Below are positions 1-64,000 of a stretch of DNA of 64,000 nt, piece after piece. The notes beneath the pieces were generated by a model. The model was given only the letters and a program-made list of their open reading frames with translations, was not told the DNA's origin and ran no database searches. The stretch is from Ginglymostoma cirratum (lineage: Eukaryota), in the NCBI GenBank assembly GCA_024137785.1, contig JAHRHZ010000016.1, positions 44,260,351-44,324,350 on the forward strand, read 5' to 3'. Each line of letters begins with the position of its first letter. The first letter of the stretch is position 1. The position numbers and the translations under genes are program-made.

Positions 1-431
1 CCCCCAACCGCATCCCAAAACCAGCCCAGCTCATCTCCACCTCCCTAACCTGTTTTTCCTCTCACCTCAAGCCACACCCCCATCTCCTATCTCCTAACAT
101 CATCCCGCCCCCTTGACCTGTCCGTCCTCCCTGGACTGACCTATCTCCTCCGTACCCCACTACCTACACTCACCTTTACTGGCTCCATCCCTGCCTCTTC
201 GACTTGTCTGCCTCCTCTCCACCTATCCTCTCCTCTATCCATCCTCTATCCGCCTCCCCCTCTCTCCCTATTTATTTCAGAACCCTCTTCCTCTCCCCCA
301 TTTCTGATGAAGGGTTTAGGCCCGAAACGTCAAGTTTTCCTGCTCCTATGATGCTGCTTGACCTGCTGTGTTCATCCAGCCCCATGCTTGTTATCTCGGA
401 TTCTCCAGCATCTGCAGTGCCTTTTATCTCT
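1..431 (+). mobile_element. Penelope-like element 3' end (pyrimidine-rich tract, terminal repeat and tail), truncated by window edge
   Basis: Same architecture as the terminal part of the GIY-YIG-bearing element at 31594-32215. Terminus ctgatgaagggtttaggcccgaaacgtc...ttgttatctc plus a 33-bp tail ending ttttatctc. Confidence 0.8.
301..334 (+). ncRNA. Minimal hammerhead-ribozyme-like motif (PLE-associated)
   Basis: ttt CTGATGA A GGGT ttag GCCC GAAAC GTC aag: core boxes, 4-bp stem II, palindromic ACGT stem III, 3-bp stem I. Confidence 0.65.
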
Positions 432-432
432 G

Positions 433-1290
433 ATACAATTGTAACCCCCAGGATGTTTGGTAGTGGGGACAGTGATGGTTATTCTGTTGAATGTCAAAAG
501 GGTGATGGTTAGATTCTATTTTGAAGAAGATGGTCATTATTTTACGCTTGTGTAGCACGAATGTTACTTGCCACTTGTCAGCACAAGACCATTGCCCACG
601 TCTTGCTGCATTTTGACAGACACTGCTTCACTATCCAAGGACTTGTAAATGGTGCTGAACCTTGTGCAATCATTAGCAAACAACCCACTTCTCACTTTAT
701 GAGAGGGGGAAGGTCAGTGATGAAGCATCCAAAGATGGTTGGGCCTAGGACACTACCGTGAGGAACTCCTGCAGAGATGTCTTGTGGTGGCGATGACTTG
801 CTTCCAACAACCACAACCATCTTCCTAAGTATCAGTATGACTGCAACCAGTAGACAGCTTGCCCCCTGATATCCAGTCTTACTAGGGCTCCTTGATGCCA
901 CACTCTGTCAAATGCAGCTTTGACATCAAGGGTTATCATGCTCATCTCATCTCTGGAATTCAGCTCCTATGTCCACGTTTGAACTAAGGCTTCAATAAGG
1001 TCAGGAGCTGAGTGGCCCTGGTGGAACCCAAACCAGGTATCACTGAGCAGGTTATTGCTGAGCAGGTGCTGCTTGATAGCACTGTTGATGATACCTTCCA
1101 TCACTTTACTGATGATCAAGAGTAGACTGGTGGGGCAGTAACCGGCAATGTTTGATTTATTCTACATTGTGTGTACCTGGGCAATTTTCCATGTTGTTAG
1201 ATAGACACCAGTGTTGCAGTTTTAGCTCAACAGATTGGCAAGGGGCATGGCAAGTTCTGGAACACAAGGGCAACCACTGTGCTCAACATT
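433..1290 (-). mobile_element. Decayed non-LTR retrotransposon (CR1/L2-like) reverse transcriptase fragment
   Basis: ORF 692-901(-) contains SAGVPHGSVLGPTIFGCFITDLP, the RT GVPQGSVLGP motif. Confidence 0.75.
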
Positions 1291-1326
1291 TACAGTCAAA
1301 TGTGAAAGACTAAAAATTGTGCTTAC

Positions 1327-1444
1327 CTCCCGGCACACTGCTGCTATCTGACCTTCATCCATACACGTCTCTGTGACTACATCTGTCAAAGAACCTCCAG
1401 CCAGGTATTCCATTACTACCCAGAGTTCATCCCCTACAAGGTAA
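1327..1444 (-). CDS. PAK3: PAK3 coding exon 10 (hinge region); gene continues beyond window start
   Basis: tttcag|T TAC... encodes (S)[39 protein letters not shown], then |GTAAGC. 118 nt. Confidence 0.97.
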
Positions 1445-2616
1445 CTGAAAAAGCAAAACAGCGACCACTCAAACTTGTTTAAAGAATAATAATTATTAGC
1501 AAATCTTAAAGGTGGCCCAACATTACGTGCAAAGCCTGAAAATCAACAAGATATGACTTTTTTGAGGATGTGAATGCAAGGACAGTTGATGAGTGGGCAG
1601 TGTAGAGCCCAGGGCAGTCAGAATCACTCCCAGACAGGAGCTCCTGATCTCACTGTGTGAACAATTCATGCATAATGCCCGGGGGTGGTGGTTTAAGCAA
1701 TTGGCCCCTTTTGGTATTCGATAAGACGATGATAGTACTAAGCATGATAAATGAGCAGTATGATCCTAAAAATAGCCATCACAGCATTCTCTCTAAGGGA
1801 GGGCTACAAGAGCACCTTTACAGGAATTTTTGTGGATCAGTCAGAAACAGACTGGTATGGGGAACCCATGTGGTGAATTTTATACGGGTTGGACTGGGCA
1901 GATTCCTTCCAAACCATCACCTGGTCAAAAATGCGGTCAGTGCCTCACTGGCTTTAGATTGCCATGAGTGGCCTTAAAAGGGAGAGGGGGTGGTCTTGAC
2001 CTTGAGCGCTGCCACCCAATCTGATTGGCTGACAGCCAAGAAGTCCCAGCAACTTTAGAACACTCTAGTGACCGTTAATCAGACCACAAGGACTGCCAAA
2101 AAGGAGGAACATGGACACTGGGACTTCAATGTGAGTCTGGAGATTTTGTCAGGAAGGATTGGATCACCAGTTGGGAGTTTGAGGTTATGAGGGGATACAG
2201 AACGATACAGTTCTGTCCTGAGGAACAGTGCCCAGAATCAACACGGGAGACTCCTGAAAACCAGATACAACCTACAGTTCCAGCTTTTATTTTGAGCTGG
2301 CCTCCTTCCTTCCATCAGCCCACTGCATTAGGGAAGTGGAGGTGCTGAAGTGACCTTTATTTGGCAGCTTAACAGCCATGAATAGGCCCAGCAGTGAGAG
2401 GTCTGCTTGATACCTTAACCCTCTACTCAATGTAATATGGGAGAACAATTTGAGGAAGAGCAGGAGGACAGAAGGCTGGCCAGCCACATTGTTTTGACTG
2501 CTCCCCTATTTCCAATACAGTTGTGATGGTTGCTGTGGTGGGGAGGGGGAGGGTGGTCATAAAACTCCCTCATGTTTCAAACCCTTCTAAAAAATAAAAA
2601 AAAATGTCAAACCACA

Positions 2617-3026
2617 GATAGGCTGGGACTTTTTTTTTTCATTGGAGCGTGGGAGGTTGAGAGGAGACCTTGTAAAAAAGGTTCATAGAATAAATGGTAG
2701 TTGTCTTTCCTCTGTTTTGGGGGAATTTCAAGAATAGGGACTTTTTTTTTAAAAAGGTGGCAGGAGAGAGATTTAAAAAAGACACGAGGGACAATTTTTT
2801 TTTTAAAAACTCAGAGGGTAGCTCATGTATGGAACAAACTTCCAGAGGAAATGGTGGATGCAGGTATAATTACAATGTTTAAATGACATTTGAATAAGTA
2901 AATTAATAGGAAAAAGATTTGGAAGGAAATGGGCCAAGGGCAGGCAGGTGGGACTACTTTAGTTTGGGATTAGTGTCAGCATGGACCATTTAGACTAAAG
3001 GGTCTGTTTTTGTGCCACATGACTCT
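2617..3026 (+). mobile_element. CR1-type LINE 3' fragment
   Basis: Encodes a decayed FF.QRV..VWNKLPEE.V.AG motif typical of the CR1 ORF2 C-terminus; similar to 22669-23247 and 14705-15030. Confidence 0.75.
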
Positions 3027-3585
3027 ACTTACCATTAGCAATCTTCCATTGCAGCTGAATACTTGAGCAAGTGGATTTCATGTCACAGATGTATCTGAAA
3101 CTTTCAGTTCCACTCCTGTAGGTATTTACACCATATTTTGCATAGAGCTAACCAATATTTCTAAAAACACAGTTTAGCGTATTTTATGAGCTCCTTCCAT
3201 CTGAATGTAAACAGACATATTTTTAAGCTGCTTGTCCTTGCCCATAATTGAGCCACCTCCTGCATTGACTTCTATTGTTAATTTTAGACACATGTTACTT
3301 TGTAGTCTTATTGAAGTCTAATTCTCTCCTGGCCACTTTCCAGGTTTCTCTGAGCAATTCACCATTCAGGCTCAGAACTAAATCACCATTCCTTCCCAAT
3401 ACTGGATTAAAATCCTGGGATTCCCTCCCTATCAGCACTATGGCTATACCTATGACATATAGACTACAATGACTCAAGAAAAGTGGCTCTCCATCACTTG
3501 TTTAAGGGAAACTAGGGATAGGCAACAAATGCTGGCTTCCTCTCTGATGTTCATGTCCCATTAAAGAATATAATTTTTGAAATAA

Positions 3586-3948
3586 TGAAAGAATTCCAAC
3601 AGGACTTGACGAGGTAAACACAGGAAGGATGTTCTTGATAGCCAGGAAATCTAGAAGCATGGGTAACAGTCTAAAGGGATAGGGAATAGAACATTTAGGA
3701 CTGAGAGGAGGATAAATTTCTTCACCAGTGTTGAACCTGTGGAATTTGCTACCATAGAAAGCTGCTGAGGGCAAAATATTGAATGATTTCAACAAGGAGT
3801 TAAATATAAAAGCTTTGGGCTAAAAGGGATCAATGGGTGTGGGAAGTGGGAACACAGTACTGATGATACTGGGTGTTCGGCCGTGAGCATATTGAATGGT
3901 GGAATAAACTTGAAGGGCCGAATGGCTCACTCCTACTCGCTATGTTTC
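3586..3948 (+). mobile_element. CR1-type LINE 3' fragment, older subfamily
   Basis: ctgtggaatt...ctaccatagaaagc and tail attgaatggtgg...gaagggccgaatggc...actcct shared with 43494-43745. Confidence 0.65.
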
Positions 3949-4842
3949 TAGAAAAAGTACATTCTTGGCTTTGTTGCAGAGGATGGGCAAGGCTCCAGGT
4001 ATTAAAATTTAATCTGGACACTGTTGTGAGAAAAGTCATGGGAGTATTGTATTTCTGATATCTTTCTGATATTGTTTAAAACGCTCTGGACTGTAAAAAA
4101 AAATGGTTTTTACAAATAGGGATTTACCAGGATGGGTGCCTAATTTCATAGCATGAAATTTGACGTGTATTGTGAACTCTATTTTTGTGGCTGAGAGCTC
4201 CTGCAATGTGCTAAGGGTCAGGAGCTGACAAGTTGTTCTCCCCGAAGCTGCCTGTGCTCTGCAGTAAAAACTCAGTTTAAACCCACCAGAAACCTGTTAT
4301 CTCCCCTGCAGCAGTTGCCATGAGTTGTGACTTTTAAATGGATACAATCAGACATTTGACACAAATCCTGTGTATCTTACAAACCAGGTGGTCTAGCCAA
4401 CCGAAGGCGGATCATCTCACCATTAGGCTCTTTTGCTGTTGGTTGTGCTCGTGTATTAACAGTGTTTTAGCCAGTGGCACTATACATCTGTTTTCTTGTA
4501 CCTGCAGGTTAATTATTTGCAACAAACAATAATCCTTTTCAGTGCAGAAACCTGGGCTATGCTTTCTAGCAACTTTGATATGATAGTCAGGGAAACTGTG
4601 GTAATGAGTGTACATTCATAAAAACTTTAACAGAAAGGGTTCGACTCAATTTATGGCCAACCCAGCAGGTCGTAACATCTTGAATACTTCCACCTTTCAG
4701 TTATAAAGATACTGGAAGCGGAGGGGGCAATGGGAGAGGGAAGGGGGAAGCTGTTTAAACTACTGTAGGTGTGGGACCTTATTTGCTAAAACCTCCAGAA
4801 TTACTTCCAAGCAGAATGCAGAACCTCGAGATTGAGGACTCA

Positions 4843-4962
<120 letters not shown>

Positions 4963-6192
4963 TCAGATTTGGTTGAGGTCAGAGGTTAGTGAGATAGTGT
5001 CTGATAGTATGTTTAGTTAAAAACCAAAACAGGCCACTTTCAGTAGCGCATCCTTTGTTGTGGTAGATTCAGAATGTCTCAGGTTTAACCTGTTTTTTGT
5101 TTTGTTAGACGTGTAAGTCTAAGTTAGAATTGGTTTGTTTTGCCTTCCCATTGATAGGATTCCTATTTTGATTGTAATCCAGCATTTTTTTGCTTCAATG
5201 TACATGTATGTGGGATATCTGGTGAGAAGGGGATGGAGTTTGATTTGACTCCACCTGTAAAACTGACCTTGAGCCAAAACACAAGGCATGTATGTTTTTT
5301 ATTCCAAACTAAATTTGATTGATTCACAAATGCGGTTTCAGCATAAATACAGTTGTAAGAGAAGCAATGTCAAAGCCTGTGCTATCAGCTGTTGCTTTTG
5401 TATTGTTGTTACCTGCCTGAATTGGCCATGTTTCAAACAATGCACGTGGAACAAGTGATATGAAAGGAATTGGCAGCAAGTCAATGAAGAAAGTAAAGTA
5501 AATTCTATATTTGAATTTTCCATCCTCCTCTCTTCATCAATTTCCTCCTTTTTCCACAAAATGTCATACACATTCAGAGTGCAAATAATGAAAAGCACCT
5601 TCAATAAATCAGCTACACCACAACACTCAAACAGTGATATCGATAATAAAACACAGCTACCCCTCCTCCGATGTTTAACAATTTCTATCAAGATAAAAAG
5701 CCCCAGGGATAGAATGTCTCTGCTGTTCACTGTCAAATGGTGGATGTGCTGAACTGGAAATCAATTTAAATGCAATACAGTCAGACGGCTGTCAGCTTCA
5801 GAGTTCAAAATGTCAAACAAATGCCATGAATTTGGAAAGGACAAAGTTCCTCACAGAAATGTATGCAGAATGTTCTGGCAATTGATTAGAACCCACGTAC
5901 AAATGTGACTCAGCAAAAAGGAGGCGATAGAACTGGAAAATGAAGTTACAGGGAGGTTATCAGTCAGCCTCACTGATGTTCAATGCTTATTCCAGATTGC
6001 AAATGCTAGGCCTATTTCTAAAAATTTGGAGAACGTCCAACTGTTAGTCTGATTTGGATTCCATCAGAAAAAATAATCGCACCCTTAAAATCGAGTGTGT
6101 ATGTGATAATTTAAGCAAATCGTTTGCTTCCATATTTGAAGACTGCAGGGTGCTACAAAAGTGCATCTAATAGAAGGCAATGGCAATTAAAA

Positions 6193-6327
6193 CGAAAACC
6201 TAAAGAACTGCAGATGCTGTAAATCAGAACTGGAGGAAGGGTCACTCGAACAGAAACATTAACTCTGATTTCTGTCCACAGATGCTGCCAGACTTGCTGA
6301 CCCTTTCCAGCAATTTAATTTTTTGCT
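6193..6327. mobile_element. PLE-derived terminus, second family: inverted tail plus forward terminal repeat, 10-bp TSD
   Basis: GCAATTAAAA at 6183-6192 and 6328-6337. Decayed core ggaggaagggtcactcgaacagaaacattaac, similar to 37361-37490. Confidence 0.65.
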
Positions 6328-6460
6328 GCAATTAAAATAAAACTGGCTCTCTTTTTTTGTTAAATTGATATATTATACTTTGAGTGCTTCTTTCTGATGG
6401 TCTAGCAAGACTTTGGGATTAGGTTACGCATGGGGGTGGGGGGGCGGAGAAGGCGGCGGA

Positions 6461-6577
6461 ATTGCCTGGAGTGTTCAGGGATGTGTAGATTAGGGGGATG
6501 GGTCTGGGTGGGATGCTGTGAGGGTCGGTGTGGACTTGTTGGGCCAAAAGGGCCTGTTTCCATACCGCAGGAATACT
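6461..6577 (+). mobile_element. HE1-like SINE 3' fragment
   Basis: Matches the 3' half of the SINE at 55082-55372. Confidence 0.7.
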
Positions 6578-7361
6578 AAGAAACTAAGAAGACCCTCTAA
6601 AGGCACTAAGTACCACATTCTACAGCTACTACTCAGTCTGGTTGGCCAGCAGACCCAGCAACGCCAGAGCTCGGTAGTGGAGGCTGTCGGTACTGCATCT
6701 GGTCTCAGGTAAAGGCCCCAATGGATTGTGGACTAACGGTTTCAGTAAAAAAAAACACAACAGGCTGGAAGCTGCTGGTAAACCCACGCACAACTCAGTC
6801 ATCCTTTACCGTACAACTTCTGCTTCAGTTTAAACATACTGTGCTCTGAGCTTGGAAGAAAAAAAAAATTTGGGCGACAAGGGACTGGGTCTTTCACTCA
6901 GAGGTAAGGGCTTCGGGGAAGGTTGATGTGGCCACAATAGGGAGGGCAGGGGGAAGGGGAGAAGGGAAGAATTGGGGGGGGGGCGGGGGATGATAATGTT
7001 TTAAAGTCTGTTTGGGGAGGAAGGAAGGGTTGGGGGGTGTAGTATCTCCTGGAGAGATTGGGTAAGAGGGGAGGGCTTGATGCACAATTTCAGCATCTAA
7101 ACTGATGGGACCCCCTTTCCTTGCTGCACTTTTTAAAAAAAAAAAAAAACTTGTAAACAAAAACAAGCTTCCAACTCCTATCCACCTGCCCACACAACCA
7201 CTACCACCACACCCCTCCACCCTACCATTACGGGGTCACTTGAGCTTTTCACAATCTCAACGGAGCCTTATTTGTTCACACATGGTGGGTGGGCTGCTGA
7301 TTTTGGCATCCATATTATGGGGTTGAGCTGGGAGTCGGTGGGAAATGGGTCGTCTGGGCAA

Positions 7362-7446
7362 GGGTCTAGGCCCGAAACGTCAAGCTTTCCTGCTCCTATG
7401 CTGCTGCTCGGCCTGCTGTGTTCATCCAGCTCCACACCTTGTTATC
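7362..7446 (+). mobile_element. Short 5'-truncated PLE terminus with 12-bp TSD
   Basis: TCGTCTGGGCAA at 7350-7361 and 7447-7458 flanks gggtctaggcccgaaacgtc...ttgttatc. Confidence 0.8.
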
Positions 7447-8043
7447 TCGTCTGGGCAATGTCCTCTTTTTTTTAAAAAGAGCTCACCCTCCCATTGAAAA
7501 CACGCCCAGCAAGGGCATGTAACATATGGCCCTGGGGCTCTCGTTTATCCTAGGCCTTTGATTGGTACATTGCCAGGCACTGGCACTATTCTGAGTGGTG
7601 CTGCCTGCAATAAGAGTGTTCCCAGCCTCTGACTGACCGGCGGGTTCCAGGGGCAGGATTTTCACCTCCAGGGGAATCAAAATGGAGGCCACTAATTATG
7701 ATCAATCTTCTCCAATGTGGGGCTCTTAGCCACTGTCCAGCTTGCAGCCAGGACCGGTCTCCCCCAGATTAAATGCTGCCCTGTATATTTTACAAGCTTT
7801 TAGATTAGAGAAAAAAAAGGAAACTATGAAAACATCTACAGTACGCAAGAGGCAGTGGTATGATGACAGATACATCTTTACGCATAGGTTATAATGCATT
7901 TCCTGGTATCATTGGATGTGTTGCATCAAGAGGTGCATTACACAGAGGTAGCAAAAACTTTGATACAATAGACAGCATTCCAGAAAAATTACTAGACTCC
8001 ATAAATGCCAAAAAACAAAAGCAACTTAAGGACAACGACTTAC

Positions 8044-8092
8044 CTCTTGCCCAGTGGCGATGTCTATTGCAGTGTATACAGTGCCTGATGCT
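8044..8092 (-). CDS. PAK3: PAK3 coding exon 8 (glycine-rich loop)
   Basis: ttctttag|A GCA TCA GGC... encodes (G)ASGTVYTAIDIATGQE, then |GTAAGT. 49 nt. Confidence 0.96.
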
Positions 8093-10050
8093 CTAAAGAA
8101 GTGAAGCAAAACAGGAATTGTCAGCATGCTCAATATCAAAAATTCCTGATATTTTCATAGATATTACAATGAGGGATGGAGCTGCATTTCAAGTTCTGCA
8201 TCAAAAGTCCACAATTAGCTCCAACATAGATATGATAATAGAAGTATAATATACAAAGCAAAAGACTTTGCTTGGATCAGACCCTCATGTTGTATTTATA
8301 GGAAACTGTTAAATTCTATTACATTGCTAGGGGAGTTCCTGCTAGGCAACTGGCTGTACTTTATACACAGAATGGTCCAGAAGAATCTACAAGACAACAT
8401 TGTGGAGCGTTTTTGTTTAAACTCACCAGGAAATATTGAAAGAACATCCCCATTATTTCAATCTTACTTCAAGGCCAGATTTAAATGTGGAATATAATTT
8501 AGCATATAATCACAAGTTGATTTTCTGAAACACAAGGCTGACCATTATTCCAAATTGCTGGAAAGCTTCCTGTTCAGAATGGGTCGAATTTTCATTGAAC
8601 TTCATATAAACAAGCTCAGAATCCATCCTTTTACATCACTGCTCGGAGAATAATCCAGTTTTCTAAGCATGTAATCAATTGTTATCTTAACCTTTTGCTC
8701 GATTTCAAGAGTATAATTGACTCCATCTTTTATCAATTGTATTTAAAAGGCATCAGCGCAAATAATTGCATTTTAAAAATAAAAATGAGTATCATTTCCT
8801 TCCTTTTTCTCCTCCACTCATCCTCCAGAGTTTAGGCAGGGTGAGAGAGCTCAGCCAATTTAACCAAGGAGTGCAGGGCAGAAGAGAATGAGAAGTCCTG
8901 CCTCCTCAGAGATGTGAATATGGAATCAGAGTGACAGCCAATTGGACACAATTGAAACAAATTGATTGGAGTTAAGTCACTATTAACTATAGATCATAAA
9001 AAAGTGGTGTACGCATGTCTCTTTAACAAGGCACTGACACTAAGTATATTGAGTAAACCTATGCTAAAGAGCAAATGCTCATTGGAGGTCACAGCCTAGC
9101 TCTACATATTGAGTATTTAGAAACAGGACTGTGAGAAATGGCTTACTAAACCATTGCTAGTGTTACAAACCCCTGTAACTAAACCTGCATCCTCTACAAG
9201 TTGCACACTAACTTTACTGTCCATGATAAAGTTAAACGATGACATAAGCTGGATCCATGGTAATAAGACCCCTCACTGTGGGTACTGGATGCTGTTATTA
9301 CAGGTGCCACCACTTATCTCCCCTATTTATCACAAGATGATATTAACACATAAAACATTCCACTAAGTCTCAATCGATTGTCTACTGTTCCTTGCACCGT
9401 GAAATGTAACAAAATACACAAATAATATTTTTACCAATATCAATGGACTCACTGGACAAGTCAACAATCCCTGAACTGAACAGGCCAAATTGCTTTAAGA
9501 AGCTGCATGTACATATAACGAACTGATACACTTACAAATTTCCACATGGGGAGAAAATCTCCCTCCTTCTAAATCAATTTTTCATTCTTTCAGAGTTCTT
9601 TGTGGCAGGAATTAGCTCATGCACTTGCCAATAAAATCCCCCATTTTGAATAAGGAGCAGCTTCCATTGTTTTTGGAGCAACAATAACATCGTCATTTTA
9701 GCTCATCCTTCTGGCCTGTGTCTCTGAATAAAATCCATTCCAACATTTCTGACATGAGTAAATCTAGGAAATGCTGCATGACCTGTATTGTCTCACATTA
9801 ATCTTGTATGTCAGAACACATAATCCTTAGCTGAATGGTGTTCCAAATAATTTACATGAAATAACACACGAGTTAGCTTTGCCTCAGAGTTAATAATTTG
9901 ATTACTGAATATAAATGAAAGCAAGATCCGGAATTGTTACTTTTAACTTCTAACAGAACAAGTAGAAAAGAAACAACTTTCGATATTATGATAGAATGAC
10001 TCAGTGATGCTACATAATAACGACAACAACAGAATCAATTAAAAAAAAAA

Positions 10051-10228
10051 TTACAGAAAATACAGGAAATGCACAGCAGATCTGGCAACACTAGTGGAGA
10101 AAGATGGTTACAATTTCAGGTTGATGACCTTTCAAGTCCAGTTCTAGTGAAAACCATGAACCTGAAGTGTTAATGCGGTGTCTCTCCCCACCAATTCTCC
10201 CAGGCCTATTGAGCATTTTCTGTCTTTA
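10051..10228. mobile_element. Old, degenerate inverted pair of PLE-type termini
   Basis: Left arm acagaaaatac...tttcaggttgatgaccttt loosely mirrors right arm gttctagtgaaaaccatgaacctgaag...gcattttctgt. Confidence 0.45.
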
Positions 10229-12968
10229 TATATCATTTTGCTTCCATGTATCTAGTGGTTTAATCACTGACTGGAGTGAGGTTGACTACAAACCTGTGGC
10301 TAGCTTCAGTGTCCTTTTTGGTAGGTAGGCATCATTTCTGACACATTCATCCTCTAGCAATTTGAGCTCCACTGGTGTTTGGAAAAATACACACAGTCAG
10401 AAACTCTGCCATTTCTTTGCAAACATCCATGGTGATCCTCAGGCGTATCCCATCATGTCCCACTGAGTTTTCTACTTTTAAGTCTGAGTAATATGTTTAG
10501 TAACACTGTTTTTGAGTGACAACCCCTACTCTACAGACACTTTTAGTTAGTCTATGATCCCAAATTCTGTCCCTTCTCGGTTGAAGTTTAATGCCTCCAG
10601 AGGCAAGGAAGGGGGAAAACAAAGATCACATGGGTACCGTATTCGATTGGTTCCCTAACTTTGTCCTACCATCGGACCATTTTAAAGACAGTGGGACCAG
10701 GAGCAAACTGGTTGCCTTCAGAAAAGATCCAACTTATTTCTGTAAATAAATACCCCCAATTAGGTGCCCATGGATCAACAGAACCTCATTACATGAGAAA
10801 CAGTTAGTTAACAGGAGAAGCCTCCCCCGCCCCCCTGGAAGGGCGTGGTTTTGTAAAGCAAGGAGGTGGTTGATGGCTGTGAATGCTGTTGGGGACCAAG
10901 CTATTCTCCACTCAATCACCACCAACATCCCCACACACCAACCCCCCACCCAAAAAAAGTGCTTTTTTTCCTTCAGCATTCCTTTCTCTGCCTTCAAGAT
11001 TTTGTCTACAACTCTGAAGGCCCAGTACCTCTGCCTGCCTCAATGACCACTGCTCCATGGCACTACCGAGCTAGTTCCTCTTGAATGGGACCAAGAGCTT
11101 TCAGTAGTGACTGCAGCCCCAGAGGCAGCAACTAAATTGGCCACCACTTGCAATGAAGCCTTGTGCAGGCCTGTATTCTGGCATCACCCACTTTGTTCCA
11201 ATGACTGGCCATCTGCCTAGTCAGTAAATTCAGGCCAATTCCTTCAAACTACACATGGCAATATTAATAAATAGCCCTCATTATCATTCAATCCAATGTT
11301 CACTACACTTTGGATAAAAGTTTGGTTTATTAGTAACAAAAACCTTTTCATTTTCTATTCCAGACTCCTAAATCCATTTCTGTCACAGTAAATCAGTCCT
11401 TCCTCATTTACTGCAGTCCAACTGGGCTGATTTCACATATCAATGGTTATAGGAAAGAGAGATGGAGAAATTTTGGCATTTAGGAGATTTGAAAAATCTG
11501 ATAAAGTAGGCTTTGAAAATGATCTGAGAGGCAATGACTGTAAGATATAGTCAGTCAATAAATAGAAAAGGCAAACCCAGGTGGTGTTTTATGAGTTACA
11601 GTCCAAGAAGAAAAGAGATGAATGGAAAACTCTCTCAGGGGATGGAATTAAGAACACTGTACTGTTTTAAGGAACACTTGGATGCAGAAATTCAGCACTG
11701 TAACTTTTATAGATGGATGAACCGAATGTTTTCGTTTGTAAACGGTCTGCAATCTTGTAAACTGGTGCGAATCAATTTGCCAGATGCCAAAGTCCGTGGC
11801 TGAGGTGTGTGTGGGGCTGATACCCTTGGATCATGCCCAGACTTTGTTCTTCCGTGCCCATGGATGGTCTGCGTTGGAGTCACAGGACTAACCATGACCC
11901 ACCTGCTGGCCTACAGAGGCATGGACCCCTGACCAGACACCGGACTGCAGCCAATCCCTTGGACTAGTAATCAGAGGCCTGACAACCTGAAGGCTGTCTG
12001 CAGTGATTTGCCAGGTCCTCATTCCAACTTCCACATTGAGAATTCTCATCCTCACCTTGTTCGCTGCATTTGGCAAGATAAGAAGCCAAATGGTAATGAG
12101 GCAAATTGTGGTTTTAAAAAGCCATATTCCTCCTTACTTGGCCAATTTATTGCTACCTAGTGAGACACTCACCTCGCTGCATGCATAAAAAATACAGCAA
12201 GTTGCTCCTGACATCAAGGTAGGCCTTGTGGGATTTCTCACATAGTTCTTTTACAAACCACACTACGGACCATGTGATTCAGCCCCACAAGATAAGAGTC
12301 ACCCACTGACATTTCTGGATTTGACAGAACTGGAGACACACTTGTAACCTTTAAAGCAGCACTTTTATATGGTTAAATGACATGGACCCCTGCAAGTACC
12401 CTCTAAATATTCATAATTATGGATTATGATCAATAAGATTTCATAACAGTTTGTGGTGTACAAATATAGTTCCAATACTGCCTGTTTTGTATCTCCACCT
12501 GAGACCAATTTCTGGTACTAAAATGTGCACCAACTTGTAAATGCAGATGAAATGAATTTACGCTAGTCCTAACATTTTAGTACATGCTTTGGTTAAGTGT
12601 TGAACAAAAGTTATGAGCATAGAAACAGATTGTGCAGTTTTGTTCAAGAAGTTTTAAGATTAGAATGTACTTAAATTTAATTCCATTAGAAGAGTAAATT
12701 GCTATAACAGGAGTTAACGTATTAGATTACACATTGTCTGTGGAATTAACAGGTTTAATTAGCAAACATTGTTTAATGTACTTTGAATTTGGCATAAGAT
12801 GGCATTATATTGATCGTCTTTTTGGGAGAGCTCAGATGAAATGAACATTTTACATTGATATGGTGTTCTTTAATGACCTAGTGGGGCGGCCAGAGGGTCT
12901 ACCTACTCACTGCATGTTGCTATACAACATTGCATATTAATTCACTAGTTATCCCCATCATTAGAATA

Positions 12969-13282
12969 TCATGATAAAAATCCCTACAGTGTGCAAGCAG
13001 GCCATATGGTCCATCGAGTCCACAGTGGCCCTCCAAAGAGCATCCCACCCAGACCCAATCCACCCCCGCCCTATACCAATAACCCTGCATTACCCATGGC
13101 TAATTCACCTAGCCTGAATATCTTCTGGTGCTCTGGTTTCCTCCCAACAATCCAGAGAAAACCCATGCAGACAGGGGGAGAATGTGCAAACTCCGGACAG
13201 ACAGTTGCCCAACAGTGGAATCGAACCCAGGTCCCTGGTGCTGTGAGGCAGCAGTGCTAACCACTGAGCCACCGTGCTGTCC
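12969..13282 (-). mobile_element. HE1-like tRNA-derived V-SINE with internal micro-inversion
   Basis: A box TGGCTCAGTGG, B box GGTTCGATTCC, central gagtttgcacattctccc domain, LINE-like tail cactgtagggatt. Confidence 0.85.
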
Positions 13283-14704
13283 AACCAGGCATGGAAGAAT
13301 TACACGAGGGAAGACCATTCACTCTATTGAGCCACTGCTGGCTCCTTGCATGTGTAATTTAGCTAGTCCCATAGCCTGCATCAAAAACAATTCTCTATGT
13401 ACTGTCTTTTTGATTTTGATTTTACTGTCATGTGTACTCAAGCACAAAAGTACAGGAGTACAGTGAAAAGTGTTTAATGTCACCACATGAGGCACCATCT
13501 TAGGTACAAGTATCTTTGGAACAAGGTGGAAAGAAAGAACGAAGTTAACAGTTAAACATGGCAATAGTTATAGCACAGCGTAATACATACAAAATAAGGT
13601 TGAAAGTTATACATTGCAGACCTTCTTAGTTTTAAGTAGAAAATAAAGAAATAAAACTGAAGTCTCTCTTTAGTGCCTAGCCACTTTGAAGAATCACCTC
13701 AAGCCCGGAAGTCCATGCTGAGGGAACACCAGGCTGAGAGGCAGCCATGTTGGGCCACAAAGATCGCCCCACCATGTCGGTGCCAATTCAGAGGCTGGGA
13801 GAAGAAATAAGGAGAGAAGAAGAAAAGTAAAAAGAAAAAAAGAAGGAAGAGGATAAGTGGATGGAGCAGATGAACTCCATCTGAACTGTCCTACTCCACT
13901 GCCATTCCTCTTTATAGTTTTGGCCACCTCTTCAAATCTCCTCCCATCCTTCACTGAATTGTGTAAAAGTAAACTTAAAAGCAGTTCACGGGTATGTTAT
14001 TTTTGTTTAGTTACCCGGCTCACTTTAATGGCAGGAGAAGTGTATTTATTTTCATGTCAGTCCTCACGAGATAACCTCGCGGAACATTCACTAATGTAAT
14101 AAGAGTAATGGATGTATGACTGTTTGAAATCAATTGCAAAGTGAAGTGAGAGTTCGTTGTCCAAGAAAAGTTAATTGCCGTTGTAAGGCAACATATTTAA
14201 TTGTGACTAATGAGAAAGTGACACAATACAAACAAGGATGATAGATCAGGCCTCCTTGGAGTAGCGTGCTGGATATCAAGCTCTGATATTTTCTAGTTGT
14301 TAATAAAATCTTTAACTTTTTTTTAAAAGTGTGCAAAGTCCTCAATTTACTTAAGAGTCAGGAGAATGGAATATGGGCCAGGCTTCTGTACTTCATAAAA
14401 ATTCCTATTCATTACAAATAAATAGATTCAAACTTCAAGTAAACAGCAATGGACCACCAATATACAAGTCTATAAGGTAAAATTCTTACTCTCTTACAAA
14501 ACTCCATCTACATACACCGTCAGAGACAATAAAATATTGGGCTATTCAGCACCCTGTTCACGGAGATAATTTCTTTTCGTGCCATTCTTCAGTCTGTCTT
14601 CTCCAGGTACTTTTCACTTCCTTGCAGGAAGCACAGAGCAACTAACGAATTATAAAGATTTTATTAAAAAAATTCACTTGAGAGATGTGGGAGTCGCTGG
14701 CTGG

Positions 14705-15030
14705 CACGAGTCATCCAGCACAAAAACAAACCCTTCAGTCCAACTAGTCCACGCTGACCATGTTCCCAAATCAAAATAGTCCCACTTGTCTGGGTTTGGC
14801 CCATATCCCTCCAAACCTTTCCAACTCTTGTACTTATCCAAATGTCTTTCGAATGTTGTAACTGTACCTGCATCCACTGCTTCCTCTGGCAGTTCATTCC
14901 ATACTCTAACCACTGTAAAAAAAGTTGCCTCTCGTGTCCTTTTTAACACCTTTCTCCTCTCACCTTAAAAACGTAAGTCTAGTTTTGAGCACCCGCACCC
15001 TAGGGAAAAGGCACCTGCCATTCACCTTAT
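14705..15030 (-). mobile_element. CR1-type LINE 3' fragment
   Basis: ORF 14674-14949(-) contains FFTVVRVWNELPEEAVDAGTVTTFERHLDKY. Confidence 0.8.
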
Positions 15031-17095
15031 CCTCACCTTACCATTCACCCACCACTGGTCCTTTAGAACATCACTGTATTGTCATGCCCAAATAGAGTTA
15101 CAGATCACTGATTTATGCAGATTTTGTTTTCAATACTTTTTTCTGGTAGAGAATTAATCCATGAATGTTTCAGAAAGCTTTTCAACTAGTTTTCCCCAAG
15201 TTTTAGAAATAAATTTTAATTATGTTCTTCATAAACTCACTGACTAGTGGAAACGTTTCCAAAGTATTCCTCACTTTTGATAATTCACATACCTCGCTGT
15301 CTCAAACTGCCACTTAATGTTCTTTGTTCCAATGAAAAGAGACACAGTTTTGCTAGTCTTGCATGACCAAAGCCTCTCATCCCTGGTATATTGGTATGTC
15401 TCTTTTACAACCTCCCCATGAACTTTAGCAAAGATAAAACACCCAAAGGTGGACATACTGGGCAAAATTTGAATCCTCTCCCTGGAGATGTTGTGGATGG
15501 GTGGGGGGGCGGGAAACAGCCTGTTTAATTGGGTAGAAAGGTCTGCCTATCACCTGCCTGACTCACCCTCCACGGAATGAGAGACAGGAAGTCTCAAGAA
15601 TTGGCTTCTAGGAAAGGCGGCCATTGAGGCCCTTAACTGGCCACATAAGGGCTCATTCCACTTCTGTTGGTATTCAACCACAGGAGGACAGGGGCCATTC
15701 CATTATAGCTAACTTCCCAGGTGAACCCTACTGAGCATTCCTGCAGCCTGAAGGGGTGTTCCTTCTGTTTGAATAGCCCATACACCACATGAGACACCAG
15801 CTGGCAATATGAACTGTCAATAGGTGAAAATAATAATATTATTATTATTAACAGATACCTTACTAGGATGTCCCAGATTTGCCCGGACAAGCCCACCTGA
15901 CTTCCCTTCACTGCAGACTCATGCAATGAACCTGCGGCTCAAGTTTCCTTCCAGCTGACAATGCAAGTACTGGGAGATTGTCAGTCAGAGGCAGGAAACT
16001 CCTCCTCCATTGGCCTAAAGGTTAGAAACTGTCATTTTTGTGCTCCTATCGATAGCACCTAGAATCCCACTTTGACAGAGTTTTAAGCACTTTGCTCAAG
16101 TTTATTCTCTGAATACCAAGTCTACTCCCTTTTAAATTTTTACCATCTAGTGTTTACTTTTTATTTTTATTCCTATCAAATGTACAAATCACGTTTCTCC
16201 ACATCTGGCTCCTATCACCTAAAGCAATAAACTACATAAAGCTCCTGACATCACCCACAGCCTCCAAGTGTGCCAGGCTTCTTATTTCAGTTCAAATTTT
16301 GACATCTGGTCCTTCAAACCTGACAGTGGGAGATCAATTATATCTACTGAGAAGTATAGTGAGGCTTTTCAATTCCTATCTATGTGGGGAGTGCATCTAA
16401 TGCTACATATTTCCTTTTCTTTAAAAGAAAGCAGCTTTGGGCAACTACCTTTTCACGATGCCACATATATCCTCATTTTGTCAACAAGCTTGCAGTCTGA
16501 CAATGAGTTCCAAGTCATATAACACCAATGCATTACAAACATTAATGCAAGGAAAGCACAGACATAATAATGATACAATCCAAATGAAATTTTACAAAGT
16601 AATAGTGTGCTTCTCGATTTATCTTTGTGGCAGTGGCAGACCTCTCCTGTATCCCCAAAATGTATAACTTGGTTAACACATGCCTTTTCCTCTTTGGTGC
16701 TGGGATATGGAACCAGAGGAGGTCAGTAAGCTTGGGCCCCAATCCCCATTCCATTCCTTGGTAATCAGATATATGGCTAGCATCTTTCTTTCTAGCTCTG
16801 TTCCTTAACCAAAAGGCAAAAAGAAAATGCTGGTTAGCACTGCTACTTGGCACTTTTTAAAATGTAGTCATCTCTATTAAATACGCCTTTATTTAAGGAA
16901 GTTTATTGCTTTTTGTTTAAAATCTCAAATTCATGCTTACTATTTTGTCAAACCTTATCTTTTGGAAATATGCTCACCACCAGTTATGAATGACAAATAA
17001 ATTGAAAATGAGACATCCCACGTGAAAAAGGTTAGAGAACCCTTCTCCAGAGAGAGGTTAAAGCACCGTTTTTTATGAAGACGGCCACCAGAGGT

Positions 17096-17321
17096 TTCAT
17101 AGAGATTTTAACAAGGTCAACCAAGTAGACCTCATAGAATAAGAGTTCCCTCATTGGACCAGACCAACCAGAGAGCCCAGGCTGACAAATAAGAACAGGA
17201 GTGTCAGGTTCTGTTGAGACAGTGAGCTGGCTTGGAGGGAGCCGGATCAGTGTCAGAGATTCTTCATGTGTAAATAAAGGGTAACTTGGTCACATTTACT
17301 AGCCTCTGTGGAGTTATTTCA
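17096..17321 (+). mobile_element. Probable solo LTR, same family as 57362-57592
   Basis: Clear similarity to 57362-57592 over about 210 bp; AATAAA near the 3' end; ends ...ttatttCA. Confidence 0.5.
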
Positions 17322-18119
17322 GGTCTATTTTCTCTTTCTTCCCCATGACCAAACCTAGATATGTCCCTGGAAAATTCTAATCTGTTGCTATGTTGAGAAC
17401 AAAGTCAAGTGGGAAGAATCGATTATCAAAGAGTTTTTGAAACATGTAAAGCCAAATGCTCAGTATTGACTTCAGGCACAATTCAATTGAACTCAGCAGA
17501 CTAGATCATCACACAAAATACATCACCTTGAAATTTAATCAGTATATATCATTTCACTATAGACAATTATATACATTCAAGCAGAACAAACATGCAGATT
17601 AGAAGGTTTTAAAAAAGGGGGGAAATACCTGCACAGGGGCACAGGTCGATAATTAAACAGCAAGCAGTAAAAGTCAGACTGATTGCTAAAAGTACACATT
17701 AAAAACAACTGTTCCAATGTCCTCTATAGTCAAGGGGGATGAAATAACCAGAGAGATGCTCCTTCTATGGAGAAAATCCATGAGAACCTAAACTCTTAAC
17801 TAAATTTCAAATCAATAATTGAGGTTTTTAAAATCATGTCAAAAGGAAATTACATTTGCTATACAGCAAATCTGCATCTGCTATACAGCTATTCTCCACT
17901 TCCCCGAATGTGTGAAGCTTGAACAATATTCAAGAGATGTTTCAGAGGACTGGGGGAATTGCAAGCGTGACATTCCTTTTGATAAAGAACATAAAAAGTT
18001 AAGGCCAGCAGTTACAGGCCAGTCAATTTAGCTTAGTGATGGGGAACTTTTAGAAATGATAATTTGGGACAAAAATCAACAGACACTTAGGAAAATATGG
18101 GCTACTTAAGGGATGTCAG

Positions 18120-18137
18120 TATATATATATATATATC
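18120..18137. repeat. (TA)n microsatellite
   Basis: tatatatatatatatat run. Confidence 0.8.
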
Positions 18138-19959
18138 TGTTAATTTCTTCATGGGTAGGCAAAGAAAAACAATTAGTAGCCAACTAATACTTGTGTACAT
18201 TTACTGATGCCTTTCTACCCTTCTCTATATCTTTGTTCCAGCATTTAAAACTGTAGTTCGAATCTAACTTGTGAACAGACATGTGGTATTACAAATGACT
18301 ACTTCAGCAACACCATGAATGACTTGTCCCAGAGAAAATAAAGCTGATTGAAGGATCACTTCAAATGTTGTTGTTCAAGCTGATATGCAAATATCTTTCA
18401 AAAAAAAAAGCAGCTTTCAGAATGTGGTGTTAGGCAAATAATATATTGAACTGTACCTAGAAGGAAAGCATTATATTATGTAATAAATCCGGTGTTCAAA
18501 GTGAATGGAACACTGGCATTTAGTGAGATGCGGAATATAGCTCTCTCTACTCCTCAACAGTATACTTCAATTTGATCAGTGTGACAAGTTTGCTTTTTCC
18601 ATACGAACTGTTACGGGCCACTTATTCCAGAATTAGGGGTATCTATAGGTTGCAAACCTATGCTGTTAGGAATCAGGCAGACACACCTCACATTCATTTC
18701 AGATGGAAGCTGTACAGTCAGTAGTCAAAAGGAAACTTTAACCCATCAGATCTGGAGGTGAAGGGAAGCTATGCAAGAAATGGAATAAATCTTAGACTGA
18801 GTGAAACAAAAATCAACCTGTATCTTTTTTTAAATACAAGAATATTCACATTTATCAATTACTGAAGAATATGTTATTTGTATCTAAAATATACTATTGA
18901 TATTTCAAATAATTTTAAAGTGATAATTTATAAGGAGTATTGCAGTGTCTCACTTATTATTAGACAATGAAATAAAAGCATGAAATAAAAATATAAATCT
19001 CTCAAATTTGAATATATATCATCTACATCTGCTCCTTCCTCAAAAATGGTAGAGATTTTTGCTCTGGATTCTCATCCATCCATCACCAACCACTCCTCGT
19101 TTTCCGTCATTCATTAGTCTCTTTGCAATTTGTAAGGAAACCTGCAGAACTGCCAAGTTTGACACAGAGAACATCTAATTAAACCAGTCTCTCAGAATAT
19201 TCAGGCTGTTGCCTAGAAATGAGTTTATAGAATGTCTGTGGATGTTAAGTAGATCAAGCTTAGACTTAGAATAGCTTCACCCTTGCTCTTCAAGCCCAAC
19301 AGTTACCAACAGCGTTGCTGGGACTAACTGATGTAAAAAGTCAGGCTACCTGAACATAGACTGTGTCATGCAAAAATGTTAACATGAGTCCAATGCCCCA
19401 TTCAGAGGCAGAGGCAGTAACAAAACTCCAGCTCCACACACTGTTCTTAAAAACTTCTGTCTTTTTCTAGTGGTATGGTGCATTGTCAACATGTCTAAAA
19501 CATCACCAATCATAGCAAGTCCTTGCAATAAAGGATAGGGAGTTGGGGATAGGGAGGCCGACCGAACGACCGGCATCACAGTCTCTGGAGAAGCCAATAG
19601 GATATACATGGATGAAGAGAGGTGTTAGAAAGGCAGGTCCAACTAGTGTCAGACACACTGATACCAGTGTAATACAAAGAATGGCTCGGAGGTGGATTGC
19701 TGTTTGTTGTTCAAAATTCTCACGTCTCCAGTTGAACTATTAAAACATTTATCCTTAAACAGCTTTTAAGGGTCAAAACCAGGACAAAAAATGACTAGCC
19801 ACAATCATGACTTAGGAGAGGAAGGTAGAATGGACTTCCTTAAGGACCATAGCCATTGATGCCACATTTGCATGTTTTATCATTTTTTTTTAAAAACAAC
19901 TCCACATTAAAGAATGACCTTTTTTTAAATCAATTAATAAAAATGAAGTCTTTCACCTA

Positions 19960-20049
<90 letters not shown>

Positions 20050-20318
20050 TCAAGATATTATAACTGTAAAACAAAGGGCATTCCAAAAGCAACACTTCTA
20101 TGAAGACAACATTTTTTTTTTTGTTAAATGGTTGCATGTTAGGAAGGCAGATTCATCACATGCATTGCTTCCTTTCATAAAAACTTTTCCATCCTGTCTT
20201 CTGTGACACTGAAAACATGTGACATTGTTCTGCCACTTGCACAAATTTGGTTTTAAAAAGTGATTTATGTTATGATGAACCGATCTCCAGTGAGAATCAA
20301 ACAATTTTAAATACATAC

Positions 20319-20502
20319 TTAATTTTTCAAGGATCTCTTCATCTGTCATCTTGGATTTCTTCCTTTGCTTGTCAGTATTTCTGCAAAGCTGGCTGTTCAG
20401 ACTGGTGGTGATGTTTCCAGGTGGTGTTGTGACTGGAGAAGTTGTCACATCTTTAACAGGGGCCGTTGGTACAATGGGCTCAATCACTGATCGGGTAAAA
20501 AT
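20319..20502 (-). CDS. PAK3: PAK3 coding exon 6 (linker before kinase domain)
   Basis: ttttgcag| IFTRSVIEPIVPTAPVKDVTTSPVTTPPGNITTSLNSQLCRNTDKQRKKSKMTDEEILEKL A|GTATGT. 184 nt. Confidence 0.95.
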
Positions 20503-20629
20503 CTGCAAAACACAATTACAATCACTATCTCATCACAATCAACTCATCACACATCAGTAAATTCTTCCCTGAATACTCAGTCAATATAGAACCGAACTAA
20601 ACTCAAGGTGTTTCTAATTCCATTGCGTA

Positions 20630-21430
20630 GGAACACAGGAGCAGGTGTAGGCCATTGAACCTGATGAGCCACCCCTACCACTCACTCATAGCTCATCATC
20701 CACCTAGGAATCACAGTCTGATTTTTCAGTGTGGAATAAAGGTCCTTCAGCTCATAGTGTTCGCACTGGTCATCAAACATCCATCCATCCATCCATCCAT
20801 CCGTTCTAATCTCATTTTCAGCACTTGGCCCGTTGATGTGCAAGCTATAGCATTTCATCTAAATAGTTCTGAAGTGTCCTGAGGATTCCTGTCTCTACAA
20901 CCCTTTTGGTAAGTGTGTTTCATATTTCCACAATTGAGAGGGAAAAAACTTTTCCTCAAATTTTCTAAGTTTTAGGGTAAGGAGCAAAATTATGTCCCGT
21001 TTTAACTGACTCCTCTAAGGGGAAATGTTTTTCCTTATCAACATTGCCTCTGCCCCTCAGAATTTTGTACACCTCAGTCAAATCCCTCCCTAGCTTACTC
21101 GGCTGTAAGGAAAATATGCCCAGCCTATCCAGTCTCTCATCTTAGCCAATTTCCTTTCCTACCCCCATTTTCCTTTGACATTCATATCCAGAAATCTGTG
21201 GATTTTGGCCTTGGTTGATTGAGCTTCCATACAAATGTACAGAAATCCAAAGATTCACAGCTCTCTGAAATTCCTTCTCATCTCTGCCTTAAGTAACCTA
21301 CTCCCTTATTCTGAGGCAATGATTAAAATCAGAGAGAGGAAACACTCTGATATCCACTTTGTCACACCCTGCAATACTTTTGCAAGTTTCAGTTAGATTC
21401 CCTTTCTTTCTTTGACACTCGAGTATATAA
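20630..21430 (-). mobile_element. Cluster of highly decayed CR1-type 3' fragments
   Basis: Antisense tail signature gaacacaggagcaggtgtaggccatt, and ttttgtacacctcagtcaaatccctc / cccagcctatccagtctctc typical of antisense ORF2 ends. Confidence 0.5.
20778..20802. repeat. (CCAT)n microsatellite
   Basis: catccatccatccatccatccatcc. Confidence 0.85.
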
Positions 21431-22223
21431 ATCCAATTTCCTCAGATCTCTCCACATAAGAGGATTTGCAAACATGGTATTAGTCTAAAGTTCTGCTACA
21501 TGCTAAGTGGATGGTCAGCTGTGATTGTATTAAGGGGTGGAGGAAACACAATCCATTGAATGGCCTATATCAGGTCCTATATTCCAAGGCAGTATTTAAT
21601 TCTCCTCACCCCAGCAGACAACTAGTGTCCCCTTCAAGAGCCTCATCTTACCACCGTCATCATTAAATAATGGTGCAAGAGTTCAATGCCAAGCTGGTTG
21701 GGAAAGAAAGTGGTGGGAGGGGTTCCCTCCGCAACTGGGCCCCTTGGCCCATCAGTGGATCCTGCCTGAACAGGAACTCCATGCCAGGTTGCCTTCCCCT
21801 ACTGCCTCTCAAATTCCAGACCCAACAATCATGGACTTTCAAACACTTATTTAAGAAGTGTCTAATACATTGCAGCTTGTTGCTGCTGCTCCCTTGGAGT
21901 AACCGCTGTATTGAAAGCTGCCAGCCTCTCACTGGTCAAAGTGGAATTTCCTGTCTCTCGTGGGTGGAGTTCTCACCTCTGGCCTTACTGCCAATCCAAT
22001 CACTGCAGAGCAGCCATTTGCCCTCTGGGTAAAGTCTCCTGAATCTTTAGCTAAGGACATGTGCGAGGATTGGGGTGTGGGATTCGGTGTTTGGTAGACC
22101 CTGTCACCTTGCATAACTCAGGCCAGTAACACACAAAGTTACTGCACTTTGACATTAGGACTAATTCAGAAAAGACAGCACTTGCAAATTGCCCAATTTT
22201 TTTCAATCAGAAAAGAATCAGAA

Positions 22224-22594
22224 GGAGATAAAAGGTACTGCAGATGCTGGAGAATCCGAGATAACAAGCATGGGGCTGGATGAACACAGCAGGTCAAGCA
22301 GCATCGTAGGAGCAGGAAAACTTGACGTTTCGGGCCTAAACCCTTCATCAGGAAAAAAAAAGGTGGCAAGATGAGGCTCTTGAAGGGGACACTAGTTGTC
22401 TGCTGGGGTGAGGAGAATTAAATACTGCCTTGGAATATAGGACCTGATATAGGCCATTCAATGGATTGTGTTTCCTCCACCCCTTAATATTTTTTTTTGT
22501 TCTGATGAAGGGTTTAGGCCTGAAACGTCAAGTTTTCCTGCTCCTATGATGCTGCTTGACCTGCTGTGTTCATCCAGCCCCATGCTTGTTATCT
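22224..22594. mobile_element. Composite PLE-terminus insertion: inverted termini enclosing a captured 128-bp local segment, 11-bp TSD
   Basis: TSD AAGAATCAGAA at 22213-22223 and 22595-22605. Left arm 22225-22351 (minus, with tail), A9, 22362-22489 equal to the reverse complement of 21528-21655, T9, right arm 22500-22594 (plus). Confidence 0.85.
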
Positions 22595-22668
22595 AAGAAT
22601 CAGAAAAAGCCTATTTCATCTAAATATTTGATGCAGTACAGTGGCAGTAAGGAGGATTTCTGGAAGTA

Positions 22669-23247
22669 ATTGTACAGGACATTGAAATGGAGAGACCACT
22701 TTTGGAATACGGTGTACAATTCTGGTCACCCTTCTACAGGGAGGATGTTGTTAAACTTGAGGGTGCAGAAAAGATTCTCAACGATGTTGCTGAGACTGGA
22801 GGATTTGAGTTATATAGATAGGCTGAATACACTGGGACTTTCCCTCTCCGCCCCCACCTTGCCGGAGTGGAGATTTAGGAGTAACCTTATAGAAGTTTAT
22901 AAAATCATGAGGGGCATGGATAGGGTGAATAGCCAAGGTAGTGTTCCCTTGGGTGGGGGGGTCCAAAACTAGACGGCATGTTTTTAAAGGTGAGTGGCGA
23001 AAGGTTTAAGGAAGACCTGAGGGATTATTTTTTTCACACCGGAGGTTGGTGAGTCTATGGAATGAGCTGCCAGAGGACGTGGGGGGAGGCTGGTACAATT
23101 ACAATATTTAAAAAGCATCTGGATGGGTATATGAATAGGAAGGATTTACAGGGATACGGGCCAAATGCTAGCAAATGGGACTAGGTCAGATTGGGATACT
23201 CGCTCAGCATGCACGAGTTGGACCGAAAAGGTCTGTTTCTATGCTGA
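22669..23247 (+). mobile_element. CR1-type LINE 3' fragment
   Basis: Decayed RVQKRF..ML..LEDLSY.DRL..LGL...LIEVYKIMRGMDRV peptide plus 3' UTR. Confidence 0.85.
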
Positions 23248-23264
23248 TTGACAGAAGTACATTT

Positions 23265-24715
23265 CAACCAGAATTGTAGGCAATATTCCAAACGTGGCCT
23301 CACCAACGTCTTGTACAGCCACAACATGGCATCCCAACTCCTGTACCTAATGTTCTGACCAGTTGACAAGCGTTCCAAACACCACCTTCACTGCCCTGTC
23401 TACTGGGGATTCCACTTTCAAGGAACAATGCACTTGCACCATGAGGTCTCTTTCTTCGGCAACACTTCTCAGGGCCCTACCAGTAACTGTACAAGTCCTG
23501 CCCTGGTTTGCCTTGCCAAATACAATACTTACCATTTATCTAAATTAAACTCCATCTGCCATTCCTGGGCCCATTGGCCCATCTGATCATGGTCCTGTTG
23601 TACTGAGATAATCTTCTTCACTGTCTATCTATTTTGGTGTCATCTGAAAACTTACTAACCATACCCCCTATGCTCACATCAAATCATTTATATAATTGAT
23701 GAAAAGCAGTGGACCCAGCACCGATCCTTGTGACACACCACTGGTTACAGGCCTCCAGTCCAAAAAGCAACCCTCTGTCTCTTACCTTAGCCAATTTTGT
23801 ATCCAAATGGCTAGCTCCCCTTGGATCCCAAGCAATCTAACCTTACTGACCAGTCTACCATGTGCAACCTTGTCAAACACTTTGTTGAAGTCTATACAGA
23901 CAACGTCTACTGCTCTGCCCTCAATCTTCTTTGTCAGGTCTTCAAAAGTAATCAAGTTAGTTTGACATGATTTCCCATGCACAAAGCCATGACGACTATT
24001 GCTAATCAGTTCTTGCTTTTCCAAACGCGTACAAGTCTCTCAGAATCCCCTTCTACAACTTAGCCACCACTGATGTAAGGCTCACCAGTCTATAGTTTCC
24101 TAGCTTTTCCTTACAGCCTCTCAAATAATAGCACCACATTAGCCAACCTCCAGTCTTCTGGCATCTCACTCATTGCTGTCAATGATACAAATGTCTCAGC
24201 AAGAGGCCCAGCAATCTCTTCCCCAGCTTCCCACAAAGTTCTGGGAAACACCTGATCAAGTCCTGGGGATTTATCTCCCTTTATACATTTTAAGGCCTCC
24301 AATACCTCCTTCTTTAGTATTAACTCTTTTCAAGACTTCATTATTTATTTCCCCAAGCTCCCTAGTTTCCATGTCTTTCCCCACAGGAAATACGGATGTA
24401 AAATATTTGTTTACTGTCTCACCCATCTCCTGTGGTTCAAAAAATAGATGGCCACAATCTTTAAAAGGGCCTCATTCACTCCCTAGTTACTCTTTAGCCC
24501 TTAGTATTTTAGAGTAGAATTTCTTTGGATTCTCCTTAACTCTATTTGCCAAAGCTATGTCACGTCCCATTTCTGGCCTCCCGATTCCCCTCTTTCATAT
24601 ACTCTAACTGCTCTTGTACTCTTGTAGAGATTCACTCAATCCCAGCTGTTTATACCTGATAAAGGCCTCCTTTTTCATGACCAGAGCCTCAATTTCTCTC
24701 ATCGTCCAGCATTCC
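23265..24715 (-). mobile_element. CR1-type LINE ORF2 fragment (RT domain), frameshifted
   Basis: Peptides DKSPGLDQVFPRTLWE, HGFVHGKSCQTNL, VDVVCIDFNKVFDKVAH and LYKTLVRPRLEYCLQFW. Confidence 0.9.
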
Positions 24716-26118
24716 CACGAGGTGGGTGGTGAATTTTGGTGAAGGCTGGAAATGGGGGCTGGTGCTTTCTGCTGACTGCCCTTTACCAGTCACAACAACT
24801 GGCTAGGCTCACATTACAGAACATAGCAGACTGGAAAAATCCACAGAATTAGAGGGGAGATGTGGAAGAAAGTGAGGAGAAGGAAAAATGTAAGGTTTTT
24901 GTAAATCTACATTCGTCCTCTATCTCCATATGCTTGTTATTTGCTCACAGATTTTCTTCCTTGTTCAGAATAAAGATATTTAACCTGATTCCTATTTCCC
25001 TTGTCCTTCAAACGCAACTTAACACCATCTTCAGGACCTAGGTACAGAACATTATGGGAGTTAAAGGAATGGCAGGAATGAAGTACACACCATTAATCAG
25101 CCTGGAAGTTCGTGGAAACTCGTGCCATAGTACTGATGTATCGAAAGGGCAAGCCATTAATCTATTGCAGATGGTCCAGGAAATTAGGCTCCTGTGAACG
25201 TATACATTACTTGTGCCTCGCTAAGTAGTCCTGGGTGGTTTCTGCTACTCCTATGTTACTGTCAATGTTTGTAGTTCTGCTTCTGCATTAAAAGCAAATG
25301 TGATCACATGTTTCTTATACTGGTACCGTTTACTTGCCACCACTGCTTTTAAAGGCTAGGAAATAAACAGAGTAGAGACCTAGTAACAACTTGGTTTGTC
25401 GTTCCAAGATTATGATGGAAAACAGTCGCTCATTGAGCACACAAACTAAAAACACTAAATTCTACATTTGGAAAAGTGCTGCAGATATCATTTCATGGAC
25501 TTCATGGTTATTATACCAGAGGCCACTTCAATTGGAATTTGCTGTTGCAACGAATAAAAACTGAAGCTTTAACAAACATCTTTGGTTTGCATTGTGACTA
25601 TTTCAATGAGACACAAACATGAATTGTGCAGCTATAATGGAAGCAACTCCTACAAAAACATAATTCATACATTGTTTTTAAGATGACAACCATGACAGAG
25701 AAAGAGTCATGTCAGCCAAAGCAGTGTGATTCTAACTTGTGTAGCTAATAGTCATTTATCACTTTGAGATTGCAGGATCTGAAGGTATTTACAGGACGGA
25801 CAACGGAGTGAAGTTTAGGAAGCACAAACTTGTTAAAAATTGAACTGGCAACAACTTTGTCAGTTTCACTGCCATTTTAAAATATTATTTTCTGTTCATT
25901 AATCAATTTGACACCTGACAATTCAAAGTGGTTCCATTAACGTGGATTGACTTTGAGGCCAGAAGGGAGAAGAAGTGGCAATTTTTATTTTGTGGTCCAT
26001 TCTAAAAAAGAAAGTACAAAAAAGTGATGAAATGGCTGTTATGGCCCAGAAACAACTTTTAATGAAGTTAATCAAATTGCAAAACTTTGGCTCATCTATA
26101 AATATGCTAATAGACATT

Positions 26119-26996
26119 AGGTGGGTCGCGTTGTGGACAGTACGGAGGGCTGTTCTAGGTTACAAAGGGATATTGATAGGATGCAGAGCTGGGCTGAGAA
26201 GTGGCAGTTGGAGTTTAACCCTGAAAAGTGTGAGGTGATTCATTTTGGAAGGACAAACTTGAAAGCAGAATACAGGGTTAACGAAAGATTCTTGGCAGTG
26301 TGGAGGAGTAGAGGGATCTTGGGGTTCATGTCCACAGTTCCCTGAAAGCTGCCACCCTGATGGATAGAGTTGTTAAGGTGCATGGTGTGTTAGCTTTCAT
26401 TAACAGAAGGATTGAGTTCAAGAGCCGTGAAGTTATGCTCCAGCTATACAAAAGGCTGGTTCGGCCACATCTGGAGTATTGTGTCGAGATATGGAAGCAT
26501 TGGGAAAGGTGCACAGGAGATTTACCAGGATGTTGCCTGGAATGGAGGGAAGGTCTTACGAGGAAAGGTTGAGAGCACTAGGGCTTTTCTCTTTAGAACG
26601 ACGAAAGGAGAGGTGACTTGATAGGTGGTGTACAAAATGATCAGAGGTATAGATAGAATTGACAGCCAGAGACTTTGTCCTAAGGTGGAGGTAGCTATTA
26701 CGGGGCGGGGTTGGGGGGGGGGGGGGCATACTTTTAAAGTGAGTGGAGGTAGAAATAGGGGAGACGCCAGAGGTAGGTTCTTTACTCAGTGGTCGGGGTG
26801 TGGAATGCATTGCCGGAGAGGGTAGTGGAGTCGGCCTTAAGCGCTTAAGTGGGCACTTAAGCGGCTATTAGATAGGCATATGGATTATAGTAATGAGTAG
26901 GGGTGAAGGTTAGATAGACCTTAGGATAAGGGTAAAAGTTCGGCACAATATCGTGGGCCAAAGGGCCTGTACTGTGCTGTACTGTTCTATGTTCTA
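26119..26996 (+). mobile_element. CR1/HER1-like LINE 3' fragment, relatively young
   Basis: Peptides LQRDIDRMQSWAEKWQLEFNPEKCEVIHFGR and LYKRLVRPHLEYCV; tail ctgttctatgttcta. Confidence 0.9.
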
Positions 26997-28133
26997 TTAA
27001 TGACTAAACTGCTACAATGATCTGACTTCTCAGGATTAGAAAGCGGAGTTTTTGTAGTCTCAAGAAGTGATACAAAAATATTCTTGCAATGTAAGTGTTG
27101 CTGAGGAGCATACAGGAGGCCCAAGAGAGAGGACTGCACAAGGTACAAAACACTTGTATCTTCAAATTGTTTCACAATGACAAGGATTCCAAATATTGAG
27201 GCATTTGTGAAAATCAAATTCAAAACTAGAAGGGTTCCAAGATATCAGTGACATTTCAACTGCTAGCCAGCCATAATGATGTCAATATGTGAAAACCTCT
27301 ACCAAAAATGTAGATGTGTCTTTACAAATCATTGTTACGGGGTTTGCTTATGGTAAAAGTCCATATAGGGAAACATTATTTGTTAGCTGTTCTGTATATG
27401 CGGCCATATAGTAGTACATACTACACTGAATTGTAATTATTATTGACCACTGGCTGTGTCACTTTCGGCTCTCTCTCCCAAAGTTAGGCACAACTAACTT
27501 AAGTAAACAGGAACCTTTGATGTAAATTTGCTACAATGCTCAAATTGATGGTGCTTGTCAATAAAATTTTCCAGCAAATTCTGGGCCATTGCATCATAAA
27601 ATGTGAAAGTATATGTGCAAAGTATTCATCATCTTACAAAATTGATGCAAGGCAGGCAGTAGTCTTTAAGTTAAATGGGCATGCAGGTCATAAGGTTCCA
27701 TAATAAAAAGGAGGGGCAGCATGATGATCAAATCCGAGTGTTTGCATTGTTCCTATTTGGAATGGACACTTCAGGAATGCTATGTCGATTTGGGATGATT
27801 TGGGGGGAGGGGGTATGGAATTTTGTTTCTGCAGTAAAACCCTCTTTCTTCCATACGGCCATCTGTTCCCTATTAATAGTTGTTTTAATCATCAACCTTT
27901 CCTGATGTAAAGTTATCATGGCTGCAAGTTGTGTCTAGGCTATCTCTGGGTTATATCCGAAGGGGGTTTGGTCTGGTCCATAGCACTAATAAAACATCCC
28001 TTAGCTTTCATTTCAGAAATCAGCCTAGTGGGCCTTCTCGGAATTGATTCCAATACAAATATATTCAAGTAAAAAGAGACCACAACTGGATGTATAGTGC
28101 TCCAAGTGCATTTCTATCAATACTTTGTACAAT

Positions 28134-28566
28134 GATGTTGCCTGGTATGGAGGGAAGGTCTTATGGAGGAAAGGCTGAGGGACTTGAGGCTGTTTTTGTT
28201 AGAGAGAAGAAGGTTAAGAGGTGACTTGAGACATACAAGATGATCAGAGGATTAGATAGGGTGGACAGTGAGAGCCTTTTTCCTCGGATGGTGACAGCTA
28301 GCACGAGCGGTTATAGCTTTAAATTGAAGGGTGATAGATATAGGACAGATGACCGGGAGGTTCTTTACTCAGTAGTAAAGGCGTGGAATGCCCTGCCTAC
28401 AACAGTAGTAGACTCGCCAACTTTAAGAGCATTTAAATGATCGTTGGATAAACATATGAACGATAAGGGAATAGTGTAGGTTAGATGGGCTTCAGATTGG
28501 TTTCACAGGTCGGCGCAACATCAGGGGCCCAAAGACCTGTACTGCGCTGTAATATTCTATGTTCTA
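28134..28566 (+). mobile_element. CR1/HER1-like LINE 3' fragment
   Basis: Peptides MIRGLDRVDSESLFPR and AWNALP; tail ttctatgttcta. Confidence 0.85.
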
Positions 28567-28810
28567 ATGTAGCGTGACTTCCCTATATTTATACTGCATC
28601 CTCTTGCAACTCCTGTTCCTACCATTTATGTAGTTATTTTAACTTTGTTAAATCAGACATTTCAATTTGGCAGCCTCCTAAATGAGCCAAACCCTTAATG
28701 AGGATGCCAATTGCGAGGAATTATTGACCCAAGTCCAAGCTGTACACTTATGTCAGAGACCAAGAACTTTGTGATCCCTGGCACATCTGGCAGAAATCAG
28801 TTCCACTGAC

Positions 28811-28942
28811 CGACTTGGTGTGTTCTGGTCGTGGTGCTATCACTGGCGGTGGCATGTTGTCATCATCATCGTCATCATCATCTTCATCATCGTCCTCTGA
28901 CACGGGTGGTACAATTGGTGGTTCCGATGCAATCTTTGTGTT
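28811..28942 (-). CDS. PAK3: PAK3 coding exon 5 (acidic tract and PIX-binding motif)
   Basis: tttgtcatag| [44 protein letters not shown] |GTCAGT. 132 nt; [14 protein letters not shown] is the PIX SH3-binding motif. Confidence 0.95.
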
Positions 28943-31593
28943 CTATGACAAAGAGGTTAAGAGGTTTTAAAATTTCCTTTTCATTTAATGAGAACAAATC
29001 ATCAATAGCTACGATTAAAAACCACAGCACCTCGTGCTTGCTGCAAGCATTGTGTATTTGAGACGGAAGAGGATTAAATGTTAACCTCCACTTTCCTGAT
29101 CCTTTATTTCACACAGGGTGTGAATGTGGAGCAATTCAATAGCCTCAGTGCTAAAGTAATCTTCAACTGTAAACATTTGATGAGAGAATGTGGATCTGGA
29201 GAATGTTTTTTCAAAGAAGTTGGTTTATTTAATACTTCCAAACCTTACTCCTGTATGAGCTGCAATGTCATGCCGATTGAGTTAGGCTTATGGAACCATT
29301 CCTTTCTTATATCATTAGCTAAATGTGAGAAAAGTCTAAACATATTTAAAAAAAGTGGCCATCCTGTTAATACCAACAAGTAATTTTTCAGATTGGACTG
29401 AGTTGTACAGGGAAAAGCAAATGAAACAAGATGCTTGAAAATGGATAGACCTGGTTCATTGTTGCACCTTGAAAAGATTAGATTTCTGAAGTACTGATTG
29501 TTTCTCGCTTCAAGCTTGTTTCCTATTCTCATCAGTACTCACTTTATCAGTGAGTCTTACAGGCAACAAGTAAAGCCCAGCAACAAAATAAAAGGGCAGG
29601 AAACTTCTGTTGAAACATTGAAGTAAAAATTCTTCACAAGAGTTTGCTTTTGCTCAAGATTTTAGCAGGATAGCTCCTTCTAGCTTTTCTTTAAAAAAAT
29701 CCCTATTTTAAGCAGAATCCTTATTGCATGTTATTCTCTCCACTCCTACAAATCAATGTTCAGACACAACTAAAGGAGAGAGGCCTCACTTTCACTTAGC
29801 TTTATCCTGTTCGCAGCTGTTTTGCAAAGAAACAGCATGTCACCAGTTGGTTGCAGTGCTGCTGGTCCTCAACTCAAATCCCCACCCCCTCTTCACATCA
29901 CAGTCCTGTATATCAAATACCTTGTGTGTGAGAGAAAGACAATAAAATGGTTTGGGGAGGGAGAGAAGGAGGAACAAGATTGAGTCCTTTCCATCTCCGT
30001 ATAACACAACATTTTCGTTGCCAATGTACAATTTACTGTTTCAAATGACAGACTGTAAAATAATGGAGTATCTACTGAATCAATAAATTTATCAAGTTCA
30101 TTGATTTTAGTACCAAATGCATCATTACTCTCGCTTAGTGACAGAGTATTATTGTACTCACCTATGCTTTTATGTGGTAAACTCTAAGAAAATAGCTGAA
30201 ATATAACAAAATCACAACTATTCATTGTGTCTATACTTGAGAGAGAAAGGTATGGATAGCAGAAAGAAAAAATAAATGCACTGAAAATTTTGAAGAATGG
30301 AAGGTGGAGACAGATATGCTACTGGGAGAGAGACTTGAATATCTCAAGGCATGAATGTCAAACAAAAGCAGAGCTAATGGATATTTCAGGTGAAGAATTA
30401 ACCCAAGCAAGAAAATCAATTGGAATTTAAAAAAATTGAAATGCAAAAGGAAAGATTTTAGTCACCCCTCTAAATATCTTCATTGTTTTCTATTTTGTTT
30501 GATTATGATCATAAATGAAAACTTTAGGAGTTGAAAGGGCAAATGAAACAGCCCATACATTCAAGGAAGGTGGTTTCCAGGTAGAAAGAGCTTCAACGGC
30601 CCCCAACCTGGGTCTATTCACTGCATTCAGGGATGTATAAATATACAGTGACACTGACCTCAGGGTGGGCAGTACAGGAACTGTTGTTCAAGGATCTTAT
30701 CAGCGTAACTGGGCCCACATTCCTGAGGAGAACATCAGACTTACTTCACTTTGACTAGTTTCTGCACTCGTTATGTAATGTATTCAATTTTGTGTTCCTT
30801 TATGTCTCCTTAAGACATTACAGATAGGAAATATGCCCTACGTCTAATATCTCATTTGCCTGCAAGTGTAATTGCCTGTCCCCATTAGGCAGTGGCTGGT
30901 ATTTGCAACAAATGATGCCAGTATCACATGAAACAGGGGAAGGGAGTGGCTGCTTTTCTGATTATGACCGTACCTAGAATCTACTCTATTTCACTGAACC
31001 ATGTGCAATCACATATCTGAGGTTTATGCAGACTATTGATTGTACGTTCCTAGGTCTGGGATGAGGGATGCAAAAGGGAAATGCCAGAATCTAAGGCCTT
31101 CCTACCACAATATACAGAGCGGCTGCTGCTGTGTGCAGAGTATCTTTGGTATGTAAATATACACTTAATTTGTAGATATAGGTTACAGATGTATCCTCTT
31201 GTCGAACTTGTACTGAGACACCTCAGAGCACTGAAAGCAATTAAACAGTCAAAAATGTCAAATGATGCCTATTTTGAATCATGATGTAAAGTCATTTTTA
31301 CAGATTTAATGAATACCATATACTCTTGGAGGGGAAAAAAAAAACAGGAATTGGAGTTCAAAAGATTGTAGTCTTTTAAGGTTTACTCTAATGAATAATT
31401 ACCTTTAAAAATTGAAATACTATTAGCTTAATCACAAGGAATGTGGTATTGAATGAGTAATGTACCTGCACATAGCCTGAATTGTACCCAATAGAATTTT
31501 CCACTCTAATATTTTGTTTAATATGAAAAATACATTCGATGACTTCTGAATAAAGTTAAAGTTAATTTGACTGCAAGGCAGGAAAATGAATAA

Positions 31594-32215
31594 GAGATAA
31601 CACAGTGTGGAGCTGGAGGAACACAGCAGGCTAGGCAGCATCAAAAGAGCAGGAAATTTGACGTTTCGGATTGGGACCCTTCTTCAGAAGTGGGGAGAGA
31701 GAAGGGAGCTCATAAATAAATAGAGAAAGGGGAAGGTAGGTGGGATGGTGATAGATGAGTGCAGGTAGGGAGTGGTAGAGATTGACCAATGAGGTGGGAG
31801 AGATGATGATGAGGTTGTGTCAGGTCAAGGAGGCAGGGATGAGAGGGAGGGTTGGACATAGGATGAGGCCAGGGGTGGGGAGATTTTAAAGCTGGTGAAA
31901 TCCATGTTTAGGCCACTAGGCTGTAGGCTCCAGAGAGGGAATAGGAGGTGCTGCTCCTCCAGTTTGCAGGTGGCATCATTGTGACACTGGAGGAAGCCCA
32001 GGATGGGCATGTCACCCAGGGACTGGGAGGGGGAGTTGAAATGGCTCACAACTGGAAGGTGTTGTTGTTTAATCATGTACAGAGCACAGATGCTCTACAA
32101 AAACGGTCGCCGAGCCTCCACATGGCCTCACTGATGTACAGGAGGCCACATCAGGCGCAGTGGATACAGTAGACCAAGTTGACAGATGTGCAGGTGAACC
32201 CCTGTCTAATGTGGA
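31594..32215 (-). mobile_element. 5'-truncated Penelope-like retroelement with decayed GIY-YIG endonuclease, 14-bp TSD
   Basis: Minus strand encodes FTCTSVNLVYCIHCA*CGLLYISEAMWRLGDRFVEH and HFNSPSQ...EEQHLLFPLWSLQPSGLN (GIY-YIG-like), then a pyrimidine tract and terminal repeat. TSD AGGAAAATGAATAA at 31580-31593 and 32216-32229. Confidence 0.88.
31657..31690 (-). ncRNA. Minimal hammerhead-like motif, sense to the PAK3 pre-mRNA
   Basis: ctt CTGAAGA A GGGT ccca ATCC GAAAC GTC aaa. Confidence 0.6.
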
Positions 32216-32611
32216 AGGAAAATGAATAAAGCTGCTTTAATGGCAAACACCCTTGGATATGTCAAGTGTGGACCACTGAAAATCTTCACTGCAGGAAAAA
32301 TAGAACAATCCTCTACCCACTGTTTTTAAAATTGAAAATCCTGGCAGGTCTAAAATGAAAATGACTCAACTGTCAAACCTGATTCTAGTCACAATTAAAA
32401 AATGTGAAGCATCAGAAAGATTAGCACAGTGGCGGAGTGATTCTACACTAGTGTAGTGCTTCACTAATTTGAGACAATTCAGCAACCAAAGTAAAGCTTT
32501 GGAGGTAATCCTCTGTTGTAAACTCCAGGCCAACCATTCAATTCTAAAATAAGCCCTTGCCTTGGAAGGCCAGGACTGCAAGGCAAATACCTAGCCAGAC
32601 ACATTTTCTGC

Positions 32612-32727
32612 ATTCTCATGAAAAGGGTCACCAAACTAGAACGTCAACTATCATTCTCTCCACACATGCTGCCTGACCCAAGTACATCAAGCATTTTCTG
32701 CATTTATTGCAATTTTCTAGCATCCAT
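32612..32727 (+). mobile_element. Degenerate PLE-type terminus
   Basis: ttctcatgaaaagggtcaccaaactagaacgtcaac...atgctgcctgacc...gcattttctg...ttctagcatc. Confidence 0.5.
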
Positions 32728-35043
32728 AGTACGTGGTTAATGCACTGTGTATGACTTTTGTGAAGTTTCAAGTATCAATTAAATTCTTTGGACATTATGC
32801 TATTTCTTAAAAATTAAAGATGGAAGGATTTCTCAAAAAGTCTACGATCAGCACCTAGCACACCTAGGTGTGCAACACCCAATCTTGAAAGAAGAATCCA
32901 TAACTGCTGTACAAGATTTATAGGATAGGTCATGGAACAGCTACAGATCAAGGGGTCAATCAGCAAGGTCTGCATTGTCCATCTGGAGGAGCAATTTGAC
33001 GAATGCCAATACACCATCTGCCCAAAGGCCGGCAATTTTTTTTGAACTTTTGAGATAATGTTCCAATTCCCTTTTCAAAACTTCCTTTGATCTTCCCTCC
33101 TTCACACTGTCAGGCGGTGCAATCCAGATTGTTAACTATTCACGGCATGATAAAGACTTTCCTCTTGTCACCATTGTTCCTTTTGTCAATTATCTTAAAA
33201 TCTGTGCCTTCTGCTTCTCAATCCTTCCACCAACTGGACCAGTTTCTATATCTACTCTGTCCAGTGACCTCTCAATATTGAATACTTCTACTAAATCTAT
33301 TTTCAACCTTCTCTTTCCCAAATAATTTTATGGAGAAAACCTAAAGATACAAAAGCCAGGAGAACAATGAAGGAAAGAAAAGAACTGAGTAACACCCAAG
33401 TTTAGAATGAATAAAAGGCACACAATGGTAGGTGCTGCACTTTATAATTGAAAATGCACATTTAAATGATCCCATGGTGCTCATCGCAATACCACTAACC
33501 AAGTTTCTACTTGCATTTATAGTTCCACATTCAACTTGGAAAGAATAAAATTGCCTTTCCTCAAAAGATTTCTGTCTTTTCATTGTGGTGATTGAGGGAG
33601 GAAAAAAAGATAGATATGTTCAAAAAGAACATCTAATTTTAACCTCCAGCACCCAAAAAGAAAGGGACATGCAAAGGGTTCAAATACTCCTGGCATTTCA
33701 ATAACATACTGATTCTCATTGATCATGCCCCCCACACCGTTTTAGTTGGACACTTCTGGCCAGAATGAGCAGAAAGGCTGCTCTCACCTCCACAAAAGGA
33801 GCTCAAGACTCTCGATTTGGCTCTCTCCAACATTATTGATTACCATGGGACCAATCTCTTCACGTTGCCCAGCTTCCCCCAACACCAAGTGGAAGTTGGT
33901 CGTGACTTATTTAAATCCAATCCCCAGACTTAAAATGGCTTGAGCTGATTGCTTGCTCTGTTCAGCCCATAATCACAGTAATTCACCTTCACTTTAACCT
34001 AAGGGCTGGTGAGATATACACAGTTGAGGAAATCCTCTTGGTCTTCGTTCATGGCATTGTGACATACAATGTGCAAAGGAAAACTCAATGCATCACTTCT
34101 TGGAAATGAAAGACTTTTCCAGTCTTTTGATTTTTGAGCACTTGTGGCCAGGTAATGGACGAGTTACATGTGAATGTTATGGAGGTGACATCCACTGGTG
34201 AAACAGCAGGTGAAAGCCCCGCGCCAACTCCTTTCAGAAAATGTCTACTAGACCTCATTCCACTCAAGCAGTTGATAGACTAGTGGAGTGCTTCCCTTTG
34301 GCCTCAGTACGCTTGTGACTTGCTGAAAGCTGTCAGCTCTACTGATTGGCAGTCTCACCAAGGAAGCAGTGGTCATTATGAGTAAGGCATCCAGTCTAAG
34401 CCTGGGATCACCATTTGTTCCCAGGCCACAAGCAAGAGGGGGTTGGCAGCAAGCAAAAAAGGGATGAATTCACTTAGTACCTGATCTACAGATTCAGAAC
34501 CTGAAATAGCACGTCTGCCCCTATCCCTACCAGCCACCATTGCTTTAGTTTAAACAAAACCCTTTTCCCACTGTCATCATCCCAGGTAATTATTGCTGTA
34601 TTACTGAAGTTTTTCACTAATGTGTTTCTCCTTTTACATGCAGCAAGAGAAGTCAAAAAATGATCTCTTGGGATCATTAATGTTGACAGAATGGTTAACA
34701 GTGTACTCTAATTGTTCGAGATGTATCAGTATTCTTTCCAGTACTCAGTTTGTTACCAGTGTTTCTGACTGTCTACCAGTATTGTCTCGTTTAACATGCT
34801 AAAGATTACCAGTTCAGTGAGTTTACCAGAAAGCTGCAGTTGGCCAAAAAAAAAAAGTGGTCATGGGAGGAAGAGGGAAGAACAAGACAACATGAAATTA
34901 AAGATATTTTGAAACAAAGTCTGTAAACTTCAAAGCATAAAAGAAGTTCTATAGACAGCATGATTAATCTGAAGACTTCCACACCTTGTTTGAAAGAGAA
35001 TTGGTTAGGAGTCTGTCAAGCAACCTGTTGCTTTCATACTCAC

Positions 35044-35081
35044 CAGAGCATTTGCTGCTACGTATCCATCAGCTGGTTTAT
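35044..35081 (-). CDS. PAK3: PAK3 coding exon 4 (38-nt small exon)
   Basis: cctttgcag|AT AAA CCA GCT GAT GGA TAC GTA GCA GCA AAT GCT CTG|GTGAGT gives (D)KPADGYVAANAL. Phase 1 to 0 bridges exons 3 and 5 exactly; resembles PAK3 DKSAHGYIAAHPS. Confidence 0.9.
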
Positions 35082-37249
35082 CTGCAAAGGTTAAAATACA
35101 TAGCATATGTATTTTATGCAAGAAGCATAACATTTTTTCCAAAGAGATTTAATATGCAAATTATTCAATATTTTGACAGTAGATTTGATTTTTTAAACCA
35201 ACAAAAGAAAGTGTTTTTGGATTTAGAAGTTGTAACTTGGCCCAAAGTCCATCTCTTTTTAGTTGATCTCAAATTTTATCTTTGTCCAACACGTCTACTT
35301 GTCTCTGAACTTGTGTATAAATCTCCTTCAATGGATTTCCTTAAAGGATTCTAGAACCCTTAGCATAAGAAGAAAGAATCACTTTCTTGGTCCCAGTTAA
35401 CTCATTTTAAAATTTGTATCCCCTGAGATGTGAACTTTGTCTGATCAATATTTATTACCTTCACAAATCATGAAAAACTTTTGACATTGATGTCAATAAC
35501 ACTGTCAATCTCTCGAGAGTGAGTGGAAACCAATTCTCATGTCAGATACTCTTCTTATTACGTGACTTATTCCACACAACTACCTTGTTCGATGATAGAG
35601 GCAATATTTTCCCACCCAAGCTTAGAACAAAAATAACCTGTGTACACTTGAAATAAACCAACTTGAAGCTACTATTATGGTTTTGGGTTGGGACTGATGG
35701 TAGGGGAGGCACATGTCTAATACTGTGCAGATTCATTTGTCTACACTGAACAATGTAGTTTAGACTTTATTTTAGGATCAAAAACTGAGTTTTAAAATGT
35801 GAAAAAAGATTAGAAGTTAAGCCAGAGGGGGTCAGCTATTTGATTTTTCCAAAATATGTAGTATTTCCAAATAGAAAGGAACTGCAATACATTATCAATA
35901 AAACTATGAAAATCCTGAGGGAATGTTCTGTGGATAAGTTCTAATGTGCTAGTCTCCCTTTAATTGTTTCAAACCTTTACATCTTAAGTAATTGGTTCAT
36001 ATTGGGTTACAGTTTCACCAGTTTTGACAGCCCTCCAGTATCACGTTCAAATGGCTGTTCTTAATGTATAAATCTTAGCAGAAAGTGACAACACTTGTGA
36101 ATACTATCCAGCTCAGGCCTTTTTCTTCATCTGATAGTATGTTTGTGACTCTTTCTAGCTCAGATCACTGGCGAATAATTAACAACAGGAAACTAGGCCA
36201 TTTTTTCCACTCCCGAGTTGAGGGATGCTAAGGCCAATAACACAGTGCTTTCATAATCTTCTCAATTGAAATCACCTAATTCATCAAACCATGTGCTTTA
36301 CTTGTCGGAGCCATTAGTAACCCATGTCTTCAGCTGCCTATGGCTTAAGCTCTACAATTCCTTTCCCAAATCTCTCAACCTCTCACACCTGCTTTAATAT
36401 GCTAATGAAGATGTTTCTTTGAACATGATTATGGTCCTGTGCTGTTATCTTCATAAGAAACTTGATGTCAAATTTGATAATGCTCTTGCGATATTTTACA
36501 ACACTGCTAGCACTAGATAAGTGAAAGTTGTGTCACTGCTTTGAATCATAGAGGGGGTGTTTAACAATGGAATAATCTGTTGCAAAATATGATCTAGCTT
36601 CACAGGACACAAAACTTGGCACAATTGAAAATGAATCCAAAGATGTAATAATGAAGATGCGCTGAATCTTCCACTACCTCCAGCAGACAATTTTTGGATG
36701 CTACATATAAATTTTCCAACACATACTACCATTTGAGAATCTTCCTTGCAGTCTGTGCCTCTTTGGGAAATTTGCCCTTAACTTAACCTTGATGTCAATC
36801 ACCTTTAGTTGCCTTACAAACATTTATCAGGTTACCACCACCAGGTTAAATAGTCTGATGAAAAGAGCAACTAACAAGAGATTGGACAGACTGACCAGGA
36901 ACACTCAGCACAACGTGCCAGGTAGCAACCACATTAACCATCGACATTCATCTGCCACCAGTCAAATGAAGGATCGATCAAGTGTAGTTGTGCTAAATTG
37001 CATCTATACTCCCAGCCAGAAATCTGACACCTATTCCACCACCCACAGAATATTTTCATATGACAGGTAATTGTTTAATTATCACCTAAAATTAAAAAGG
37101 AATGATTGGTTAATTGCCACATTCAAATGCAAATCTCCAACTTTCAAAACAGTTCCATGGTATCTTTCAAGTCTCCTGCAAGGAAAGTTTAGTGCATACC
37201 ATTAAAGTCTACTGTGGGCAGTAAGAAACACACAGAGGCTGGCTTCCAT

Positions 37250-37485
37250 GCGACAAGAACAGACATTGCTGGAAGAGCTCAACAGGTCTGGCAGCATCTA
37301 TGAAGAAAAATTAGAGTTAATGTAGCGGGTCCAGCGACTGTTGCTCAGAACTGTGTGAAGGTTCTGAGGAAGGGTCACCGGACCCAAAATCTTAACTGAT
37401 TTTTCTTCACAGATACTGCCAGACCTGCTATTCTTCTCCAGCAACTTCTGTTTTTGTTCCTGATTTACAGCATCCGCAGTTTTTT
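37250..37485. mobile_element. Inverted pair of PLE-type termini (second family) with tail and probable 10-bp TSD
   Basis: Arms at about 37256-37351 and 37361-37456 are imperfect reverse complements. Core gttCTGAGGA A GGGTC accg GACCC aaaatcttaac. TGGCTTCCAT at 37240-37249 and 37486-37495. Confidence 0.7.
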
Positions 37486-40400
37486 TGGCTTCCATTGCAC
37501 ATTGGAGGTGCCACATTTGAACTTTTAGCTGATTTAGCTCCCCAAAAATTGAGAATTAGTTCAAACTCATGGTTTAAAACTTTATTATACAGACTCCTTC
37601 CAGTGATTCAGATGCATCTTGACTTTATGCTCACATCATAGAAATCTGAGCCCCACATTTAAACTAGGACAGCACATGGGCAGGGAAGCATAAACAGTAT
37701 ACTAGGTGCTCACAGAAAACAGCAATAATATTGTGGCTACCCAGGAACTAACTTTCCCTCCAAAGGTTGCAATGGAGACCAACAATCTAATCCACACAGC
37801 TTGCACCTCAAAGACTGCAAGGGAATCCGATGGATATGGCCCTTCCCCCACACTGCAAGGGAATTCTATGCTCATTGTCCTCCCCTGAAACACGTGCACA
37901 TGCAACGACCCCCTACCTGTAACCATAATTGATCTGAAGCACCCCTAGCAACACACCACCAAGTTAGAAACATTTTGTATACACATTGACCTTTATAGAT
38001 CCAGCATGCCATGAACAAAATGTTAGCAGGATGCAAATCATATCGATTGTGCAGATTCAATACAGATCATCTACGCATAGAACTTTCTGGCAGGTTGCAA
38101 TGTCTGATCCCACATATCCACTGAGATTGTTTTTCTCTATGGACGCGAGCTGAGTTTTCACCAACCCCCAACCCCCAGAAAATCTGAACCCAAACTTTAA
38201 TTCTTCAAATTGGCTTGCAGGGGTCACGATTGGATCAGTCTGCATCAGGGCTGTCAAATTGGCACTCATCCCTAGGGATTCCCTTCTGCCTTTTAATTAA
38301 AAAAAAATCATCGTAACCTACTTCCCAACTATCTACCAGTTATTTTCAAGTCAATGTTATAGATTCAAAAATCAAGCAACCAACCAGTTATCTCTGTGCA
38401 CTTGTACTGCTTTAGAAGGGGTACCATCAGTGAATAGACTGCTGCAATAAAATTCAAACAGCTTTTAAATGAAATGTGATTGGAATGAGAGGTTACAGAA
38501 AGTCTCATACAAAGTATATAAAACTTTATATCAATATTGTATTGATTACTTATTTCAATAAAGACAAAATGACTTTAAAAAAAACACTTCAAGGGACTGG
38601 GGGAGCTGGGAAAAAAGAAAAAAAAAATCAGGAATTTGACCTTGGTCTCGGAGTTACCAATAAAATTTGTACTTCATGATAAATTGCAATTTGAATAGAA
38701 TTACAAACCACAGCAGTTTGGTCTGAAAGTAGTAATAACTTCATAAAGATGTATTTAGTGATGTTCTTGCTTTTAAAGCAAATAACAAAGATGTAAATCA
38801 CATCAAAACTGCTGCAATATCCCTTATGACTGGTATCATTATAGTGAAAATGTAACAGGTTTCCTTTGCCTCAAAGATTCACCCTTTACTGACCTTAAAT
38901 GGTTTCAAAATAAAACTACAACTGATGTCGGACATTGAAAACACTTCAACTTAAGGAACCAGTTTATTCTTTGGTAATCTAGCATTTAAATTAATATGTT
39001 CCAAACACTGTCATAGAATGCAACAAATTCAACCTCTAAGGGGCTGCCACTATTATGCGTTCACCTATGCTGTAGCTCCCCAAACATAGCCATACTGCAG
39101 CAAAAAAGGTCAAATGCTAATCTCTCAATTAAAACAAATCCAAGAGAACAGACAAGGAAATTCAGGTTGCAATTAAATCTTATTGTGCTATCTGGCCAAA
39201 TTTGCCTCATTGGGGTTGGTATTTCTCAAAAATGTACCATATTTAATCAATATGAATTAAAAATTTTAAATGAGCTCTTTCAATGCATTAACTCATTTAA
39301 AAGATTTAAAGCTGCATAGTCAAGCAGTAATGACAATATTTTGACCTACTTTTATGCCTCATTTGTGATGAAATGCAATTAAACTACTACGTGCAACTTA
39401 CTTCCAAGTCATGACTATCCATCACCCTGATTATGACTGCCAGCTATAGTTCCATACATTGCTTGGTTTTACTGTATATTTATACTCATTGCAGAGAACC
39501 CAAATAAAATGCAGTGCATTATTTCTTGATTTAAGCTTTTCTCCCTGTCATGTCATTCTGACATGCAGACAGACCACTTTGCAGCTCAATTATAAGAAAA
39601 TGAAAGTGCTTAAGTGTAAAAAGGAAGGGATCTGCAAGCTGATGAAATAACAATGCCTTCACAGCAGGTACAAATGCACAATGATGGCCACAGATGCTAC
39701 TTGGAAGGAGGGGAGTCATTGAGACTTTGGCCAATATAAAAATCAGATGTTTGTTAAGCGTCTCTCCTGATTTTAATGACGTCAGTAGAAATGAAAAAAA
39801 ACAGGAGAGCTATGTAATGGGTGGCTGATCCAACAACTCCCATTACTGGCCAAAGCTAAAATTATTCCAAGGATCTGAGTTTAGGAAATGAAGGGGTTGC
39901 AGGCCTTTGAGAACACAAATTCTTCATGTCAAGTGATATAGCAGTGTAGCATTTTGGAGCACCAACATGTGATACTATTAATCTTGTAAGGGAATGAAAG
40001 TGCCTGTCTCCTACTTCTCTGAATCCCTCAATTTCCTTCTACAAAGTGGAACCTCGAGAAGTGGGAAGGGGTGGGGGGGGCAGGGGTTTAGCAGAGAAAC
40101 AAGCAGTGAAGTGAAGTCATTGTAGCACTCTTAAAATACCTCTTACTGGTTGGTAAAAGAGTGGCACAGAGGGAAGCCTGGGAGCAGTATGAATATCTCA
40201 CCATCGCAGCAAAAAGATAGAGAAAGAAACAACAATAACAATTATGGAATAATACAATGGCTGAATTTATACTCTTCACTAACTTTAGCAAAAATGTAAT
40301 TGCAAGCATAAAGTAGTGGAATATTGCTTTACGCTTATATCTACTTCACTGACATTTGTAAGCATCATCAGAAAATAGTGTCTGTACACCTGATTCAGAT

Positions 40401-41319
40401 CAGCCAGCAGATGAAAGTCCTCTCATTCTTCTACCTGAAGGGTGTTTAATAAAATGAATTTTTTTTTTCTGGCCAAGATTAGTTGGCATGGAAATTCAGA
40501 CATTACACTAATCTAGGTCAAGGTTTGGAAAGGCCTTTTGAGATTGAATGAAGTACTCATTGAACACAGTCTACTCTATATCCAAACATGATCGAGGAAA
40601 GCACGAAATCCACATTGGGCAAGGGCTGCAGGATCTTTCGTGTGTGGGTGAGGTCAAGCAAAATTGTGCATTTGTTCATAGATATTATTATTTCGTTGTG
40701 GCTAATGTGCAGAGGAAATCATCCCTCATGGTGTAAAGTGAAACTAATCTTCAGTTCCATTATCATTTAAAAAATCCTCAGTCAGACAAGGGCAAAACTT
40801 CACTAAAGATTAAAAAAAAACAACTATCATTTAACCATTCTTTATTACTTAATGTCACTACAATGTACTACCTCTGCTGCACTAAGCATTCCCCCAATGT
40901 GAACGAAAGTCCACACTTAAAATGAAACATATTCACTTCAATGATAAGTTAAAAATAGTGTGTGATGGCAACAATCGGGGAGCTAGTGAATCTGTGAGCA
41001 TAATGTTAAGTGAAAACAGCTAAAATGATTCTCGATTATGGCTATGGTTAAACTCAATTGGCAAAGTCTCATGAAGCTCTCCCCTGCTAATGGGCTGAAA
41101 CTTAGAAATGGTCTTTTTGTAAACATATCCCCCATCACAACCCACACATGTATCATTTGGAGGAATCGTAATCTTTAAAGTAAAAAAGTGCTCCAACTAA
41201 GAGAATAAACTGGAATGTATCCACACACTGAAAGAACAGTTCTCGCAAATAAGAACTAAATTTATGAAGAGGCTTTCTTCATGCCCCGATCATTGAAAAG
41301 CAAGCACTAAAAACTTTGG

Positions 41320-41614
41320 TCAGCACGGTGGCTCAGCAACTGTGTTGAGTTTGCACATTCGCCGTGGGTTTCCTCCAGGTGCTCTGGTTTCCTCCCACAG
41401 TCCAAAAGATGTACAAGTTAGGGTGGATTGGCCATGCTAAAATTTCCCATAGAGTCCAGGGATGTGCAGGCTAGGTGGATTATCCATGGGAAAATGCAGG
41501 CTTGCAGGGATCGGGTAGCGGTCGGCATCTAGGCGGGATGCTGTTTGTAGCGTTGGTGTGAACTCAATGGGCCAAATGACTTGCTTCCACACTGTAGGGC
41601 TTCTATGATTCTAT
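41320..41614 (+). mobile_element. HE1-like SINE with internal deletion in the tRNA region
   Basis: cagcacggtggctcag joined almost directly to gagtttgcacatt; tail cacactgtagggcttctatgattcta. Confidence 0.8.
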
Positions 41615-41639
41615 GGAACTCCACTTGACTACCAACACC

Positions 41640-42070
41640 ACCCCCCCCTCCACTGCATACACTCCTCCCTGTCACTCCAGCATGCCTGGACTTTCTCTCC
41701 TCCAATCCACTCCCCTCCTGTCATCCGTTCAACACTTACCATTCTTTTCCCCAACTCACCAGTTTCTCACCCTATCTGCTGATCCATTTCCTCCACTCCT
41801 TTCTTTTCCCCTCCTATTCCGGCTCAATCCTACCCATTCCCTTCTCCCACTTTCATCTCCTCTTCCATCTTATCTCACCCTTTGTTCACAGTCCCCACTC
41901 AAGCTCCCATCGCCTCCCTTTTGTCCTATCTATAGTGCTCTTCCCACATTCACCCGCTGCACTACATCCTTCGTTAAACTCTCATACTTCCTTCCATCCA
42001 TTCTTAGTCACCCCGGTCCTCTCTGCTTCCTTCTTCCATGGGACCCATTATTACTCCACTTTCTAAACCT
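41640..42070. repeat. Pyrimidine-rich low-complexity tract
   Basis: Strong C/T bias that produces the spurious 167-aa ORF. Confidence 0.7.
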
Positions 42071-42529
42071 GCTCATGTTAAAAAGTGCCCCTGGCCTTCA
42101 ATCCCAGGGAAACTGACGAATACATAACTTTTACACATAACAATGTAAAATATTAATATATGCAGATATCAGATTGTTTAACATTAGCTTGTACCTTCTT
42201 CTGCAGAGAAGCCATAGTATTCTGGAATAATTTGGCAACATACGACGTGTATAAAAATATTTGACTAACAGCTTCAAACTGCCCTTACATAACAACCATA
42301 TTTAGTAGACTAGCAACATGACAGGAAAATTGCACAACAATGGAAAGTGGTGTCACTTTAAATAAACAATTCAGCACATAATTACAAACATTCCAGGTCA
42401 GTGACTTCTCATCTTAAAACGGTTCCATAGTTATTTACAAGTCATGCAAATCAGAGTCCCAATGTATCATTCTAGAGGTTATGCTAAGGGCCTCTCCTGC
42501 ATTGCATACGATACTGCATACAGAGATTA

Positions 42530-42694
<165 letters not shown>

Positions 42695-43493
42695 CTAAAA
42701 TGAAAAAGTAAAAATGAAAGGCAGTGAAAAGCCACACTGAAAAAAGAAACAGTACTTAACAGTCATTAGCTACTGGGAAAGATGCTGATGCTTCACACAG
42801 TCAGTAAGCTCATTACTCACAAAGCCAGATGAATAAGGTGTCTTGTTGCTTTCCCATTCCCTAACCGTTTAATTGTATTTATTGATTAAAAACCTATTTA
42901 GCATGAATAGCCCATTAAGGTGATATATGTTCCATCCTGGAGACAGTACAGGAAAACACCAAATGAAGTAGAGATATGTGATAACTGGTAGCTCGACACA
43001 TTCAACAGCCTGCTCCTCCCCTCAACACCCCCGTGATGTCCCGACCCAATTCTGCAACTTGAGTGGCTACAAACAGAAGCCCCTTAAAAGGAATCTGCTT
43101 TCAGAATGATTTCCTGAAATTTGTGCTACTTGGAGTTTGAAACAGAAATCGAGACTTATTCGGCAGCAGTGGGTTACCAAGGTGACAATTTACATTTGCA
43201 ATAGAAGGTAAACCAATCACACCAGGAGATCTGAACATTTATAATTCTAGTGGGAGTTGCAACTTATGTAACGCAAGCATCACTGGATTTTTCAGAAAGA
43301 TATTAGTCATCGAGTGTGCTTGAGTCAGAAAGGGTAGCTTTGAAAATCAGGTCAGATTCTTCCCAAAAGGTTGGTTTGCTAGAAATTGTTCCACAGTTTG
43401 CAAGTCCTAACAGTAACAGAACCCCAAGATCCCAGCTACACTCAAGTAGTCCTGCATTAGTTGAGGGAATTAATTGTGGACTCAGAATAACAG

Positions 43494-43745
43494 TAGGACT
43501 GAGATGAAGAATTTCTTCACCCAAAAAGGATAGTGAAACAAACAAACAAACAAACTACCACAGAAGGCTTTGGAGGGTGAATCACTAAATATATTCAAGA
43601 AACAGATACATAAATGATTATATTTTAAAGGCATCAGGATTATGGAAGAAGGCAGACATTGAGAGAGATGACCAGCCATGATCATACTGAATGGCAGAGT
43701 AGGCTTGAAGGGCTGAATAGCCAGCTCCTGCTGTTAGTTTCTATG
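43494..43745 (+). mobile_element. CR1-type LINE 3' fragment, old
   Basis: aggactgagatgaagaatttcttcacccaa, with tail gaatggcagagtaggcttgaagggctgaatagcc. Confidence 0.65.
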
Positions 43746-46700
43746 GGTGTAGGTGACTCATTCTGAGTCATTATATAGCAACTATTACTGGGAGTGCAGA
43801 TATGGACATCGCAGGATAGGAGTGGAAATGTACTTTCAGATCCTTCAGTCAGAAAGCCTGTTCGTCCTAACACAAGTAAAAAGTAATTGCCTTCCCGAAT
43901 CAAATCATTCTTCAGTGGGAGAACTGATGGCTTCTGGAAAAAGATGGATAGGCAGGCACCGAGGAGAAACAATAAGATTTGCACTCCAACATAGCTCAAA
44001 GACAGTAGAATTGCTGCGTTAAAGCTCAGTTTATCTTTGTCGCCCCAGTCTCTGTGAGCTTTACATTAATAGTGGCCAAGAACAAAAAAGTGACCAGTCT
44101 TTACAAAGCTTGCTGTCAGATATTTTGACATATTGGTCGGGATTCTGATTTTCTGTCTCTCTATAGGCAGATACGTGGCCTCTGCTTGCCTTCTCTCCAG
44201 AATAGTGCAACTGAGATTGGAAACCTTGTATCCCACAACCATCTGCTCCAAGAATACACTGAAGCCGTACAAAAATTTCAGGAATGCAGCACTTAATCAC
44301 AATGCAAGAAAATCCACAAGAAAACACACAGTACTTGCCTCGGCTCATGGTTCCAAAGCTCCATGAGGCAATGCTAATTTAAAAGCAGTTGTTGCTTTCA
44401 AACTGCCAATTGGTCACAATCCCAAAGGGTACCTCACCTCCATCAAGGTGTGTCCCTGGGACCAGATGCCAATGTATAGAGTTTAAGAATAAACAAGATA
44501 CTTCAGAGCTTCTGTTGATGTAAAGCATTGTGGAATTTGTGCTGCATGACAGATTTCCCAGACTATCATTTTCACAATAAGGAGCAAGCATTTTGGTGGA
44601 CAATTGCAAATGATCATAGAATAGAAATGTTGGTTTTTGTAATGGATTAATTAAAGGAATTTCAGTGTATTGATTTTTTTGTGCAATATTTTCTTTTTAA
44701 CAATAGTGCCATTGTCAATAGACAGTTGTTATTTTCTCTCAGCATGTCTCCTACTGATTATCCTGTTAGATTCCAGTGGAGTTGGTACTGAGAGGTAAGG
44801 GCAATGAATGGCAAAGGATGGGGAAGGAGGCGTAAGTTGGTACAGAGGCTACAAAGGGCCATGGTTAAATGATTGGGGGGGACTGGGGAAGAAATGAGGG
44901 ATCATAGAGGTACTGGTACAGAAACACAGGTGCAGGGCATTGAGTGGCATGGATGGGTTCATGGGGAGTGACAGGAATGAAGAAGGAGAGCAGGATGAAT
45001 GGTTTATATTTTAATCTCTATTTACAAACTTTGTGCACAGTGCCAGAGTCAGCATGCAGGCCTATCTCCCAGACAGAGTCAGGAGGCAGTAGCCTCTTGC
45101 GCTCTACTCAGGTTACCCAGCCCAACTCTAAGTACACCGTATGCCCCATATACTGAAAATGGGAACTATTGTTCGCCATAGTTCAGACTACATGTGGAAC
45201 CCGGGGCCCCAAAAAGTCTTCTTTCCTACTGCAAAAAATCTTCATTATCCCAACAACTGCTGCTGAGAATATTCAGCCAAACAGACTCTGTCATTGTAAT
45301 CTGTGTAATTTGCGAGACAACTAACTGGCATTGAGTGAAAAATCTGGACTGTTACGGCTTTAAAAACAAACAAATGACAGCATCCGATACACAGAAGCAA
45401 GGCACATGTCAGGAAATTCTGTGGTCATTCAGAAGGCTGCATGTGGTCAGCTACACAGTATTCATCTTCCTTTAACAAGAAAAAGAAAATTGGTTACACC
45501 CAACAGCTCAGGACTGATGTCAGCACTTACTGAAATACTTAACACTTGAAAATTGCAGAGAATTTAGTGACAACTCTTTCACTTTAACACTCATACTTCT
45601 CCATACTCCAAATAATAAAAAAACTCTTCAAAAGAAATGGTTGATGAAAATCTCTAAAGCTGGGGCCATACACTCAATGAAAGTCACACTTAATTATTTG
45701 CACTATCACAGAAATAGAATTTCAAGGTAATGTTGGTGTTTTGGTTTAATTGTACTTTGATTGGCAGATTAGCAGTTCTAAAACGCTGCATCAGGTGTTG
45801 TTAATTGGAAATTGACCTAGGTTCAGCTTAAAAAAAAGTCTTTTACAAAAAAAATTGTTCAGCAAAACACTTATCCATTCCCATTGCTGATGTTGCTTTG
45901 AGGGCCCTTGGTCATCAGGAGAGTTTACAGCTATGTATCATTCCTTGAGTGAAGGGCATCCTTTCTATACTTCAGACATCCTTCAGCTCCTTGTAGGAAA
46001 ATTTAGCATCTGGGTTTTCATCCATGATACAGGCAGGATTTGAGAAATTTCATGGCTTTGCCCACTCCCTTCAGAAAAATTGCCCACAAAAAGGGGACTT
46101 TCGTTGCTTGGGCAGGTGTAGGCTGCAGTCAGGCCAGCTGACCCAGCTAGGAGATCAGAGGTAGTCGCAAAGGGATGCCAGGTATTGAGTTGGGGGGGGG
46201 GGGGCTGCTGTTTAAAATGCCACCTTGGTACTGTGCAATTTCATCGCAGTTATAGCAAAGAAATTAAAGGACCTTCAGCTCTCACCCATATGGGCCCTGT
46301 GCTGCTTAAATGGATTTCCCAACCCAAGAACGCACAATGAGGCTTGGTAGATCGCTTAGACATCCATTGGAGCCTAGCCACAGTTGAATCCACTGCACCC
46401 TTTAAAAAGGGCCCTCCATTAAAAAAAAAAAAAATCAGAAAGCTTGGAATCAGGACCCGCTGATCATTTTTAGATGGCTCCCAAGTCACCCCACCTCAGC
46501 AAAAACTGGGCCAAGGAGTGTTTTATTTAAAAAAAAGTCACATGTATTCCCTTAAAAGTACTCTGTATGCTTGCTCAGCTTCCCAAAACTCACTGTTAAA
46601 ATTATTTCAAAAACTAAAACCAAGTCTTAAAGGGAAAAGAAACAAAGAATGCAGGTTGTGTTCACTTATTCTGTCCATCAGCACTGCAAAAATCAGTGTT

Positions 46701-47624
46701 GATATGGGACTTTCATGGATAAGTTCTTTCACTCAGGTATTTCAGTTAGTGCAAGCAAATCAATGGATTCTCACCATTTACAATACACTTCCATGCTTCA
46801 TTCATTGCACAGGGTGGGTTTAATTAGGAAGCTTTCATGCAAAGTAGAATGATGTTGACAGTGTATATTGTACAAATAGTCTGTCATTACTATTATGTTC
46901 TTCCAAAATAAGTGGAGAAGATTTTTTTTTTGAAAATAATTAAAGTTACAAGTTTTAGTTTATGGTGCCAGGAAATAATCCCAAAGATTTACCAGCTTCT
47001 TTGAAAGCTTTGTGATCTGATTATTCATTACTTGTTCCATCACTTTGACATTGCTTTTTAAAGCTGTAGAAAAATCCATGCAGACTTAAAGAGGTAGTTA
47101 TTTGAGAGCAATTCCATTAAAAATTTAAAACAAAATGTGAATCCATCTGTGCTGTGCATACTGAGTAGGAGACTAAGGGCAAGAGAGAGACACATATCAA
47201 AATCATAAAGAATATCAAATCAATCTACAGTGAACACCTGGAATAAGAGATAGAATGAGAGAAAGAAGAAGACAAATGCAAAAAAGATGGCACGCACAAA
47301 TAATAGCAGAAGGTTTCTATTCTGATGCTAATAGTCCATCAAAAGTGGATAACTGGGTCATTAATTATATAAACGTGCCTTTTGCAACTTTAAAAAGGAA
47401 ATTACGCAAGAAAGAAAATCATCAATGCAAAATAGCTTTCAATTAATATTCTTCATTAGTTTAACAGAATATTCTCAACATCTAAGTTCTATTGATTTTG
47501 TACAGATGGAAACAAAATGTTTAAGTCCTGACATAACACATCAATTTAAATGACAAAGTTCAATTGTCTTCTCTAAAAGATGTCAATTCTTTTTGGATTG
47601 CACACTCATGGCTGCTCCTAGTAC

Positions 47625-48501
47625 TGTCACCCGACCTTTATGAAGGAGTCTATGGCAGTGATTGTATGATGCAAGGTGTGTGATTTATATGTATTTTAAT
47701 ATCAATTATTTTTACGTTTGGATTTTTGAATTTTGAACAAGTGGCACAAGTTTTCTGTGTGGTTGAAGGGTTTTAATGACTAACTTGTAAGTATTTCTGT
47801 AGCCATGGTGAGGTTTTTAAAAAAGAAGTCTCCGAGAGATAGTTTTGGAAGCTAATGGGAAATTTTCTCAAATGTAGACAAATTATGAGAGAAGGTAAAC
47901 AGTGCAGTGCATTAAGTTATTCAAATAGAGCATTCTGCAATTTTTTGGGGCCTCAGGGAAAACACCGGAGCTTGAAAAAAAAAGTTCTTTTAAGTTCACA
48001 GCTGTTAAAAATAGGTCATCATCTACGGTGTAAGGAGCTTAGTTTAAAAGTAGAGATCGGATGTGTTTGGTTAAACTTCTGACCAGGTTAACTGAAGATC
48101 GGAAAGATTATGATCATTTATAGGATGAAGAGTCTCAGATTCTCATGACTGGGAGTTGAAGCCACAGCTAATTCAAACCCAATGGGGCTAGAGAAGGGAA
48201 TTCTTTTTGAGTTTTGTGAAATACATGATGTTGGGATTAAAGAGATTCTCTTTTCACTGTTTCACAAACTTTAAAATGTGTTTTACGTAAATATAGTTCG
48301 GTTTATACTTTTATCCTAAATTTCTTTTGCAAAATATACCTCCGTTTTATTGTTCAAATGCAATTCTTCTGATTTGATTTTTTTTTCCAATGGAAGACCA
48401 CTTTGTTAAAGTAACAAAAAAAAAAAAATCCATAAATCCAGACTTTAAATTTGGGATCTGATTTGATCCTGCAGTAATAAACACCAGATGCGGTCATGAT
48501 A
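47625..48501. mobile_element. Possible solo LTR (about 875 bp)
   Basis: Begins TGTCACccgacc and ends ggtcatgata (imperfect terminal inverted repeat); no second copy in the window. Confidence 0.3.
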
Positions 48502-48569
48502 ATTAATGGCAAACTAGGCCACTAAACCAAGAAAATGTAGCTTAGGCAAGGCTTGCCCACAAAGGGTGG

Positions 48570-48901
48570 TTAGTGGCTCAGTGGTTAGCACTGCTGACTC
48601 ATAGCATCAGGGACCCAGGTTCGATTCCACCCTCAGGCAACTGTGCAAACTCCACACAGACATTCTCCCACAGGGTGCTCTGACTTCCTCTCAGAGTCCA
48701 AAAGGTGTGCAGGCTAGGTGGACTGGCCATGCTAAATTGCCTATGGTGCTCAGAGATGTGTAGATTAGGTATGTTAGCCATAGGAAATGCAGGGTTACAG
48801 AGAAAGGGTAGGGGGATGGATCCAGGTGGGATGCTCTTCAGAGCGTCGGTATACACTTATTGGGCCAAAGGGCCTGTTTCCACACTGTCAGGATTCTATG
48901 A
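48570..48901 (+). mobile_element. HE1-like V-SINE
   Basis: A box TGGCTCAGTGG, B box GGTTCGATTCC, tail gggcctgtttccacactgtcaggattctatga. Confidence 0.8.
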
Positions 48902-50138
48902 AATAATATTCACATCTGCGGCCCTTCCAGCAGGATGTAGCTGTGGATAGAAATTCCAGTCAGGGATCCAGAGCGATCGATTGCATCCACATTTGGCCAG
49001 GAACACTGAGCTATTGCACATATCAGTTCTTCTCAATCTGCATTAATTAGGGTCATGGACTGCTAACTGCCTGTAGTTTTTGAAATCGAGGAGTTCATGG
49101 GCTATGTATATATTAACTGATATAGCCTTTATTAACTCTTTAGAAAGGCATCACTGGCTGTTCTTCAGCCCCTGTTTCTGATCTCAGGACTCCCAGTGCA
49201 CAGATGGGCAGGCAGACCAAGAGGGCCTACTCACAGGTCTGTACCAGGGCCTGGTCAAGGAAAGGTTGCCAGCAACAGGTCCAGGAATTGGGCTGTGGAA
49301 GGTCACTGCACACAACGGCCCAACTCTCAAATGGTCTGTTCCTGGTGTCCTTGGGAAGGCAGCACATTCTGCCAGTGTGCTTCAGGCGTTGTAACCAGTG
49401 GGCACCACAGGGCTGGAGTGCATTATTACTCTCAACAGTGATACTGAATTGGTAAGTTAGTTTTTTTTAAAAACTGTTAACTTTTAATTACAGTGCCCTG
49501 AGAGTAACTTTACAATCCCAACTAATGTCCTAATAAGGACTAACCAGCCTGACTTATAAGTGAACCTCAAAATCTACTACGGAGCATTATAAAAAAACTG
49601 TACAATTCAGGAGCAGGCAGAGGTCACATGGGCTCTCAAATCTTCATCACTAGATAACAGGAGCACAATTGACCCACCTCAACCTATTCTTATCTTGCTC
49701 CCAATAACCTTTGATGCCCTTGGTGTCCAAAACAGAGTGGCCTCAATCTTAAATACACTCAACAATTGATCATCCACAGCCTTCCAAAGATTCACAACCC
49801 TAAGAGAAGACAAACATTCTCCTCAGCCCAGTGCTAGATTGCCAACTGCTTATCCAGGGTCCATGATCCCCTGTTCTAGGGAAGACAGCAGGACATCTAT
49901 GTAGTGCTTTCTAACAATAGCAATATATGTGTTCCCAAATGAACAAATACTGGAAGTTACAAAGTCAATTCAGAACTGAAGGGGACATGAAGGCAACAGA
50001 CCTAGCTGCCATTGAACTACTAAATGGTGTCAACATGCCCAGAATTACAAGCTTAAAAAAACCCAATTATTTTCAGTGTTTGAAATCATTACACATTAGC
50101 TTGAGGGCCCATCGACCATCAACTTTCCATAACAGTTA

Positions 50139-50414
<276 letters not shown>

Positions 50415-53400
50415 TCAGCCTCGTTGATAGATTATCCAAAACAAAATCCTCATATACAATAACAAAGGCATTTTTTCTTTGAAAAATGTTACCAAATTCC
50501 TGGTATATAGTAACATATTCATAGTAATGTTAGTCAGGAATGTTAAAAATAAACGAATGCATTGAACAATTCACTAGTTTCACAAAATGGATGATTTAAC
50601 TGTATTTTTGAGCTCAGTCTTACAGCTAAGTCTAATTTGTGTTGGGTTTACTGGAGGGCTGTCTGTCACATGGCCTCAAGTTCATTTAACTTATCTTACA
50701 AACTCACCTAAATCAATTATCTATGAAATTACACATCCAATTCTGGTGCACCTTACCACATGCTGTTCCTGGAACAATTCACCATTCAGCAAATATTCCC
50801 CACGCCACCTTTAAAATGCTTCAGTGCGTCTGGGTAAGCATTAGCATTCCCTGCTTAGTCATGGACAGAGTCGTAACATGTTGCTGAAAGGTAAGATGAC
50901 ACTGTAATCCTGCTACAGGGCCTGGAAGTACTGGTCAATGGCATCTCACCCCCATTCCCTCATGTGCACCAGCGCTAAACGGTTCTGTCACTCACTGACA
51001 AGCCACTCATTTCCCACCTTTTTTCTCATTACACGAGAAGACCGCTCAGTACAGGGTAAAGAGAGGTGGGGATATGTCTGATATCAGGCATTTTCCTCCC
51101 CAAGGGGGTAGTATTCTGGTCTCTTGCAGGAAAGTCTGTCCTATGGGGATGTGAACCATTCAAGATCTGCTAAAAGATTATGTACCAATCTGGATTGCCA
51201 CGTCACTCTTCCATTAGCTCTGCTCTCACTTGATCATTGGAAACTATTTGTAAACACTGGCTACAGCATTTTCTTGCTCCATCTTGTAAGCACCATAAGC
51301 TTCCCCACAAATGCAGAGAAATGGCAGGCTATGGAAGAACTGCTCTCCTTGAGCGGAGGATGAAAGGCTGAGGGGCAAGTATCTACAAAGCTGTCTCCTA
51401 CGCTCACCACCAGCTCAAAAAGTCAAACCTCATTGGGAATCAACTTCATTAGAGAGAGAATGTGGGCACACTGCCTGGTGAGCACCTCACTATGACAGCT
51501 GAGGTTGGCATGGATAAACAGCCAAGGTAGCTGGCATCAGAGGTCTACCAGAGTCCACTCACTTGCTCAGGCCTAGGCAGGAGGAGACCCAGTGGTGTTG
51601 GAAATCAAGGGCCTCACATAAAATGAGCAGAGAGGAGTAGCAGCAGCAGACAGGCATGTGGAATGCAATAGCCCTCCATGCCCAGAAGCTGTAGCGAGTT
51701 AAGTGACCGTCTGCTCCATCGAGGTAAGCAGGCATTAGTCCCAAATACCCAGACCCAGCTCCCTCAAAATCTGCTGGACAGCTACACCCACCTGAACTCC
51801 AGTGTCCCACCTACAGATGCCCAGGATTGAAGGCAGAGTGACAAGGGCATGGGGAAAATCTGGTGAGTACTCTAGTTGGCTCCTCTCCTAAGGAAGCACC
51901 ATGGTGTCCAGAGGCACCCAGCCAAGGTAAACTACACAGAAACCCTCTGTGTAGGTCATTTGGGACCCTGCAGAGCTGCCCAGAGTCTCCACCTCCATCC
52001 CATTTGCTCCTGCTCCAACCCTAGGAAATTCAAACCAAATTGGGACAACTTGACTTTCACAAGACAACCTTCTGCATGTTCGGCCTGTCTAGTCAAATGC
52101 CCCCCAGGTTCGTCCCACCAAAACTCCAGGGCCAACAGTCTTTGCAGCTGAGCGGCTCGGTGACTCACTGAGTATACAGAGACATTGCAGGATGAAGAGA
52201 AAGAACAAAAAACCTGGGCGCATTTTGTTGGTTCAAGTGAAAAGGGCTGTTTTAAAAATGAAACTTTGTACAGGAATGTTGATGATTTTAACAGTATCTA
52301 GCAGATCATGGCTGCACGCTGTCTCAGGGATGAAGATGTGTACTGAGGGGTACACTGCATTGGCTACAGTTTGTTGGGAGGGGAGTGCATAATGCATACG
52401 TGTGCAGTTGGGTTCTGCTGGTACCTTTGCCGCTCCTGGATGTTTGGCTCTCTCTGTGCACACACGTGCAGCTGCCAAACTGTTGTCCAGTGTTTGCTGT
52501 GCCAGGAGGGGTGCCACCTACAGAGAGGGTCAATGCTGTAGGATTGCCAGGCAGTGGGTAGCCCAGGTGCCTGTGTGCTAGGACTTCCAGAAGACAGTGA
52601 CCTCTGTTGTTCCCCCTTTAAGCAGTCCTATGCTCAAGCGAGTGCTGCAGCCTCCTCCTTCAAAAGGAATGACATTTACCCACCTACTCTGTATGCAGCC
52701 ATTTCTCACCCATTGTACACTTTTCAGCACTCCTTGTCCATTGGCTGCCAGCCAAAGGCTGACACACTGAGACCCCAGATCCCCACATCCTCAGACCCCA
52801 TCCCATCACCATCATAAGATTCACTGCCACACGTCTTGCAGGGTCCTCCCTCACAGGGGGAAGACACTTACCCTGCCCACCCCTGCACTCACAGCCATTT
52901 TCCTCCCCACTGCACACTTCCAAATTTCGCCATGATGGAAGGCGAAATGAGGTAATCATGCCAGGTGTAACCATTCATTGCCCCAACCACAGCTAGGTTG
53001 CTTCTGACCGTGGATCAGCCCACCCCCGCATTACCTCTATTCCAGACATCCTTTACAGTATCACTCCCTACTGCTGCCCACACCCTCCCCTCACCCCGTT
53101 CTTCATAATGACACTGTACCTTTGCCAGATCCTGCAGTGTCCGACACATCCCCCACCCCAGCAGATGTCTTGAAACAGATCTGGCTTCTATTGAACCCCC
53201 ATAATCCTTCCCTGTTAGTTTCTGGGGACAGACCTGACAGACAGCCCAATCGCCTTTACCCCCAACATGATTGGACAGCCCCAGTGAGAACAGCACAGTC
53301 CTGGCTGGTGTCTACAATTTTCCCCAACTGTATTAGCCCTTCCACCCCCAACTTGCCACAAGAGACTCAATGCACTGACCTGGACTAGAGGCAAGGGCAG

Positions 53401-54004
53401 TCACCGGACACCCACCTTAACCAGCATCTGGTGCCCTTGACTGGATGCTGCCTGACCAACTACACATTTCTGGCAATTGTTTTTAGGTTACCATCTGATT
53501 GGATAGTACCTATTCTAGGCAGACTATGCCCACAGATCTTTATTCACTCCCACCTTGAGCTTTTTGTTGCTTTATTCTGTCTCTTGCACTAAACATTTTC
53601 CAAAATTTTGCAGCCTTTCAAGGTGATTTTGTTTAGCAAAACGTGATTCTCGATTGACTTTTCACTATGGAAGTTTGTGGCAACATTAGCAAGTCTACTT
53701 AACTAAAACACCTTGCATTTTTGAATCAATATTGTTCTGAAATTAGAGTCCACTTGGATATTAACTGCTTAATACATCTTATGGGGGTGGTGGGGGGGTT
53801 GGGGGAACAAGATTTTACATTCCAATACTCAAAAAAACTTTGACTGGAGTAAAATGAAGTTCTCATTAAAAAATTACAGAAAGAAAATTTTAAATTCCAC
53901 AACCTTGGGTTAGGTACACTAATTGGACAGCTCAACTTTCTCTCTGGATGTCTCTCATTATAATATATTCCAATCTTATCTACATGCTCTTATTTCTCAT
54001 CATA

Positions 54005-54735
54005 ATCAGATTTTACAGCATGTAACAAGATCCTTTGGCCCATCATGCCCATTCTTGTCATCATGCACCCATCTACCCTAATTAGAATTTTCAACAATTG
54101 GACAGTAGACTTGATTGCTTTGGCATTGCAAGTACTCATCAAAACAATTAAATGTTTTGAGTTCCTACTTCCACTACACTTTCAGGCAGTGAGTTTCACA
54201 TGCCCCTACCCCTTTGGGTAAAGGGCATTTTCCTTAAATCCCCTGCAAGCCACTTGTACCTTACCATAAAACTATGCACTCTTACTGACCCCTCTACTAT
54301 GGGTGAATGTTTCTCCTTATCTACCCTATCTATGCTCCTCAGAACTTCATAGGCCTCAATCAGATCCCTCCATCCCCCATTTCAGCCTCCTAAGGAGGCC
54401 TGTCTAGTTGCTCTTCTAGCCAATTGCTCCAGCACAAGCGATAGCCTGGTGAATCTCCTCTGCATCCTCTCTAATGTAATCACAACCTTCCTGTATAGTG
54501 TGGAATCCAAAAGCGCACACAGTATTCCAGCTTGGCCTAACATTATACACAGCTCCATCATATCTTCCTTTATCTTATGTTCAAGGCCTTACCTAATAGA
54601 GGAAAGCATCCCATGTGCTTTCTTAACAACTTTATACACTTGTCCTGCTGCCTTCAAAGGATCTAGAGACATGCACACCAAGGTCACTCTGATTCTCTAC
54701 TTCCTTAGGGTCCTACTTTTCAATATGTACTTGCT
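54005..54735 (-). mobile_element. Decayed CR1-type LINE 3' fragment
   Basis: Antisense signatures ggtgaatctcctctgcatcctctc, acacagtattccagc and cctttggcccatcatgccc. Confidence 0.65.
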
Positions 54736-55081
54736 TGCTCAGAGTTTTTTTTGTTGCAAGGGTGAGAGTGACCTCAAAAACAAATATAGAGTGGGAGTCG
54801 GAGAACGTTCACATATCCTAATAGGAAACAAATTCACAAATCAAACTCCAGAGTGAGCACGTTAAATACAAAAACAGCAAGCTGTATTCTATATGCTACT
54901 GGATTAAATGTACCTACTTTTTGTTAAAAAAAAAATCTAGAAGTAGGTTTACTATCAGACTTGGAACTACAAATACAAACAACGAATGCAGAGTAAAAAC
55001 GTTGCCTTCAAAGAAGTAACATTATGGTTTGGCTTTCCGATCTAAAGAGACTTGCACTGAAGGAGTTAGGTGGGGATTCCA

Positions 55082-55372
55082 GGAGCAGCATGGTGGCTCA
55101 GTGGTTAGCATTGTAGCCTCACAGTGCCAGGGTCCCGGGTTCAATTCTAGCCCCAGGTGACTGTCTGTGCAGAGTTTGCACATTCTCCGTTGTCTGTGTG
55201 GGTTTCCTCCCACAGTCCAAAGATGTGCAGACTAGGTGGATTGGCCATGCTAAATTGCCCATAGTGTTCAGGGGTGTGTGGGTTATAGGGGGATGTGTCT
55301 GGGTGGGATGCTCCAAGGGTCGGTGTGGACTTGTTGGACCAAAGGGCCTGTTTCCACATTGTAGGGATTCTA
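55082..55372 (+). mobile_element. HE1-like V-SINE, near full length
   Basis: A box tggctcagtgg, B box ggttcaattct, central domain, tail ccacattgtagggattcta. Confidence 0.85.
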
Positions 55373-56549
55373 ATAGTTCTTCTAATGGAATCTGAACCTG
55401 AAAATACAGAACTCACTTCCACCTGTACCTAAGGTTATAGGCTCAGGCTCAATTTGGAGGTACAAAGTCTGCAGTTGTAAGACAGCATTATACACAAGGA
55501 AATATGGAAGCTTGGGGGAAGACAAAAAGTGAGCAAGTTCTACACTTTCTTACAACCACAAAAAGTTAATCTTGAAAAGTTAACTGGTCCCTTCCGGGAT
55601 TACTACTTTCTGGAGCTACATGGAAGGTCCTTAAGAAAGTAACTCATGTTTCAGCTGGCACATATTCTTTGAAAGACCTTACACCTTCATAATGGCCTGG
55701 ATTGTACATGTCCCCCTCTTGGTACCTAGCCGACCACCTTCCCACCCGAGAGCTCACTTCTCCAATATAGTGGAAGGGAAGCCATGGAAAAAAAAAAAAT
55801 AAAATAAATCAATCAGTATCTTGCTTGCGGTATTTAAGTAAGAGTTTGGTAACAAGCCAGTCAACTACTGCACACATCATAGTGCAACTGAAGTGACCAA
55901 TTAGGCCTCTCCCCATGGTGACCAAAGCCTCCACTGCCTGAAAGGGACTTTCTTCACTCCAGGATACGTGTCCTTTTCTTTAGGCAGGTTGTGACACCAG
56001 CAGCATCCACTACAGAGCTCTTGGTACCAGAGCTGCTAGAACTGCCAACTAATTAAATTCGACAGACACTCAAAGGCAGGACTTGCTCCCACTGAGGGGC
56101 AAAAGTCAGTCTCCACCCTTTCCCCACCCCAGTGTTACAGCTGAGAGAGTCAGCTGCCTGCAGGGCCATCCTCGACGAAACACTCACACTAGAGCCCCAT
56201 TTCACAGTCATTTGCTGTCCTATCTGCTAGCTCTCCCTGTGCAAGAGCCAAAACAGGTGAGTGACAACACAGGATGGGCTGAAACTTCCAGGAGATGTTA
56301 CAGCCTGGCCTCAGCCAACAACCACACTCACACATCAAAAACTTTCTATCAGCAAGTATCGGGTAATATTCAAAAACTTGACTCTTCTTCCCCAAATCAT
56401 GACTATGGAGGCCCATTGTGAACGCTGGGAGTTATCTACTTAATTCACAAAGGCCTTGCATCAAATCCTAGCCTCAGCATAAATAAAGAAATTTCTGCAT
56501 CTTGCAAGACATCTACTTAGGAAATACAGTAGAGAGGCTGAAACTTTAC

Positions 56550-56724
56550 TCTTGTCGCCTGCTCCTGGGAAGATTGAACGCAGTCTGGCTTTCTTGTTCT
56601 TTTCCTCAGGAACCAATGGAAGTGGCTTTGAGCCGTGGTTAAGGGAAGATGAATCACGATTATTACTGTTCATTCTCAAGGGAGGAGCTGGTGGTTTCTC
56701 TTCAGCATCAATACTATCGGACAT
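56550..56724 (-). CDS. PAK3: PAK3 first coding exon (N-terminal PxxP SH3-binding region); exon extends 5' to acceptor at 56746
   Basis: Encodes [58 protein letters not shown], close to the PAK3 N-terminus. Acceptor ccatttctag| at 56746, donor A|GTAAAG at 56549. 175 coding nt, phase 1. Confidence 0.95.
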
Positions 56725-56736
56725 CTTCAGCAGCCG

Positions 56737-56742
56737 TCACAT
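56737..56742 (-). promoter_or_regulatory. Start-stop minimal uORF (ATG TGA) in the PAK3 5' UTR
   Basis: Minus strand reads ag|ACAC ATG TGA CGGCTGCTGAAG ATG TCC; in frame with the main ATG and starting 18 nt upstream of it. Confidence 0.5.
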
Positions 56743-57361
56743 GTGTCTAGAAATGGTGAAGAAAGCTACATTAATGTTTTCATAATTTAAAGTGCTGATG
56801 CTCATCTATGAAAGGATTTGGATGTTCAATGAGGATCTATCATGATCAAAGCATGACAAATTTTGAAGAAAAGAAACAAACACTCTTTATGACATTTATC
56901 AGCCGACAAACTCATTACCATTTTCAGTCCCCTTTTACCCCATTCTGTAGGGGCCTCTCATAGTACCAACTCAGATTTACAACCCACAGATAGGCTGATC
57001 AGAGTGTGTGCTTGAAAGCACAAAAGAAGATCCAAAAGCAAGAAAGAAAACCAAGTTGAAATGTAGCTGCATTGACTTTATAACTTAAAATTTGCCCAGT
57101 GCCCCACTACATTCTGGAAGAACTGATCATTCTTTGTGGTGAAAAGTGAATGCGGCAATGCAAAATTCTAGAGCGAAACCATTTGTGTACTTGGAGTATG
57201 GTAATTAATTTCATTAAATGCCATATCACTGACTAAGCCAAAAGTGATCAAGAACTATAAACTATACCAATCCATTGAAAATACGTTTGATTTTTCCTTA
57301 AATCGCTGTAGATAAAAAATATTGAATAAATTGATAACAAACATTTCTGCACCTTGGTGTT

Positions 57362-57592
57362 TGTAACAATTGTGAGGAGGTCAGCCAGGTGGACCTCAGA
57401 ATACTAGTTTCCTGATTGGACCAGATTTATAGCCCCAATCAGGGAACCCTGGCTGACAGACATAAACAGGGAGTATCAGAGATTCTGTTGACTCAGCTGG
57501 CTCCGAGGGAGCTCGATCAGTGACAAGGACTCTCCATGTGTTAACAAAGGGTGACTTGGTGATGGGATACTAGCCTCTGAGGAGTTAGTTCA
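57362..57592 (+). mobile_element. Probable solo LTR
   Basis: TGT...CA termini, internal inverted repeat cctgattgg/ccaatcagg, homologous to 17096-17321. Confidence 0.55.
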
Positions 57593-60500
57593 GTGCCTTT
57601 TCAGATACAACTGCACAAGGCAAGGACCACTGCATTCTCATATAATTTACCTGGGACTGAACAGACTAAAGAAAGGAGACAATGTTTCAATATAATCTTT
57701 TGTTGGTGGGGGGGGTTGGAAAAGGGAATACGGTTTTGATCAATTATGTACTTCCATCATGTATGGATCAGAATTACATTGTAAGCTACAGACAGAAACA
57801 AACTTACTTCTACAGGAAAACGTAATGGCTTTGGGATTCACTCTTTCCTTCGGGTTAAGCCATTAGAAATAATATATATTGTCATGGGCTTTATCGAAAT
57901 AAATTCCAAGTAAATGTGAATAATCAAGGAAAATTTTAATAGTCCCAGGGAAAATACTGTTAGCCAAATGTTACTTAACCTTCAAATAAAAATATGGACA
58001 TAATGCTACAGATTAAATATACAAATACATATTAGATGGGAATTCAGCCTGTATGTTTTGGAAATCTCAAGATTATGTTCGCCATGACTATGGAACATTT
58101 CATCTGCAATCACCCTTCAATGTGTCCGCTTTGCAGAACACTGAATTATTTGCGAGAGTTGCCAGAATGGAAATATTTTAAAAACAACAATTAATGTTCT
58201 CATCACTTCCTTCAGATACAACCCTTCCTGCGCACAAAGCTGTCCTTATAAAAATGCTTATTCCTTCAAAATTGTAACCAGGGAATTCCTTCTGCAAAAA
58301 TATTACCAATCTGCCTTAAATAATGATATCCACCCAAACACGGGAACTAACATTTTTTTTTTGTTTCTGCTCAATGGAAAGGAAAACGGTCACAAAATTT
58401 TCATTTTTTGAAGACTTGACCTCAGGATATTAACATTCCCCCCACCCTTTGGGAGTTCTTGTCAGTTTTAGTTTGTAAAATGTACATGCTGCATCTCAGC
58501 AATGTTGTGGAAGATAATCGTAGGCAAGGGTTATTCTGGGCTAAGACGAAGCTCCACCCACAGCAGTACTGTTCCACGCACATCTTGCTTTGGTAAAAAC
58601 GAAAGTCGTGGCTGACAACAATTTGATCAATTGCATGTTAATAAATCTCAAATTCAGCCAAAGCAGCTGTAACTGTCTCACTGCTTCCAACTACAGACAT
58701 AACTCAATGCATTCTTTACATTTTTCATTCAAGTTTCATTTTTCACTGTCTGTGAAGATGTGGTGCATGGTCAGAAATGTAAAACATGCTGCATAACTAC
58801 GTCACTGGCACACAACAGGACTTAAGAATCAAGTGCACTAAGCAGGAACTGCTACCAAAATGTAATTAGAACAGTTCTAAACCTAAAAAAAGGTTTAAAG
58901 TCATTTGCCACTTACTTGTTTTATCCATTTCAAGGAGATAGTGACAATATTGGCGGCTATGCTCAGTCACTGGCAGCTTCTCATCACTTACTATTCCACA
59001 GCCAAGATGATCAGTTGATCTCTTAAGAAGTTGGGTTAATAACATTCTGATAAGATCAGTAGTGAGTCAATATAGCAATTCCATCAGACACTTTTCTTTC
59101 CTACTTATGGAAATGGTGTGCCTTGCTTCCACATGCCACCTTAACCAAGGCCAAAAGATTAATCAAACATGAAGACTGCATCACATTCCTGTAGAATCAG
59201 AAACAGTGATGCAGATATTTCCTTCCTCTCCAAAATAAAAAGACTTGTTAATATTATACCAAATATAGTGATCGCTTAGAAATGGACTCATGTTTGGGCA
59301 GTTGTGCCTGAAACAGACTCTTGTCATAGTATTATTTTTAAAATCAGTTCCAATTAAGTGCACAATCTAGTAAAATAGTGTTTGCTAATATTAGAATAAT
59401 GAAAATTAAAGCACCCCTATTACAGATATTTTTGCAGTCTAAATGCCTTTATCATCTACAGCTAGAAACAAAGCAGGGCTCTTTAGAGTAAAATTTGACC
59501 ATTGAAGTCTGGAGAATAAATTTTACCCAGTCTGATGTTGGGTGAAAGAATATTCAGCATCAAAGTGAGAACTCTCCTACTACCAGTGTACATCTGGTAG
59601 GAATCTGTTCCATGAAAGAGTAGTAAAGGATCGGTAATCTTCAAAACGATCAGTTTGGAGTTGAAGTGTGCATGGAAACAGTTAAGATTATTTTGCAGAC
59701 TGACAACTGAAATAATTTTCAGTAAATATTTTCCCAATTAAATTTCTTCTCCTTGTCTTTTAGGTTTGAGTATTGGAACCAGTTAAAAGAAGCTGCAGGT
59801 TGAACATCTTTCTCCACAATCCCCTCAACCAATGTTGAACACAAACTGGTTCTGAGGGGGATTCATTGTAAGCTTTTCTCGCAACTCCCATTAACAAATT
59901 TTTAGACACCCATCACAGGCCAGTACAACAGAATTCACCAATTCAGGAATTCTAGAATTACATGGTGCATTCTAATTCTCAGTAATTTGTGAACCCGTAA
60001 TAGAACAGTGTGCTGCATCATCAGCTCCATCGAATGCCCACTTTAAGCATCAACTACCTTCTCCAGACACATACTTCCTATTTTGTGACAGAGTTTGCAT
60101 CACTTTAGGAGAAAAATGTCTTATGGATAATATTCATTGATAGAGGTTCTTTGATTTGAGGCCCATGTAATCTATGCAGTAGCTTTGATTGCCAAGTGGG
60201 GGTCAGAGATTCACTTTTTATTATTTCATTATGATAACATGATTGTTACACATCTAACATCTATGATAAGGTGGGCTGAAGCTAGACAGCAGGTAAACAA
60301 ATTTCAAACGTGGCAGCAACCTAAGCAGAGTTAATCTCTGATCCGATTCCTGTGCTGCTTAAGTTGGCAGCACATTGCTTTATATAGGTCTGAAAAAGGT
60401 TAGTCCAGAGATATACCATAAGCCTAAGTCATTATGATGGTGTCATATGAATAGGTGGGCTGAACAGCTTAAGATCGTAAAAGGAGTGAGACTTCATATC

Positions 60501-61112
60501 TCCTCCTCAAAGTCTCCAGGTATTTTTTCATTAACATATTCAGAGATGTTATTACATACCTCTAGATCAGGTGGGACACTGCCACAACAGCCCTCAAAGT
60601 CTGTCTAGTCATACAATGGCATCTGTAACTAATGGCTAATGTGCAATAAAATATATTTTTTGTTAGCTACAAGAGGTTCTTCTAGTTAGACCAGGAAAAC
60701 AGTTCCCCGCTTGCACAATGGGCCAAGGTGCAGCTTCCTATAATGAAAGGGTGCCTATTATGGCAGTGACCTACATCACAGAGCGTTTTGCTGCTCATAC
60801 AGCATAGTGACCTGGCCTTTCTGTAAAAGCCCAGGAACCCAACCACTAGCAAATGTCAGAAGGAAAAGGGAAAGACTGGCATTGGAACCCAATGCTACAG
60901 AGCCTGCTCTGAAAATGGCATGCAGCATCAATTGGAGCGTTTGACAATTTTACAGGATAGACATAACAGGTAAATATAAATCAAAAATAGATGAAAATGG
61001 AGGCAGTAAGCTTAAGGAAAAAAAAAAAAAAAAAATGTATGGATGCTATTATACCAATAGTGACATAAAGACACTCCAATGCGCTGTCCTTAAAACAATT
61101 AGATTCTCCTTT

Positions 61113-61352
61113 GTAACAAGCATGGGGCTGGATGAACACAGCAGGTCAAGCAGCATCATAGGAGCAGGAAAACTTGACGTTTCGGGCCTAAACCCTTCAT
61201 CAGAAAATGTTCAGAAAATCATTTTCTGATGAAGGGTTTAGGCCCGAAACGTCAAGTTTTCCTGCTCCTACGATGCTGCTTGACCTGCTGTGTTCATCCA
61301 GCCCCATGCTTGTTATCTCGGATTCTCCAGCATCTGCAGTACCTTTTATCTC
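61113..61352. mobile_element. Young inverted pair of PLE termini with 12-bp TSD; hammerhead-like cores on both strands (61173-61206 minus, 61223-61256 plus)
   Basis: Arms 61114-61209 and 61220-61315 are reverse complements with one mismatch. 10-bp spacer, tail to 61352, TSD AGATTCTCCTTT at 61101-61112 and 61353-61364. Confidence 0.88.
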
Positions 61353-63529
61353 AGATTCTCCTTTTTGTTTGCTGTGAAAAGCAAATCTCTCAACTCTGCC
61401 TTTTTCCTTTTTGCTGAGAAAGATCTCCAAGGATGCCCATGCACCATTTACTCTCAGCATGTATCTGGTTGAATTAGTTAATTAGATCAAATGATTAGGA
61501 TGCAGCAGAAAAATGAACAAACTGGGCAAGACTGCAACGTCTGATACATAGCTAGATTTATAGAATAGGAAATGGGGTGTTTCAAATCATGTCTGTCCTG
61601 TCAGAAATGGAAGGCCACTTTCAGAGATCATCAATAAACTTAGAGCAACACACAAGTCATGCATGTGCGATTTACAGCACTTCGCAATATGGAGCAGATG
61701 GTACTCTGAAAATATAATGAGCAAGCAGAAACCAATGCCATATTAATGGGAAGGCACAGGCAGGTGAATCACCAATCATGGTCTGATCAGGGACAGCACA
61801 TTGGTGATACTATGGCAATACTTGCCAGGTGTACAATTCTCCCAGAATTGCTAACAGTTGGTTTTGCCAAATGTTGTGGTTGGGCTTTTCTTTATAGTAA
61901 AGAGATTCACGAGATATGTTCAGTGAAAAGAACAAATTCAGTTGCATTTCTAAACTCAATTCACTTTGTCGAAACTAACCATTGTCACCAAGTACACAAC
62001 CATGGGTGAAGGTGATAAGGTTAAGTAACACCGGGTCCTGATGATAGGATTAGAACCACATTGCTCACTCACCCAGGTTCTGCTGACTGGGTACAGTTAA
62101 AATATCCCTTCTCCTCCCACTACTAAGATATTCTGCTGTGAATGGATATTATTATCCCTTTTACAATCTCCCATACTCAGTCTGCTATCCATCTGCCTTC
62201 CTAAAACAACAGAACATCCAGGTCCTGATGTTTGCATACAATGCAGGTGTGCGGAGTCAGGGGGTATGCTGGATCAATTCAGGCACTTCTCCCTGCATTG
62301 CAGGATCTTCATTTTAGAACACAGGGGTTTTTGCTCAACAGTTTGCAGCAATACTGCTTCCTTCATTGCTACCGTGTGCATCTTCTGCCAAATACTGAAC
62401 AAAGACAATTTTGTCAATTGTAACAAATTCTTTTGTGTTTGTTTCTAATTCAGCCCAAAATTTTGTTTTCACCACACATACTTGCACAAGTGAGGCTACA
62501 GTGACATTAACCATTATGATCCCATTAAGGGACAACCTGTTGTGTTGGAGGTATAGTTGGAAGCTTTCCTACAGGTTGGAAGAATTTTCTGCATTTGTAG
62601 CACCTATCGTTGTGAACAGTGATTCAAAACTTATGCACAATTGATCGAAATAGGCTATGTAATTGATTAGAATTATCCTGTTTAAATTCTGTCAAGGTTA
62701 GAGCACGAGGGGCAATTCCCGTGCCAATCGAGTGAGCATAACTGGCTAACCAGTGAGTTTCAGTAAATGAATACCCTTTTGAATATCCTTGAGCACTTTG
62801 TTTTGTGCAAGGAACATGAACAAATAGCAACATGCTAAGTGTACAGAGCTGTTATGCAGAAGTAAAAGACATGTCAATATAATGCTGCTAAAAGCCTTTT
62901 TAAACCTGGCACAAAATTAGTTCACAGGATTTTTGAACTGTACAAAGGGTGATGGTAAAAGGATCAAAAAGCAAATGAAAGTATGAATGAAGTCTATGGG
63001 TAAGCGGCTGTATGGCACAGTTCCCAAACTATACAAATCAACAGACTAGAGCCTAGTTATCTGAGGGGTATTGTCCCCTTGTGGAACAAGAGGGCTTACT
63101 CCACTCAGGATGGCAGTGTACTAAGCTTGACACAAGGTGGCGTGTGGGTTCAACACAGCCAAGTATTGTCAGGACTTTGGGGTGGGTGGGGAAGGAAGGA
63201 AGGAGAATGTCGTATTCTTTAAAAAGAATCTGACTAGGTAGACATCATGTTCCACAGTGGATGACTGGAAATTCCATGCTCCAATGCATTGCCTGTGTAA
63301 TGGCTTCAAATTTGCCCCTTAAAACGCGATAGTTACACATATAGAGGCAAGATGGCTAGTCTAGGTTGAACATACTGAATCTCCTAGTGTTCCAAATATT
63401 GAAGGATAAGAACAAAGCTAATCATTTGCTAACAAAAGATCAACTTCAGGGTGAGTAAATGGTAGCTACACATGACCTCTTAACACTGGGTAAGGCATCG
63501 CCATTGAGGAAATAAATCATGTTGCACTC

Positions 63530-64000
63530 TTGAACAGAGATTGAATTTTTTCCATGTTGAAAAAAGGATCTGGACAAAAAGGAACCAGGGCATTGTTAAG
63601 TTTACAGGTGACACAAAGATAGGTGGAGTGGAATACAGTATTGAGGCGTGGGTGGGTTGTAGAAGAACTCAGGCAGGAAGGAAAGTGGGTGAAGACGTGG
63701 CAGATGGCAAAATTGTGAGGCTACATAGTTTCCTTGGAAGAATTGATAATATTTTAAGTGAGAAAGGCTTCAGAAATTTGAAGCAAAAAAGAGACTTTGA
63801 ATCCTAGTTCAAGATTCTCTTAAGGTTAAGATGATGGTTCAGTTGACAGGTGGGAAGGCAAATGCAGTGTTAATATTCATTTTGAGATGACTAGAAATCA
63901 AGAGCAGAGATGTACTCCTGAGGCTTTAAGAGGCTCTGGTCAGACCACATTTAGAATACTGTGAGCAGTTTTGAACCCTGTATCTAAGGAAGGATGTGCT
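63530..64000 (+). mobile_element. Decayed CR1-type LINE RT fragment, continues past window end
   Basis: KFTGDTKIGG (decayed FADDTK motif) and ctggtcagaccacatttagaatactgtgagcag (LVRPHLEYC). Confidence 0.75.

Follow-up and report, generated by a model that had tools for sequence, protein, structure and literature searches.

A young head-to-head insertion of probable Penelope-type termini around an inverted copy of nearby intron DNA in a shark PAK gene

The window analysed here is the whole 64-kb (64,000-nt) stretch of Ginglymostoma cirratum DNA shown above in part. It includes an intron of a group I PAK kinase gene, presumably PAK3 rather than PAK1/2, and within this intron lies an insertion (22213-22605) in which two oppositely oriented copies of an element terminus (pLTR) enclose an inverted copy of intron DNA from a few hundred base pairs away. 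The parts of the insertion, its surroundings and the two family members used for comparison are as follows.

1-430, plus strand: longer copy of the same family, running off the window start, with native sequence upstream of the core
20503-28815, minus strand: host intron of the group I PAK kinase gene, ~8.3 kb, approximate bounds from flanking exon translations and family match
21528-21655, plus strand: source of the copy, single-copy intron DNA, from a self-search; intact and continuous with both flanks in a contig of a relative, organism B
22213-22223, plus strand: left target-site duplication, 11 bp, from sequence; single copy at the empty site of organism B
22224, plus strand: extra G between left duplication and tail, likely untemplated, from sequence
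22225-22257, minus strand: 33-nt tail extension, on the left arm only, from sequence
22258-22351, minus strand: tail-bearing pLTR arm starting from the putative CTGATGA hammerhead core, from arm comparison
22352-22361, plus strand: G + A9 linker (A9 = 22353-22361), 3' end of the inferred top-strand cDNA, without element counterpart
22362-22489, minus strand: 128-bp inverted copy of 21528-21655, from sequence and self-search
22490-22499, plus strand: T9 + G linker (T9 = 22490-22498), which the inferred bottom-strand cDNA would carry as a 3'-terminal C + A9
22500-22594, plus strand: tail-less pLTR arm, from arm comparison
22595-22605, plus strand: right target-site duplication, 11 bp, from sequence
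61101-61364, no strand assigned: sister head-to-head insertion, in opposite orientation, from sequence comparison

Read along the plus strand, 22213-22605 consists of the duplication, G, the reversed arm with its tail, G, A9, 128 bp, T9, G, the forward arm and the second duplication, and all parts of the order proposed by the initial annotation (target-site duplication, reversed tailed terminus, A9, 128 bp, T9, forward terminus, target-site duplication) were found in the sequence. The duplicated word, AAGAATCAGAA, has exactly two occurrences in the 64-kb window in an exact sequence search, at 22213-22223 and 22595-22605. The left terminus including its tail (22225-22351, minus strand, 127 nt) is identical to the tail-bearing arm of the sister insertion across all 127 nt. 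The right arm (22500-22594) shows two CpG-type differences from the left arm and retains two native T upstream of the core, both of which the left arm lacks. With the tail confined to the left arm and the two extra native T to the right arm, neither arm is a clean copy of its counterpart.

A self-search of the window matched 22362-22489 to the reverse complement of 21528-21655 at 127/128 positions (E=2e-59), the single difference falling at window position 21650, where the source has A and the copy G. The 128 bp occurs only twice in the 64-kb window, as source and as copy, and an origin of the source as an old repeat was rejected, the only match being one of 36 nt at 75% (20624-20659). The source lies 557 bp from the insertion site (21655 to 22213), downstream in the transcription direction of the PAK gene, and the plus strand of the copy corresponds to the source in pre-mRNA sense. 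When the ends of the copy were compared with the flanks of the source for microhomology, 0 and 0 bases were shared.

The insertion is young, and the copy within it is young, of local origin and no dispersed repeat. We compared the window with contigs from 4 of 24 listed sequencing runs, X2 and X5 from organism B, which is ~94% alike to the window, and X1 and X12 from organism A, which is nearer to it. In organism B the insertion site is empty and the source is intact and joined to both flanks: two individuals (X2 and X5) each gave one 1534-nt contig that follows 21013-22205 and then 22595-22725, with 6 letters between. This is the empty orthologous site, with one copy of the duplication and an intact 21528-21655, that the initial annotation had proposed to look for in related sharks. 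Contig depth in organism B is 14-32 over the source versus about a million (~1e6) over the arms, which argues that the 128 bp is not dispersed; the concern that it might be a high-copy repeat is countered by this depth and by the two copies in the window. At 8/8 of the organism B differences listed within the source (40 of 152 rows), the copy agrees with the window; it was therefore made after the split, from the allele of the window's lineage, and this agrees with the earlier view, based on 127/128 identity, that the copy of 21528-21655 is recent and local. Among the differences listed there is none for organism B at 21650, so the change there is probably the copy's own. The single organism A contig that covers the source shows the organism B letter at 21648, at a depth of 4.7 where it may be an error, along with 15 further differences.

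No contig of X1, X2, X5 or X12 covers 22406-22479 or spans either junction, and the structure is known from the assembly alone. The missing cover of 22406-22479 corresponds to the empty site in X2 and X5; X1 and X12 are patchy and their cover of the insertion is uninformative. The lack of a spanning contig in these four runs and the trouble that inverted repeats give assemblers would speak for an assembly artefact, but the 11-bp duplication is exact and matches the empty site of the relative, the copy differs from its source by one base, the arms have two differences plus the junction, and the window contains no N. Given the exact duplication and the copy-source and arm-arm differences, we regard an artefact as highly improbable.

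The sister insertion has a 12-bp duplication (61101-61112 / 61353-61364), arms at 61114-61209 and 61220-61352 and a 10-nt spacer, in agreement with the earlier description of a sister at 61113-61352 with the same arms around a 10-bp spacer. In this spacer (61200-61219 region) a single T is joined to 9 nt that repeat, in direct orientation, the end of the sister's own left arm. The window also has older members, namely a pair of a related family at 37240-37495 and two single arms. The pair at 37240-37495 is likewise head-to-head, with termini of the related family, a 9-nt spacer and a 10-bp duplication, TGGCTTCCAT. An older single arm at 7350-7458 is cut 5' inside the core, and its 12-bp duplication overlaps the arm ends; it has neither tail nor A linker. 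Duplications of 11, 12 and 10 bp flank the three head-to-head pairs and one of 12 bp flanks a single arm.

All five young arms contain CTGATGA, a 4-bp stem II, GAAAC and GTC, which together would form a minimal type I hammerhead without helix III, as described for the pLTR of Penelope-type elements (PLEs) (PMC6155905). An Rfam search gave no hammerhead hit on the arms, and the monomer folds no better than shuffles. Matches of Rfam microRNA models to the sister were below threshold and are due to its hairpin. Both young pairs carry a 33-nt tail on one arm only, which fits the 30-40 nt reported for PLE tails (PMC8557442, PMC11167929). By its core, tail, inversion and duplication the family would thus belong to the PLE class, with no RT or GIY-YIG gene tied to it. 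The earlier assignment to PLE-type inverted ends with a tail and a duplication is likewise upheld by the one-sided 33-nt tail, the 11-bp duplication and the apparent hammerhead cores. In the sister, a frame of 41 codons starts at an ATG within the putative hammerhead core and runs on through arm and tail (61229-61351), as in the Poseidon ORF. The window copies have no coding part, and comparison of this frame with longer proteins, a weak test, found no relative among 4 candidates, none of which had E<=1. The family had no match in pattern scans of viral contigs or of prokaryote genomes.

The sequence that precedes the core in the element is CCCCCATTT in the longer copy (296-303) and CATTTT in the sister, which rules out A9 and T9 as element-encoded tracts. 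Priming homologies are ruled out as well, since neither source flank has a matching base, and annealing of A9 to a T7 run at 22197-22203 would have copied other sequence than that seen. Read as cDNA, both arms finish alike, with one odd base and then nine A, suggesting tailing of two 3' ends. The initial annotation had proposed that a polymerase switched template during integration, with homopolymer linkers at both junctions; the recent local copying stands, but A9 and T9 did not serve as priming homologies and a simple switch with fold-back fits less well.

In a fold-back scheme of this kind, one continuous synthesis would produce the whole insertion: a tail-primed cDNA would switch to the local template, copy 128 nt and then fold back on A9 plus the arm, writing T9 and the second arm. 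This would account for the equal length of A9 and T9, the inverted junctions of PLEs have been suggested to form by self-priming (PMC3846280), and the sister's spacer, a repeat of 9 nt of its own arm end, indicates that short switches occur in the family. Yet fold-back predicts T9-C-CTGATGA, and T9-GTT-CTGATGA with the native TT is observed. The tail-primed strand would also need a plus-strand template, which is antisense to the pre-mRNA, with no homology for entry. Further, arms made in this way should be identical at birth, whereas those of both young pairs differ at arm position 46 (window 22306, 22547, 61158, 61271 and 349), and in the same direction: C in 2/2 tail-bearing arms and T in 2/2 tail-less arms, with T also in the long copy. 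At the other CpG sites decay is seen in 1/13 cases, and the contrast at position 46 has a Fisher p=0.044; the pattern has a probability of ~0.005 under fold-back versus 0.06 under two templates. We therefore think a continuous synthesis quite unlikely. Arms that differ at the same site in both young pairs point instead to two separately primed cDNAs, and the variants give a slight hint of two pLTR templates, coming as they do from two insertions and a single CpG site, which may decay at a rate of its own. The formation of inverted ends in PLEs is still called undefined (PMC8557442), and an abundant young family with variant-marked arms and preserved tails and fillers would allow twin priming and fold-back to be tested against each other in genome data.

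Our preferred reading, to which we give a probability of roughly 60%, is a young twin pLTR insertion in which the 128-bp local filler was captured while two separately primed cDNA ends were being joined. The element endonuclease would nick both strands 11 nt apart and each 3' end would prime reverse transcription, the two reactions beginning at the tail start site and the tail-less start site, respectively, with two different pLTR templates serving the two cDNAs and both cDNAs stopping just past the hammerhead core. Both would then gain a non-templated A9. Because such A-tailed ends are mutually unable to anneal, a 128-nt piece from 557 bp away would bridge them without homology, and fill-in would write T9 opposite each A9. 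The anole Poseidon protein is reported to cut and extend both strands, with two start sites defining the tail; it is predicted to be a dimer, and it depends on RNA lying downstream of these sites (PMC11167929). L1 insertions have been described that arise from two oppositely oriented cDNAs, some with inner-junction pieces and some with nearby genomic DNA (PMC11702581), and an R2 RT can add dA tails to ends in vitro, although long dA tailing required Mn2+ (PMC8594491).

Points against the twin-primed reading, besides the lack of a spanning contig, the slight evidence for two templates and the lack of an RT or GIY-YIG gene tied to the family, are the equal 9-nt linkers, which fold-back copying would naturally yield, and the fact that an ordinary palindrome with a short spacer would acquire this arrangement if it broke at its centre later on. 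Such a break would imply two steps, in which a head-to-head insertion with a short spacer later broke at its palindrome centre and was trimmed, A-tailed and patched with the local 128 bp. Near-perfect palindromes break and acquire central inserts. Short-spacer pairs are the common form (the sister, 37240-37495 and joints of 1-4 letters among the rows listed), and both arms of the insertion are 4-6 nt shorter inside than those of the sister. Arms and copy are, however, about equally young (private changes at 1 in 220 arm bases and 1 in 128 copy bases), so the second event would have had to come fast, and the sister is still intact with its 10-nt spacer; we consider two steps unlikely.

The filler could also have been made by polymerase-theta end joining or microhomology strand invasion. 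Polymerase theta characteristically leaves templated inverted inserts (PMC11541566), much like the inverted local copy at the junction here, and L1 templated inserts are thought to arise from annealing to nearby DNA (10.1101/2024.08.27.596794). However, microhomology is zero at both ends of the copy (0/0 nt), and a 128-bp copy from 557 bp away falls outside the described footprint, with polymerase-theta templates typically <10 bp, within ~20 bp and with 2-3 nt homologies (PMC11541566), and L1 templates within 15 bp. An origin of this kind seems very unlikely to us.

Within the twin-priming model, we give a little under half of the weight to local intron RNA as the template of the filler, somewhat under a third to DNA copied in place and about a quarter to a free DNA fragment that was ligated; one event cannot separate an RNA from a DNA template. 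If PAK pre-mRNA was the template, the cDNA of the tail-less arm would have been extended: it would have entered at an RNA 3' terminus at 21528 and run for 128 nt towards the site. The plus strand, taken as such a template, would read 128 nt of intron in pre-mRNA sense and then U9. The acceptor may have ended in U's, of which T9 is a possible record, or a free fragment may have been ligated between the tails by end joining. The R2 RT jumps onto RNA or DNA without homology, but 3' overhangs >2 nt block jumping (PMC8594491), which makes a direct RT jump from A9 doubtful unless the acceptor was U-ended. It is a long shot that head-to-head PLE insertions are twin-primed from two templates by an element RT that A-tails both cDNAs and jumps homology-free onto a broken, perhaps U-tailed, piece of the transcript then being made from the target gene. 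If so, fillers should recur genome-wide, have sense-strand sources and be found close to the insertion.

For PLEs, inversion of the pLTRs, a tail on one side and a duplication are standard (PMC3846280, PMC8557442). In Adineta vaga, solo pLTRs with duplications have already been noted to enclose unrelated sequence. The insertion resembles such known pLTR insertions in its head-to-head repeats, one-arm tail, duplication (8-12 bp in known cases) and host sequence between the arms. In the available text on these captures the sources are not reported as local and gene capture occurs between direct pLTRs, whereas here the source is 557 bp away, in cis, and its copy is inverted between A9 and T9. Poseidon of Anolis carolinensis, characterized in vitro (PMC11167929), shares the minimal hammerhead at the ORF start and the frame from an ATG in the core through arm and tail; it differs in that inner junctions and fillers are outside the available text of that paper, and in that no ORF was seen in the window family. 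For L1, templated insertions comprise 22 cases among ~3,600 classified, <250 bp and typically within 15 bp (10.1101/2024.08.27.596794), and two-cDNA insertions comprise 3 cases (PMC11702581). As in L1, a host segment of <250 bp (here 128 bp) has been duplicated into the insertion and opposite cDNAs would be joined end to end, but the template lies 557 bp away rather than within 15 bp and the joining is homology-free, between two homopolymer tails. Our literature search, incomplete for subscription journals and older PLE-structure papers, found neither local templating of fillers nor twin priming described for PLEs. Capture of host sequence between inverted pLTRs is of an already known kind, as are local templated inserts in L1. 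As far as we searched, the mapped in-cis source 557 bp away, the lack of homology, the twin A9 tails and the arm variants suggestive of two templates are apparently new, with closer L1 cases perhaps existing.

The description of the insertion as a cassette of host sequence between ribozyme-bearing ends appears overstated. The two putative hammerhead cores are on opposite strands and face outward, one sense core per strand, so no transcript would be cut on both sides and no excisable cassette would result. A retrozyme-like cassette, with two same-strand hammerheads in dispersed or tandem units, is not matched either, given the opposite-strand cores and the single-copy depth of the 128 bp in the relative. 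In the left arm, which is gene-sense, the base before the core is C versus T in the family, which would weaken stem I. Judged from its anatomy, the product is likely dead, as there is one sense core per strand and the arms reach no farther than the start sites, leaving out the downstream RNA that Poseidon, the one PLE studied in vitro, requires.

The capture was likely a one-off patch rather than a mobile cassette, and the suggested route for local sequence capture found no second instance: a local copy was present in 0/24 distinct comparators and in 0/2 other head-to-head pairs of the window, whose spacers are 9-10 nt. The 12 joint rows listed of 271 from the run contigs include head-to-head joints with 1-4 letters between. 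The comparators came from a metagenome scan of 120 loci (of ~190 estimated; wide flanks for 80), which belong to other hammerhead-bearing families and have only the core in common with the window arm. An inverted partner was present at 28/120 loci, leaving 24 distinct pairs after 4 duplicates were removed, one of them on a weak 24-nt match. None of the 28 metagenome pairs had an exact inner-to-flank match of at least 12 nt or an A9/T9-like homopolymer at the junction (two had a 7-base run). The power of this comparison is limited, with one or both flanks reaching 700 bases for 14/24 pairs and both doing so for 4, and with inner stretches that are mostly short or element-derived. One long foreign inner piece (L100:614-763) has its own inverted ends and a relative in L078, and looks like a second insertion. 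Head-to-head pairs are common in unrelated hammerhead-bearing termini (28/120 loci, L003-L120), and one arm is often ~30-40 nt longer.

For the host gene, the capture amounts to a small intronic duplication without demonstrated function. In gene-sense RNA (21528-22489, minus strand) the copy is predicted to pair with the source over all 128 nt, outcompeting the arm-arm hairpin, and the predicted 128-bp perfect stem that the pre-mRNA would thereby gain is a possible editing substrate.
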